DNA of 64,000 nucleotides from Schizochytrium sp. TIO01. Lineage: Eukaryota; Protista; Bigyra: Labyrinthulomycetes. The number at the start of each line of letters is the position of its first letter. The stretch's first letter is position 1. Both the position numbers and the translations under genes were made by a program. This document shows, in pieces, positions 1 through 64,000 of this stretch. The stretch lies in NCBI GenBank assembly GCA_004764695.1, contig SMSO01000025.1, positions 2,666,001-2,730,000 of the forward strand. The letters run 5' to 3'. The notes below the pieces were generated by a model. The model had not been told where the DNA came from. It saw only the letters and a list, made by a program, of their open reading frames with translations, and did no database searches.

Positions 1-660
1 AACGTTACTCTCTCAGGACGTGAAATTTGCTGCTCAGAAAGACATTTAGTATGTGGCGAATGTTCCCTTATTGTTGCTCAGGACGTCTTTAATCATTCAA
101 ATAACATGATCGATGATAGGTTTGAACGCTTCAAGTGCCCAGCATGCGATGACATGATAGAAATTGATAGTGTGCTCGACAAAGAATCTCGTGCAAAGTT
201 AAAAGATGCTGCACATGAGAAGCTTAAAGTGAAGATTGAACGTGAAACGGAGGAACGTATCAAGCGTGAGCAAATCGAGCTAGGAGAAGTCCAAAAGCAT
301 ATCCGTATCATTAACGAAACCATCCTAACACTTAAATGTCCAAATGGGCACGCTTTTCACGATTTTACAGGCTGCTGCGCTCTCCAGTGTGGAATCTGTA
401 GATGCCACTTTTGTGCATTGTGCCTTCAGGAAAGTCCCTGCAGCCAAACTAGCCACGCACACCTCATGACTACCTGCAAGAGCTTTCCAGATACATTGCC
501 ACGCGATGTTTTTGTAAGCGACGACCAGTTTCAGGAGATTTCTATGAATCGGAAAAGCACACAAGTCAGGCTGTACCTGCTTGATCTCATTGACCCGATG
601 GTTCGAAGAGGTGTAAGAATGGAAATCCTGAAATCAAATGCTGAGCTGGATCTTCTGTAA
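1..660 (+). CDS. RBR-like E3 ubiquitin ligase, C-terminal part (RING1 + Rcat/RING2); 5'-partial
   Basis: Frame 1 is open from base 1 (NVTLSGREICCSERHLVCGEC...FKCPAC, end of a RING). A helical linker follows, then KCPNGHAFHDFTGCCALQCGICRCHFCALC...H..C, an Rcat-type motif with the GC catalytic cysteine. Stop at 658-660. Confidence 0.75.
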   Translation, partial: NVTLSGREICCSERHLVCGECSLIVAQDVFNHSNNMIDDRFERFKCPACDDMIEIDSVLDKESRAKLKDAAHEKLKVKIERETEERIKREQIELGEVQKHIRIINETILTLKCPNGHAFHDFTGCCALQCGICRCHFCALCLQESPCSQTSHAHLMTTCKSFPDTLPRDVFVSDDQFQEISMNRKSTQVRLYLLDLIDPMVRRGVRMEILKSNAELDLL

Positions 661-2521
661 TGGATTTTAGCAGGTTAACCAACTTTGAAGAATTTATTTT
701 ATTTGGGATTTATACATCCATCCGATCGGCAATCTTGTTTAGTCGAGTATCTTGAATGATAAAACAAGCAAACACTTTCACTTTTGTAGATCTTCACCAC
801 CCCTTTGGAGCCTATCATGGGGTGCTCGTTACTTGTTGCACAGTGTGAAACTACGAACCAAGAGTCCTATCAAGTAATCTCGAAAAATAAAGGAAAGATA
901 ATTGTAGTCCAAATAAAAATGAGTGTGAGATTCTTTTGAATTTCAGGGCTACCTAGTTCACATATTACCTGCTGCTACCTACATAATGCAGTTTTAAGAA
1001 AACTCGCTTAAGAAAACATCGTCAAGCTAAAGATTGGGAAAGATGTTGAATGCTTCAGAATCTTCTTAGTACGTCCATCTCCAACAATAGTACTATGTCC
1101 ATGTCCATACATTGTACCGCTAATAGCTGAAAGCTACACGTTGGTGTTGAATTGAGCGACGAAAGCACGTACTTCTAGACGGTTGAACATAGACATTGGA
1201 AGTAGTGACCTCCTTTCAAAAACCTTGCTCGACGAGGCTTTGGTTATTCCTCCAGCAGCTGTATACGATATTCTTTAGAAAGGTCATACCGTTACCTCTT
1301 TTTTTTTTCTTTTTTTTTTCTTGAGGTGTCCGCCGTCCAAGCTGGCAAAAAAGTAGAAGGGAGATAAGATCTCATGAGTTAAATTTTTAAGAATGTATAT
1401 TTCCGCTACTTCAATTTGAAAACTGGTTTGGTCACGTTCTTTGTACCGGGTCTCATATTCTATATTATGCTTACAACTTGAATCAATTCCTGTATACGAC
1501 GCTTGGTATGTCGTGTTCATACTTCTCCCCAACAATGACACTTTCGCACCCTGCTTGTGCATCTTGATGTCATTAATTGCGTTTAGATTTCTGGCACCTT
1601 TTCCAAATCCGGTGAATCCATTTGGAATAACCTGAAAAACCTGAAGAGCGTTTTTGTCTTCGTCTAGTTATTCCTTTTCCTTTCACAAATAAAGAATAAC
1701 AAAGTATAGATTAGTGATGAGTATTTAACGTCCCCAGCTACGGAACCTGTTGACCCCGTTCCATCTAGTCATTCTACGAGCAAATTTAGAGAGGGAACAT
1801 CAACCTTCCAATAAAGCTGTTTCCAGTCTTTAAAACCGCACACAATGTTATGCGGTGTTGGAGTGATGCCCGATGCAAAGTTATCCGTTGAAAATGTGTT
1901 CGCCAGCTAAAGACCTTATTAAGGGGAAAACTAGGCCTGAGACGGTCTCCCACAAGCGGTGTGCGCTCAATGCTCTCTTTCAGCGCTCTGATTGAACCTC
2001 GGCTTGGGTTAATTCGACATTCGAAGCGCTCGTTCGTCTTGAAACATTTGACTGGTGGCAACGAGTCTGAGGCAGCTATGCATCAGTAGCAATTGGTAGA
2101 ATTCGTTGTAGAAACAGTGGAAAGTAGAAAGAGACATCATTGTTCAATATTTATAGGCAATTGCTGGTTGCCTTGCGAGCACTTTGCGAAGGCTTGAATC
2201 ACAGTGCGACTGCTCAAAACGCTGAGCTAGAATAGACTCGAAGACAAGGCGTTTGTTTCAATCTCTTAGTTGGGTGCCATTTGCAAAACCTTTGTGGTCA
2301 AGAGCAAGGAGCTTAACGATTTCGTGAGTGTACCTGAAGAGTTTTGCCCATACCAAGCAAGCTCTTCATTGTTGTAGAAATTTACAAGTTGGCGTGGCAG
2401 GAGACGCGAGGAAAGCCTCGTTTGAAGACTAGGAAATCGGCAGAGGATCAGTTAACAAAATAATCTGAAGATCTGAAGCTAGAGAGTTCGTGGAGTCCGC
2501 CGAGCGGACGGGCGGGCTACG

Positions 2522-5500
2522 ATGCCCGTCTCGCGGAGAGTTCGCGAGAGCCTTCCAGACTGGTCTGCACGGCTTCGTAAACACTCAAGTCTTGTTCGCA
2601 AACGCAAGGCCAGTTTTGGTGTTGATCCAGCTTCACATCGGAAAAAGGTGCAGCATTTGAGAGCACACGCTGCAGAGATAGAAGTATGTCAGCCTTTCTT
2701 AAAATATTCCGGCGATCAACTTTCTTGCGAGATGCTGGAGGCAGAGTTCCGACGCGTCAGTGCGGCTCGATATAGATCCCTCATGCAATTAATCTGTATC
2801 ATGGGCTGCTTATGGTTTCTGGTGTATTCTTTTACTGTTGATCAGTCCGATAGATGGGTGTATTATGCAGCTTTCGTGTTTATTGCAACTGAGCTTTCGT
2901 TAATTTCTTCAAGAGCATACATGCGAAATTCACAGATTATTGTTGGCACGGGATTTTTTTTACTTGGGTGTGCCATCGTATGGAACAAAGAAGACACCAA
3001 CAACTACAGCAATATGAATCCCGTTTTGTTTTGTATTGTGCTTTTCACAAGCACCCCGATGACCTTGGTGTACGGAACATTAATCGCCAGCATTGTAGTT
3101 TTAGGTTACGTTGGTGTGTCAATATGGGCCTGGCGTGAGGCCTCGACAAATGATGACGCCAGTTTAGAGTTTAATACTATTGTGATTCTTGCAGGTACAA
3201 CGTTTGGAGCGTTATTTTTCTTGATATATGTGACATATTATCGTGAGATTAATTTGAGGCGCGCCATCATCAGCCAGCATATTCTACTTCGCAGCTCTCG
3301 GGAAGTTGAGAAGGAAACTAAAAAGACACGAGATTTGCTTCGAAGTATGCTTCCGGATGTCATTACGGACCTTTTGCAGGACCGGGAGGATGCTGAGGCT
3401 CCAGTTAGAATTGCGGAAAAGTTTACCTCGGTGACAATTATGTTTGTTGAGGTTTGTGACTTTAGCGCGATTTCTTCAAAACAAACCCGAGAGGAGCTGG
3501 TTGATATTCTGAATACAATTTTCTCCGTCTTTGATTCTGTACTAGAGGATTATGATGTTTACAAGGTGGAAACAATTGCAGAAGTTTACATGGTGGTTGG
3601 AGGATGTCCAAACAGGAGTAGGCGACATGCTGAGGATGTTGCCGAAGTAGCATTAGAATTTATGGCTCTTATGCCAGAAATAAATCTGTTACTACGCCAA
3701 ACTGTGCCAAGGTTAGCACATGAAGTACAGATTCGGATTGGTCTTAACACGGGTAGCATAGTAGCGGGAGTAGTTGGCCAGCGAAGCCCTCGCTTTAAAT
3801 TATTTGGAGACCCAGTAAACGTCGCATCACGCATGGAATCCACATGTCCAAAGGGTAGAATTCAAGTCTCGGGCACGACCCAAGCTCTCCTTGAAACGAA
3901 ATTCAATCTCGAGTACAGAGGGAGCATTTCTGTCAAGGGCAAAGGAAATATGGACACTTTTTTCTTGCTAAGCCGTAAGGATACGCTGGAAAGACTAGGG
4001 CAAAATGCAATTGTCAAAGATAAATCAGAGATGATGGAGCATATTGCTGCGAATAATAATTCTTTATTTACCACATGGTCTGTGAGTGGATTTGTCAGCT
4101 TGCCAGGCTCGACTAAAAAGTCAAAGGTTGCGCCTGTTCCAAATGTAGAAGCCAAAGTTTCCTCGGACTCTTCAATTCCTGTTAAAGAGGATAATAATTC
4201 ATTACAAAACATCGGCACATACAGTAGCAAAGAACGATCGGTTGGCTTAGAAAAGGAAGAAGAAAGGCTTCGTATGTATCTACGATCAAAGGCCCATAGC
4301 GCCAGATCGCTACTAACCACCAACGAAGGTGGGTCTCTCGATTCTCGAGGTTTATTTGACCGATACTCTTGCATGGAGGTATTTTCAAGGATCTTTTCAG
4401 TAGGGTCACCTGAATTTCATTCGGTCCAACTACAGCGAGGACGTGTTGCAATTGATCGTTTCACAAATATGTTGCTTATGATCGTCCCAGTATTTTTGCT
4501 TGCAGAAGTCGTAGCCTATCTTGTAGCTAATGCAATGAACAGCGATGACTCGGCCGAAGCTATTTTTAGTTCTAGTGACTATATCTTTCTAATTGCAGTC
4601 ACATCCGCCGTCCTTGCGCTTTCTGCGGCCCTGCAAGTATTATTACGTCTCAATAGAACTTTTTATATTATTGGGGTCATGGAATTAACATTTGTCTGCG
4701 CTACTGGCTGCATCACGTACTTGAATGTAACAATGTCTCATCCAAATCCCTCCTTTTTGATGGTGCTTATTACATTCACATTTCATCAGCAACTAATTCC
4801 CATGTCGCATCGTGTGTTGCTCTCATTCGCCACGGCTATACTTGGAGAAATCATGGTTTACGTTTGGATATCTGTGTTCGATGCAGAGTATTATCGATAC
4901 ATGATGAACTTATCATCAACAATGGAAAACAAGCTGAATTTGGAGGACATATTGATGCATAGTGCATATTTGTTCATCACAATTGTTTTACAAATGTGGT
5001 GTGTAACAGTGCAAGACCTGTTTCTTTTCCAAGATTTCTGTCAAAGCCGCCTGATTATGGATCAAAGCAATCAACTGGAAATCCAAAAGGCTCAGACTAC
5101 ACATTTGTTATCTCAGTTACTACCAACAAGTATTGTACCAAAGCTGATGGAAGGAAAACAAACTCGTATCGTGGACCAATTTGAGAGTGTAACCATTTTG
5201 TTTACAGATATGGTGGGGTTTACCAAATTCTCTGGGGGGATTTCCCCACTATCACTTATGGATTTTCTAAATGCAATGTACACTCGTTTTGATACAATTA
5301 GTGAAAAGTATGGTCTTTACAAGGTGGAAATTATTGGTGATGCATACTTTGTTGTAGGTGGTTGTCCAGAAGTTAGCATCGATCATACCGAGCGAGTACT
5401 TCGGGCAGCGATTGAAATGCAGAACTCGATAGGCGACTTGAAGAAAATTGCCCACCGCTTACTTCTACGGGAGCGTGATGAGAAACGTCGATCTACCTCT

Positions 5501-6001
5501 CGTGAGCGCCGTCTAGTGTCAGTAACAAGAAGTTTTGAAAATCAAGGGGGCAGATCCTCAAATGCATCAACTGTAACTACGCCTAAATCGCCAAACTCGC
5601 GTAAAGGTTCAACTGATGCTGCAGCTGAAGAACGTCTTGAGGATGCTCTCTTTGATAATGAGGAAATGACAATCTTGCGCGACACCAGCGACGCAACAGC
5701 CCTAGAGGAGATTGAGGAACCGGACATTCAAATTCGTATTGGTGTGCATGTAGGGTCTGCAATCGCTGGAGTAGTAGGTTACAAGGATCCACGATACCAT
5801 ATCTTTGGTGATAGTGTTTCACTTGCTAACATGATGGAGTCCAAAGGCAAGCCAAGCCGGATTCACATATCGCAAGCTGCTCTGGATAATTTACTAGCTC
5901 GGCAAGAAGCCCGGGACTTGTTCTTAATTGAACAGAGAGAAGTAATTGATCTTTCGCCTATCGCACCTCCCCAACAGACCTACTTCGTATCCCTACGTTA
6001 G
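2522..6001 (+). CDS. Membrane-bound class III nucleotide cyclase (about 2x6 TM, two catalytic domains), probably a guanylyl cyclase
   Basis: 1159-aa ORF with two hydrophobic blocks, each followed by a cyclase domain. Domain 1: VTIMFVEV, YKVETIAEVYMVVGG, IRIGLNTG, PRFKLFGDPVNVASRMES. Domain 2: VTILFTDMVGFT, YKVEIIGDAYFVVGG, IRIGVHVG, PRYHIFGDSVSLANMMES. Confidence 0.95.
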   Translation: MPVSRRVRESLPDWSARLRKHSSLVRKRKASFGVDPASHRKKVQHLRAHAAEIEVCQPFLKYSGDQLSCEMLEAEFRRVSAARYRSLMQLICIMGCLWFLVYSFTVDQSDRWVYYAAFVFIATELSLISSRAYMRNSQIIVGTGFFLLGCAIVWNKEDTNNYSNMNPVLFCIVLFTSTPMTLVYGTLIASIVVLGYVGVSIWAWREASTNDDASLEFNTIVILAGTTFGALFFLIYVTYYREINLRRAIISQHILLRSSREVEKETKKTRDLLRSMLPDVITDLLQDREDAEAPVRIAEKFTSVTIMFVEVCDFSAISSKQTREELVDILNTIFSVFDSVLEDYDVYKVETIAEVYMVVGGCPNRSRRHAEDVAEVALEFMALMPEINLLLRQTVPRLAHEVQIRIGLNTGSIVAGVVGQRSPRFKLFGDPVNVASRMESTCPKGRIQVSGTTQALLETKFNLEYRGSISVKGKGNMDTFFLLSRKDTLERLGQNAIVKDKSEMMEHIAANNNSLFTTWSVSGFVSLPGSTKKSKVAPVPNVEAKVSSDSSIPVKEDNNSLQNIGTYSSKERSVGLEKEEERLRMYLRSKAHSARSLLTTNEGGSLDSRGLFDRYSCMEVFSRIFSVGSPEFHSVQLQRGRVAIDRFTNMLLMIVPVFLLAEVVAYLVANAMNSDDSAEAIFSSSDYIFLIAVTSAVLALSAALQVLLRLNRTFYIIGVMELTFVCATGCITYLNVTMSHPNPSFLMVLITFTFHQQLIPMSHRVLLSFATAILGEIMVYVWISVFDAEYYRYMMNLSSTMENKLNLEDILMHSAYLFITIVLQMWCVTVQDLFLFQDFCQSRLIMDQSNQLEIQKAQTTHLLSQLLPTSIVPKLMEGKQTRIVDQFESVTILFTDMVGFTKFSGGISPLSLMDFLNAMYTRFDTISEKYGLYKVEIIGDAYFVVGGCPEVSIDHTERVLRAAIEMQNSIGDLKKIAHRLLLRERDEKRRSTSRERRLVSVTRSFENQGGRSSNASTVTTPKSPNSRKGSTDAAAEERLEDALFDNEEMTILRDTSDATALEEIEEPDIQIRIGVHVGSAIAGVVGYKDPRYHIFGDSVSLANMMESKGKPSRIHISQAALDNLLARQEARDLFLIEQREVIDLSPIAPPQQTYFVSLR

Positions 6002-6932
6002 TAAAGCGTCGGGAAGCTGTAAGTTGCCTCTTTCAAGTAGCAGCAGTGGGTCACTTAGCTGTAGTGTAACTCATTCGATTGATGCCTCGAATTCGTCCAA
6101 ACTCAATCAACTTTGATCCAGTGTCTTTGTCTGATTTTCTATTTCAATTATTACTACCCCACTGAAATGTATCCTTTAAACTAAAAAGCAGAGGTAGCCT
6201 GAATGAGCATCGTAATTTGTTTCTTTACAAAAAGATGTATTAAAAAATCATCAGAATAATACGAAGAAGATGAACTCTTCTTTAGCGCTCCTTTTAGTTG
6301 CAGCTAGATGAATCCATTCAAAGTAGGACAGAACACACTTTAAAAAACAAATAACTAAAACAGCTAAGATGCAACCTTTTAGAATAGGATTTGGTTTTTC
6401 TATATTTTATTTGAACCAGTGGCATTGACATTGGCATTGACATTGAAAATGACTGTACAATATTTTGGTCTGCGAGGTGCTCTCCAACAATGTGCCAATA
6501 GTCATTTGAACTCGCTATTTTCACCTTCATGTTTTTAGTTTATTAAAAGTACTCAAAAATTTGAAAAGCATTCTTTTCGCAAAGCTGCCATGTGAATAAC
6601 TCGTTACGATTTTGTTGTGAATGCACTTGTTTGGAGTTTGGCATACACGAAAAGAATCATACGGCCTCTGTTGATTGACGAAACGATGACCTCTTAAGAG
6701 AAGGATTTTTGCAAAATTAGTCGCTCTTAATGCTCATGTTCGACAGTGTGGAACACTGAGAGTTGATCAAGGCAGATACATGCCCAAGTGCCTTTAGTTA
6801 ACAAACAATGGACTGCATGGGATATCTCCTAGTGCACAACGCTTAGAATACTTCTTTTGTGGCTTGCTAGTAGTTTCATCAGAGAATGTACGCATGTGAA
6901 CAAATGACACGATGCACGAAGTAACTATGGTA

Positions 6933-7232
6933 TTATGCATTCACTCCAGGTCCATCGCCAGTCTCAGAGTCCTTGTTACCCTGTCGCGCTGCCTCCTGCT
7001 CGTAAGAAGCTGCGTTGGTGAAGTACTTGGCCGCGAAGGACTCTACATTATCAGGGCGCTCGTTAAGAACCTTGAGGAAGAATTGATTTAGCATGCGCTT
7101 GAGCTCAGGGTGGTCTCGAAGGTATTGCTCATTTTCAAGACGAAGCATTACTTTCTTCTCGTTCAGCATCTCTTGCTGTTCAGGTGTCAGCACAGCCGCG
7201 CTTGAAGTGGCACCCGTCAAATGGTCTCCCAT
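6933..7232 (-). CDS. RIIAD1: Small RIIa/Dpy-30 dimerisation-docking domain protein (RIIAD1-like, probably ciliary)
   Basis: 99 aa containing LRLENEQYLRDHPELKRMLNQFFLKVLNERPDNVESFAAKYFT, the YL..HPEL......F...VL...P.....FAA.YF D/D pattern. Confidence 0.8.
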   Translation of the reverse strand: MGDHLTGATSSAAVLTPEQQEMLNEKKVMLRLENEQYLRDHPELKRMLNQFFLKVLNERPDNVESFAAKYFTNAASYEQEAARQGNKDSETGDGPGVNA

Positions 7233-8018
7233 GTTTATCTAAGAACTTTGTCGCCGAATCTTCACAAACTCAAAAGCGTCCCTCCAATAGTGTTGAACGA
7301 CTCAAGTCAATAAAGATCAAATTTCCCAAATTAATCCTGCCAGGGTTCGTGTCCTCGCAACCGATTTGAGCCAAGCTCGAGAGATCCAGCAGCTGCGATC
7401 CTTCAAACAGCTCGTTCGTTTCCTGTTTTTCTTTTGGCTTTTTCCTAGTATTATTCGAATCAGTGTTAGGAGTAGTAGTTATTACCTATCGCCTAACCTA
7501 ACTCATAAGAAGCTTTCTAACGATACTACCCGGTAGGTAGGTAGTAGACAGTACTACATGAACACCCTGAAGGCCAGAAAATGGCGTTAGAAGAACCATC
7601 GCAGAACTCCCGCAGAACATTTGACTTGAAGAATTTTGCTCCAGTGTTTTTAAAGAGAGATCCATGTTCTTTTTTGGGGTACTGACCAGGTCTGCGTAGA
7701 GCTTTAGGCAAGCCACTACCTAGTCTGGTTCATCTTTCACTTGACTTTCACCCAGTTTCAATAGCTAGAGATCATTCAAGAAATTCTTCGACTTAGGCGG
7801 ACACTCAACACAGAACATTCAGTTTCGGCATTACAATTGCCACAATTGCCTTGTGTTTAACCTATCAAATTTGCGAAACTTGCATTTCCTGCGGTGACAT
7901 AGGGCTAAGGCCCAACCGCGGCTCAAAGGTGATTCTTGAATTGTGTCCTTAAATAGATAGCGCAGAAGGATGCCTCTGGCGGCGTGAATAGCTATTGATT
8001 AACTTAATTTCTCAGTTG

Positions 8019-8886
8019 TTATTTTTTCGATCGAAATGGAGAGACTTCCTCTTCTTCACTCATCACCCATACCTCTGTAAATCTCTTATGCCATATCTCA
8101 ACCAAACGCCGCATATCACTCTCGCATTGTATTGCAAATTCAGTTGTGTGTTTAGGGTGGTAGGGGGCATCCACGAAGTCAGTGACATTGAGGAGGGAAT
8201 TCTTGTTAACAACGACAAAATGGAAAGCATGGAAACTTATATGACCATGTGTAATGACGTTTTCGTGGAGGGTTGTAAGTAATTTGTGCATTCCTTCTTG
8301 GACGAACGCTTGCTTTAATGTGGCTATATGCATGCTCCCCACAAAGGAGCCCTCACGCGAGAATACAAACATTTGCGGCTTCTCTGTGAACTTCCCAGCG
8401 TAGAAAAGGAAAGGAGCGCATACCTTTTACCAACTGCGTAGAGTTCCCTTGTACATATCAATTTCATTGACAAATTGACCTTTAACACCTTCTTGCTCCA
8501 TGTTCAAGATCTGTAGAATAAGAGGGATACCACTTACAGTCATTTTAATCGACCGGTTATAAAGGTCTACATTGTGATGTATTTCGGGTAGCTCTCGTGG
8601 GAAACCAATGCTAATCTGCTTGAGAAGAAGATTGTCTATCAACGCGAGACAAGCCGCATCTCCTTCGAGTTTCTTGATTGCGGAAAGATTTTCACAAACT
8701 GAAACATAGGTACTTTGCAGCAATCAATGCACTGGAGACGCCAACTCCAGGCACATTTCCGCCGCGCCCGACTCCTGCAGTCAGTGGTTTGTCCTCCTTG
8801 GATACCTTGGCTACAATTTCCCTGATTACCGCCACCGCCTCCTTGTCCTCCGTTGTTGTTGTTGTGCTTGCCGAAGGGCGTGCCAC
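8019..8886 (-). pseudogene. Disrupted ~290-codon ORF, possibly a kinase-like remnant
   Basis: ORFs 8427..8723 and 8019..8372 share a frame and are separated only by one TAA (8427-8429); the intervening codons read KVCAPFLFYAGKFTEKPQ. ORF 8692..8886 joins them by a frameshift. LHENVITHGHI resembles the kinase LHxxxxxHGDI catalytic loop. Confidence 0.4.
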
Positions 8887-9719
8887 TATATCAATAGTCT
8901 GATTTTTCTCTGGTTAGAGCGTTTTGCTCACTTAGGTATCAAGAAGATGTTGTCCAGTAATACTTAAGATAGTAATAGAACCGTGTATTGTTTCAATCAC
9001 CATTTTATGACCATTTGTCGTTTTGCTTGTCTAGCGACATGTGTTAGAGAACTCATGATCAATGGGACAGATCTTATCAATCAGTCATATCAATCAGTCG
9101 AAATGCCTGCCACGCAGTCAATCAACCCAGCGCTGATGAGGAAACGACCATCCAGTTCCATTTCCAAGAGCCCAGTAAGCTCACGTCGACAGAACTCCGT
9201 ACTTGCGTTGAAATGCTACCATGTAACCAGCGATTTGATATACACTTATACAGATGAATTCTCTCACCATAAGGGACTTCAATGTTGAGGCATTGAGGCA
9301 TGGCCGCACTGGGGTTTCCATTGATTCCTCGCTACTACCGCAAAAAAAAACAGCAGCAACAGCAGCAATCAATGACGTCAATTCCATGAATGCAATTGCC
9401 TACACGGAAGCAGCAGCACCAGAATGGTAATTCATGAGACGCCAAACTTTAAAGTTATCTTGCCCTATCTACGCTTAAACAGGACGTTCTAATGATTAGA
9501 ACAAATTCGTCCACCAACGCTAAAGAAGGAAAACTTCCAATACTGCGTCATATACGAGCAAGACCACCGTTAAGAGTAATCTATAGGCTCCATGAACACT
9601 TTCAAGTACGCAAAAGGAAACAAGCATTAAACATCAAGAGAAATTGAAGAAGAGATAACATCAAGAAATGAAATTCGTCAAACAGACAGATCGGTTTGGG
9701 TTCGAGAGATGATAGCAGT

Positions 9720-10634
9720 TTAGCTGAGGATCTTCTTGATCTCACCGTAGAGCACGAGCACAAGGGCAGAGCCGACGGTACGGAGAGCGTTGGCACCAGC
9801 ACCCTTGAAGAAGGCGCCAGCGCCCTCCTCGGCGAGGATGGTGTTGAAGCAGTTCATGGTGCCAGCGTACTTCCACTCAGCCTTGGGCTTGTCGGACTGC
9901 ATCTGGAGACGGCGGCGGACGGTATCGAAGGGGTAGGAGACGTAGGCGGCGCAGAGGGCGGCGGTCTGGGCACAGAGGAACTTGGACACAATACCGCGGA
10001 CGGTGGACTCCTTCTGGTACGGGTTGAGGCCGTTGAGGGTGTCGTTCACACCGAAGTAGGCACCACGGAAGGGGAAGATACCAACAGCAGAGATACCAAA
10101 GCCGTTGTAGAGAGAGAGAACACCACGGGAGCCCTTGGAGGTCTTGACAAGGCAGTCAATGAGGCCGTTGAACTGCTTCTTGCCCTTACCGACATCGGAG
10201 GCAAGGCGGGTACGGGCGTAGTCAAGGGGGTAGACAAAGCAGAGGGAACCAATACCGGCAAAACCACCAGAGGCAACGTTGACCATGAAGAACTTGTAGA
10301 AGTCCTCCTTGGGGGAGTACTTGGGGAAGATGGCCTTGATGGTGTCCTTGAAGGCAAAGTTAAAGGCCTGGGTGGGGAAGTAACGGATGATGTTCACACC
10401 GTTGCCAGCCCAGAAGGCCTTGAGGCCCTGCTCCTGGAAGACACGGGTGAAGGTGTTACCGATGGAGGTGTAACGGGGCACCTCACCGCTGATGATGCGG
10501 GGGTTGGCATCCTGGGTCTGGATGATGAGCTTGACACGCTCGATGGGAGCAGTGCAAGTCTTGGCAATGGCGCCAGAGACACCGCCGGCCAAGAAGTCGA
10601 CAACGAAGTTGGACTGCTTCTTCTCGCCACCCAT
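9720..10634 (-). CDS. AAC: Mitochondrial ADP/ATP carrier (adenine nucleotide translocator)
   Basis: 304 aa with three carrier repeats (APIERVK, YPLDYAR, YPFDTVRRRLQMQ) and the AAC-typical RYFPTQAFNFAFKD. Very strong C/G-ending codon bias. Confidence 0.98.
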   Translation of the reverse strand: MGGEKKQSNFVVDFLAGGVSGAIAKTCTAPIERVKLIIQTQDANPRIISGEVPRYTSIGNTFTRVFQEQGLKAFWAGNGVNIIRYFPTQAFNFAFKDTIKAIFPKYSPKEDFYKFFMVNVASGGFAGIGSLCFVYPLDYARTRLASDVGKGKKQFNGLIDCLVKTSKGSRGVLSLYNGFGISAVGIFPFRGAYFGVNDTLNGLNPYQKESTVRGIVSKFLCAQTAALCAAYVSYPFDTVRRRLQMQSDKPKAEWKYAGTMNCFNTILAEEGAGAFFKGAGANALRTVGSALVLVLYGEIKKILS

Positions 10635-10672
10635 TTTGGTGAAGTTTTAGTGCAACGAATAAACTACGGTGC

Positions 10673-11378
10673 CTAAACTATATATTCGAATTAACCCATA
10701 CAGAATCACAGAAGTTAGTCCTCACTAGTCCAATCCATATAAGAACAAACCCGATGCCTCTATACACTCAGACCATGACACAACGCAAAACAACAACCGA
10801 CACCATCTTCCCTCAGCCTGTCATTTCCTCAGTGACGTAGTCTGGCCAGGTTTGATTCAAAGCCAGGCACAAGACAACCTTTGGGGAAAAGAGAGGAAAG
10901 TAAGAGAACTACCACTGCCTACTAGGTCTTAGTCAAGACTAGGAAAAACATTAACGCCAAGAAAGTCGAATTTTCTTCTTTTCCAAACCAACACATACAA
11001 CAGAGAACACGTTGGTCCACAAAAGCAAAAGTAATCATCAACTCCGCTTGAGTCTTGATGAGGCAACAGGCAAGTCTTCGCCGATGCGCAAAACAGCCTC
11101 CTTGTCTGCAGGCTCACGTTTATTCCAGTAGAAGCGAGGTCAAAGTGTATGAGGTGAAGGTCCCTTCGGCCTCAGTTTCACTTCGCGATGTTGTCGATTG
11201 CGCCATGCGCACAAAGGGTCCGGTCAAGTTGAAGAGAAGCCAAAGACGCGCAGTGCCCCAAAGCGACAGCAGCAGATTTTAGCAGAGCCGCCACGGCCCT
11301 TTGCCCACCGCATGCATTGCTACGCCTTGCCACTCCACTCCACGCCTTTGCGGCGACCTTGACGCATCAATCACTCAC
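10673..11378 (-). other. Putative 5'-UTR intron of the AAC gene
   Basis: Minus strand shows a perfect CAG|GTGAGT donor at 11378 and a TTTAG|G acceptor ending at 10673, just upstream of the ATG (alternative AGs at 10678 and 10664). A TATA-like TTTAAATA lies near 11500. Confidence 0.5.
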
Positions 11379-13820
11379 CTGTCGTCTGTTTGATATTTGC
11401 TTTCGATGAGTGGCGAGCGCAGCGACTCCATCAGGCTCACAACAGGCGACGAGTGGCTGTCCTTCGCTCGCGAGAGCTCCCTCTAAACTCCACTGGATCT
11501 ATTTAAAGGTCTTTCCTCTCTAAATAATCTCAGTGTTATGAGAGGTATTGTAAACTCGTTCGATCTATGAGTGAATACTATTCTTCCGTGACTAAGCAAC
11601 ACTGACGTCATAAACAACCCTGCCGCATTAATCACTAAATTAAGCAGGGTTCAAGAATTAGGATTAGCTGCCGCACGAGCCTCACGGGGAAACCCGGGAT
11701 AACTAAAAGACCTCCAGTGGAGATAGGAGGAAATGACGCGTCGCCTCCTCTGGATGAACATCTTCCTCCCATCATTTTCTTCGTTTTCTTTCCCATTTCT
11801 TTCTTTTTCTTTTTCCATTTTAAAATCCTGTCAAATATTTTCCAAATCTTTTTCTTTTCCAAAAAGACTTTTCGAAAATTAGAAACCAATTTTTCATTGC
11901 TGTCAAAAGAAAATTTTCAAAAATAAAATAGTGCTTCATTCCTCATTCTTTCTTTATTTTCTTTAGGCAAATCTATCCAACGCTCCTTCGAAAGGCTCTT
12001 CTTCTTCGTTTCCTCTTCTGTAAACTATCGCTCGTATCCACGACCCTTCGAAATAAAGCCGCGGCTCCTTCAGCTCTTCCCTCGCGTCCTCCCTCCTGTG
12101 AGTATAAGCCTCGTGAAGCAGCGCATGATGTCCAAGCAAACGATCGCAAGACATCTCCAAAACCAGCGAATGAAAAGAAAAGAAAAGAAAAGAAAAGAAA
12201 GAAACGGGGGAAAGAATGAGAAAAAAGAAAGAGCGGCGTGTGCGTGCGTGCGTACGTAAATGCAGCATCAAAAACAGGGCAAAAGGCGCGTGTGTAAGGT
12301 GACATAGTTGGCAGCAGAGCGCTCTTTCATTCCAACATCCTCAGATTGATCAGAGCTCTTTCTTTCCTTCCTTCTTCGGCGACGAGGCCATCTAAATCTT
12401 GCAAACGTCTACGATTTTAATCTTTTAATTCATGCCAAGAATGTTAAGAAGTAAACCAAGGCTTTTAATTCTTCGCTTTGCATTACATCCATGCCTATCT
12501 ATGCCCCTCCTACCTATCTGCCTATCTATCGGCTAACCACCACCCCCGTTACACACAAACTCGACTCAGCGCAGCACTTCTATAGGACCCTTAATTACCA
12601 CTACTCCATTGAGAAAAGATTTTAGGCTGAAGATAGTCTTTTTTAATTTAATCATCACTGGCAACACTGGGGCGCATGAATTATTATTGCATTGAAGGAT
12701 GATTAAATAAAAGAATATTCATTTAAATTACAAAAAAGAACTCCTATCTTTAACTATGCGTAGTCCAGTTAGTCGCGTCGGGTGTGACTAAAATCTCCTG
12801 TCTCCTCCATGGCCTTGCTTTCGCGGCCTCACTAGAAGCACAGGTGTAGTTCCGGAGTTTGTCATTAAACAATAAAATTAATATAAAGCTTTTAGATGCT
12901 ACCGCGGCTTCCCCCTTTCATAACGTTGTTGATACACTCATTCCATCATTTCCTTCATTCATTCGTCATCGTTCGTCGTAGGCTCATCAATGTTGATGAG
13001 CGCTGGAGTCGGCGTCAGAGGATTAACTAACTTCAGTACATCAGAAAGCGTATTGACTGAGTACGAAGAAGTCAGCAGAGGCTAAATTCCTTAGTTAAGA
13101 AGCCTCGAAGACAGCCTTTGTGGCGCCATATTAATCGGATGCAGTCATGGTAATGGTCGTTCGATTATCTCTTGAAGAATGAATACCCTTTTTTGGTCTG
13201 ATGTGGGATCAATCTGAAGATCAGCTAGATACGCTTCGCAATTAACTACTTAACTTGAACTATTTCGACAAAGAACTAACTAGATAAGTAAATAAGTAAA
13301 TAAGTAAATAAATAATTAATTAATTAATTTGTATTTTTCTTTTCTTTCTGTCATAGGAAATGCAGTTTTTAATGTTAGAAACCAAACTCCGAATCGATAG
13401 ATCCTGAAACTAAGAGAGAGGGAGGGAGAGAGATGGCCTGAACATCAAATAGGTTTATGATGGTGGAAAGACAAGACTCCTGAAAGAAATCATTCAAACA
13501 CTAAGTTTGAAGAAAGCCTCCTCATCTCAAGTCCTTGACCTTGTTTTCCCTCAGCCGCGCTTAACTCTTGAATTACTTACTGGTTTCTTCGAATTTTGCT
13601 GCATGTCCCCTGTGTCCACTGCCTCACGAGGTGCCCTGGAGCAGAGCTTAATCTCGCTCCAGCTGTGAAGACTCCACTGAAGATTTCTTTCTCCTCCCCA
13701 CTGGCCATGGCCTACCGCACATTAGGGTGTGTGGCGGACAGAGGGGCCAGGAGGGGACATATGGGACCTGGATCCCGTAGCGCCTTTACGGAAGGCCAAC
13801 TCCTAAAATTTTAAAAAATC

Positions 13821-13850
13821 GTCTTGTCTTGTCTTGTCTTGTCTTGTCTT
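13821..13850. repeat. (GTCTT)6 microsatellite
   Basis: Perfect pentanucleotide run read directly. Confidence 0.95.
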
Positions 13851-16800
13851 TTCCTTCTTTATTTTCTTTAATTTTCTCATTTCTTCAGATCAGAACCATG
13901 ACTGTTAGTTATGTCAGTAGTAGGTTCAAGAAGAACGAAGATAAGCGCAAACGTTCTGGTATAGCCCCCTATTTTTGAATTCCTCTAATAGCGCTTATAC
14001 AGCAAAGATAATAGTACTTGACCTAGAAGGAGTCTTTCAGAGCACAAGTAGCATATAATGCTAATATACCCTATATTTTTGGAGTAGACCCGACTGCGGA
14101 TAGAGTTTTGGGGGTTATTATGAGGCTTTGCAGTTTGCAGCGAAAATGACCAAAGGCCAGCTGTTTGCTAGGTTGCCCTAGGCAGAGTAGTAAAGGAGGC
14201 TTTATTTGTCTTTTTAAGATTTTTAGTCCTCTGAGGCGCTCAAGGTTTGGGCGATAAGGCAGAAAACGCCGCGGAGACGAGCAGTTTTAGTGTCCCTTCG
14301 GATCATCTTTCGAAGTCCTTTTCTGCCTATCTGTGCACTTAGGCACCTCTTTGAATGGGCCCAATCGCCTATGAAAGGTGGGGCGAAATGGATGGATGGC
14401 GGCGCGAGGGTATGCTTTGGTAGACTTCTACTTAGCTCTGTAGTAGCAGTGGATTAGCAGAGGAAGCCAATTAGGGCAATCTTCTCGCTTTCTTACAAAT
14501 CTCCCCTTCTAAATAGACAAATCGACATGAAGAAATGTTTCCAAAAACGTTTTCATGGCAGTAGTAAAAAGTAATTTTGAAAAATATAATCATGATTTTG
14601 TTTTGTTTTAGTTAGCTAGCTAGCTAGGCCATGTAGTAAGATTTCAGATATTTGTAGACAGTCTAACTTGGCAAGCGACGCCCGGTTTCTTTCTTGAGCT
14701 ACTGAGATTGATTGACTGATTAATTGATTGATTGATTGGATTGATTGATTGGTTCATTCACGAGAAGTAGAGAGAAACATTTCGTTTGCTTTGACTCGCT
14801 TGTTTTCTTCTTCTCTACAGTTGGAGTTCCTGTATCTCCTCCAACAAGAGACACTAAAGGTGGGTATATCGTTACGTTTACAAAATCAAGGAAGGCGAGC
14901 CTTCAAATTATTGTTTGACTGTCTGCAAACCCAAAGACTAACTCGAACGTCGGCGGTGCTCAGAGTTGAGAAGATTATTCTCCTCGAAAACATTTCTTCT
15001 CCTCCCCCTCTCGCACATGACTCTGTGCAACCTCGCTCTTTCTTTACCTTCCTCTCTTGTTATGTCATATGTATGTCTAGGCAGGCCTGTAGGTGTGTAT
15101 ACATGTAAAATGTAAATTACCTTTTCCTGAGCTTTGCGCTCTCTGGTGCCATCCGATCAATTGGCAAAGCTAATCAATGGTTTCTTGCACCTCTTCTTGT
15201 GCCTGCCATGCTCAGTTCAAGTGAATGCTCTCGTTTGGTTCCCCAGGTATGAATTAATGCTTCGTGGACTTTGATGAAATGTATTCTGACTGCCGTGGAT
15301 AGTCAATAATTAATTACTTTATTTATCTATAGATGCTCAAGCAGAAGAATAGTAAGATAATTTTGGATCCTTATCTTCAATTTAATCACAATCCGTCGCA
15401 CGCATCGACCTTAAGCTCGATCGGCACTGGGCAAGGCTCTTCACGGTAGGCCAGCTCCACCTCTTCTACGCCGCCACTGACTCTTTGCTTGCCTGCTGGT
15501 TTACTCGCTCGCTTTCAAGCGCAGCTTCCATGATTGAACTTGCTGGCCTCAAGATCCTTCTCAATGATGACACCAACAGCGGCGCCTTGCGCAATCCATA
15601 CATTCATGCGTGACTCCCATTGATCCTGCTGCTCACAACACCTAGCTAGGTACTAGCGATACAGAAGCATGCTCTCCAACTACCAGTTACTCTACCCTCT
15701 GGCGCCGTGCCTTTCGAGCACTTCCTCCAGGATAGGCCTACCTACGCGCTGGCTAGCAAGGCTCTACTAGATGCGATCGCGCACCCAGCCTTCTATGCAG
15801 AACTCTAAGAGTGGCGCTAGCAGCAGAGCTGGAAGTGAATATCCTCGCGAAGAGAGCCCATCGTACTATGGATGTATCCTTCATCTTCATTCCTCGCTTG
15901 ATTTCTCATGAAAGCCTATCCTTGTGATCTGGTCTGAGGAGGTCCCCGCGTCGTGGCACTCGCCGAAAGAAGCAGAAGCGCGGCCGGCGACAGTGGGTGG
16001 TGGTCAGCTCCGCACCGATCGAGCTTGAATGACTGACTGACTGCCTGCCTGCCTGTGCTGACTAACTAACTTTGTTTGGTGCTTTCGTCCGTTTTCTTCA
16101 AGAATTTCGAGCTAGATCGCTCGCGATTCAAGCTTCTTCGCCATTGTGCTTCATTGTCATGACATAGCGTCGCGGCTGAAGATTTATAAATCCATTCATT
16201 CTTCACTCATTCATTCATTCACTCACTCACTCAATGGCAGACATCAACGAGCTGAGATATGGTCAACGTGGAAACTAGAAAATCCAATTCTTTTTCTCGC
16301 CATCGAAGCCATTGACTTTGTGCAAATAGAACGATTAACCGATCGATTCCTCTGAAATAGGTGACAGACAGACAGCACTCACTCTCTAGCTAGCGCAAAA
16401 GGAGCACAAGTACTTCAATGTAGCTTAAACAAAGCAGCTTAAACAAAGCAGCAGATAAACCAACTCTCTCTCACTCACTCACTCACTCAATGACTGCCTA
16501 GATAAGGATTAGTTAGTTAGTTCAGGCCGATGTGTGGTGGTTGGTTTCCTTGCTTCCATGCTTCTTTTAAGCCCTTTCCTTTCTCGCTTCTGGCCTCCTC
16601 CTGCTTGCTCTCTCAGGGCCTTGAGACGCAGGCAGGCAAAAGCGCCGATGTATCGCGGCGGCGGTGGCCTGAGATGTCAGCCTCGCGCTGTTTCACGGCG
16701 CCGTGGCTCTTCTTCGTGGATGGCTTCGTGGGACGGCGAGCGAGAAGCTGAGAGAGGCTGAGATGGAGAGAGAGAGAGAGCTTCTTAGGTTGAAGAACTC

Positions 16801-17991
16801 TTTTTGCGTTTTTTTGATTGCTTTCTTTTTTTTGTTGTTGTTTTTTTTTTTTTTAACTGGTTTCTTTCTGTCTTACCAGTGCGAAGAAGGGGAAGAAGAA
16901 CGAACAACGCCGCCCTTACGCGGTTTGCCTCTCTCTTAGGACCTGTCTGGCTGTGACGGTGGTTGAAAGAACTATCGCAGCGCAGGGTTGTGGCGGTTTC
17001 TTCTTCTTTTATTTCTGTTTTTGGTCTAATAAAAGGCGACTGTTTGTTTCCATAGCGCTGTTTTGTTTGAACTTTATAAAATAGAAAGAAAAACTTGATT
17101 AAACATTTCTTTCAATGCAAAGTACTTTGTTTAATTTAAAAAGAAAAATTGTAAATGGGAATGAAAATGTTTTTAAGACCATGGACCAAATATTTGAGAG
17201 AGGGAGCGAGCGAGTGCAATGCTTGGATCCGACAGTGCATCTGGCTGCTGCACGCCTCTGACGTATGCACTGCACCCATTCGTCATGCGCCGCTCCTATG
17301 AAATCAGGAGTCGACCAGCGAACTAGGGGCTACGGAGGCACTCTTCGCCTTGGACCTCTCGCGTAGTTCTCCTTTCCCTATGAGCTTAGCGTTTTCTCTG
17401 CCTCGCTTTCCTTTTCGCATCTATCCCTAGGCGCCTGCCTAGGCGACTCCTAGCCGCAACTAGTACCTTTTGCGCGACCTGATGAAAAGGAGACTTATTT
17501 CAAAGCTCATTCCAAAGGAGAGAAAAACCACTGAGCTGAGATGGTCTTTTGCAATGCGTAGCAGTGTGCTAATGAACAGATAAGACTCTTGGAGGTCTGT
17601 CTTTATCTGTCTGTAAGGAAGTGTGAAGTAAATACTTTAGGCGAAGGGGTGTATTTGCGGATCTTTCAGGACTCGAGCTGAGTAGCTTAGAAGTCAACTA
17701 CAGGGTCGGTCGTTCCCTAGCAGCCAGCTACGTAGAAGGTTAGGAGGGAGGTAGTCAGGAGTTAGCTGGAAGTGCTAGTCGGTAGGTAATAGCGCAGGCG
17801 ATGGAAACAGAATTGCTGGTTTTGCGCCATTTGTTTCTTCGCAGCTGGTTGAGAAAAGGCATCTCGGCCGACCGGGGCTCGAGATTTCAGGGCCCAAGCT
17901 GCGCTGCGCTCCGGTTACGCCTTCGCCCCCGCCCCTTCGAGTCGGGCTGTCGCTTGTCGCGGAGGCCTCGAAATGCCGCCGCGCCGTTGGC

Positions 17992-17992
<1 letters not shown>

Positions 17993-18026
<34 letters not shown>

Positions 18027-18466
18027 TTCTTTCTTTCTTTCCTTTCTCTCTGCAATTCTTTCCTTTCTCTCTCTGTAATTCTTTCTTTTCAGGCCGTCGC
18101 GCTGAGTACGTAAACCTCATAATAATCGCCAAACCTCATTGCGACTTGCAGACTTCTTTCTTCTTCATGCCTCTTTTCGCAGGCAGTTGAACATCTTCTA
18201 AAAACCAACTTTCTCAGCCAAAGCGAATAGAACGACTCACTGACGCACTGACTCACGACACGAGTGAGGAGGCTGCTTTGGCCTCTCTCTCTCTCTCTCT
18301 CTCTCTCTCCGTCTCTGTATCCATCCGCCTTTGAAGCCTTCGTCTTTATCTGCGCAGAAAGGACTTCGAAGGAGAGAAAGAAAGAAAGAAAGAAAGAAAG
18401 AGAGAAAAAAGTATGTCTCAAGATGGCTCTCACTGAGCGAGTGAGCGAGTGAGTGAGTGAGTGAGT
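17993..18466. repeat. Cluster of simple repeats: (TTTC)n, (CT)n, (GAAA)n, (GAGT)n
   Basis: Runs read directly at about 17993-18040, 18283-18309, 18376-18400 and 18436-18466. Confidence 0.9.
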
Positions 18467-19106
18467 GGTCTGCAGAAGTAGGTACCGCTGGTGATTCCTC
18501 TTCTTCTTCTTCTTCCACCGATGTCGGGGCCGAGAGCAGATGAGAGAGACTGCCGTGAGGGAGAGGAGCTTCGGCGCAGAGGCGCGCTTCAACTTGCCTC
18601 GTGGATTTCGGAGCTCGCCCTGATTTTTTAGTGTTTTTTAGCGTTTTTCAACATTTTTTATGGTTTTTTTTTTTTTTTGGCTTTTTAAGGCTTTTGGACC
18701 ATGAGCGACGAATGGATGGATGAATGAGAATGAATGAGAATGAATGAATGAATGAGTGGGCGACTCTTTAATCAGTCAGGCTGCAGTTGACCGCTTTGGC
18801 GTTTCTCTGTCTGTAAAAGTAAGCCTTCCTTATCTCTCCTCTCTTCAGTACCTACCTGCTTAGGCGAGCGCGTATGTATCTGTTGGGCGCCAGAGATTCC
18901 TATCTGACCAGTAGGAGGGAGTTACTGAGTAATGAGCGAGAGAGGGAGCGAATGAGAGAATGAGAGAATGGTAGAGTGGTAGCGTAATGGCTAGCTAGCG
19001 ATGAACAGAGATTGATGGGAGAATAGAGAGAAACAGGCTTTTGGGTGTGTCGTTATCGCGCTCTGTGAGACAGAGACAGAGAAGGAGGGCACGATTCGCG
19101 GAGGAT

Positions 19107-19149
19107 TAATTGATTGACTGACTGACTGACTGACTGACTGACTGACTGA
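19107..19149. repeat. (GATT)/(GACT)n microsatellite
   Basis: Read directly. Confidence 0.9.
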
Positions 19150-22100
19150 TGGATGGACGGACGCGTGGACGGGGCCCGAGGATTGGTGGGCTGACTGCGT
19201 GCAGAAGCATAAAACGGCGAAATAAGCGCCCGATCTGGGCGGCGTGGCGTGGACCCCAAACTTCGCGCAGGCTTTGGGAGGTATTTTGAAGAAACTAAAC
19301 TAAAAATCACTCATCTGTGATCGCGCCACCCCCTCACTCGATCGAGGCACTTAGCTTTACACCTATGCGGACGTAGGGCTTTGGGTAAGTTGCGAATGGC
19401 TCCTCTTCAGTGGGGACTTCTGTCGCTGTGTCCCCATTGATGAGCTTGCTTTCACGCATTCCATTCGGGACCCAGGTACTGCTGACTGCAGTTGATGGCC
19501 TCGGAGACGAAACCTTCGCCGCCAAGGCCAGCAGAGCTCGGCGAAGGTTCATAAATTCGACAAGGAATCGAGGTTATGCGAAGGTACACGGCGATGGCGC
19601 CGAGTATCTGCTGCAGTTGACGCAAGAACTTTGAGGATTCAGGAATGTGAGAGGATTATTAATCTGAAGTGATAAAAAACTTTACCTCGAGGGCATCCTG
19701 TTTGATCGAGCGAGCAGAGTGAAGAATGATAGATATTTCTTCATGGAAAAGGACGAGCCTTCCTTGATCCGATTATCTTCTAAATAAATTATCAGCGACC
19801 TGCGCATTATTTCGTGGGGAGGGTACTTTTAGAAGAGTTTATCGCAGTTGACGAGCCTTGAATCCCATTAAACATTCAACTCTGATAATGCTTCTATCAG
19901 AGGAAATGATCGGACCCTGCAATCATGATGCTGCTGCACACTCAAAAACTATTTGCACACACACACACCCTTCGAAATACTATCTCCAGTTTTCCTCAGA
20001 AATCTGAGGATACGGCCTTAGCCCAAAACTGCTCGTCGCCAAATGGATGATGTGATGTGATAACTTGTTTTAGGTAGCTAGGTAGCTAGATAGTAGGTGT
20101 GCAGTGGTGAAATGTGCTGTCTGAACATATTGTGTGGTGGAGAGCAGCCCGTCAGGTCCAACTAGCAGTAATACGAGTTCTATCATACCTATAACATTCT
20201 AACTCCCATGCCTACTGATCACTAACGCGTCAACTCATAAGCATTGCACCGAGCAAGAGCGTCATGAGAGGGGGAAATAAAAATTATATACTTATAAAAT
20301 TTGCACTCTCAGAACTTGAAAAGGACATTTAATATTAAAGTTTAACTATAAAAATGACCCAGCAATTTTCAGCGAGATGAAATAGTGCTTACCTAGGTAG
20401 CTGCTCTGGCAGTATAGATGATGACGGATTATGCGTATCGTGTACCTACTAACACATTTTCCGGTTAATATTGACACTCATCATTATGGAATTTGTATGT
20501 TTGTTTTGTATTATTTTAATGGTATTAAATGTCAGATGCTGTTTTAGTGGTAAGTCATTATTTAAAACTGAAAACACATCATCACAGGTTAGAAAGCAGT
20601 ACTACATGGTGATGCTGTGACAACAGTAATGGATTCTTTTAAAAGGTCTATTCACTAGACTTTTAAATTTCATAAAATTTGTTTTTAGAATTGAGATCAC
20701 CAAGCGGACATCTTGTGTTTTGTTTTTTTTAATGGAGTGCAAGTGGTGAGACAAACCAAAATTATAGATCTAAAGTAGTTAACCTTTGTATGCGAGGAAT
20801 TTCTAGCAGAGGTATTCTCGATTTAAAACACAGTACAGCTTGCGGAAAGAACAGATACGAGATCTTATGTTCACCCATGATTTGTTAGGCGAGGTTATGA
20901 GAGAGATTGATTAAGCCGCTAACACATTAGCATTGACCCGTTATTTCTTGTACGTATTTTCATTCTTGGAATTCATAAGGGTAAGTGCGATGACGCTTTG
21001 AAGGTCCCAGTTTGAGATGGCCAAATTTGTTGCTGTTGCTTGGGTTCGAACGACCAGGTCTTTCAGGTCCGGTCAAAGCCGACAACTGCTAATTTGCAAG
21101 ATAGTATATTAGAAACTTTATATTGCGTGCACGAATGTATAGTTTGCTTTGGCAATGGAATAGCTTTACCAAATGTACATTGAGAACATGATTCTAAGCT
21201 AGCCGTAAATTTATCTAAATGATTTGTGAAATTCATAAATTAAAGGTCGATAGTCAAATTTTCAAATCATTGAAATCTATGATCCTTGACTTTCCTTGGT
21301 CTTACATTTTGTAGCATGGTCAAGTATGAAATGCAAACAGCCTTTGGTCTTGTTAATTTTAAGGGGGTGGATTTCGCTTAAAGGTGTATAAGTTCATAAT
21401 AAGAGATCAGTCATCATTTTCATTTCGGCTTTTGATCATGAAGCATAAATTTATCAATATATTTCTTCGTAAATCATCTCATGATTACTGGAAGAATGAC
21501 TTGCCCATAACCTACCTTAAATAGGTACCACTACTTTTCCCAGTTGTTTTTTGTTTTTGGTAATTAAGAACCTATTTGTCATTATTTTTTATCATCCTTC
21601 TTTAAAATCATACTATTTCTTCTGACGAGATTCTTATACTTATTAGTACTAGCACTAAGTAGTAGAGATATCAGCCTCATCATGCTGCTAAAAAGTATTC
21701 TTTCCCGTTTTCATTTTCATAACGTTTTTATGGATTCGAGGCCTTCGATTCATTCAACAGCTCGAGGATCGAATCTAAGAACGCCCCACCTGCTCAGGTA
21801 CTAGGACATATTTTGTTTCCTCATCAGCTCTTTTTCGATGAAAATCAACGGTCCCGAAATTGAGCGTCACTGGGGTACGCTGTGACTAAAAGGAGCCTAG
21901 AAGTGCAACGACGGCACTGCCCTCTGAAGTTGTGGTTGATCGCATCATCGCTTTTGGAAGCCAAAGAAGATCCGCGAAATGTGTACACCGTGTCTGGTGC
22001 CACTCACTGCTTTTGTGAGAGGGGTGGCGGTTAGGATCGCTCTACAGGACCCGCGTACAGCCGAGGATTGCTTCCTTCAAGTTGATTGAGCGAGTGAATG

Positions 22101-22323
22101 ATTAGAAGATGGTGGCCACGTCCATCACGTTTCAAGTTGTTCGTCTCCTGCAAAGAATCACCTCTCGCGTGAAAGCCCATCGCTAATTTGCACACGCGAC
22201 GCAGAAGGAGATCAAGCTAGGTAGCCAGTATGACCTACAAACTCAACTCGCAAACGGATGGCTGCGGCACTCAAACTCGTGTAGTTCTATGAAAATAAAG
22301 CTCTGGCATTGTCATCGACTCGT

Positions 22324-22336
22324 GAAGAAGAAGAAG

Positions 22337-22366
<30 letters not shown>
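22324..22366. repeat. (GAA)14 microsatellite
   Basis: Perfect run read directly. Confidence 0.95.
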
Positions 22367-22367
<1 letters not shown>

Positions 22368-23394
22368 CAGTCGGAGCCCTTATGATCCAAGAACCCGGCG
22401 TCGTGAGGTGATTCGTAGCTCATGCCGAGAACGGATGAATCGAATCTCATCGGTTTTAGTCGTGCTTCAGCTTCGGTAGGATGGCCATCATGAATTACAG
22501 TTAATTTTACAATTCTCTGGCAGTACAAATTGCAAGCGTGGCCGACCGATGAGTCGTGGATTGATTGTGTCAAGTCGGAAGCGCTAAGGCAGTCTGTGGA
22601 AGGCTTTGCTTTCAAGGTCACTCACGCAGTAGGTTTGTCATGGGCTCCTGTAGAATCGACCAAAGCCAGCGCAATGAAGAGCGAAACGTCTCAAGCTGGT
22701 GTCGTTCGGTGTCAGCGTCGCAGATTAAACGCACGCAGGACCAACCGAACTAAAACAAGGGTAATGCAAAGGATTCTTTCTGAAGAATCCTATCCTCATG
22801 AATGGTTTGATAATGATATTTTGACAGTGCAGCGGAGCTTGCACAAACAAGCCTCTGTGGTAAATTAATTAATAGGTGGTATGTAAGTAGATGGAGTTTG
22901 TCTGTAAGGACAACGAACATGATTCTCAAGAGCGAGAAGGGAAGTACCGAACTAGGTATATCATATACCACCTACCTACCTACCTAAAAATCATTCAATC
23001 AACTAAAAAGCGCATTGCACTTGCAATGCAGACAATTCCTCTTGGCTGTGAGAAGACTTTCAGGAGAGCTGGCTGATTTTACATTTAACCCTCACGTTTA
23101 CTGACTGACACCTCAGCACTCGGAGTTCTCAAGAGCCAGGACACTTCTTCAGCATTCTTCGGTCACCATCGCAGTAGTCCAACTAATGCAGCCAGCCACC
23201 ATGAATTCTAGGCGTGAAACTAAACAAACAGAAAGCTTGGCATAGATTATCTTGTGTTTCCAGCACTGCCTATTACGCTGCTCAGCCTTTTCTGAAAGCC
23301 ATCTTGTCCACCCTGTAATCGCCTCACTTAACCTCAGCCACTCCTCATGGCTAGCATTCCAGCTAGCAAATAGATTAGCAGAGGCTACCCTAGG

Positions 23395-23438
23395 TACATA
23401 CATACATACATACATACATACATACATACATACATACA
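23395..23438. repeat. (TACA)11 microsatellite
   Basis: Perfect run read directly. Confidence 0.95.
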
Positions 23439-23677
23439 CAGTGCGGTCAGTACGGAAATCCGAAGTAGATCCAGGAAAGCCGGGAAATTAAAATGAGCGG
23501 AAGTCCGGTGATGTGTTTCGGAATTCCGGGACACTGGGGACCAGCCTGCTTTGTTGGTTGAGAGCGCGAGGAAGGTCTTTCTCCTTGTTGGTTTGGGGTC
23601 TCTTATGTACGAAGAGCTCAAACGCAAGGGCCGGAGCAGCTTCAGCGAGGCAGCTTCAGGTCTGCGGAGTGGACAAA

Positions 23678-24652
23678 ATGGCTGGCAACAAAGCACGCAG
23701 GCAGAAGCGTGCCTCTCGCGTGGCGCGTCAGAATCTGAATGCTAAGACACCGGTGCGCAACGCCCGCGCTGAGAGAGTCGCTCGTGCGGTGGCCTCGGAC
23801 ATTGTGCATCACAGTGACGCCGCTGCCGCCAAAGCGCTCCTCGCCTCCTCCTCGGGGTCTAATGCAGCGGCTTCCGGCTCTCTACTCGGATCGGCTGCCG
23901 CCAAACGTGCTGCTGCCGCTCGGAACTCTGCCGGCCGCGACACCATGGATGCGGAGTTGAGTGATGGAGGCCATCGGAACTCAAGCTCGAATTCAAACTC
24001 TGCCAACGCAAGGGGCCTCCAGACACTGAGCTCTCAGAAGAAAAAGAGATCCCGGGTAGAGGTGGACGACGACGTCCTGGATGAGAGCTCATGGAAGAGG
24101 CGTCAGAAGGAGGTCACACTCACAGGCTTTTCAGCGCCGACCTTTGTTATGCAGGACCAGGGTCAACAGGGTCCTGGAAGCGCTATGCAACAGCCTGCGC
24201 AGATTGGAAAACTTAGCAAGGATCTGCTTGAGTCGCTAGAAGAGGCGCACGTCATCAGGGAGGCAGAAATAGCGCAGGCAAGACGCCAGCGTGAGATTAA
24301 GCGTCTTGGGACGGGACAGAGACGTAAGACAGCTGGGAATGCGTTTGCTGCGCTCATGGATTCTGATGATGAAGAAGATGAAGTCAATAAACCCTCGGGA
24401 TTGTTTTTCGCACCGTCAACTCTTGTGCTGGACTCTGATCATAACGTTGAGCCGATCTTTGGAAAGAAGAGGTCCGGCTCGCAGAAAAAGCCCGTGACCC
24501 AAAAGCTCACACCCATGGCTCAGTCGTCCTTTTCTTCTCAGACGTGGACTAAAAACGTATCTGCGAATCAAACGAAACATGACAATATCTCCAACAAGAA
24601 AAAATCGTCTGTTGTACCAAATGTTGAGGACGAGATCGATGACCTTTTGTAA
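23678..24652 (+). CDS. Uncharacterised low-complexity, probably nuclear protein (~324 aa)
   Basis: The first ATG in the long ORF has an AAAATGG context. It has a basic N-terminus (MAGNKARRQKRASR), NLS-like KKKRSR, an acidic NAFAALMDSDDEE patch and a C-terminal EDEIDDLL. No recognisable domain. Confidence 0.75.
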   Translation: MAGNKARRQKRASRVARQNLNAKTPVRNARAERVARAVASDIVHHSDAAAAKALLASSSGSNAAASGSLLGSAAAKRAAAARNSAGRDTMDAELSDGGHRNSSSNSNSANARGLQTLSSQKKKRSRVEVDDDVLDESSWKRRQKEVTLTGFSAPTFVMQDQGQQGPGSAMQQPAQIGKLSKDLLESLEEAHVIREAEIAQARRQREIKRLGTGQRRKTAGNAFAALMDSDDEEDEVNKPSGLFFAPSTLVLDSDHNVEPIFGKKRSGSQKKPVTQKLTPMAQSSFSSQTWTKNVSANQTKHDNISNKKKSSVVPNVEDEIDDLL

Positions 24653-25497
24653 ACGTAGTAAATAATTTCACATTTCTTTTATTTGAAAGAGAAGTACTAT
24701 TACACTTCACTATATTTAGCAGCAGTACATCTCCGGAAATAATATCATTGCTGCTGCTTCGCGACAATATTTTCGAAAGTCTGGTGCAAGTCTTTGACAC
24801 AACTTTCTCTTTAGCCTAAGTAAATTCAGTTGCAGACGGAAGCTTGCTGGCTAGACCCTGGTCACAACATAATAACAGATCCAAAAGCTAAGATTGAAAT
24901 AGTTCATCACATCAGAACATCTTGAAAGTTTTGAAATTTTCATTTATGTGTAGATTCTATGTGAAAAGGTTAAAAATGAAAGCTTATGCTTGTATGTGTG
25001 TGTTGTTTGCGTGTTTGCCAGCTCATGTGAGCAGGGCGTCTGTTCATGCTATAATACGCCCGAGCCATTGCCCATGACTCGAGCCATTCTCCCCCTTCTT
25101 TTGGCCAAGGGCCAAAACGAAACGAATGAGTGAGTGATAAGTGAGTAAGTGAATAGATGAGCAAGGGTATGAAAATTGTGTTTTGCAATGATGGCGAAGG
25201 TATTATAACAACACCATAATCATTAGCAACATGTGAAAACAGGATCAATACATACCATGCCACTAGACCACCACTAAGAAGGGTGTCAAATGATAGCCGA
25301 ATGTCTGTCTGTTGGGTATCAACTCCTACTGATCAATCCAAGGCTATTACACGAAGGAGAAAAAGAAGAAAAAGGTGAGCATAGGATACCATCGATAATA
25401 GAAAAAGAAAAAAAGCAGTGTGCAAAAAACCTCTGATCCCTAGCCACTCTCCAAAGCGTGCGCCTGTTTCAGACATCGGTATCCTTCTATTATATCT

Positions 25498-27063
25498 CTA
25501 GTGCTTTGCTGCCTCCTCCTGTTGTCGCTCCAGAGCCACAATCCGTGCGGCGTCAAGCAAAGAGGTCTTAGGCTCCATAGCAAGCAACTTTTCGTCCCCT
25601 GCTTGGGACACAGATTCTTCACCAGCAGTACTTGCTGATGTTTCTGTTTTGGTGGTCTTGCGCTTCTTTGAATCCTGACCGCGATCCTCTTCCTTTGCGG
25701 ATGCTGACAAGGGTTTGAGGCCCATCTTCTCAAATGGATCTTGATCCTCACTAAGGCCCTCGCGACGCCGAGCCAGAGCAACTGCTGCATCAACGAGTCG
25801 AGCTGCCTCACTCACCCATGCAGTTTCGTCAAGGTCGGCTCTGCTTGGCGGCTGTGGAGGATCCTCTGGCTCTGGCAGCAACCTACGTGGCGCAAGACGC
25901 TCCAGCTTCTCGTCTGTAAACGAGAACAAACAGTCCCGCCTTGGTCCTGCCCTTATCAGTTGATTCCTGCCAGCCATGCTGAGCTTACAGCAGAAAGCCT
26001 GGCGCGGAGGTGGTCGCAAAAGTCGAATGTCTTCCAGTCCTGTAGTGAAGGCATCTCCAGGCTCGTCGTCGGTATCAGGGGCCTCGTCTGCCTGGCCACC
26101 ATCCGTATCATCATTGCCCTGGTGCTTAGAGCGTTTGCGGCGAGATTGGCCACGCTTCGCTCGCTGCCGCCTACCCATTCCAAGCTGCGGAGCATGCTGT
26201 GCACAAAGCTCTGCGTTAGTCACGCCAAAAACCGTTTCTTCATCGTCATCAAGGACTGCATTCCACTTGCGCGAGAGCTTTCCCTCAGATATTGCCAGGC
26301 GAAAGATACGATGAGGGCCCGTTTCGAAGCTCCTGGAGCCTTGTGGTGGTTGCAAGGGCATCAAACCGAGCCGTGTTCGCGAAGAGTCGTTCCAACGAAC
26401 AAGGTTATCCAAAGTATAGCCAAGGTGGTGTTCGTGGCTTTGCATAGGAACCTTTGCGTCGTATGAGTTCTTACGGAAGCCCTGTAGTTTATCATCCTTA
26501 TTCTTCTCACGCTTGGGTTGTGCTGCAGTGCGAGTTTCATTATTTGACGCTCCCCGACGCTTGCGGCCGCGTGTGCTATCCGAGTCGGAGGCTCCGCGTT
26601 GCATTTTGTTTGCATGTGCCATGAGCTCGTTGACAAGCAGGTCCCGATGCACGCGCATGACGTGAGTCCCCAGTTTACCCCGCAAGATAAAGACACGTTT
26701 ACATGATGGAAATGGACATTGTAGTTTCTCCACCTGGTCCACTGTCCCAGGTCCATCAACCTTGACTGTCGGTGCTGCAGACTCTACCCGTTCCAACGCT
26801 AGCTTTCGAAGATCTTCCTCGCCAAGCTCCTCGCCACGCATTACAATCTCCATGGCGGCTTTGGCTGCAGGACCAAGCTTTGGCGCAGTAGCTTTCTCGG
26901 AGTTTTCCTCTTCCAGTTTAGCCAAGTAGTCTTTGTGCTCTTGTACAGTCCAACCCTTGCGGGCACAGAATCGGCATGCGGCGCCCCAGCGCTGCATGCT
27001 GCTTACCTGGTTACGGGCAATCTGGTACCCGCATCCTGAACACGGCTGCGACATACGAGACAT
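25498..27063 (-). CDS. Zinc-finger protein (N-terminal C4 finger plus one C2H2 finger)
   Basis: 521-aa ORF with CSGC-x18-CRFC at the N-terminus, CPFPSCKRVFILRGKLGTHVMRVH (C2H2, ~26648-26718) and several basic NLS-like tracts. Confidence 0.8.
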   Translation of the reverse strand: MSRMSQPCSGCGYQIARNQVSSMQRWGAACRFCARKGWTVQEHKDYLAKLEEENSEKATAPKLGPAAKAAMEIVMRGEELGEEDLRKLALERVESAAPTVKVDGPGTVDQVEKLQCPFPSCKRVFILRGKLGTHVMRVHRDLLVNELMAHANKMQRGASDSDSTRGRKRRGASNNETRTAAQPKREKNKDDKLQGFRKNSYDAKVPMQSHEHHLGYTLDNLVRWNDSSRTRLGLMPLQPPQGSRSFETGPHRIFRLAISEGKLSRKWNAVLDDDEETVFGVTNAELCAQHAPQLGMGRRQRAKRGQSRRKRSKHQGNDDTDGGQADEAPDTDDEPGDAFTTGLEDIRLLRPPPRQAFCCKLSMAGRNQLIRAGPRRDCLFSFTDEKLERLAPRRLLPEPEDPPQPPSRADLDETAWVSEAARLVDAAVALARRREGLSEDQDPFEKMGLKPLSASAKEEDRGQDSKKRKTTKTETSASTAGEESVSQAGDEKLLAMEPKTSLLDAARIVALERQQEEAAKH

Positions 27064-27747
27064 GGTCCCACGTTTGTGTTTTTTCTTGGACTACGTACAA
27101 CAGCAAGTCTAAGCACACACACACCTGTCTCGCCCCAAAACGAGACAACGGTTCAACGCAGGATCGTAAGCTAAATACCAGGCCAGATACCTTTATTATT
27201 GGGCCTCTTGATTCCGAGAGTCTCACTTAGACAAGACAGAGTCGTTCGTATAAGTTGTGAGCTGTAGCTAGATTGCTCGTTAAAACTCGGTTTTTCCACT
27301 TTGAGAGCTGGGTAATTGAATCCTCAATCCTAATTTAAGTCCACGCAGAGAATATATCAGCTTGACTAGCTGTCCGTAGCCCTTCTTTTGCCAAACTGCA
27401 GATTTCCTGCGTTTATTCCAGCAGCGCTGGCCGCTTTCACGAGTTTCTCAGAGCCCAAAGATACGCGCGTAGCTGACCACCTAATAGTGTCTAAGAGTGT
27501 CCGCGAGGGAAAATAAACCCAGGCCGTCAGCGTACGATCTTCGCAAGAGGTCTTTTTCCGCCGCCACCAGCACACAAGACGCACGCCGCAGGTGCAACTA
27601 GTTCACGCAGATCAACGCGCCCGCCAGAGCCTTTGATCCCGCGCAGCTGCCGAGACCACCAAAGAGAGAGCGCCACGCCGGCGCTGTCGATACCTCTTTG
27701 GCTTGGCTGTTTACGCTCCTTCTCTTTTGCCCATATTATTCCACATA

Positions 27748-27838
27748 ACACATATAACACATACAACACATACAAAACATACAACACATATAACACATAT
27801 AACACATATAATACATACATACAATCATACATACAATC
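27748..27838. repeat. 9-bp minisatellite (CATAYAACA)n decaying into (CATA)n
   Basis: About 7 near-perfect 9-mers read directly; these produce the spurious YVLYVL/NTYNTY ORFs. Confidence 0.9.
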
Positions 27839-28929
27839 AGTGCCAAGCGGGCTAGGCACTCCTAGTCATTCTGCTAAGTAGGTCCCTACGCGCATAGCGT
27901 GAAGGAATGAACTACCGTACTATGGAAACGATCGATGAATCAATGAATGAATCAATGCGTACGAAGAAGTCAGCAATCCTGAAGAGGATGATCTTGCCTG
28001 GCTCATGAAGATCACGGTTTGCAGCTTGGGCCAGCATCGAAGTCCGTCTGGAGCCAGGTTGTGCCTGGATGGATCGATGGAGAACAGTCGAAACAACGCT
28101 ACGTTACTCACCTCTTCTTATTGTTACCCATCTCGTTTATCATCATTGCTTTGGCCGAGAGCCGCTAGAGCGTATAGGGAAAACCTTAGGAGTAGGTCCT
28201 GCCTGCTTTGGGGAGTGAGAAAGAAGCTACTCAGGACCTTGCGATTGCAGAAGTACAGGCTCAGAGAGGGACGATAAAACTGGCCAAGCATGGAGGGGTC
28301 CTCCCAAAGACACGTGACGGATGTGAGAGCACCATTTGACGGCGCCTTCGCTGAGTCCACGGCGGCTTTGCGACGGTCTTCGCATTGGCGATTCTCTTGT
28401 TGCTTTAGTGATCTAAGGGAGTGGTAGCAGGTGCCTACTGACCTAGCCAGCAGCTAGGGACTGCTAGGGCGGTGTAGTAAGCTCAAGATGAGAGTGTATG
28501 CCCAAATGGCCAAACGGCGCGCAGATGTAAGTAGGTTATAGAGAAGGAGCACAGTAGAGATTGTGGTTGGATACAGTAGAGTATCGCGAGGTCAATAGAG
28601 CAAATGAGATACTGTATAGTACGGGATAAGGAAGTGAAGTAAAGGATGCCGAAGTGGATAATGGAGGGTATAACTCACTTTGAAGAAAGGATTCTGTATA
28701 ATAAGCGGTGCTCATTCCTCATTTAGGGCAGAGAGCCTCGGAAGCACAGCGGAATGTTGGCTGCTTTGGAAATAGCTCTCCTTGCAGAAGCGAGGTGAAA
28801 ACGTCGCGACAGAACCCCAAAGCGCTGACGATTAGAGACCTTGCGAGGTTTTGCATTGAAGCGGAGTTGAGGGACTTATTATTTAGGCTAGGACCCACCT
28901 GAGATTGTTTGGGATATTTGAGGTCAGCC

Positions 28930-30786
28930 ATGTCGGAGGCCTCGGATCCAGTCCAGACCGAATGGGCGCAACTCAAGCGGCGCTATGGGCCTCAGTTTGA
29001 GGAAATTGATGAGAACAAGGCTTGTGAGCTGAAAGGTGTGAGCACCACGGACCCGGATTTCGATACTAACTGGCTCCCGGAAGATCATCTTTCTGAAGAA
29101 CACGAGAACAAGGCGATTAGAGGCGTGAGACTCCGAATCAACCTCCCAGAAGACTACCCTACGAAGCCACCTAAAGTCACGGTTCTCTCGAAACACCCAA
29201 TCCAAACGTACTTGCAGGACGAAATCGACGCCTACCTTGTGTCCCAGACTGGACACTACGTTCTCAGAGCGCTGGCAAAGTGGGTTGACCGCAAGATCGG
29301 CGTGTGGCGACCTCCCCAAGATTCAGATGACGAGAAAAATAAGGCTAAGAATAAGGCAGCCGAGATTGACCCTGAGAACGCATGGACTCTTGCACAACAA
29401 CTCATGCTTGAAGATGCACTCATGGAATTTCCAAAGTCTATGGAGAAGCATGCTCGTTGGAGGGCAATTGCATCTCGTGTCGAGGGCAAATCGAAGCGTC
29501 AAGTCATTGAACGTTTTGCGTCACTCCGAAAGGCTCTACGCGAAGCCCAGAGTGCTGCCCGCGCAGAGTTTGAAAAGCAAGAAGCAGAACTTGTAGCACA
29601 GCGCGAATCTGAGGTTGAGGCTATTGAATGGTCGGATGAACAGCAGGCTGCATTGGATGCTGCTCTCGCAGAGTTCCCGGCTACCATGGACAAGAATGAG
29701 CGTTGGAAGAGCATCGCAAAGGCAGTGCCCGGTAAATCGAAACGAGAATGTGTAGAGAGGTTTAAGGAACTTCGCCAGAAGCTTCTCGACCAAAAGGCTC
29801 AGCAGCCTGCGACTCAAACCGAGGAGCACGCAAAACCTGCAGATATGCCTGCTGAATCGGAGGGCCCTGAAGCGTTGCCTGACTTGCACCCAGATGAAGT
29901 TGGCACAAAGCTTACTGTGACGTCTTTACATATGTCCAATGTTGATGTTCTTTTTCTCACGTCCCTTAAATGTGTGATCTCGTGCAGCGCATGCGGAAAA
30001 GATTCAATCACGCGAATTGGCGATAAACAAGCTGTAAAGATTTGGTGCGAGGGGTGCTCTGCCCGTCTAGTTGTGCGGCTTAACCCAGCGCTTGTTCATG
30101 GTGGAGATTCTCCGAAATGTGCATTTTTTGATACTGAACATGCAATTGTGCAAGATGTAGCATCATGCGACTTGCGCGCAAGTTGTTCTAATTGTAGTAA
30201 GTTAGCAACATTCACGGACCTCCAGCGCGTGCGCCCCCAGGAACAAGCTTGTCGAGCATGCCACACAAAGCTTCGTCTTGAATATCAGAATTGGGAGCTT
30301 GAAATCATTGAGAAACAAGGCGCAGGTGCCTCTGCGAGTGGATCAAAGCGTGCAAAGAACATTATCAAGATTTCTCAAGCAGCCCAAGAACAAGCGCGCC
30401 AAATTACACCTGGAAAGCCACTGCCTAATTTGGGCATTTGCCGACACTACAGCAAGAGCTTTCGCTGGTTGCGCTTCCCCTGCTGTGGTCTTGCTTATCC
30501 GTGTGACATTTGCCATGAGGTTGAGGGTCAATGTGCCGAGACAAAGTGGGCAACACGTCACATTTGTGGCTTCTGTGGCACAGAGCAGCCCATTACAAAA
30601 GACAAGCCATGCACAAATTGTGGAAAGTACATCAATATTACCAAGGCATCATCCCATTGGGAAGGTGGCAAGGGACAGCGTAACCAGAAGCTCATGTCCG
30701 GAAAGGACAGTCGGAAGTATAAGAACTCAAAGCTCAAGACAAAGAGCAACAAATCGAACCGCGTTGGGCCCAAGCCAAAGCCGTAA
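28930..30786 (+). CDS. RWD - SANT/Myb x2 - Zn-ribbons - CHY zinc-finger protein (~618 aa)
   Basis: RWD motif LPEDYPTKPPKVTV; two SANT repeats (WTLAQQ..LE.AL..FP....RW.AIA..V.GKSK....ERF); four CxxC pairs; CHY finger CRHYSKSFRWLRFPCCGLAYPCDICH...ICGFCGTEQ...CTNCG; tail HWEGGKGQRNQKLMSGKDSRKYK. First ATG at 28930. Confidence 0.9.
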   Translation: MSEASDPVQTEWAQLKRRYGPQFEEIDENKACELKGVSTTDPDFDTNWLPEDHLSEEHENKAIRGVRLRINLPEDYPTKPPKVTVLSKHPIQTYLQDEIDAYLVSQTGHYVLRALAKWVDRKIGVWRPPQDSDDEKNKAKNKAAEIDPENAWTLAQQLMLEDALMEFPKSMEKHARWRAIASRVEGKSKRQVIERFASLRKALREAQSAARAEFEKQEAELVAQRESEVEAIEWSDEQQAALDAALAEFPATMDKNERWKSIAKAVPGKSKRECVERFKELRQKLLDQKAQQPATQTEEHAKPADMPAESEGPEALPDLHPDEVGTKLTVTSLHMSNVDVLFLTSLKCVISCSACGKDSITRIGDKQAVKIWCEGCSARLVVRLNPALVHGGDSPKCAFFDTEHAIVQDVASCDLRASCSNCSKLATFTDLQRVRPQEQACRACHTKLRLEYQNWELEIIEKQGAGASASGSKRAKNIIKISQAAQEQARQITPGKPLPNLGICRHYSKSFRWLRFPCCGLAYPCDICHEVEGQCAETKWATRHICGFCGTEQPITKDKPCTNCGKYINITKASSHWEGGKGQRNQKLMSGKDSRKYKNSKLKTKSNKSNRVGPKPKP

Positions 30787-31182
30787 ATGCTAGATGGCCG
30801 ACGGTCCTTATTTGTTTTTTTAGTAGCGCAATAATGCATGCAAATTTGCGGGTAGCAAATGCCTCGTTTGGAGAGAGTAGTGGTGTTGAGATTTGTATTG
30901 CGAATGTATGGGATTCACTCCTTCTCTTTAGCTCCTGAAGGAAGCCAAACCTGCCCCATTAGCAAAAGTACATCCCAACACCACTGCACCTGCTCCGGCA
31001 CTTTCGTTGCGTTTTGAGATACTATATTGTAGAAGTGGACACCTACCTATTAACTCTTCTAGAGCCTATTATAATGAAAAGTCTGAAGATAAGATACTAA
31101 AAAAGATATTAAAAATCATTACAAGGTTCCTTCACGTTCAGAAAATTTGAATAATGGCAATTGCATGATACCAACCTTTTCT

Positions 31183-32424
31183 TTAGCTACTACTTTGCGC
31201 TTGCTTTTTAGCCCACGCGCAATAAGCACGAAGGTTCTTGTCTTGCGGGATCATGTCTGCAGCCATGCCTCGCGTAAACATTAAGTAACTATCAAAAGCG
31301 AAAGCTCCGAATCCATAAACCTTGTTTTCACCAAGGTCGAGCTGAAACTCAGGGGCAAGCAAGAACTGACTGGACAGCTCAAGAACACTCCGAAAACGAT
31401 TGTGAAAAAGGCCAAGAGGCGCAAGAACTGCATTTACGTCTTCAGCATTTGCATCCAGGGCAGCGCTGGGATGAGGACACAGATGGAAAAAACCCTCAAT
31501 GGCAGTCTCTTTGACTTTGACAGATGACACACGACTCATAAGACAACACGCAATCAGCAACTTCCACGTATCATCTGCATACCGCTCCTGCATCAATGCT
31601 AAGGGTGATTCAATTGGGTATGGCGCTTTTACGGGTTTGCGACTCAGAAGATAACGCTTCCAGTCAACTTTGTTGTCTTTCTCGGCATGGAGAACTTTCT
31701 CTCCCCAAAGACGAACAGCCTCGTCGCGAGCTTCATCCCCAGTAGTTGCACCGTCTTTTGCGTTCAAAGACTCTGCAAAAACCGCATTAAGACGTGCTTG
31801 CATCTCATTGGGATCTGGGCGACTTGGCGCCGCACGCTCAATCACGACGGCTTCTTCGTACTCCTTCTCATCCACCCGGAGGTCTCCTTCAATTCCAGAG
31901 CTTTCCGGTTTAGTTCCACGCACGCGAGAAGACCTGCGCAAAAGTGTCTCATCGAGAGGCTCTCCACGCTTTCGGCGTTTTCGCGGTGTTTTGCTGTCTT
32001 GTTTCGATGATTCATCTTCGTTTGCTCCAGATACCTTGATCCAATCTTCCCGAGCTTGCTTTGCGGCTTTCAGATTGGCTGCTTTCTCGGCAGCCGCCTC
32101 TTTGAACTTGCGGGTTTCCTGGCGGGTTTCTTTAAAAAGTTCATCCAACTGGGCCTCGTTTTGGCGAATGTTCTGAAGACGTTTCCATTCGTACTCGCTC
32201 ATATTCGCTGGTTTCTCGTCAAGATCCTCATCTTTGGGCTCCTGCACAGGTTCTTCTACAGCCTTCTGCTTTTCCAATTGATCAGTGGTATCAGAGTTTG
32301 TCGAAGCCTCTTCCTCATACTTGACTACCTTGTCCTCAGTACTCTTCTTTGCAACGCCTTTCGACTTTGTCTTCACTCGCGCGACACTAGTCCTTGCCGA
32401 CTTCCTCTTGACTGTTGCCACCAT
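31183..32424 (-). CDS. MBD4: MBD4-like HhH DNA glycosylase lacking an MBD
   Basis: The C-terminal SPLALMQE..ADDTWKLLIACCLMSR...LAPLGL...YGFGAFAFDSYLMF...PQDKNLRAY..W aligns by eye with MBD4 SPFNLVQE..HDPWKLLIATIFLNR...LKPLGL...GIGKYGNDSYRIF...PEDHKLNKY..W. The catalytic Asp is retained. Confidence 0.88.
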   Translation of the reverse strand: MVATVKRKSARTSVARVKTKSKGVAKKSTEDKVVKYEEEASTNSDTTDQLEKQKAVEEPVQEPKDEDLDEKPANMSEYEWKRLQNIRQNEAQLDELFKETRQETRKFKEAAAEKAANLKAAKQAREDWIKVSGANEDESSKQDSKTPRKRRKRGEPLDETLLRRSSRVRGTKPESSGIEGDLRVDEKEYEEAVVIERAAPSRPDPNEMQARLNAVFAESLNAKDGATTGDEARDEAVRLWGEKVLHAEKDNKVDWKRYLLSRKPVKAPYPIESPLALMQERYADDTWKLLIACCLMSRVSSVKVKETAIEGFFHLCPHPSAALDANAEDVNAVLAPLGLFHNRFRSVLELSSQFLLAPEFQLDLGENKVYGFGAFAFDSYLMFTRGMAADMIPQDKNLRAYCAWAKKQAQSSS

Positions 32425-33033
32425 GACCGATGTGTCTTCACGAATCTGAGGAACCTCCGACTTGTCCCTTATCTCGGCCTTGGTCTTGATTCCTTTTCAC
32501 TATTCTTTAGCAGCCCACTGTCGTTGTGTACGTACTTCGAAGTGCGAGCAACGCGCGTCAGCACCTTGGTTTGAATTCTGCTGAGATGGGTTGATAGACT
32601 CGCAGTGATTTTGATTATTTATCAATCGTTTAGGCAAGAGGGACTAACTACCACACAAATGCACACCGGATACAAAATGGTTTATCCGGTCAAGTGTTAC
32701 CACAGCTCGAATTTGAAGAGACGATTGGATGAGAACAGCCATTTCGAGGACAGCTTTTGCAGCGAGAGAAAGCTTCTTGTCGTTGCCTTCTGTCAGCATG
32801 AGTTGAAGGTGATGAGGCTACAAATTAGCCTTAAACTGACCAGGATCTGGGTGGCTATCAACAAATTGCCCTATTCTATCAAATTTCTTGAACCTAAGCA
32901 AATCCACTATTGCCGCTGGTATTTGTGGCCGAAATAGTGTCGGAACCATTATGAATAGAGTGATTGGTAAGCAAGGGACAAAAACAGTAACCTGTATAAA
33001 ATCGTATGAAAGGCCAATATACATTTTATCACT

Positions 33034-36000
33034 TTATTCAATACCATCATAGCATGATAGTCCAAGCCGATTCTCGATAGAATCATCTGCACCATGACCA
33101 ATAAGAAGCTCGCCCAATCCTGATTCTTGAGATACATCGTAGCTGAATGCAAAATGCATTGCAGTGTTTCCTTGGCTGTTTTGATGATTGACATTTGCGC
33201 CACGCCGTAAGAGGAGTTCTGCAATCCTCTTATTCAAGTTCTGACAGGCTATAATGAGAGAGGTATTTCCATGCGAATCTGTCTCATTTGGATCAAAACC
33301 CATGTCTAACGCCTTCTCCACACGGTTATAACGTCCGTTACGAATTTGTGAGAACACGGTGTCGACCTCAGGTACGTCTTCACTAGATGCCTCCATGGCG
33401 CCGCCTCCGCCCTGCCGACTTTCTGCGACTTTGTTTTCCCATTCAACAGACCGTTTTTGTCTTTCCTCTCGCTCATTGAGAGGCCTGAGTTTATTCCTAG
33501 CAAAGTCCAACTTTTGCACATGGAGTGCATGGCGCATGCCTAGAATGTCACGCATATCTTCCACACGAAGCTCCATGAGGAATTCACCGTCAATACAAGC
33601 CTCTGCAAATGCATTTTTGTAGTACCCCAGGGACAGCGTGTCAAGCCAACGTCCAACATCTTGAACTGTCCAAAGCCTGACGTCGTCTGGAAAGGGCTCC
33701 TTAAGAAGCTTTGCTGCATCCTCGACCTCCTTTTGTCTACGGATTTGAGCCTGCTTCTCCTTGAGCTTTGCTTGGGCTGCCCCTGAAGAACCCAACTGAA
33801 TATTACCAACACTATCAATATTTGCTGCTTGTGCAGCTGCAGCTGCAGCCGCAGCAGTGTCTGCTGAAGAAGATATTGCTTGTTGCGTAGTATCTGAATT
33901 AATATCACGAAGGTTCTTGAGCATATTGATAGAGCTAAAGTACGATAGGGACATACTCATGAACTGGAATTTCAATAGCTCTTCAGTGCTTGCAAACATT
34001 TGCTTGCTACGCTCCTCATTTTCTTTGGCTGCTGCAGCAGTTGCAGCTGCTGCAGCTGCAGAGGTTGCTGTCGCAGACTCCAACTCGATACCCTTCTCCC
34101 GCAAACTATCGAGTTCAGCCTTTTGTTCCTCCAAAAGCTCCATGAGATTACGCTGCAATCTTTGAAACTCTCTTTCTTTGCGTTTTCTTGTGCTTTCCAT
34201 GTCTTCGATACCATGCTCTAGTGCCCGTAGTTCAGATTTCTTTGCCTCGACTTCTTGAAAAACTGCTGCAAACTCCGCTTCGAGTTCCTTCTTTTTGCGT
34301 TCACGTTCTGCGCGCTTAATGTGAATCTGCATTTCTAGAGCATATGACTCTGCTGCCCGTTTGCGAGCATCCTCGTCCAGCCCAGGGTCATACGAACTAC
34401 CTTTTCGTGCTCTTGCTTCACGCTCTGCAATCTCAGCTCGTGCATCAAAAAGAGCCTTTTCATGCGTCAGTTGATGCAAAGTTTCGTCGAGGTGGTCAAC
34501 ATCTCGAAGCTCTTGCTCTAGGACAGCCAACTCTCTCTCAGATTCTTGTAAGCCAGCATGAACCTGACTTACGCGAGTCTCGGCGCGCTCCTGGGCTCGA
34601 TGCAGTGCATCAATTTCTTCTTGCTGTGCGGAAAACGCAGCCTTGGAGTCTTCAATTAAAGTCAAGCCCAACTCAAGACGTTCAGGACCGGGCTCCGCAT
34701 TCTCCCAAGTTCGCTTGCGCTGAGCGCGACGACGGCCACGGACTCCACGGTACACGCGTTGAATCTGGAGTGCAGCAAGATTGAGAATGCGGTGATGCAA
34801 GAACTCCTCTCGACCTCTCCACATTCTCCATACGCTCTGAATTTTGGTTGCAGAATGGCCTTCGCGAATAATTCGAGCGCGCTCTGCACGCACATGAGCC
34901 AAGATGCGTTTGGCCAGATACATTCGGCACATGCTCTGGATTTTTGTAGCGGCGCGCTCCTGCTTCAGCACACGTACACGACCCCGACCGAGCATGCCTC
35001 TACCCACGCGCTGGATTTCAACTACAGCACGGGCCTCTTCACGATCTCGCATGGCTACAGCTCGTAATTCCTCTGCTCTTTCCCGGCCCATGCGGCCGCG
35101 TTGTAAGGCCTGAATACGTATAGCGGCTTGATATTTATCGTCATTTGCCATGCGCTCCTGCTTCATACGAATTACCTCCATACGCGCAGTGCGACCACGG
35201 AAAAGACGTTGAATCTCCAAAGCGCCGATTTCTCGCAATTCTTTCTCTCGGATCTTACGCAAAGCTTCTTCCTTTTCAGCACGTGCATCTTCTTCTGCCT
35301 CCATCTCACGTTGAATTTGGTCATATGCTTCTTGATCCAAGAGGTCAACACGCTCAACCTTTGGCAAAGCGGCCTCGGCATCTGCAATAGCGGCATCAAT
35401 TTTGGCAGCTGCAGTCTGTTCTTCAAGAACAGGTTGTTGCATCGAGCTATCAGTAGTGCTTTCGTCCAAGACCTTGGTCTCTGCTTGAAGAGCATCATTT
35501 ACTTTATTTTCTTCTGTTGCTTTTACTGATGCAGGTTTTACGTGCATAATATCTTTCTTTGGTGACCCAAGATTGTCTCCTGTTGATTGTCTTTTCGACG
35601 AATCCTTTTGAATTTCCGGTGCTTCCCTTGAGGCTCCTCTATCTGTTTTTTCTTCCATCTTACTTCGTGGCTGCATTGAGTATGTATCAGCACCACTTGC
35701 CACTCGTACCTGTTCTGCACTCTTTTCTCGAGATAACTGTCGTCCAAGAAGTTGCCGCTCAAGCTCCTCAATTTTACGACGATCTTCCTCTTCCCATTTT
35801 CGTCGACGCTCCTCCTGCTCGCGTTTGAGATGTTCGATTTGCCTTTGCACTTGCAATTCTAAATCAGATTGCATTATTGCTATCGGCGAGCAAAGGTCTG
35901 GATCACGTGGTTCTTGAACTTTCTGTATCACCACCTCCATGTCCATCCCACCATGCACGAGCTTGTTACGAATAGCCTGCTCTTTGGCCAACTGCTTTTC

Positions 36001-39000
36001 AAGGTTATCTGAAAGTTCTCGTGCGCGTGCACGCTCTGCTTCGACCTCAGCAAGCATTTCACGTTCTTTATCTTCTAGAAGCTGGCGCATGTTTTCTTCA
36101 TGTTGACGCCGGCGCTCATCAAGTTCCATTTCAAGATCATTTCGCGCTTCTTCGTCTCTGCGAGCAATCTCAAATTCTGCTAATTCTCGTTCTTGTCGCA
36201 ATCTCTCTTCTTCTTGGCGTGAAAGCTCCTCAAGCTCTGCTAGACGCACCCGGCGCGCCTCTTCAGCAAGGCGTTTGGTCTCGCGATGCCTACGCATGGC
36301 TTCCTCAAATTCAAGCTGAGCAACATCTGCGTCCTTTGACTGTTGCCTTGCTTGAGGACTTGTAACATTGTTGCTGACATGCTGAGGAATATCTTTGTCC
36401 ACTGACGTTGTTAGATCCTTTCGATGCCGTTTCTTTTTGCCTCTTTCAGTAAGATGAGATTCTATTTTGGATTCTTCATCTTCGTCACGACAAGTGCCAT
36501 CTTCCATAGGTCTACCACGGCGATGATGACTTTGCTGGTTCTGCTCTTGACGATACTTCTTAGACTGAGCCTGGCGTTTCAAAGAAGTTGTCTTGCTTAT
36601 CTCCTCGGCGCGCTTTGAAGCATGCAGCCCAGCTGCAAAGTTTTGCCCACCACTTTCCGCTGACAATGTAGCACTTGAAGACAATAGATTGTCCAAGAGG
36701 TCCAAGATATGTGCTTTCGATTCCTGACGTACCTCATGACCTGACTTTAGCCAAACAACAAATGCGCCATCGGGACGTTTCAAAGCTGTCTTCATTTGGT
36801 CGACTGCCTTGGGTCCTACCTTTCCAGAGTCCAGGAATTGGTGCGACCACAAATGAAATACTGTGCGACCATCGATGAAGGGATCAACATTCGTAGGGTT
36901 CACTAAAGCATTCTCTGTACTTTGTACTACAAGCAAGGGAATTTCAAGCTTTCGAAGATGCTGTCGAATGTCCTTGTGACGTAAAATTCCTTGACATAGA
37001 TGCGAGCGACCTTGTAGAGTAATGGGGTTGCCTACTGCGGTGTATATATTGAGAACCAATGCAGGATCTACACGCTGCAAATAATCATCCGAAAACAGAA
37101 ACCTAGAAAAATAAGAAATAGGCAAATCAGGCCGCATTGGTGGAAAGCTGTCGAAAATATTCACAGAGCTATGCAAAATTGCGGCTAACTGTTCATCGAT
37201 ATGAGCAAAGCCATTAACACTAACTAAGCCTCGAAGACACTTGCCATATTCAGGAAGACCGCCAAATTCGCTTGCAAAGTAGGCTGCAATATTCGCACCA
37301 TTGCCCAAACCAAGTAAGTAAAATGGGCGAAACGAGCAGCAAAAGTCACCCTTGTGCTCCAAGTCTGATAATAACTCATGCAAAGTAGCAGCGATGAACT
37401 CATTATTCAGAACGCCAGCTGTCTCTGCTGGAAACCGTGTGTATGCTTGCCCAGGATAGTTGAACACGAGGGCCTGAGATCCATAATATTTTCTCATGAG
37501 AGGCTCTAAGAAAATTTGCAGTGACTCACAGGTATCAAACATATCTTGAACCACGACAAGGTTTGGTGTTGAGCTTTCCAGTCCTCCAGTGCCTACAATA
37601 TCATAAGATAGAGTTGTCTTGCCATCTGAACATACAAAGGTTTTGGAAGACACTGTTTTTGCGCTTGATTCGAGGTCGAGATCTGATTGAGCATTAAACA
37701 GCTCTTGTCCTTGCCCGCCAGCATGCAGACGCTGCATTTGCTTCTCTTGTACTTTGCGGCGTGCACGAAGTTCCATTTTGCTCATTTTAGAGGATGCATT
37801 AGCGTCAGGTATTTGATCAAGTTTTTTTCGAAGGGCGTCTAAAGTCTCTTTATCGAATACTGTCTCCACATATGGAATTTGAGGAGTAGATTGAGCGAGT
37901 TTATTTCTCAGCATACTGTCATCTGATGTATGACGGTTGAAGCCAATGGCAGTTCCTGACATTGACTTATGTTGTACATAGCTCAAACCAGTAGGGGACA
38001 TGATTGGATCAGATGTCGAACCTTGCACAGATGAATGATTAAGGCGTGACAGCGAGAGAGCCAACGTTGGCCGTGTACTGTTCTCCTCGGCTGCTGCAAC
38101 AGCTGGGTCCTCACGTGTTGATTTTGAGTAGCTTGTGCGAGGACGGGTTCCTTTTCGCTGGCGTTTCCGTTGCTGTTCTAGCTTGTCATGCAAAGGCGCA
38201 ACATCTGCATCAGCACGTGCAATAGATTTTAAGTCTTCTTGAAGTTGCATAGTATTACGTAAGTAAGCTGGCAACTCAACAATGCATGACTCCTGGCCCT
38301 CTTTGGCAACCTTTTCAGGAGTTTGAGAATTACCTGCATTGGTGCCCGTATCATTTTGTCGTTGTTGCTCAGCTTCAATACGTTGCTTTTCCACATTTTC
38401 AGCAAGTGATCGGGTATGAGCATCAGCGGGGAGAAAAAGCAATGGATCACCCCTAGGATGCGCAGTGCCTGCTTTATACTTATGTGCCATGATTGCACCC
38501 AAGACAAATTCACAGAGAATTGCAGCTGCTTTGTTAATGTTCAAGAGACTTGATGGGCGAAAGAAGGGATCTTTAAGAAAACTTTCTAAGTCTGCGATGC
38601 GTTGCGGAGGTATACAATCCATGTCAAAGTCTCGCATCATAGAAGTAATCCGCTCTCCGTTAGCCATAATTGATTTTGTAGCATCCCAGGAAGTAGATTT
38701 TCCTGTAAGAAGTAACATCAGGGCATGAGCAACCTGGATCACTCCAAGAGGAGGCTTCTGAAAAGATCTTAATTCTGCCAAGCTAGCCTTTGTTAGAGCT
38801 TGTATTGCCTGTTCTGCTCGCTGTAATGCAAGCTGGCGCAGTTCTGAGAACGAGCTATCCATAAGCTTTTTACCTTCTGGAGTGAACGGGTTCACACGAC
38901 GATCGATGTAAATAGGTCCCACTTCGTGCCGATTTTTCTCTGCCGCTTTCGCTTCTTCTTTCAGGACTTGTTTTTCAAGTTGGCGTTCTGCTAACCTGGC

Positions 39001-40800
39001 TTGAACTTCCGCATGTTTGGGATCTAGTTTGTCAATAGCACGGTTCCGAGCGTGTTCAACAGTAGAATAAATTTTAAAACAGTTTGGGCACACCCGTACT
39101 TCTTTGTAATAGTGATTAGGGAAAGTGTATCCAAGACGACTCGACTCCAAGTCGGCGACTGACTGCACATAGTCTCCCTTTTCACCCTTTTCAAGCCTTC
39201 GGATCAGTAACTCAACTAGTTTCCGTTCATTTCGTGTTTGAACGATACTTCGGAACGTAACCGGATGTACCCTAGCTCCCCTTACGGTAGTGTTCGTACC
39301 TGGGGCTTCTTCCCCATCAACAAGAATTCCAGCGGAAGGGTCCTCAAGTAACATGCGACGTTGCAACATAGACTGTTCATTTGCATCCAGCTCGCCAAAA
39401 CCAATTTTAAATTCTACATCGCAAAAGTCGCCTGGGCATAATAGCGTTTGGCTTGAGTCAAGAGCTTTTCCATGGCTTGCCTCAAGCGTATTTCCTATGG
39501 TTTTGGCAAAATCTTGGCGATCAAAGCCCGCCATGCCTCTAAAGTATGAAGACTTTTCCCTTTTTAGATCCTCTCGATTAGCTTGTTCATTTTGCATCGC
39601 ACTTTCGATCTCCTGATCTTCCTCTATACCTGGCGATGCTTGAGATGCAAATTGCTGGGTAGCCTTTTGTGTGAATTTGTCTTTCACGGCTTCGCTGCGA
39701 CGAACCTCACGGCTGGTCATGTAAACTTTACGTTTTCCTGTTCGCAAAAGTGCCATATCTGCAATGTCAGTGAGTCCTGCAGACCCATCCAGACCAAGAT
39801 CCCTTAGAACTACTTTTTCTTCATTGGCGGATGCTTCCGTGTTTTTCAGTTCCGCTTCCTGTGCAAGGAGCTTTCTTTGCTCAAAATTAGAGGGGGGCTT
39901 AAAGTCAGTCGGAGTAGGTTCAAACACACCCCCAGCGCCACTGCCAGGTCTACTGCCTCCAGTTTCTTCTGTCACAGACATGTTTCGAATGCCAATAAGC
40001 CATAATCGATCATTTACATCCAGGAGAAACTCCGAGGAAACTGAGATTACGCGATACCTCGAGGTAGACTCTAGTGCACGAACAACTGCCCGAGATGCTG
40101 CATCCATTTGTCCATTGATGGCTCCGTTTCGGGAGCGAATCGCTTCACGTTGTGGTTTCCCATTGGCACCTAACGCAATCGGTGCGCCTAATCTGAAGGA
40201 GTGCATACAAGGTCTACCGTCGGGTTGAAGTAGAAAATCATGTCGAAAGTTAACAACCTCTAGATCTCCCCCCCCCTTGGTTGCCTCATGGTCATCTTGC
40301 AACAATCCTTCAAAATGAGTGTTTGTTTCTAAGACAGATGCTTTGGGTGTAATATATAGTTGTAAGCTGACAATTCTATCCGTCGTACGAGGTGTCTGAA
40401 GGTCTTCCACACTTAACACCCGGCGACTGCCATCTCGATAAAGCGCGACTGCAACATGCTGTGGTGCATTGTGACCTGCCCCAGAGCGGAACCGCTTGCG
40501 AATAACATCCATGACACATAAGTTACTTGGCCTGAGTGCAAGTGTGCCATCTAGAGTCTCAAAAGCCCACGATGTAGGTACATCATTCTCGAAAAGCACA
40601 GTTTCTGGTAAAGGTATACCTGACAATACACGTCCATTTTCTATCGCAGAGGTCCCATGTCGACGTAAAGTTCTGCAAAGGGTTTCAAGAAACCATCGCC
40701 AGTCTTTATCCTCTCGTGCTCCTTGTAAAGTTGCTACAGGTTCGACGTCTCGGACAATGTGTCTGGTGATGCCTGCGGAATCAATAGCTCCAATGTCCAT
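33034..40800 (-). CDS. 2588-aa multidomain protein: ATP-grasp-like N-terminus, dynein microtubule-binding domain, alpha/beta-hydrolase fold, 6 IQ motifs, coiled coils, SAM, ankyrin repeats
   Basis: MTBD-like ALTKASLAELRSFQKPP.GV..V..A...LL.....SW...K...F.P..L...NKAAAILCEFV.G (~38480-38830). Hydrolase-fold motifs VFNYPGQ, LLGLGNGANIA, IPLLVVQSTENALV, SGHEV (~36680-37640). Six IQxxxRG/M motifs (~34720-35230). SAM WTVQDVGRWL..L.L..Y...F....IDGEFL (~33490-33690). Ankyrin GNTSLIIAC...GANVNHQNSQGNTAMHFA. Confidence 0.92.
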   Translation of the reverse strand: MDIGAIDSAGITRHIVRDVEPVATLQGAREDKDWRWFLETLCRTLRRHGTSAIENGRVLSGIPLPETVLFENDVPTSWAFETLDGTLALRPSNLCVMDVIRKRFRSGAGHNAPQHVAVALYRDGSRRVLSVEDLQTPRTTDRIVSLQLYITPKASVLETNTHFEGLLQDDHEATKGGGDLEVVNFRHDFLLQPDGRPCMHSFRLGAPIALGANGKPQREAIRSRNGAINGQMDAASRAVVRALESTSRYRVISVSSEFLLDVNDRLWLIGIRNMSVTEETGGSRPGSGAGGVFEPTPTDFKPPSNFEQRKLLAQEAELKNTEASANEEKVVLRDLGLDGSAGLTDIADMALLRTGKRKVYMTSREVRRSEAVKDKFTQKATQQFASQASPGIEEDQEIESAMQNEQANREDLKREKSSYFRGMAGFDRQDFAKTIGNTLEASHGKALDSSQTLLCPGDFCDVEFKIGFGELDANEQSMLQRRMLLEDPSAGILVDGEEAPGTNTTVRGARVHPVTFRSIVQTRNERKLVELLIRRLEKGEKGDYVQSVADLESSRLGYTFPNHYYKEVRVCPNCFKIYSTVEHARNRAIDKLDPKHAEVQARLAERQLEKQVLKEEAKAAEKNRHEVGPIYIDRRVNPFTPEGKKLMDSSFSELRQLALQRAEQAIQALTKASLAELRSFQKPPLGVIQVAHALMLLLTGKSTSWDATKSIMANGERITSMMRDFDMDCIPPQRIADLESFLKDPFFRPSSLLNINKAAAILCEFVLGAIMAHKYKAGTAHPRGDPLLFLPADAHTRSLAENVEKQRIEAEQQRQNDTGTNAGNSQTPEKVAKEGQESCIVELPAYLRNTMQLQEDLKSIARADADVAPLHDKLEQQRKRQRKGTRPRTSYSKSTREDPAVAAAEENSTRPTLALSLSRLNHSSVQGSTSDPIMSPTGLSYVQHKSMSGTAIGFNRHTSDDSMLRNKLAQSTPQIPYVETVFDKETLDALRKKLDQIPDANASSKMSKMELRARRKVQEKQMQRLHAGGQGQELFNAQSDLDLESSAKTVSSKTFVCSDGKTTLSYDIVGTGGLESSTPNLVVVQDMFDTCESLQIFLEPLMRKYYGSQALVFNYPGQAYTRFPAETAGVLNNEFIAATLHELLSDLEHKGDFCCSFRPFYLLGLGNGANIAAYFASEFGGLPEYGKCLRGLVSVNGFAHIDEQLAAILHSSVNIFDSFPPMRPDLPISYFSRFLFSDDYLQRVDPALVLNIYTAVGNPITLQGRSHLCQGILRHKDIRQHLRKLEIPLLVVQSTENALVNPTNVDPFIDGRTVFHLWSHQFLDSGKVGPKAVDQMKTALKRPDGAFVVWLKSGHEVRQESKAHILDLLDNLLSSSATLSAESGGQNFAAGLHASKRAEEISKTTSLKRQAQSKKYRQEQNQQSHHRRGRPMEDGTCRDEDEESKIESHLTERGKKKRHRKDLTTSVDKDIPQHVSNNVTSPQARQQSKDADVAQLEFEEAMRRHRETKRLAEEARRVRLAELEELSRQEEERLRQERELAEFEIARRDEEARNDLEMELDERRRQHEENMRQLLEDKEREMLAEVEAERARARELSDNLEKQLAKEQAIRNKLVHGGMDMEVVIQKVQEPRDPDLCSPIAIMQSDLELQVQRQIEHLKREQEERRRKWEEEDRRKIEELERQLLGRQLSREKSAEQVRVASGADTYSMQPRSKMEEKTDRGASREAPEIQKDSSKRQSTGDNLGSPKKDIMHVKPASVKATEENKVNDALQAETKVLDESTTDSSMQQPVLEEQTAAAKIDAAIADAEAALPKVERVDLLDQEAYDQIQREMEAEEDARAEKEEALRKIREKELREIGALEIQRLFRGRTARMEVIRMKQERMANDDKYQAAIRIQALQRGRMGRERAEELRAVAMRDREEARAVVEIQRVGRGMLGRGRVRVLKQERAATKIQSMCRMYLAKRILAHVRAERARIIREGHSATKIQSVWRMWRGREEFLHHRILNLAALQIQRVYRGVRGRRRAQRKRTWENAEPGPERLELGLTLIEDSKAAFSAQQEEIDALHRAQERAETRVSQVHAGLQESERELAVLEQELRDVDHLDETLHQLTHEKALFDARAEIAEREARARKGSSYDPGLDEDARKRAAESYALEMQIHIKRAERERKKKELEAEFAAVFQEVEAKKSELRALEHGIEDMESTRKRKEREFQRLQRNLMELLEEQKAELDSLREKGIELESATATSAAAAAATAAAAKENEERSKQMFASTEELLKFQFMSMSLSYFSSINMLKNLRDINSDTTQQAISSSADTAAAAAAAAQAANIDSVGNIQLGSSGAAQAKLKEKQAQIRRQKEVEDAAKLLKEPFPDDVRLWTVQDVGRWLDTLSLGYYKNAFAEACIDGEFLMELRVEDMRDILGMRHALHVQKLDFARNKLRPLNEREERQKRSVEWENKVAESRQGGGGAMEASSEDVPEVDTVFSQIRNGRYNRVEKALDMGFDPNETDSHGNTSLIIACQNLNKRIAELLLRRGANVNHQNSQGNTAMHFAFSYDVSQESGLGELLIGHGADDSIENRLGLSCYDGIE

Positions 40801-42446
40801 GGTGCTCTTTAATCAAATTTGCGCCGCACTGAAGCGGCAGCTGATGTCCTTCGGCCCAGAAAAAGAAAGAACTTAGAATCTTGCTCAGGGTATAATCTAA
40901 AATGTATTGGGCAAAAAGGTTTTTGCAAATCTACCGCTGATGCTTGTTGAGAAAGCGGAAGCACGTTGCTTGCTCAAGAAAAGGCTGCAGAACACAACAA
41001 GCACAAACTAAATATGATTCGAATTATTTGTGATGGTCTTCCTCCACATGATCAGCTCAAAACCTTGCTGAATGACCTCGCGCGCCCTAGCTCGTCAACG
41101 GCGAGCTACAGGGCCGCAGGCTTTGTTACCAGACCCTGCGACCGCTATTTGTACAAAAATGAGTTAATCGTTCAATACTTCCTCTTCCTCTTCTTCTTCT
41201 TCTTTCTTGATCAGGCAAGCAAAGAGCCACAATTAAAAAATACAAAGGATGAGCTTAGAGATAAATTATTATGCTAACCCAACATGCACTTTGCTCATTA
41301 CTAATCCTACATGAATGCGCTTTATTGAGTAAAAATTGAGAACATCAATGTGGCCTCGTGTCTCCCTTGTACGTTCCTTGCACACCGTTACCAACATCTT
41401 CTGAATATAATGTTATTAAAACAATCAAAAATTTACTCTATGCATTTGCGTGCCCTCTATATTTAAACCTTTCGCATACAAGAGCGGAACAGCATTTCAT
41501 CTTGCCTTCGAACGCTTGGTTCGTAACGGATACTTTATCAGTCGCTCGCGCGCGAGAGGCCTTTCACCCCAATAGATAATGGCTAGTAGTGCGTATCATA
41601 TAAGACTTGTCCTATCAGTAATATCACAGAACAACTAATATTGTGTTGTTTGGTTTTATGAAATATGGTTTCGTCCATCAACAGCGTGCTGGCGTAAAAG
41701 AAATACACTCTTTTCACCGTGATCGTGAAAGCGAAGCGGCTCTTGTGATCGATGATAGCTAGAGAATCCATTGGTAAACTATAAACCACTATGCAAAGTA
41801 CCTGGAGTCAACTTTATGCTACCGGTGCTACCCACTAGCTTGTTTTCTCAAGTGGTGGCTTGCAATTAGGCTAATTATTTATTATTTGTTTGTCAGGCAT
41901 ATGTATGTCTTTTTATGTTGTGGAACGTCTTGGGAACTAGTATTAGCTACCTAGCCACCTAAACATATCCTGCGGGAGTTAAAAAAATGTGATTCTCGAG
42001 TTAAGTTCAAGTTAGGATCATCAAACCAAAGCAAAACTGGCGACCTTTGTGTCGAGAGTGAGGGTTTCACAGCTTGAACTGGGTACTACATATGAGTATT
42101 TCTTACATCATCGCAAGATGGCACTACTACATATACTTATTCATTTTTCGAGGCTTATGAAAGCTCAGAGTGGTTGGTATGAGTAGAATTCCTCGTTTGC
42201 CATCCTACGTACTACCTGTCATGTCAGATGATGATCGCACAGCCCTTTCACTGTAGTCAGTCAGCTGTAGAATACCTTCACTCGGGTTCTTGGCGTTTCA
42301 GATGTTATATGAAGTTCTGCGAAGGAGTTTTTCTTGTCCGTCGTGAGTCCTATTGCACGGTCCTCCTTCCATTTCATTATCCTCTTCCTCATAAGTACAA
42401 AGCGTTTTTGATGATCGTCGCATTCATATTTCTAGGCCTACTAAAA

Positions 42447-42498
42447 CTTATTTATTTTGATGATTTATTTTGATGATTTATTTTGATGATTTATTTTG
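42447..42498. repeat. 13-bp tandem repeat (TTTATTTTGATGA) x ~3.5
   Basis: Read directly; it ends in a TTTTGTAG acceptor-like site. Confidence 0.85.
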
Positions 42499-42812
42499 TA
42501 GGAGGTACCTTATCATCTATAGTTCGATGTGTGAAGAATTGTTTCCGTAGACATCATCATCGTCATCATTGCGCACATGCTCGCAATCAGTTTGGCATCA
42601 CACGACAAGTGGCGCGGTCTGCCTCGGCGCCTAGCTCTCTTCAAGTTGTCACAGCTCCAAATTCGTTCAAGGTTGGATGGAGCACTCGACTGCAGTAGTC
42701 CAAGATGTCGAATACACATCCAACTTACATGCACAAGTGCTTGCCAATGATAAGGCACTCAACTGAGTGGAAGCATCCTGCGTGCTTACATGAAAGGGAG
42801 GTGTGTCTTATG

Positions 42813-42813
<1 letters not shown>

Positions 42814-42904
<91 letters not shown>
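42814..42904. repeat. (GATT)~22 microsatellite
   Basis: Perfect run read directly. Confidence 0.97.
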
Positions 42905-43838
42905 GCAGGTAAGTTTATGTTGGCCAGTCATCGATCAAAATGGCGGCTTCCTCACAACAACTAAACTTGGAACGAGGTCAATTCGAGTACACAATAAGAA
43001 ACTTTATGTATGTATACATCCAATATAGGCCTATATATGTATTACCCTTTTTTTTTTTTTACTTTTTTTTTTAAATAAAAAATGATCAAGTTAAGTTAAG
43101 TTGCAAAATAAAATAATATTAAATAAAATAAAGCAGCAAATAATATATTGAATATTAAGAAGGCAAAGCAAAACTTTGCCTTTGTAACTTGTAAATGGGG
43201 CAGCAAATGACGCTATTGTCGCCAATGAAGGATTGGTTCTCTATCGGCAAACTTTGATGGGTGCTATGCTAGATACAATATTGGTGAACTTGAAGGTCGG
43301 CTTGCCTGTCAAAAAGAAGAGCTTTTCTTGTCGTGGCTCATCTTAGTTAACAATCATGGGGATATATCGTCGTCTGGATCCCAGGAACTAGGCATTTGAG
43401 ATCTGACTCGTGCCGTGATTGCTGACTTTCGTTCTCTTGAGAGAGCTTGCTCATGACCAGGCCGTGCGTGCTCTGTAGCAATTTGTGCGCGGGAATTCGA
43501 GTTTGTACTCAAGCTCAAGTGCAGACGAAATATAAAGCTAATCATCTCTTCGCTTTTGTTGCTGGCTTGCCTGCCTTCTTGTCCTTGTCAATGAAACTAC
43601 GCAAGCGACTTTAATTAGTTAATCAAAATCACAAATTGCAAGACCTACTCCACGATTCAGGACTCATGGTTCGCATTTATTGATTTGTGCGAATCGTTAA
43701 GTTCAACTTGAGCGCAATTGGAGACCCGAAGTTATTCATCCATGGGTTCGAGTTAGTTATTTTCGAGATACTCACGATGAAGGCTCTTGCATAATCATTA
43801 TTTCACAGACAGAATTATGATTGATTATTAAATTAAAT

Positions 43839-43842
<4 letters not shown>

Positions 43843-43888
<46 letters not shown>
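43843..43888. repeat. Poly(A) tract, 46 nt
   Basis: Homopolymer read directly. Confidence 0.95.
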
Positions 43889-43892
<4 letters not shown>

Positions 43893-45933
43893 CTTGAGTT
43901 TGCCATAGGTACTCTGCTTCTTGAGCCATCTCTTGCTCAGAATGAATGATGCATACAACGTTGCAGCTGGCCGAACAGCAGGCAAAGGACCCGGGCAAAA
44001 CATGATGGGTCGGGCCAGGTGGTTTGGGACTACTTCAGGCTTCGGGTTTGCCATCTATCCATCCCTCTTTGATTCATTCCTTGATTCCACTTTGCCACCG
44101 TGACGGCCTTCCCCAGAGGCGATGAACATTTCTTTCCTGCTGCTGCTAAAAGTAGGTAACTAACTCATTAACTCATTGCCATTTTCAATCAACCCAACTT
44201 CAGTGCGTCCGCCTTCAAGGCCTCCACCACTGCGAACACAGTCAGTCTCCAATCTCTCTCTTATCCTGGACATCCACGTTCTTCAGAATGAATGCACTGC
44301 GCTGCTGTGGTCCGTGCTCAGGTTGGATGTTGGCGTTAGTGCTTTTATAGGCGAGGTCAGGAGGTCTTTCTTAACAAGTTATGGACTTGAACAAATTATC
44401 ATGAACTTTATAGCTCAGCAAGAAGCTATGGACCTGTGTTGGTCGAATTAGAGGCCAAAGGAAACCTCAAAGGAGACCGAGGCTTCATTCCTCGCTAGCT
44501 TTAACTTCGTCCACCCAGTATCAGATCAGCTGTTCGCTACATTATTATTAATTGTATTCCTTTGTAAAATGTAAAATGCAGAATGTAAATTATGATGATC
44601 CCTGGAAGAAACACGCGCGCAAAGAATCCAAAAGGTTTCGAAGCTTCCTCTCGTCATCTTATAGGATCATCATCTCAAGCAAGCTCGAGTAAGAGCTTAG
44701 GTACCTGGGCATAAACCAGCTTCACTCCCATTTAGGAATTCACCGATTGTGAAGCACAACTCGATTCACCACTATCATAAGGTGCGATGCGTAAGATCGA
44801 TCAACGTGGCACAGCCAAATGACATTCAATAATTCGATCAAATGGCAGCCCTAATCCCTCGAGTGAGCTCTCGAGCGATCCTGAAACAAGGAGCTCCAGC
44901 CACTTAAACCTGAACCAAACGAAACCAGACAAACAAGAAAACAACCAAGAAAACAAACATACAAACAAGCTTTGCATTTTGCAACGAGTGAAGGCGTGAA
45001 CATGCAATCAAGCTGTACCTAGCTAGGCACCGCTGATGGGTTCAATTCGCTTGCGAACTGGCTGAAAAGAAGACAACTCAGAGTTCGTTTCGAGGCCTTT
45101 GATTCTCCTTTCTTAATAGAAATTGAAGTAAAGAAGAAATAGTTCTGCTATTGGGTTACTTTTATTTTACTCTTTGCAAGCTTCTCTTTAGGTGGAGGAT
45201 GATGATGTCAAAGAGAGAAAGTGTCAGAAAACTGACTAAATAAACCAACCCACGCGCTTTCAAAGTTCTTTTGCACAGCATAACAACTAATCGAGTGTTC
45301 ACACTCTTATGCTTCTTCTGTATCTCTCTCTCACACAAAGTAGTTTCTTTTTCCTGCACGACGCAATGTGTATTTAGTTTGTACCTACTACTACAAGTTG
45401 TCGCTTGCTTTGCGCTGGGATAGATGAGATTGATTATCATCGCATGAGTAGGTTTATACCAAGGTAGGCAGGGACCCGTTTTACGATGTGATAATAAACC
45501 TGAGGAGTGCGCGAAGCTGCGCATTTCGCATTGTTGTTCAAGCAAACAAAGAAGGCGTCTGGAAAGTGAAAACTAAAAGGTTTTCTTTTCTATTGTTGAA
45601 AAAAAAATTGCAAAAAAAAATATTTATGATGATCGTGGAAAATAGAAATAAAAAAATGGGAATGAAAAAAAAAAGATGGGAAGAAGAAGAAAGAGGAAAC
45701 AACCAATGACAATCAATAATCATCGAGCGATCGATTGACGGCGCTCAAGGACGCACGGGCGATCGATCCTGCGGCGCGCGGCAGCGGGCGAACGAGCGCT
45801 TGCGTCTGTTCGCTCTGCGCAAAGGTTCCCTGCTTGCGTGTTGTGTGCGCTTCTTTCGTGTGCGTGGTTTAGGCTATATCGAACTAGCTAGGACTCCTCC
45901 CGGCGCGATATTCATCGCGATCTCCTTCTACCC

Positions 45934-47019
45934 ATGACAGGTCTCGAAGCCGCTGCGGCGTCGAAATCGACATGGTTCACACGGCTTCAGGCGTCTCAGA
46001 ACGCACAGAAGGAGCCCAAGAGCCTGGACTGCGATGTGCGGTCGCGGCTCCTGCGCGGAGCCAATGTGAAGTCTCTATGGCGTGAGCTGCGGCAGGCGCT
46101 GGGTGAGGACGAACTCGAGCGTGTAGCCAGGCAGGGCTGGGATCTGCAAAGACAAGCCGTCAACCTTCCAGCATCCTCTGAGGGCGAGGATGCTGTCACC
46201 ACAGCGACTACAGGCTCCTCAGAGTCTGGAGAAGGTCGAAGTTCTTATCAGAACCAGGATCAACACGGAATTAATCACTATCAACACCAGTATCACATCG
46301 ACAACCAGGAGCAAAACTCCAAGCAAAACTACGATCAGCGACAACAACATCACGGTCAACAAAACAACTTTGGCCAGAGCTATAGCCAAAACCAGCTACA
46401 GCACCAACCAAACTACAGCTATGGGTCGACTCAGTTTGATGGGCAACAGGTGCAGTCACAACAAACTAAGGTTGAGAATGATGTGAACACCTTTGGTGCC
46501 GGAAACACGTCCCAAAGTATCTCGTTCACATTCAACCCTTCAAACTTCGACCTGGAAATGGAAGATTCTGAAGACGATGACGCGTATGGGGCTAACCAAC
46601 GTGATGACGGCAGTTTTGTGTTTAGAAACAGCTACGAATATAACAATCTAGCCAACGACGCGAATGACCACTCTGCACACAATGGATACGCAAACTCACC
46701 ATACAGCCAAAATACCTGGAGTTCGCCACAACCTCCAGCCAATATGTACATGAATCCGGACCAAGCTCCCAACGAGCAATACAACCACTACACGGCAAAC
46801 CCTACGAGCAGCGCCAACCCTGACAACTTTCCCGCCGTCGTTGCTGCCCGCGTTAAACGGGGCATCAGCAACGTACATGATATGGCAGCGCCAGACTATT
46901 ATAGCCATGGAGGATCTGCCTCTTCTTCGAGCACAACTAGTTGGGGTGCTACTGCAAGCAACACTCCATCTAACAACACTTACACCTCCCCCCAATATAA
47001 GCGCCGTTTCTTGTCATAA
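45934..47019 (+). CDS. Uncharacterised Q/N/Y/S-rich disordered protein (361 aa)
   Basis: ATG-initiated 361-aa ORF downstream of a CpG-rich promoter-like island (~45725-45930). Short helical N-terminal region, long Q/N-rich tracts and a C-terminal SPQYKRRFLS. Confidence 0.8.
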   Translation: MTGLEAAAASKSTWFTRLQASQNAQKEPKSLDCDVRSRLLRGANVKSLWRELRQALGEDELERVARQGWDLQRQAVNLPASSEGEDAVTTATTGSSESGEGRSSYQNQDQHGINHYQHQYHIDNQEQNSKQNYDQRQQHHGQQNNFGQSYSQNQLQHQPNYSYGSTQFDGQQVQSQQTKVENDVNTFGAGNTSQSISFTFNPSNFDLEMEDSEDDDAYGANQRDDGSFVFRNSYEYNNLANDANDHSAHNGYANSPYSQNTWSSPQPPANMYMNPDQAPNEQYNHYTANPTSSANPDNFPAVVAARVKRGISNVHDMAAPDYYSHGGSASSSSTTSWGATASNTPSNNTYTSPQYKRRFLS

Positions 47020-47545
47020 ACAGCGCACGCCTCTATTCACCTCACATTTCTTTCCCTTCATGTTGCCTCACCTGTCAGTGCAGTCTTGGCTGCTCATAAA
47101 AGTTCTACAATAGAGGCACTCTTTGGTACATTTTCCATATTTTTTTGGTTCACATTATCAAAATTTAATAGAAGTCTCTTCTTAAAAAATAATGCACGAA
47201 AATGAAATGCAACAAACGCAGTCACGCGCACACAAACACAAATATATCGCAAATCACCTATAAATATATAACGCATGAACCTTTATTACTATTGTTAGTT
47301 TGTACGAAAGCAATCCTAATTTTATTAGGTGATTTGTCTCTTGTTTTGAAGCTTTAGATGCTTCATTACACTACCTACACTTAGCCTAGTTATACTTGTT
47401 TCCGTTTTTGTTTTTTCAAGGGGGGGGTTATCTGCAACCCTATCCAACGAAGAGTCTGTAATTCAATCAAACAGGTTAAGAGAAATCAAGATTAAAGTCA
47501 ATTTTATACTTACAAATTTTAATATATCGCATCTTCAATATTCTG

Positions 47546-49714
47546 TCATATATTCGTTCGCTGTTTAGTTGGCCAGCCAATTTGGATGCTTTGGTGCAAC
47601 ATCCCATTCGTTTTCACCTGGGCCTGAAGACGCCCCATTAACTCTTTTACTTGATACCTGATTTGAAGAATTTTATTAGTTTTGTAAGGATAACATGGAT
47701 CTCCAAACAGCTCAGTTAGACTTTCGGATGCCTCAATACACAAAATTCGACCAGCACGTTGCCTAATGCGCTCTTCCAGGATTGGCTGTACATTGAACTG
47801 TTTCTTTGGATCTGTGGGATGACCATATATCGCGGCAAGAATCAAGATCGACGGTGTCACTGGTCGCGCATCTACATGTACATCTTCTCGAATGGAGTAC
47901 TCAGAGTTTGTGAATACGTGCACCTCTCGCAAAACATTGTTTGCGCGTAGCTCTAGGTGAAGCATCAAATCCTGCTTACGGAATTTCTCACGCCACATGT
48001 GTTCATCCTTGATCTGGGAAAGTGCATGAAAAATATCACTACCCGCGTGAAGGGTTAGAGTGTCACCTCCTTGCGAAGCAATAAGGCCGCGCACCTGGTC
48101 TGCTACATCAATGGACAAAGTTTCTGTAATAGTGTTCATTGATGCTTGGCGATGAGATCCCCTGGTTCTTCTTTTGTGTTTGCTAAACGCAGCATAGTTG
48201 ATAAGCTGGGCACGCCGATCAACGAATCCTCCATTTGACCGACCAAGACTTGATTTGGTTGTAAGTGTTGCGGAGTTGACAATAATATGAGGCCCAACCA
48301 CAGGAGCGGCAACGTAGACACGGTTTACAAGCTTATCATGTGCTTCAGGTGCAAGGATCTCACCCTCGCGAGCGTCAACCTTGTACGTGACCTTGAACAC
48401 TTTTTCAATCGCTTTAGTTGGGTCGCCAAATATGTCATTCAACTGATCTTCGTTTGTCAAGCGCAAGTACTGGCCTCGGCCACGCATGTCCACCAAGCCT
48501 TGCACCTTTTCTGTTACATTAAAGGCACACGAGAAATCATGTAGATGGCCGTACAGAGCCTTTATCACAGTCAAACGAGAACCAACATCTAGAGAACGCC
48601 CCGCCACTGTGGTTCGCTGCTTTGATGCAACTGGTGGAACTTCTACTAAAATCGGCTCGGTCAGAGAGTAGCCTTCATCATCCAGGAGTCGAGCGGATAC
48701 CTCACCAACAACACCCTGCAAACAATATCGAATACGCAAAAACTTTGTTTCCCCAGGACACGGGTCCTGAGGTCTGCCAAATTCTGGTTCGAGTAACTCC
48801 AAAATATTTACATCTGATGGTATGTAAAATCGCTGGCCGCCATATTTACTGAGAATTTGATTGATGGAATTGATAACATCTCGGGCTTTTCCTGGCTCGC
48901 TACGGTGACCAATCATCGCAACTAAAATTGATAAGGGCGCTTGAGAGAGCGACATAATTGCTTGGAATGAATTCTTTAACCACCTTTTACGCCCCGGTCC
49001 CTGCTTTGCGATATCCAGCCCAAACGTAGGTTCAATGATATTTGTGATAATTTCTGTACTTAAAGGGTCCTTTTTCAATGTGCCTTTTTGTTCTCTGCGA
49101 AGCCAAACTTGTCGGGCGCGTTCAAGAATGATGGTATCTGCAGTCCCGATAGAAGACTCTTTCTCAAGCTTTTTCGCAGCTTCGACTTTCTCGTCATGAG
49201 TTAATTCGCGTTGCTCTTCGATCTCATCCTCATTATCCTCAGGATCCCGAAGCTGAATCTCGTGGATCTCACAATATGGCTCATCGTATTTGCCGTATGT
49301 GAGTTTTCCAAATCTCGCAACAATCCGATTGTGACCTTTGCAAAGGTCTGTGTGGCCGACACGGCGTCTTTCACATCGTCTTGCCTCCCCGTTAATGTTG
49401 ATACGAGCCGCACAAAGCGAATATGGGAGTTTATCTGGCATTGAGGGATGCGGAGTCGGTATAGAGAGAGCTGAAGGCTCTGGAATTTGGTAATCGCACA
49501 ATGGGCATTGTAAATACATATATCGTGAGGACATCGAAGGGAAGGTGATGAGTTTGCCACAATTCCTGCATCTTTCTAATGTTTTCAACTGGCTGACCTG
49601 CTTGCGCAAAACGCCTTCTGCTGCGGCACGTCTTCTCTGATGCCTTTTATTTTGCTCTACATCCCCATTGATATGTACACTTGGTCTGCGTAACGCGAGA
49701 TTACCATTGTCCAT
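47546..49714 (-). CDS. Protein with N-terminal Cys/His Zn-binding motifs and ~4 DUF3395/DNAJC11-C-like beta domains
   Basis: CRNC..CPLC and C..C..C..H motifs at the N-terminus. Repeated I..A.YGH......FNV...V...(FG)DP(C)....K.L.I.Y units, e.g. VIKALYGH...FNV...FGDPTKAIEKVFKVTY and ILAAIYGH...FNV...FGDPCYPYKTNKILQIRY. Confidence 0.8.
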   Translation of the reverse strand: MDNGNLALRRPSVHINGDVEQNKRHQRRRAAAEGVLRKQVSQLKTLERCRNCGKLITFPSMSSRYMYLQCPLCDYQIPEPSALSIPTPHPSMPDKLPYSLCAARININGEARRCERRRVGHTDLCKGHNRIVARFGKLTYGKYDEPYCEIHEIQLRDPEDNEDEIEEQRELTHDEKVEAAKKLEKESSIGTADTIILERARQVWLRREQKGTLKKDPLSTEIITNIIEPTFGLDIAKQGPGRKRWLKNSFQAIMSLSQAPLSILVAMIGHRSEPGKARDVINSINQILSKYGGQRFYIPSDVNILELLEPEFGRPQDPCPGETKFLRIRYCLQGVVGEVSARLLDDEGYSLTEPILVEVPPVASKQRTTVAGRSLDVGSRLTVIKALYGHLHDFSCAFNVTEKVQGLVDMRGRGQYLRLTNEDQLNDIFGDPTKAIEKVFKVTYKVDAREGEILAPEAHDKLVNRVYVAAPVVGPHIIVNSATLTTKSSLGRSNGGFVDRRAQLINYAAFSKHKRRTRGSHRQASMNTITETLSIDVADQVRGLIASQGGDTLTLHAGSDIFHALSQIKDEHMWREKFRKQDLMLHLELRANNVLREVHVFTNSEYSIREDVHVDARPVTPSILILAAIYGHPTDPKKQFNVQPILEERIRQRAGRILCIEASESLTELFGDPCYPYKTNKILQIRYQVKELMGRLQAQVKTNGMLHQSIQIGWPTKQRTNI

Positions 49715-50248
49715 TTCACTTTCGTGTAAAGGCCTTTGCTGCCCGCGTTGACACGCCAGGGGTCGGATTTATATAGCTACACAGATATTACAGCCCGCTG
49801 GATTTCTGTACTGAGCACGTCAGTCGAAATTAGAAGTAAAGGTTGCTTTTATTTTATTTTATTCTTTCTTCAGGTAGAAGTCGCAACAGACCTCACATTA
49901 ATGTTAAACGGATACTTCATTTAAAAATAAAATTATATATATAGATGAAAAAAAAGTTCGAAACAAAAATGAAAATTAGTGGAAAAGGATAGTGGCAGCA
50001 TCTGTGATTCCATTTTGCACATCGACAATATAAGCTGAAACTAATTATAAGGGAAATGAAAGATGTAGAAAAATTAAAGGGAAAAGAAATGCAAGCAACA
50101 ATTCTAAGAAATGGTTGGATAATGTCAAAAGTTGTATGGTGCTCTGCAAACTATAAGAGTTATAAAATTATCTATCACGGATTGTTATGATGTAATATAA
50201 TTAATAACCAAACACAAGCTTCTTTTTCATAATAAATATCAAAATGCT

Positions 50249-53200
50249 TTAGAAGATGTCGTCACATTGGTCCTGCAAAGCGGTTTCTGAGACACCAAAC
50301 TCGATAGACTCGACGATTTGCTCATCAAGATCAATTTTAATGTGTGCCACAGGTGTATCCTCGCTTCTGTCTTCTGCATCCTTGGCGTCTTCTGTTGAAA
50401 TCTTGCTTCCACCATCGTTGGACAACTCGCAACTTCCGGATTCAAGCGAGGCAACACTCTCAACTTCAGAAGGTACACTAATCTCTTCATTGTGTAGTAC
50501 TGAACCCTCAGCGCCTTCTTCATCCTCTTCTTCCTCGAAATCGTCCTCGAAATCTTCGCCGTATTCATCATCAGACTCGTCACCCTCTCCCTTATCTTCA
50601 TCGCTATCTTCATCCAACATACTATTTTTGCTGAAGTTCGAGTGATCGTTTCTCGTTTCCAAGCTTTTCCTGTCCTCAGCTTCATTTACACCGACTTTGT
50701 TCGAGTAATCACTTAGTGAAACATCGTCTTTGTTTCCGATAACATTAGCAATATTAACACCAAATTCCTCATCAGAGTCAAACGAAGCATCAAAAGATCC
50801 CATTGAGCTGTACGGTTCCTCCTGTGTCGAACTAGCTTCTACCAATGAATTCCTATCGGCGATGGCTGCATGTGGGGCCTTGTCATATTCAACAACTTTG
50901 CCTTTGTCAGAGTGACTGGATTCGGATAGCGAGCCTGCATCTTCTTCATGCTCCTCTTCTTGCAAAGAACTATGTACGGAGCCACGGAAGCTTCCTTCAT
51001 TGGTTTCAGAAGAGAGGAGGCCTACTCTTCCGGAGCTTGCCAACCTTTCATGTGCTTTACCATAACCCTTGTTTTGATCTCTGGTAACAGATTCATGTAC
51101 ATCAGACTGGTTACCTTCCTCACTCTTCGAGGCATTAACTTTCTCTGCATATGGATGTGACCCACCAACCGTGTTGTCCATGTGAAAATGTTTGTGGACC
51201 CCAGAGCTTGGAGCAAAAGAAAAGTCCTCCTCATCTTCACTTTCATCGTTTGTATGCTCTGCTTCTTCAACATTGTGAGAATCGATGGAGCCTTCATGAT
51301 TTGTCGAGTGTGAGTACTGATCCCTTGAGGACGTTCTCAAAGGTCCGACACCAGCTTGGTCTTCGTCACTAAATTGACTAAAGTTGCTTTGTCTCTCATG
51401 ATCTTCCTTTGGTGAGACGGAGAACTCTCCTCCATCAGAATCTTCATGAAGGGAGTGCTGTACAGAATCTATAGTCGGGGTGCCTTCGGTAGCTTTCGAA
51501 ATGATGTCTTGGGTAAGGAAGGAGTTATTTTGGTAATCATAACTTAGAGAAGGTTTTTGAGCAGCTTCTTCTCTGCCAGCAGCCTCCCTAGAATGAGGAC
51601 TGACACTTTCTGTCTCAGACCGATTTTCATCCTCCATGCCGTCTCCATCTTTCGCGATGGCTTGTGCAGGAGATTTAGAGCCAAAATGAACACCAAAACC
51701 TTCTACTTCCATCTCTGACCCGAACGAAGAAGGACTTGAACTCATGGGAGAACCCTTGTGGGTTGACTTAGTTTGGAATGCAAAACGCTCAGCTTCTTCC
51801 TCTATATCGTCATTGTCATCATCCTGTTCTTCCTCATTCGCCAGCTCGTGATTATAACTTTCTTCATCATCTTCTTCATCCGAATGCCCTGCGTTGGAGA
51901 TCGATTTAGAGACCTCCGAAGAACGAGACTTGCCTGAGAGAGGCTCTTGTACTTGGGTATTGTTTCCAGTGGCTGGCGACTTGCTACCATGGCTGTGAAA
52001 CTCGCTGGCATCTTCTGAAGTGCGATTGTTCGCACTGAAGTCCCCGTCTTCATCATCACCTTCGCTGTCTGTGCTATCTTTTGCAATAAACTGTGGTAGA
52101 GGCTTTGAGCCAAACTGCACACCAAATCCTTCCATGTCTGACTCCAACGAATTTGGACTTGAGCTTGTGGGAGAGGCCTTAAGGATCGACCTCGATTGTG
52201 AAGAAATGCTTTCTACCTCTCCGTTTTCATTATTGACGTTATCGCTGTCTTCTGCCTTATCATGGTTATAGTCTTCTTCTTCGTCCTCTAAATGACTTGC
52301 TCTGGAGGCTGATTTAGAAAGCTTCGAAGAATGCGACTTGGCTGAGAGGGGTTCTTGCAACTGCATATTGTCTCCAATGGCTGGTGACTCGCTATGCCGG
52401 CTGTTCGATTCACAAAGATCTTTTGCAGTGTGATTTTCTACATCGAAGTCCCCGTCTTCACCCTCGCTATCGCTGTCGCTGTCATCTTTAGTATTAGCCT
52501 GTGCGAGAGGCTTTGAGCCAAGTTGTACACCAAATCCCTCCGTGTCAGACTCAAACGAATACGGACTGGGGCTCAATCTGGAAGACTCGTGGTTCGACGT
52601 AGCAACCTTCTCTACTTCTTCATCTTCTTCGTTACTCACATCCTCTGTCAGCTCACGGCCATAGTTTTCTTCTTCGTCCTCTGAGTGGCTTTCGTTAGAA
52701 AGCTTCGATGAATGAGACTTGCCTGAGAGAGGTTCTTGCAGCTGTATATTATCTGCTATGTCTGAGGACTCGCTCCGATGACTGACAGAGTCTTCAGCGT
52801 CTTCGTCCACGTGACTACTCTCAACCTCATTGTTACCGCCATCTTCTGTCATATCATAGTCATAGCTCTCTTCTTCATCCTCTGAATGGATCCCATTGGA
52901 GGTTGGTTTATAAATCTTCGATGAATGAGACTTGCCTGAGAGAGGTTCTTGGATTTCTAAATGGTCTTCAAATGACGGTGACTCGCTATGATGACTTGCG
53001 AACTTTTCATTATCCTCATCTTCGCTGTCATCCTTCTCGTCATTACTATCTTCTTCGGTAGTAGCCTGTGTGAGAGGCTTTGAGCCAAGCTGGACACCGA
53101 ATCCTTCCATGTCCGACTCAAACGAATACGGACTTGAGCTCATAGGAGAAGCCTTGTGAATCGGTTGAGATTGTGAAGCAAGACTCTCTACCTCTTCTTC

Positions 53201-56200
53201 TTCACTGTCATCGTTATCGCCATCTTCCTTAAGTTCATGGTCTTCTTCAGAGCTCTCTTCTTCATCTTCTGAATGGCTCACGTTGGAGGCTGATTTAGAA
53301 AGCTTCGATGAACGAGACTTGCCTGAGAGAGGTTCTTGGATTTCTACATGGTCTTCAAATGACGGCGACTCGCTATGATGACTTGTAGACTCTTCAATAT
53401 CCTCACCCCCGCTGTCTTCCTTCTCGTCATTACTATCATCTTCGGTAGTAGCCTGTGTGAGAGGCTTTGAGCCAAGCTGGACACCGAATCCTTCCATGTC
53501 CGACTCAAACGAATACGGACTTGAGCTCATAGGAGAAGCCTTGTGAATCGGTTGAGATTGTGAAGCAAGACTCTCTACCTCTTCTTCTTCACTGTCATCG
53601 TTATCGCCATCTTCCTTAAGTTCATGGTCTTCTTCAGAGCTCTCTTCTTCATCTTCTGAATGGCTCACGTTGGAGGCTGATTTAGAAAGCTTCGATGAAC
53701 GAGACTTGCCTGAGAGAGGTTCTTGGATTTCTACATGGTCTTCAAATGACGGCGACTCGCTATGATGACTTGTAGACTCTTCAATATCCTCACCCCCGCT
53801 GTCTTCCTTCTCGTCATTACTATCATCTTCGGTAGTAGCCTGTGTGAGAGGCTTTGAGCCAAGCTGGACACCGAATCCTTCCATGTCCGACTCAAACGAA
53901 TACGGACTTGAGCTCATAGGAGAAGCCTTGTGAATCGGTTGAGATTGTGAAGCAAGACTCTCTACCTCTTCTTCTTCACTGTCATCGTTATCGCCATCTT
54001 CCTCAAGTTCATGGTCTTCTTCATAGCTCTCTTCTTCATCCTCTGAATGGCTCACGTTGGAGGTTGATTTAGAAAGCTTCGATGAACGAGACTTGCCTGA
54101 GAGAGGTTCTTGGATTTCTGCATGGTCTTCAAATGACGGCGATTCGCTATGATGACTAGTAGACTCTTCATTATCCTCTGCATCGTGTCTGCTCACGCTT
54201 TGATCTTCATCCTCGCTGTCATCCTTCCCATCATTGTTATCATCTTCGGTAGTAGCCTGTGTGAGAGGTTTTGAACCAAGCTGGACACCAAACCCTTCCA
54301 TGTCTGACTCAAACGAATACGGACTTGAGCTCATAGGAGATGCTTTCTGGATCAACTTACGTTGCGAAAGAAGGCTCTCCACGTCTTCCTCCTCCTCGTC
54401 GTTGTGAGCGTCATACTGCTCTTCCTCCTTCATCCGCCCATTGTCATCGATCTCTTCTTCATGTTCTGAAAGATTCAGTGGGGAAGCAATTTTAGAATGA
54501 TCCGACGAGTGGGACTTGCCTGAAAGGGGCTCGTGTAACTGCATATTATCTCTAATGACTGGCGACTCCCTATGATAATTGACAGACTCTTCAGTGTTTT
54601 CATCCTCGTGACTAATTTCATCCTCATCTTTGCCATCACCGCTTGCAGCAATTGCTGAAACAGGAGGCTTTGAGCCAAGCTGTACACCAAATCCTTCCAT
54701 GTCTGACTCAAACGAAAACTGACTTGAGTTCATGGGAGAGGCCTCATGGATCGATTGAGATTGTGAAGCAAGGCTCTCTACCTCGTCGCCATCGTTACCT
54801 CCATCTTCTGCCATATCATGGTCACAGCTCTCTTCTTCATCTTCTGAGTGGCTCACATTGGAGGCTGATTTAGAAAGCTTCGATGAACGAGACTTGCCTG
54901 AGAGAGGTTCTTGGATTTCTACATGGTCTTCAAATGGCAGCGACTCGCTATGATAACTTTCAGACTCTTCATTATCCTCTGCTTCGTGTCTGCTCACGCT
55001 TTGATCTTCATCCTCGCTGTCATCCTTCTCATCATTGTTATCATCTTCGGTAGTAGCCTGTGTGAGAGGCTTTGAACCAAGCTGGACGCCAAACCCTTCC
55101 ACGTCTGACTCAAACGAATACGGACTTGAGCTCATTGGGTTGGCTTTCGAGTGTGACTTTGACTGCGAAGCAAGGTTTTCTAGCTCTAGCTCTTCCTCTT
55201 CATCCTCCGAATGGTTCACACTGAAGGTTGATTTAGAAAGCTTCGATGAACCAGACTTGCCTGAGAGAGGCTCTTGCGACTGCATCTTATCTCCAATGAC
55301 TGGCGAATCACTACGATGACTGATAGAATCTTCACTGTTTTCATCGCCATGACTACTCTCAACCTCATCCTTGCCATCGCCACTTCCAGAGATGGCTGGG
55401 ACAGGAGGCTTTGAACCGAGTTGTACACCAAATCCTTCCGTGTCTGACTCAAACGAATACGGACTTGAGCTCATAGGAGAAGCCTTGTGTGATGACTGAG
55501 ATTGTGAAGCAAGGCTCTCTACCTCTTCTTCTTCGCCGTCATCGTTATCGCCATCTTCCTCAAGTTCATGGTCTTCTTCATAGCTTTCTTCTTCATCCTC
55601 TGAATGGTTCACATTGGAGGCTGATTTAGAAAGCTTCGATGAACGAGACTTGCCTGAGAGAGGTTCTTGGATTTCTACATGGTCTTCAAATGACAGCGAC
55701 TCGCTATGATGACTTGCAGACTCTTCATTATCCTCTGCATCGTGTCTGCTCACGCTTTGATCTTCATCCTCGCTGTCATCCTTCTCATCATTGTTATCAT
55801 CTTCGGTAGTAGCCTGTGTGAGAGGTTTTGAACCAAGCTGGACGCCAAACCCTTCCACGTCTGACTCAAACGAATACGGACTTGAGCTCATTGGGTTGGC
55901 TTTCGAGTGTGACTTTGACTGCGAAGCAAGGTTTTCTAGCTCTAGCTCTTCCTCTTCATCCTCCGAATGGTTCACACTGAAGGTTGATTTAGAAAGCTTC
56001 GATGAACCAGACTTGCCTGAGAGAGGCTCTTGCGACTGCATCTTATCTCCAATGACTGGCGAATCACTACGATGACTGATAGAATCTTCACTGTTTTCAT
56101 CGCCATGACTACTCTCAACCTCATCCTTGCCATCGCCACTTCCAGAGATGGCTGGGACAGGAGGCTTTGAACCGAGTTGTACACCAAATCCTTCCGTGTC

Positions 56201-57949
56201 TGACTCAAACGAATACGGACTTGAGCTCATAGGAGAAGCCTTGTGTGATGACTGAGATTGTGAAGCAAGGCTCTCTACCTCTTCTTCTTCAAATTCATTG
56301 CTATCGCCATCTTCTGCCATATCACGGCCATAACTCTCTTCTTCATCTTCTAAATGACTCCCATTGGACGCTGATTTAGAAAGTTTCGATGAACGAGACT
56401 TGCTTGAGAGAGGCTCTTGCAACTGCATGTTATCTCCAATATTTGGTGACTCACTCTGATGGCTTGCAGACTCTTCGATAGCTTGATCACTGTGACTGCC
56501 CATGTCAGAGTCCTCGTTTTCGCTATCTTCTTCATTGTCATTATCATATTCAGCAATAGGTTGCGTGTTAGACTTCAAGTCAAGTTGTACACCAAATTCA
56601 CCCATATCAGACCCAAACGAATACGGACTTGAGCTAATCGGGGAAGCTTTCAATTGGGACTTTGATTGTGAAGCTAGCCCCCTTATTGCTTCCGCATCGT
56701 CATCATCCTGCTCTCCAACAATCGATAGTCCCTGGTGAAAGTTCTCTGATTCGTCCTCTGAGTGGCTCGTCGATTTAGAAAAGTTAGAAGCATGTGACTT
56801 TCCTGACAGAGGTTCTTGCAGTTGCGCATGTTCTTCAAACGACGGCGACTGACTACAGTAGCTATTCGATTGGTTATCAGACTCCGCAATATCCTCGACA
56901 ACTGAAGGTGATGACATAGACCCGCTCCATGTGTCCTTGATAGTCAACTTAGACTCTTCCTCTTCTTGTGCAATGCTAGAACGGTCGGCCGGAGAGAACA
57001 TTTCGTCCTTGCGTGCACGCAGTTCAGCTTCTCGAGATGATGGACTTGACATGTAGAACTCAGGGTCAAACTGTGTTTTTGACTGTGCAATTTCTTGCTC
57101 CATAGTCCCCGAAAGCATTGGAGCCGCTACATTAGCCATTATGACAGGCTTGGTATCAAGTGCACCGTCAGAAAAACCTGAAGAGCTCTTCAAGCGAGTT
57201 GATGGCAACCGAGCATCAGCTGCTGAAGGCGATGTTGCTGTCAAAGAGGAAGAAAGGGGTTTCCTTTCTGAAGATCGCGAATCCGTATTCCCGGAGCGCG
57301 GGGATCTACTCGCCACCGAGGACTGACGGGACGAGCGCGCCGAGGGAGGCGAGCCAATCTCTGACGTGTTTGCTGATACAGGACTTCGTTCGACACCACG
57401 GCTCTCAGATTTTGATAAAGGTGAAGTTGTACAGCTAGATATGGATGATGCCACAGATTTTCTCTCTGGTTTTGTCGCAGACCTACTGCCCATAGTAAGT
57501 CTATCGCGCAAAATCTGAAGCAAGAGCGGACTTGGGGCATCTGGCTCAAGACCAAGTTTTGCTGAGAGCTGCTGACGGCCGGAGTAGTCTTCAAGTGCCC
57601 ATGTGGTTTCGGGCATGAAGACCGATAGCGTACGATCGAGCTCATAGAACTCAAAACATTCGTGAAGAAGTCCCGCAAGTAGACGACCCTCGTCGCTTTC
57701 CTTGATTTTTTGGACTCGGTTGTTTTCAAGATACACGCCGCTCGCCCTTTCCTGCTCATCTAGGGCTGTAAAAACCGCTGCTCTTAGTTGGGCTCGGATC
57801 GTGCCTAACACACCCTTCGCTTCCAGTGTGCGAGACACAATATGCTTCAGTTGATCCAGTTGTTTATCAGTTTCGGCATTGCCTTGAGCTTGAGCCATCG
57901 CCTGGGATCCCATACCGTTCTCAGCGTATCCTTTCTCAGCTGCCGGCAT
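50249..57949 (-). CDS. CEP43: CEP43/FGFR1OP(FOP)-family centriolar protein with a very long acidic Ser/Glu/Asp repeat region (2566 aa)
   Basis: N-terminal TOF/LisH FOP-dimerisation motif LKHIVSRTLEAKGVLGTIRAQLRAAVFTALDEQ...LLAGLLHECFEFYELDRTLSVFMPET...LGL....PLLLQIL. The rest of the protein is disordered repeats. Confidence 0.85.
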   Translation of the reverse strand: MPAAEKGYAENGMGSQAMAQAQGNAETDKQLDQLKHIVSRTLEAKGVLGTIRAQLRAAVFTALDEQERASGVYLENNRVQKIKESDEGRLLAGLLHECFEFYELDRTLSVFMPETTWALEDYSGRQQLSAKLGLEPDAPSPLLLQILRDRLTMGSRSATKPERKSVASSISSCTTSPLSKSESRGVERSPVSANTSEIGSPPSARSSRQSSVASRSPRSGNTDSRSSERKPLSSSLTATSPSAADARLPSTRLKSSSGFSDGALDTKPVIMANVAAPMLSGTMEQEIAQSKTQFDPEFYMSSPSSREAELRARKDEMFSPADRSSIAQEEEESKLTIKDTWSGSMSSPSVVEDIAESDNQSNSYCSQSPSFEEHAQLQEPLSGKSHASNFSKSTSHSEDESENFHQGLSIVGEQDDDDAEAIRGLASQSKSQLKASPISSSPYSFGSDMGEFGVQLDLKSNTQPIAEYDNDNEEDSENEDSDMGSHSDQAIEESASHQSESPNIGDNMQLQEPLSSKSRSSKLSKSASNGSHLEDEEESYGRDMAEDGDSNEFEEEEVESLASQSQSSHKASPMSSSPYSFESDTEGFGVQLGSKPPVPAISGSGDGKDEVESSHGDENSEDSISHRSDSPVIGDKMQSQEPLSGKSGSSKLSKSTFSVNHSEDEEEELELENLASQSKSHSKANPMSSSPYSFESDVEGFGVQLGSKPLTQATTEDDNNDEKDDSEDEDQSVSRHDAEDNEESASHHSESLSFEDHVEIQEPLSGKSRSSKLSKSASNVNHSEDEEESYEEDHELEEDGDNDDGEEEEVESLASQSQSSHKASPMSSSPYSFESDTEGFGVQLGSKPPVPAISGSGDGKDEVESSHGDENSEDSISHRSDSPVIGDKMQSQEPLSGKSGSSKLSKSTFSVNHSEDEEEELELENLASQSKSHSKANPMSSSPYSFESDVEGFGVQLGSKPLTQATTEDDNNDEKDDSEDEDQSVSRHEAEDNEESESYHSESLPFEDHVEIQEPLSGKSRSSKLSKSASNVSHSEDEEESCDHDMAEDGGNDGDEVESLASQSQSIHEASPMNSSQFSFESDMEGFGVQLGSKPPVSAIAASGDGKDEDEISHEDENTEESVNYHRESPVIRDNMQLHEPLSGKSHSSDHSKIASPLNLSEHEEEIDDNGRMKEEEQYDAHNDEEEEDVESLLSQRKLIQKASPMSSSPYSFESDMEGFGVQLGSKPLTQATTEDDNNDGKDDSEDEDQSVSRHDAEDNEESTSHHSESPSFEDHAEIQEPLSGKSRSSKLSKSTSNVSHSEDEEESYEEDHELEEDGDNDDSEEEEVESLASQSQPIHKASPMSSSPYSFESDMEGFGVQLGSKPLTQATTEDDSNDEKEDSGGEDIEESTSHHSESPSFEDHVEIQEPLSGKSRSSKLSKSASNVSHSEDEEESSEEDHELKEDGDNDDSEEEEVESLASQSQPIHKASPMSSSPYSFESDMEGFGVQLGSKPLTQATTEDDSNDEKEDSGGEDIEESTSHHSESPSFEDHVEIQEPLSGKSRSSKLSKSASNVSHSEDEEESSEEDHELKEDGDNDDSEEEEVESLASQSQPIHKASPMSSSPYSFESDMEGFGVQLGSKPLTQATTEEDSNDEKDDSEDEDNEKFASHHSESPSFEDHLEIQEPLSGKSHSSKIYKPTSNGIHSEDEEESYDYDMTEDGGNNEVESSHVDEDAEDSVSHRSESSDIADNIQLQEPLSGKSHSSKLSNESHSEDEEENYGRELTEDVSNEEDEEVEKVATSNHESSRLSPSPYSFESDTEGFGVQLGSKPLAQANTKDDSDSDSEGEDGDFDVENHTAKDLCESNSRHSESPAIGDNMQLQEPLSAKSHSSKLSKSASRASHLEDEEEDYNHDKAEDSDNVNNENGEVESISSQSRSILKASPTSSSPNSLESDMEGFGVQFGSKPLPQFIAKDSTDSEGDDEDGDFSANNRTSEDASEFHSHGSKSPATGNNTQVQEPLSGKSRSSEVSKSISNAGHSDEEDDEESYNHELANEEEQDDDNDDIEEEAERFAFQTKSTHKGSPMSSSPSSFGSEMEVEGFGVHFGSKSPAQAIAKDGDGMEDENRSETESVSPHSREAAGREEAAQKPSLSYDYQNNSFLTQDIISKATEGTPTIDSVQHSLHEDSDGGEFSVSPKEDHERQSNFSQFSDEDQAGVGPLRTSSRDQYSHSTNHEGSIDSHNVEEAEHTNDESEDEEDFSFAPSSGVHKHFHMDNTVGGSHPYAEKVNASKSEEGNQSDVHESVTRDQNKGYGKAHERLASSGRVGLLSSETNEGSFRGSVHSSLQEEEHEEDAGSLSESSHSDKGKVVEYDKAPHAAIADRNSLVEASSTQEEPYSSMGSFDASFDSDEEFGVNIANVIGNKDDVSLSDYSNKVGVNEAEDRKSLETRNDHSNFSKNSMLDEDSDEDKGEGDESDDEYGEDFEDDFEEEEDEEGAEGSVLHNEEISVPSEVESVASLESGSCELSNDGGSKISTEDAKDAEDRSEDTPVAHIKIDLDEQIVESIEFGVSETALQDQCDDIF
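51660..56860 (-). repeat. Coding tandem repeat array, 14 units of roughly 120-140 aa (one truncated)
   Basis: 14 copies of (Q/H)EPLS(G/S/A)KS and 13 of FGV(Q/H). Near-exact 387-bp periodicity (same motif at 53101, 53488, 53875) and a 756-bp two-unit duplication (identical shadow ORFs at 55035/55791 and 55216/55972). Confidence 0.97.
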
Positions 57950-59387
57950 GATAGATTTCCCTTATCTTCAAGTACCTAAGAAGCTGTAAATAGTAACCAA
58001 ATATGACGAGATGGTTGCAGACCCAAACCTTTCGATTGGCCAATCTTGTAGACACTGAAGTGAGTCCAGGTAACCCTGAAAGTCAAGGGTTCCCAAGTCC
58101 TCTTGTCTTGGTTGAAAAGGTGCTTTGGCAGGATTAAATTCCTGTTAATAACTATAATAATACTGAGAGCCCAAACGGTCGAGTTCCTGGCAGATTGCAG
58201 CCGTGAAATTCAATCCTTTTCAAGTGATGAACTTTCCTCCCTGCAGGCCTCACTCAAGAAGGCCTCAATGAGCCACACCAATGTCGCACCGCGGAAAGCA
58301 ACAGCCCTTGTTGCAAGCTAAGGGAGTGGATGTGGTGGAAGTGAATGACGCAACACGTAAACGAGTGAACAAGTTTAAGGATGAACGGAGGGATGAATAG
58401 TGGCACTCAAGAGCTAGAAACCCGGCTAAATCTATAAAAGCAGTTTAAGCTCCCAGTTGAACACAGGATTCTCACCTCCGCAAAACTATGGCCCTTCAGG
58501 CCTTTTAGTCCTGGGCTCGACGACCCTTTTCCCGCTCCAAACTGGTCTAGTCGCAGTCGCAAGGAGTTATGGAGATCAATTGTTTTTAAAATTAAAAAAT
58601 ATTAACTTACTTACTCGCGTCTTTCATGAGCTGCCATTCTTACTGATCTGCATATGACATCGCTAATTCTACCGCATAGTTTTATAACCCCATTTCTACA
58701 GTATAACAAGAAGAAGAGTTAGAAAAAGAGTTTTTATTCTGTCTTCTATTGTAAAGAAAACAAGGCATCCGCTTCTACCGAAAATTTTCAACACATACAT
58801 ATACATACCTACCGTAATAGAAGGCACCTCAACAAAAGTGGAAACGAAAGGAACTTGAAATACAACAGTAACACGCACTAGCAGGTACCTACCCGCTTCG
58901 TTAAGACTACTATGAGTAGTACCCAGTGTTAGCTACGTTTCGTCAAGAAACAGCCAACTATCTATCTATCTATCTAACTAAACAACTGACCAACTGGGTC
59001 TCTGTTTGGGTCTCTTTGTCGGTTTGCTTCAAAGACGTTCCCCGCTCTCCATGTCTTGGTGCCTCTCAGCCAGCGGGATTCGTACCCCTGTGACCCGGCA
59101 CAACGCTCGACGAGACAGGCGCTATATGCCGGGCAACAGCAATGGTCATAGTAACATCTCACTAATTCTTTTGACCGTTTCGCTCATTTTTGTTAACTTC
59201 AAAAATAAATAAATGAAATGAATCGTCCACAGGGCACAAGACAGAAGAAGCCTCGAAAGCAGGCCAAGCGAGGCCTTCTTTGGGCCCCTTTTAAAGGCCT
59301 CTTTGAGGTCAATGTCGATGATCCTCGGCCTCTTCGAAGTAAGCTTGGCTAGCTGGTCGGTCGGTCGTTCATGCTCCAGGCATCCGT

Positions 59388-60041
59388 TTATTCGATCACG
59401 AGTCTGCGGTTTGAGCGAAGGCGCTGCGGCGCGGCCTTGGAGCCGGGCTCGGAGTAGAGGCGAAGGCGGCCTCTACGGGGGTCCTCCTCGCGACACTCGG
59501 AAGACGGAGTCGCCGGCACTGGATTAGATGGACTTGAGGAGTTTGCTAAGTTTGACGTTGCAAGTCCTGAGTGTGCGGCGTGCTTTGAATTACGTGTTTG
59601 GGGTTTGGAGTTTGAACTTCGAAGATTTGAATTTTGAGGATTTGAATTTCGAGGATTTGAATTTCGAGGGTTTAAAGTTTGAGGATTTGAATTTGAAGTT
59701 TTTAAATTTGACTGCGCCAAATTTGAAAGTGAGTCTCGCTCCGAAGACGTCGCAGGTGGCCCCGGACGCGGCCTGCGGCTCGGCACCGCCCCAGTTGCCT
59801 TTCCTTTGCGTCGCTCCTCGTGTTTGTTGTCCTCCTCCTTTTCAGGGCCGTCCTCGTCGCTCTGTCTGCTGCTGCTGCCGCTGGGTTCCAGTCTCAGCGA
59901 TGCCATGAGCGAGGCGAATCGTGCGTCCAGTTCGGCGCTGAGCGCGGTGGCTTGGGCATTCCCCATCGGCGCTGCCGCTGTCTCAAGCGCAAGAGCCTGC
60001 CACGCAGCCAGGCGCAAGTCTGTGCGGCGGTTCGAGCTCAT
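59388..60041 (-). CDS. Possible small hypothetical protein spanning the minisatellite; may be non-coding
   Basis: The ORF-track frame is open for 229 codons, and the ATG-started part reads plausibly (MSSNRR...MGNAQATALSAELDARFASLMASL). There is no domain, and overlapping ORFs exist on the other strand in this GC-rich DNA. Confidence 0.25.
   Translation of the reverse strand: MSSNRRTDLRLAAWQALALETAAAPMGNAQATALSAELDARFASLMASLRLEPSGSSSRQSDEDGPEKEEDNKHEERRKGKATGAVPSRRPRPGPPATSSERDSLSNLAQSNLKTSNSNPQTLNPRNSNPRNSNPQNSNLRSSNSKPQTRNSKHAAHSGLATSNLANSSSPSNPVPATPSSECREEDPRRGRLRLYSEPGSKAAPQRLRSNRRLVIE
59584..59727 (+). repeat. 15-bp minisatellite (TTTGAATTTCGAGGA) made of CHR-like hexamers; possible cis-regulatory array
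   Basis: TTTGAA or TTTAAA at 59611, 59626, 59641, 59656, 59671, 59686 and 59701 (15-bp phase), with extra copies at 59584, 59692 and 59722. GCGCCAAA at 59714-59721. Confidence 0.85.
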
Positions 60042-61250
60042 GATGATAGGCGGCTCAAGGAGTTTACAGCTCTGCATTCATTCATTCGTTCTCAAAAGCC
60101 GCGTTCTTGTTCTTCTCTTTCTGCTTCTTAATCTTGTATTGGGGCCCCAAAGCATCGTAGTACACACCATTAGAAGTTCCTATGGGGGGACTAGGCCCCA
60201 TAATGTGGAGGAGGAATTACATACATAACAACAGAACAGCATCGCAGGAGGTGTAATAACGAAGAAGCAAATGCACATGTAGAGGGGCTTACGAGGAAGC
60301 TAGGCAGCAGAAGAGGGCGCAGTGGAGCAAGCGCGAATGAGCTGCGATTTGTGTCGAGAACGAACAATGGGCAGCTTGGAGTAGATTGTATTTATTCTAT
60401 TTTTTTTTTTTGGATATAATGGAGAACAAAACAATCAGTGGGGCCCGGAAAACGTCATGCTTGGGCAACTTCTGTGATGCTGAAAACTCAGAGGGCCTAT
60501 ATAAAAGATACTGAAGAAAAGAAACACTCCACGAAAGATGCATCGGACGTCAACTTGTGCATCATGGTGGTTCTCGAAGCGATGGATTGCGCACATGTTA
60601 ATTTATTTTCCAAAACAGGTACTAAATAAACTATGGAGTGCTGTGATGCGGGAGGAGGGGGAATTGTTGCGGCTTTTATGGCCGCGTTTTAGTTTGAGTC
60701 AACCCTTTTGTACCGCGGTGCCTTGAACTTCATCGACAGAGAGTAATATCGCGTCAATTTGTGAAGCAAAGCACGACAAGCCAGAATAAATTCTTCAGAC
60801 TGACTTATTAGTCAGCGAAGAAACTTTGCATTGTTCTCCGCTGAAAAACTTTGGACTCCAGCCAGCCTTGATCCAGTTTTTCCGCCCTCCAACGCCGACT
60901 TGAACTCTTTGTTATCGTTTTGTTGCCAGTAAGCCTTTGCAGCCCAGCGCATCGTAAGAAAAACACAGCAGTACGTAGCGAGATCTGTGTGCTCTTCTTT
61001 GTTTGAGTGGACAGACTAATTTTAATTTTTAAAAGCCATTCGGCACTTCCTCATGCTATTCTCGTATATAGCAAACAATCGCAAGTAATTGATCACTTTT
61101 CTTCCTTGATTGTAGATTGTCAATAGAAACAATTCCAGTTTCTGCTTCGTGTTGCGGCTCGCGCGAGTCCTTGGCAGCGCGAGTCCTCCTGGGCAGCGCG
61201 AGGAACAGCGACGGCTCTGGCTTCTTGCTGAGTTAAAGGGGATTTCTAGA

Positions 61251-64000
61251 ATGATGTTGGCGTCCGCCAACGACTCTCCGGTGAAGCCATCAACATCTCC
61301 AGCATCTGAGATGTCCCCCGCGCCATCTTGGACAAATGAAGAAGATCTGCGACAGAACTCTGCATCAATTTCAGGAGGTGAGGATATGGAAACTTCGCCG
61401 ACAGCAACGGCCTACACCAACCTTGATCAAGAACTTCATGAGGCCATTCATGAGGTGGTTGAGGACAACTCCGACCAGAATCCGCACAAACAAGAACATG
61501 ATGGTGTCATGAACTCAGAGCAACTCCAAAATGCAGAGGAGAACAACATGGCGTTTACTGAACCTGGAGAAATCTCCAGTGATGTGTCAGAACCTCGTAA
61601 AACTGAAGAACTTGTGGTAGGCCAAGAGGAGAAAGAAAACCCGCTAACTAGTGCAGAAGATGATGATTGGCTCCAGGCAGCGTGGGAAGCCATGGGGTAC
61701 GATGGTGATCCTTCAAAGACTGTGGCAGGTGAAATGGAAGGAAATGGCTTAAACACTTCAGCTCTGGAGGATGACCAAGATCTTTATGGCGATGCAAAGT
61801 ACTCGTTGCCTGATGAGGACATGATTGACGAATTCCCCTTTGATGATGTGGCAGACACCTTCATTGAGCATCGTGATATCCCATCAGTGAACAAAGATCA
61901 ATTAGGCAAGCTTATTCACGAGCTAGCATCTTCTGAGGAAAGATATGTTGACTTTCTTGATACATTGCTTCGAGTATATGTAACCCCCCTTGAGGAACTC
62001 GACCAGGTATGGAAACGAAAGGTTCTTCAGAGACGTGAAATTGCAGCAACTTTATGTTACATCAGGCAAATTAGAATTCTCAGTGTCGAATTGTCTTCCT
62101 ATATGGCGCGGCGCATGGGACGCATCGACTCAGACTCTATGGATCAGGAGATGGCCAATATTGCACTTGCCAGAGAAGCTTGCTTGGCTGTCATCCGTTT
62201 CGCTTCACTATTCAAGCTGTATGGTCGCTATGCCGCAACTTTTTATCGTTCCACGCAAGCCTTAATTGAACTGGAGGCTCAAGATCTAGAGTTCGCTTCC
62301 TTTCTACGCTCAAGCCAAGCTGAAGCTCGAAACCAGAAATTGGATGCTCTCCTTATCATGCCAGTGCAGCGGCTGCCGCGTTTTCAGCTCTTCCTAAAAC
62401 AAGTCATTGGTGCTCTTGAAGCAGAAGATGGTTTCGAAACTAATGCTCACCTTATGGAAGAAACCTCTGGAATTGCAAGTCGCGCTCTTACCTGTGTCGA
62501 GGATGCGATCCGCTACGTTGACGAATCTGTCCAGGACGAAAAGGACTATGCTGCGGTAGTCGACTTACAGGGTCGACTTGCATCTGATCAAATTGATGTC
62601 GTGTCAGGCTTTTCTGAAGGGCGCCGCCTAGTACGACAGGGAAAATTGATGAAGGCAAGTCAAGACGGCCATAAGATGGAAGCTCTTTATTTTGTCCTAC
62701 TTACTGACGTTCTGTTCTATGCGGAACTTCGTCATCGTGATCACAAGCTGCGTGTTCGTCGGGAGCTCCCCAAGGGCAGTTTTACAGTAAGCGCTGCAGA
62801 GACTGAACGCGAAGAGGATTACGGTTATGAAAGCAAGCGATTTTATATAGATTTCAATTCTAAGCGCCTCGATCTCTTTGCATCAAGCAAAGAGGACCGC
62901 GACGCCTGGGTCGCAGCTTTGCAAACTTCTCTTGAAGCCCCAAAGACCTATGATGAGCTTTTAGAGCAGCAATCGAAGGAAAAAGAAGATGAAGAAAAGA
63001 AGTATCGCTACGATGACCACGAAAAACGTCAGGCGCGAAAGGATTCTGTTGAGCGTATTGGAGAACTAGACAAACATAATGACTTTGATATTACAGCTAC
63101 AGCTGCAAAAAAGTATGAGCGAGATCTTGAGCTAGAAAGTATGATTCCGCAGAGCGAGCCTGTGCAAATGACAGCAGAGGCATATAATAATGAAGAACTT
63201 CGCAGCCATGGATCGGGTATGGAAAACCACTCGCAATATCTTGCAAATGTTGATGTAGAAATTATCGACGATGCATCGATGGTGACAGCAGCAATGGAAA
63301 TGGCAGCGAGGAACAAAGCTGCTCCACCAAATCTTTGGGATACCTCCAACGATGATATTGAACGAGCTCAAGCAACAGGGGCACGAGCGTCTATTCGGAA
63401 AGGCCCTGTTATTCTTACAGAAACCTTGATTGAGGGAGAACAAAAATATGCAGATCAGCTTGCTATCCTTTTGAAGGTTTTCGTTCAACCATTGCTTGAT
63501 ATATCAGTTGGTGGCCATCTCAAGTATGACTATGATCGTGATGCAATGCGTAAAGCTCGGTCACTTCTTACCGAAACAAATGTGCAAGTTAGCCTGCATT
63601 CCCTGGTGCAACTTCAAATATTGCAAGAAGGTATCATTAATATTTTTGAAACAGAGTGGCATAATTTTGAAGAGCATATGAAGGAAGCTATACCTGGTGC
63701 CTTAGAATGGAAGCAAATTCCGACCTTTGTTCCTGAAGTGTTCGAAACCATCATCGCGTTGCTAGCACTTTACTCATCATACACGGAACGTTATGAAGCA
63801 TTCATAAAAACACTGCAACAAGAAACGATGGAAGATCTTCGCCGCTCTCTCGAAAGAAATGAAGATTGCCGAGGAAAGCCAATGCATGTGTTTCTGAGAG
63901 ACCCAACATCTCGACCGGCTTATTACGCTAAGCTCTTGAAGGATTTCGTAGCCTCTTCTGAAGAGTATGGAAGTGCAGATCTTCAAGACCGCCTGAAAGA
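61251..64000 (+). CDS. Dbl-family RhoGEF, DH-PH-(degenerate DH); 3'-partial
   Basis: Missing from the ORF track because there is no stop in the window. The frame opens at 61116 (after a polypyrimidine-TAG acceptor at 61113-61115), with the first ATG at 61251. All motifs are in one frame: DH1 LIHELASSEERYVDFLDTLLRVYVTPL...LDALLIMPVQRLPRFQLFLKQ; PH GRRLVRQGKLMK...YFVLLTDVLFYA...LFASSKEDRDAWVAALQ; DH2 ETLIEGEQKYADQLAILLKVFVQPL...VFLRDPTSRPAYYAKLLK. Confidence 0.92.
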   Translation, partial: MMLASANDSPVKPSTSPASEMSPAPSWTNEEDLRQNSASISGGEDMETSPTATAYTNLDQELHEAIHEVVEDNSDQNPHKQEHDGVMNSEQLQNAEENNMAFTEPGEISSDVSEPRKTEELVVGQEEKENPLTSAEDDDWLQAAWEAMGYDGDPSKTVAGEMEGNGLNTSALEDDQDLYGDAKYSLPDEDMIDEFPFDDVADTFIEHRDIPSVNKDQLGKLIHELASSEERYVDFLDTLLRVYVTPLEELDQVWKRKVLQRREIAATLCYIRQIRILSVELSSYMARRMGRIDSDSMDQEMANIALAREACLAVIRFASLFKLYGRYAATFYRSTQALIELEAQDLEFASFLRSSQAEARNQKLDALLIMPVQRLPRFQLFLKQVIGALEAEDGFETNAHLMEETSGIASRALTCVEDAIRYVDESVQDEKDYAAVVDLQGRLASDQIDVVSGFSEGRRLVRQGKLMKASQDGHKMEALYFVLLTDVLFYAELRHRDHKLRVRRELPKGSFTVSAAETEREEDYGYESKRFYIDFNSKRLDLFASSKEDRDAWVAALQTSLEAPKTYDELLEQQSKEKEDEEKKYRYDDHEKRQARKDSVERIGELDKHNDFDITATAAKKYERDLELESMIPQSEPVQMTAEAYNNEELRSHGSGMENHSQYLANVDVEIIDDASMVTAAMEMAARNKAAPPNLWDTSNDDIERAQATGARASIRKGPVILTETLIEGEQKYADQLAILLKVFVQPLLDISVGGHLKYDYDRDAMRKARSLLTETNVQVSLHSLVQLQILQEGIINIFETEWHNFEEHMKEAIPGALEWKQIPTFVPEVFETIIALLALYSSYTERYEAFIKTLQQETMEDLRRSLERNEDCRGKPMHVFLRDPTSRPAYYAKLLKDFVASSEEYGSADLQDRLK

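What the first reader, a model, noticed from the sequence alone, without database searches (positions are those of the whole stretch)
33034..40800. Motor-less dynein microtubule-binding domain fused to a pseudo-hydrolase, six IQ motifs, SAM and ankyrin repeats
Seen: one 2588-aa ORF contains a ~120-aa segment (~38480-38830) with the signature of the dynein heavy-chain stalk-tip MTBD (L.K..L.ELRSF.KPP..V..V..A...L...SW...K; F.P......KAA..LC.FV). No AAA+ ring or Walker motifs are evident. Downstream come an alpha/beta-hydrolase fold, coiled coils, six IQ motifs, a SAM domain and ankyrin repeats. Known: the MTBD normally sits in the AAA4 stalk and its affinity is switched by coiled-coil registry; IQ motifs bind calmodulin or centrin; SAM domains can polymerise. 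Inference: a microtubule-anchored, Ca2+/calmodulin-regulated sensor or scaffold, plausibly in the zoospore flagellum or root system. I know of no characterised protein with this architecture.
Basis: partly seen in the sequence, partly recalled or inferred. Interest (0 to 1): 0.85.

Follow-up and report, generated by a model that had tools for sequence, protein, structure and literature searches.

The report
Motor-less dynein microtubule-binding scaffold protein
A flagellated stramenopile encodes a 2,588-residue protein, conserved across stramenopiles and never studied, that carries the microtubule-gripping tip of a dynein motor without the motor, joined to a domain resembling a trypanosome outer-dynein-arm docking subunit, a dead hydrolase, six IQ motifs, SAM and ankyrin repeats.

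Summary
Window 33034-40800 (minus strand) is one uninterrupted 2,588-aa ORF under purifying selection. Residues 650-779 are a genuine dynein microtubule-binding domain (MTBD):
- Pfam MT scores 55 bits.
- It matches solved dynein chains at E 4e-15.
- The AlphaFold2 model superposes on the mouse dynein MTBD at Z 17.2, 1.8 Å over 129 residues.

There are no AAA+ modules or Walker A motif. Only about 2.5 heptads of stalk remain before the MTBD and less after it. The α/β-hydrolase fold is real (Z 28) with an invariant Gly at the nucleophile position. Six IQ motifs, SAM and ankyrin repeats are confirmed.

New here:
- An N-terminal ATP-grasp-fold domain resembles trypanosomatid outer-dynein-arm docking subunit DC4 (Z 18.2, against 10 or less for other ATP-grasp proteins).
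- There is an invariant Cys4 module and a very conserved C-terminal coiled-coil module with no known relatives.
- The domain order is kept in every major stramenopile lineage sampled.
- Motor-less MTBDs also occur elsewhere, including proteins with 2-6 tandem copies.

No paper on this architecture was found. The most likely function is a static, calmodulin-decorated microtubule scaffold, possibly axonemal. That function is inferred, not shown.

The parts
33034..40800 (-). Whole ORF, 2588 aa, intron-less, one gene
   Evidence: One public contig of 8321 nt covers about 33022-41342, and no joints were seen in 4 runs. Of 35 strain differences, 25 are synonymous and 27 fall at third codon positions. 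Orthologues are full-length.
39955..40725 (-). aa 26-282: ATP-grasp-fold domain, closest to trypanosomatid ODA docking-complex subunit DC4; probably non-catalytic
   Evidence: pLDDT is mostly 85-97. VIA: 9e78_5K (dDC4) Z 18.2, rmsd 3.6 Å over 214 aa; 9e5c_7c Z 16.7; the next ATP-grasp proteins score Z 10 or less. Chain identity rests on PMC7617938. The domain is present in 26/45 orthologues with no conserved catalytic residues.
38926..39438 (-). aa 455-625: Cys4 module (CPGDFC ... about 110 aa ... VCPNC) followed by a 53-residue helix; predicted zinc knuckle
   Evidence: C571 and C574 are invariant. C455, G457, D458 and C460 are at least 90% conserved. R523, E525, P561, Y578 and R585 are invariant. 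pLDDT is 80-90, with a helix at 572-624. There is a weak eS27 zinc-ribbon resemblance, E 0.4.
38464..38853 (-). aa 650-779: dynein-type MTBD (H1-H6) with an 18-residue CC1 stub and a CC2 stub of about 12 residues
   Evidence: Only positions 89-207 of the 344-position Pfam stalk model are matched, whereas the genome's dyneins match 2-341. K671 and K709 are conserved.
38440..38460 (-). aa 781-787 HPRGDPL: conserved motif that ends the CC2 stub
   Evidence: Alignment of 18 orthologues, consensus G.xH.R.D(P)L.
36652..37605 (-). aa 1066-1383: alpha/beta-hydrolase fold lacking the serine nucleophile (G1164-L-G1166-N-G); His1355 is kept (SGHE), and the acid is probably E1296 (QSTEN)
   Evidence: Model pLDDT 87. 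Foldseek E 6e-13. VIA Z 28.4. G106, G108 and H295 of the fragment are invariant in 49 sequences. No GxSxG motif.
35701..36303 (-). aa 1500-1700: highly charged coiled-coil-like spacer (50-55% E/K/R/Q)
   Evidence: Composition. Poorly conserved in sequence among orthologues.
34732..35214 (-). aa 1863-2023: six IQ motifs spaced 25-33 residues apart
   Evidence: Pfam IQ 41.9 bits against a cut-off of 20.3. Regex hits. Conserved in orthologues.
33811..34692 (-). aa 2037-2330: the best-conserved part of the family. Coiled coils plus two Ala-rich helices and the motifs PGPERLxLGL, IDALHRAQERAE, KRAEREKK and KFQFMSMSLSYFSS. No known relatives.
   Evidence: 48-89% identity across orthologues, about 55-60% in most. 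No Pfam, PDB or Atlas match.
33508..33675 (-). aa 2376-2431: SAM domain
   Evidence: Pfam SAM_1, E 1.6e-11.
33085..33345 (-). aa 2486-2572: three ankyrin repeats
   Evidence: Pfam Ank_2, Ank_4 and Ank.

Best explanation
This is a real single gene. It is the local member of an uncharacterised, stramenopile-wide family of giant non-motor microtubule-associated scaffold proteins.

Shown:
- The domain order is fixed: DC4-like ATP-grasp-fold domain, Cys4 module, stalk-less dynein MTBD, nucleophile-less alpha/beta-hydrolase, charged spacer, six IQ motifs, a very conserved coiled-coil/Ala-rich module, SAM, three ankyrin repeats.
- The MTBD has the dynein fold.

Inferred:
- The MTBD holds the protein on the tubulin lattice at the dynein footprint. 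With only about 2.5 heptads of CC1 and less of CC2 and no AAA ring, no nucleotide-driven registry shift can release it, so it acts as a static anchor rather than a stepping foot.
- The IQ array carries calmodulin- or centrin-type light chains and makes the scaffold Ca2+-responsive.
- The dead hydrolase, the SAM-ankyrin end and the conserved coiled-coil module are binding or oligomerisation surfaces.
- The N-terminal domain resembles the subunit that sits on the DC1/DC2 coiled coil of the trypanosomatid outer-arm docking complex. The likeliest site is therefore the axoneme or flagellar apparatus of the zoospore.

My odds: binds microtubules about 0.7; flagellar or axonemal about 0.45.
For: Single gene under selection.

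MTBD by sequence and fold.

No motor and a truncated stalk.

Basic residues at the positions of mouse K3299 and R3337, which PMC6629372 places next to tubulin acidic residues, are kept in 39/45 and 42/45 orthologues.

Complex prediction with the genome's own alpha/beta-tubulin: score 0.58 against a best control of 0.00, verdict 'weak support'. That mark was reached by 51 of 78 solved complexes and 2 of 108 mismatched pairs, but scores of 0.60 or under are weak and may reflect memory of solved dynein-tubulin complexes.

N-terminal domain matches dDC4 at Z 18.2, and dDC4 is a doublet-microtubule protein.

The genome has 18 full-length dynein-stalk matches; all four loci examined carry dynein AAA modules.

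The architecture is conserved in Labyrinthulomycetes, oomycetes, brown algae, xanthophytes, chrysophytes, bolidophytes and pelagophytes.

IQ, SAM and Ank by Pfam.
Against: There is no experimental or expression evidence. No run is on record as RNA.

The DC4 likeness is structural only: 17% identity, no sequence-level hit, and the N-terminal domain is the least conserved part.

The Phytophthora MTBDs have drifted to about 25% identity, below the Pfam threshold, so microtubule binding may not be essential everywhere.

The family is present in Aureococcus, which has no known flagellate stage. However, PMC5100056 reports axonemal-type dynein heavy chains in Pelagophyceae and includes Aureococcus among its species.

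The complex score is in the weak band.
Confidence: 0.5

Rival explanations
1. The same kind of static microtubule scaffold, but cytoplasmic: cortical, spindle or organelle-positioning microtubules, with no special link to the flagellum.
For: The MTBD binds generic alpha/beta-tubulin lattice, and cytoplasmic dynein MTBDs fit the model as well as axonemal ones. The family occurs in Aureococcus. The N-terminal DC4-like domain is weakly conserved. The same genome has another motor-less MTBD-like protein with a p25-alpha domain, a general tubulin-binding module.
Against: The best sequence matches to the MTBD are axonemal inner- and outer-arm dyneins. The best structural match to the N-terminal domain is an axonemal docking subunit. 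Among records that name a source organism, the family was seen in stramenopiles plus one Symbiodinium record; lineages without flagella were not checked.
Confidence: 0.25
2. The MTBD-derived fold has been put to another use and no longer binds microtubules. The protein would then be a calmodulin/SAM/ankyrin signalling scaffold for another partner.
For: The Phytophthora copies are about 25% identical and fall below the Pfam threshold. No stalk or motor context is left. Complex support is weak.
Against: The two tubulin-facing basic positions are conserved in at least 39/45 sequences, oomycetes included. The fold is kept at 1.6-1.8 Å rmsd. Controls in the complex test scored 0.00.
Confidence: 0.15
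3. It is an enzyme that acts on microtubules: either the ATP-grasp domain acts like a tubulin ligase, or the hydrolase domain works with another nucleophile. The MTBD would deliver it to its substrate.
For: TTL and TTLL ligases share the ATP-grasp fold and match the N-terminal domain at Z 7.5-8.1. The hydrolase keeps its His and a probable acid.
Against: No residue of aa 1-300 is invariant, and the ATP-grasp Mg/ATP positions are not conserved. TTL and TTLL score no better than unrelated ATP-grasp enzymes. There is no Pfam TTL hit. The nucleophile position is Gly in all 49 sequences.
Confidence: 0.05
4. A gene-model artefact: several neighbouring genes that happen to read through as one ORF.
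For: Long disordered linkers separate the domains. Direct RNA proof is lacking.
Against: There are 7767 nt without a stop. Third-position bias of strain differences runs along the region examined. One 8.3-kb contig matches the ORF's limits. The same order is found in about 78 orthologue clusters, including UniRef A0A7S3MBB9 of Spumella elongata (2125 aa), which carries MT, IQ, SAM and Ank on one chain.
Confidence: 0.03

Closest known systems
Dynein heavy-chain stalk tip (MTBD; Pfam MT PF12777; structures 3err, 8i3j, 2rr7, 6rza/6rzb)
   Same: Six-helix MTBD fold at 1.6-1.8 Å rmsd, about 20-25% identity. The sequence signature is kept, as are basic residues at the positions of mouse K3299 and R3337. 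The best sequence hits are axonemal dyneins.
   Different: There is no AAA+ ring, linker or tail. Only positions 89-207 of the 344-position stalk model are present, so CC1 and CC2 are stubs and cannot relay ATP-driven registry changes. There is no H2-H3 flap. It sits inside an unrelated multidomain protein.
[quoted passage not shown]
   Same: The same ATP-grasp-derived fold (Z 18.2 and 16.7), well above all other ATP-grasp proteins (Z 10 or less). Similar size, about 260 residues. Neither has a reported catalytic role.
   Different: Identity is 17% with no detectable sequence homology. DC4 is a stand-alone protein of about 280-340 aa described as trypanosomatid-specific. Here the domain is the N-terminus of a 2588-aa protein. 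Binding to DC1/DC2 was not tested.
Catalytically inactive alpha/beta-hydrolase-fold proteins (pseudo-hydrolases used as binding modules)
   Same: A canonical fold with cap (Z 28.4 to small esterases such as MGS-M2, XhpG and RutD), with the nucleophile replaced.
   Different: The His and a probable acid are retained. It is not an NDRG member: there is no Pfam Ndr hit and no NDRG structure among the top 50 matches. The ligand or partner is unknown.
IQ-motif lever arms (myosins, ASPM, IQ-bearing axonemal proteins)
   Same: Six consecutive IQ motifs on a predicted helix, four of them matching IQxxxRGxxxR.
   Different: Spacing is 25-33 residues rather than the myosin 23-25. There is no motor head. 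The light chains are unidentified.
Tandem-MTBD proteins of diverse protists (e.g. P0107, P0108, P0109, P0113; Mantamonas plastica P0146)
   Same: Motor-less proteins built from the dynein MTBD fold alone.
   Different: They carry 2-6 MTBD units in a row (period about 150-170 aa) and no other Pfam domain. None of the nine scanned has the IQ, SAM or Ank parts. Each unit is no closer to this MTBD than real dyneins are.

Membership tests
Dynein heavy chain | Ring of six AAA+ modules (AAA_6/7/8/9, Dynein_heavy, Dynein_C) | tested here: not met
   No AAA or dynein-motor Pfam family was hit on the whole protein or on six fragments. There is no Walker A motif. Genuine dyneins of the same genome show all of them.
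Dynein heavy chain | Full antiparallel stalk (CC1 and CC2 of about 100 residues each) | tested here: not met
   Only Pfam MT positions 89-207 of 344 are matched, whereas the genome's dyneins match 2-341. In the model, CC1 is the helix 651-668 and H6+CC2 is the helix 757-777.
Dynein MTBD domain (Pfam MT PF12777, tip part) | Score above the gathering threshold and the six-helix fold | tested here: met
   49.5 and 55.4 bits against a cut-off of 24. Z 17.2 at 1.8 Å to 3err_B and Z 16.9 at 1.6 Å to 8i3j_A.
Dynein MTBD domain | Binds the alpha/beta-tubulin lattice | tested here: inconclusive
   Complex prediction scored 0.58 against 0.00 for the best control, verdict 'weak support', and may rest on memory of solved complexes. 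Basic residues at the K3299 and R3337 positions are conserved.
Alpha/beta-hydrolase fold | Eight-stranded alpha/beta fold with a nucleophile elbow | tested here: met
   pLDDT 87. Z 28.4, rmsd 2.2 Å over 258 aa to 4q3l_A. Foldseek E 6e-13.
Alpha/beta-hydrolase (active enzyme) | Ser/Cys/Asp nucleophile in Sm-x-Nu-x-Sm | tested here: not met
   The elbow reads G-L-G-N-G, with Gly at the nucleophile position invariant in 49 sequences. His1355 is invariant.
NDRG (Pfam Ndr) | Sequence or closest-fold membership | tested here: not met
   No Ndr hit at E up to 10. No NDRG structure among the 50 best by Foldseek or by VIA.
ATP-grasp superfamily | ATP-grasp fold | tested here: met
   aa 19-287 match synapsin, Ddl, PurK, RimK, TTL/TTLL and others at Z 7-10.
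ATP-grasp superfamily (active ligase) / TTL-TTLL | Conserved ATP/Mg-binding residues; TTL signature | tested here: not met
   No invariant residue in aa 1-300 among 45 sequences. The E/N after the FxxD strand is not kept. No Pfam TTL hit. TTL and TTLL score Z 7.5-8.1, no better than unrelated ATP-grasp enzymes.
ODA docking-complex subunit DC4 | DC4 fold | tested here: met
   9e78_5K: Z 18.2, 3.6 Å over 214 aa. 9e5c_7c: Z 16.7. Chain 5K was identified as dDC4 because 266 residues are built (11-276) and it is the only ATP-grasp-like protein in the paper.
ODA docking-complex subunit DC4 | Sequence homology; binding to the DC1/DC2 coiled coil and the ODA alpha heavy chain | tested here: not met
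   No sequence hit to PDB chains or to stand-alone proteins. Binding is not testable with these tools. I therefore call it 'DC4-like', not a DC4 orthologue.
IQ calmodulin-binding motif | IQ consensus above the Pfam threshold; light-chain binding | tested here: met
   41.9 bits against 20.3. Six motifs found, four of them strict. Calmodulin or centrin binding itself was not tested.
SAM_1 and ankyrin repeats | Pfam thresholds | tested here: met
   SAM_1 44.8 bits against 23; Ank_2 37.9 against 27.3; Ank_4 38.7 against 22.7.

The most novel reading that the evidence does not exclude
The dynein MTBD is a mobile microtubule-binding module that protists have reused many times outside motors. It appears singly in at least three giant proteins of this genome and as arrays of 2-6 copies in other lineages. 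On this reading, the family studied here is a stramenopile axonemal component. It would couple a DC4-type outer-arm docking module to a permanently engaged MTBD and a calmodulin-loaded IQ arm. That could cross-link doublets, or occupy dynein's own binding site, in a Ca2+-dependent way to shape the heterokont flagellar beat.
Probability: 0.2. Interest if true: 0.85.

Novelty: new variant of a known kind. Interest (0 to 1): 0.7.

Why it matters
The MTBD has been treated as part of the dynein motor, with its affinity set by the stalk. A conserved family that keeps the MTBD and discards the stalk and the motor, together with many proteins made of tandem MTBDs, would show that it also works as a free-standing microtubule-binding module. 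That would offer a natural registry-free MTBD for biophysics.

DC4 was described as trypanosomatid-specific. A DC4-like fold at the head of a stramenopile protein suggests an older or convergent module.

The family also gives an untested candidate for Ca2+ control of zoospore flagella in oomycete pathogens, brown algae and thraustochytrids.

Tried and rejected
- NDRG-like pseudo-hydrolase (my own idea, from the GxGxG elbow). Rejected: no Pfam Ndr hit, and no NDRG among the top 50 structural matches.
- TTL-like N-terminus (my own idea, from 'FLLDVNDRLWL'). The fold is ATP-grasp, but TTL and TTLL score no better than unrelated enzymes and no catalytic residues are conserved.
- Protein sub-range references are not accepted. 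I worked around this by aligning window fragments with whole orthologues.
- ESM Atlas on aa 1-300 gave only unnamed ciliate clusters, and on aa 2055-2365 nothing useful.
- Sequence searches found nothing for the hydrolase against the PDB, the N-terminus against the PDB, the N-terminus against stand-alone proteins or the coiled-coil module against the PDB.
- RNA evidence: no run is recorded as RNA. The contigs are compatible with one transcript but do not prove it.
- Complex prediction of the MTBD with tubulin gave weak support only, 0.58 against 0.00.
- Looked for the 'motor-less full stalk in a TRAF/ankyrin protein' noted earlier in this genome. The loci I checked with short open frames (C30, C31, C34) are ordinary dyneins split by introns or frameshifts, so that note was not located.
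- Toxoplasma 9ya2_L (probably the ICMAP2 globular domain) matches the MTBD at only Z 9.1, which is within the noise for helical folds. Its paper does not call it dynein-like.
Full report
**Observation.** The window holds one ORF on the minus strand, 33034-40800, of 2588 codons. It starts at the first ATG after an in-frame stop.

Pfam on the whole protein and on six fragments gives these hits:
- MT (PF12777, 'microtubule-binding stalk of dynein motor') at aa 657-769, 49.5 and 55.4 bits against a cut-off of 24.
- IQ.
- SAM_1 at aa 2376-2431.
- Ankyrin repeats at aa 2486-2572.

No AAA or dynein-motor family is hit. A pattern scan finds no Walker A and no GxSxG motif. The same scan finds six IQ motifs at aa 1863, 1896, 1929, 1954, 1987 and 2013.

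**Is it one gene?**
- The ORF runs 7.8 kb without a stop in a genome of about 45% G+C.
- Four public assemblies laid on 33000-38999 show no joints. One contig of 8321 nt runs from about 540 nt upstream of the ATG to 12 nt past the stop codon. None of the runs is recorded as RNA, so this is compatible with a single transcript but does not prove one.
- Of 35 single-letter differences between strains, 25 are synonymous and 27 lie at third codon positions of this frame. The only length difference is an in-frame 3-nt insertion.
- About 78 orthologue clusters have the same domain order. They include a full-length 2669-aa protein of the thraustochytrid Hondaea fermentalgiana (63% identity) and UniRef A0A7S3MBB9 of Spumella elongata, a 2125-aa protein that carries MT, IQ, SAM and Ank on one chain.

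**The MTBD.**
- phmmer of aa 620-850 against all PDB chains finds only dynein heavy chains. Axonemal ones come first: Chlamydomonas 8glv_Fm at E 3.8e-15, DNAH6 at about 3e-12.
- An AlphaFold2 model of aa 1-800, built on 45 aligned sequences, gives pLDDT 91-97 for aa 640-780.
- VIA-align against 48,161 representative chains superposes aa 650-779 on three dynein structures. These are mouse cytoplasmic dynein MTBD 3err_B (Z 17.2, rmsd 1.8 Å, 129 aa), human inner-arm dynein d 8i3j_A (Z 16.9, 1.6 Å, 128 aa) and dynein-c 2rr7 (Z 13.9).
- The Pfam match covers only positions 89-207 of the 344-position stalk model. The genome's own dyneins match positions 2-341.
- In the model, CC1 is one 18-residue helix (651-668) and H6 plus CC2 is one 21-residue helix (757-777). 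It ends in a family-conserved G.xH.R.DPL motif.
- The stalk that transmits registry changes in dynein is therefore essentially absent.
- The superposition on 3err is almost gapless (130 residues against 130), which gives an offset of +2628 to mouse numbering. By that offset, K671 corresponds to mouse K3299 and K709 to R3337. Lacey et al. (PMC6629372) place these two residues next to tubulin D427 and D163.
- Position 671 is K in 38/45 orthologues (plus one R) and position 709 is K or R in 42/45, oomycetes included.
- A complex prediction used this genome's alpha-tubulin (L009), beta-tubulin (L005) and aa 648-781. It scored 0.58, 0.58 and 0.53 against 0.00 for all three controls, with partner pLDDT 81 and at least 93% contact agreement between runs. 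The tool's verdict is 'weak support'. It warns that scores of 0.60 or under are often wrong and that solved dynein-tubulin complexes may be remembered.

**Other parts.**

1. *N-terminal domain.* Residues 26-282 fold with high confidence into an ATP-grasp-type domain.
   - Its best matches by far are chain 5K of the Leishmania tarentolae doublet-microtubule structure 9e78 (Z 18.2, 3.6 Å, 214 aa) and chain 7c of the T. brucei structure 9e5c (Z 16.7).
   - Ordinary ATP-grasp proteins reach Z 10 or less: synapsin, Ddl, PurK, RimK, TTL and TTLL6/7/11.
   - The Leishmania paper describes a single ATP-grasp-like protein, dDC4 (LtaP31.0090). [quoted passage not shown] Its built residues 11-276 equal the 266 residues of chain 5K.
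   - The likeness is structural only. Sequence searches find nothing.
   - The domain is present in 26 of 45 orthologues, Phytophthora included, but has no invariant residue. The Mg/ATP positions of ATP-grasp enzymes are not kept.

2. *Cys4 module.* A Cys4 pattern (C455-x4-C460 ... C571-x2-C574) is invariant or nearly so, together with R523, E525, P561, Y578 and R585. A 53-residue helix follows it. The second knuckle faintly resembles the eS27 zinc ribbon, E 0.4. Its fold could not be searched on its own.

3. *Hydrolase.* Residues 1066-1383 are a canonical alpha/beta-hydrolase.
   - The model has pLDDT 87. Foldseek gives E 6e-13. VIA gives Z 28.4, 2.2 Å over 258 aa to esterase MGS-M2.
   - The nucleophile elbow reads G-L-G-N-G, with Gly invariant in 49 sequences.
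   - His1355 is invariant, and an acid (E1296; D in one orthologue) stands where expected.
   - This agrees with the separate first-stage note on the missing nucleophile.

4. *C-terminal coiled-coil module.* Residues 2037-2330 are the best-conserved stretch of the family, about 55-60% identical in most orthologues and up to 89% in the closest. They contain coiled coils, two conserved Ala-rich helices and the motif KFQFMSMSLSYFSS. There is no relative in Pfam, the PDB or the Atlas.

**Distribution.** Named members come from these groups:
- Labyrinthulomycetes: Hondaea.
- Oomycetes: many Phytophthora, Pythium, Nothophytophthora.
- Brown algae: Ectocarpus, Choristocarpus, Hapterophycus.
- Xanthophytes: Heterococcus.
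- Chrysophytes: Spumella.
- Bolidophytes: Triparma.
- Pelagophytes: CCMP2097, Chrysophaeum, Aureococcus.
- One MMETSP record (MMETSP1066; organism name cut off at 'Coscin', probably the centric diatom Coscinodiscus).
- One record labelled Symbiodinium.

In Phytophthora the MTBD is only about 25% identical and falls below the Pfam threshold. Aureococcus has no known flagellate stage. Kollmar (PMC5100056) reports axonemal-type dynein heavy chains in Pelagophyceae and lists Aureococcus among its species, so Aureococcus is not a clean negative control.

The window's genome (64 Mb, 37 contigs) has 18 full-length dynein-stalk matches. The four loci I opened carry complete dynein AAA modules. The organism therefore has many dynein heavy chains, consistent with a flagellated stage.

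**Motor-less MTBDs elsewhere.**
- An exhaustive HMMER search of 1.84 billion representative proteins with aa 636-790 gave 1028 hits at E up to 0.001. Most of the best 150 are far too short to be dyneins. Of 144 examined, 56 contain two to six MTBD-like units in tandem, with a period of about 150-170 aa.
- Pfam sees only MT in them.
- Sources include an MMETSP transcript marked complete (P0113), Tara metatranscriptomes, long eukaryotic contigs and Mantamonas plastica.
- Per unit, they are no closer to this MTBD than real dyneins are.
- In this genome, two further non-dynein ORFs carry MTBD-like segments. One is a 1340-aa ORF (L003:820-4842, MT 26.8 bits). The other is a 2321-aa ORF with p25-alpha, IQ, WW and TPR (L004:154-7119, MT 21 bits, below cut-off). 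The latter was also noted by a first-stage reader.
- Paper searches for motor-less or MTBD-like domains, for this architecture and for orthologue identifiers found nothing relevant.

**Interpretation.** Fold, domain order and conservation are shown. Function is inferred.

The most economical reading is a static microtubule-associated scaffold:
- The MTBD anchors the protein at the dynein footprint without any means of ATP-driven release.
- The IQ array recruits calmodulin- or centrin-type light chains.
- The dead hydrolase, the SAM-ankyrin end and the conserved coiled-coil module bind partners or drive oligomerisation.

Four observations tilt the site towards the zoospore axoneme or flagellar apparatus. 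They do not establish it:
- the DC4-like head;
- the axonemal flavour of the best MTBD hits;
- the genome's large dynein repertoire;
- the absence, so far, of members from lineages known to lack axonemal genes (this was not tested systematically).

I put 0.5 on the whole statement: about 0.7 for microtubule binding and about 0.45 for a flagellar location. The rivals are:
- a non-flagellar MAP (0.25);
- a repurposed MTBD fold that no longer binds microtubules (0.15);
- an enzyme delivered to microtubules (0.05);
- a gene-model artefact (0.03).

**Novelty.** The modules are known. The combination is not described in the papers searched, nor is a conserved, stalk-less, motor-less dynein MTBD. The same holds for a DC4-like fold outside trypanosomatids and for the tandem-MTBD proteins. 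I class this as a new variant of a known kind, a microtubule-associated protein built around a borrowed dynein module, of fairly high interest. All the evidence is computational.

**Limits.**
- Expression could not be shown.
- The collections do not allow a rigorous presence/absence profile across eukaryote genomes.

Noticed in passing
Proteins P0107, P0108, P0109, P0111, P0113, P0115, P0146 and about 50 more: There is a large set of non-dynein proteins of about 400-1300 aa made of 2-6 tandem dynein-MTBD-like units (period about 150-170 aa). Pfam sees only MT in the nine scanned. They occur in marine metagenomes and metatranscriptomes, an MMETSP transcript and Mantamonas plastica. I found no paper describing them.
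   Followed up: partly
L003:820-4842 (+) = G000:C34:2640819-2644841: A 1340-aa ORF of the same genome whose only Pfam hit is an MTBD-only match to PF12777 (26.8 bits, aa 537-627). It is another motor-less MTBD candidate.
   Followed up: partly
L004:154-7119 (-) = G000:C33:1531153-1538118: A 2321-aa ORF of the same genome with a sub-threshold MTBD-like segment (21 bits, aa 469-581) plus p25-alpha (TPPP), IQ, WW and TPR. A first-stage reader noted the same ORF (s1-833237).
   Followed up: partly
PDB 9ya2 chain L against model aa 653-778: A microtubule-bound globular domain on the Toxoplasma intraconoidal microtubule (residues 1207-1457, probably ICMAP2) aligns with the MTBD at Z 9.1, 3.0 Å over 121 aa. 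This is within the noise for helical folds, and its paper does not call it dynein-like. Treat it as a lead only.
   Followed up: partly
window 40801-45933: About 5 kb upstream of the gene has no ORF of 130 aa or more and a lower G+C (0.39-0.44). One public contig that covers the whole ORF extends about 540 nt into it, which could be a long 5' UTR.
   Followed up: no
window 38368: One strain assembly (X1) has an in-frame TCA insertion here. A near-identical 2589-aa protein (P0001), against 2588 aa in the window, may be the same variant. The site is in the linker after the MTBD.
   Followed up: partly
window 34043-34061 and 35142-35159: Two 18-19-nt stretches inside the Ala-rich and charged coding repeats also match a much deeper, unrelated contig in all four runs. 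They look like shared low-complexity codon repeats, not a mobile element.
   Followed up: no
P0298: A record labelled Symbiodinium microadriaticum carries the conserved C-terminal module and SAM at 54% identity. This could be contamination by a stramenopile or a genuine dinoflagellate copy.
   Followed up: no
P0031-P0050, P0066, P0067, P0074 (Phytophthora and relatives): The oomycete orthologues keep the whole architecture, but their MTBD has drifted to 22-30% identity and no longer reaches the Pfam threshold. A basic residue (K) at the R3337-equivalent position is still present in the two oomycete sequences shown.
   Followed up: partly
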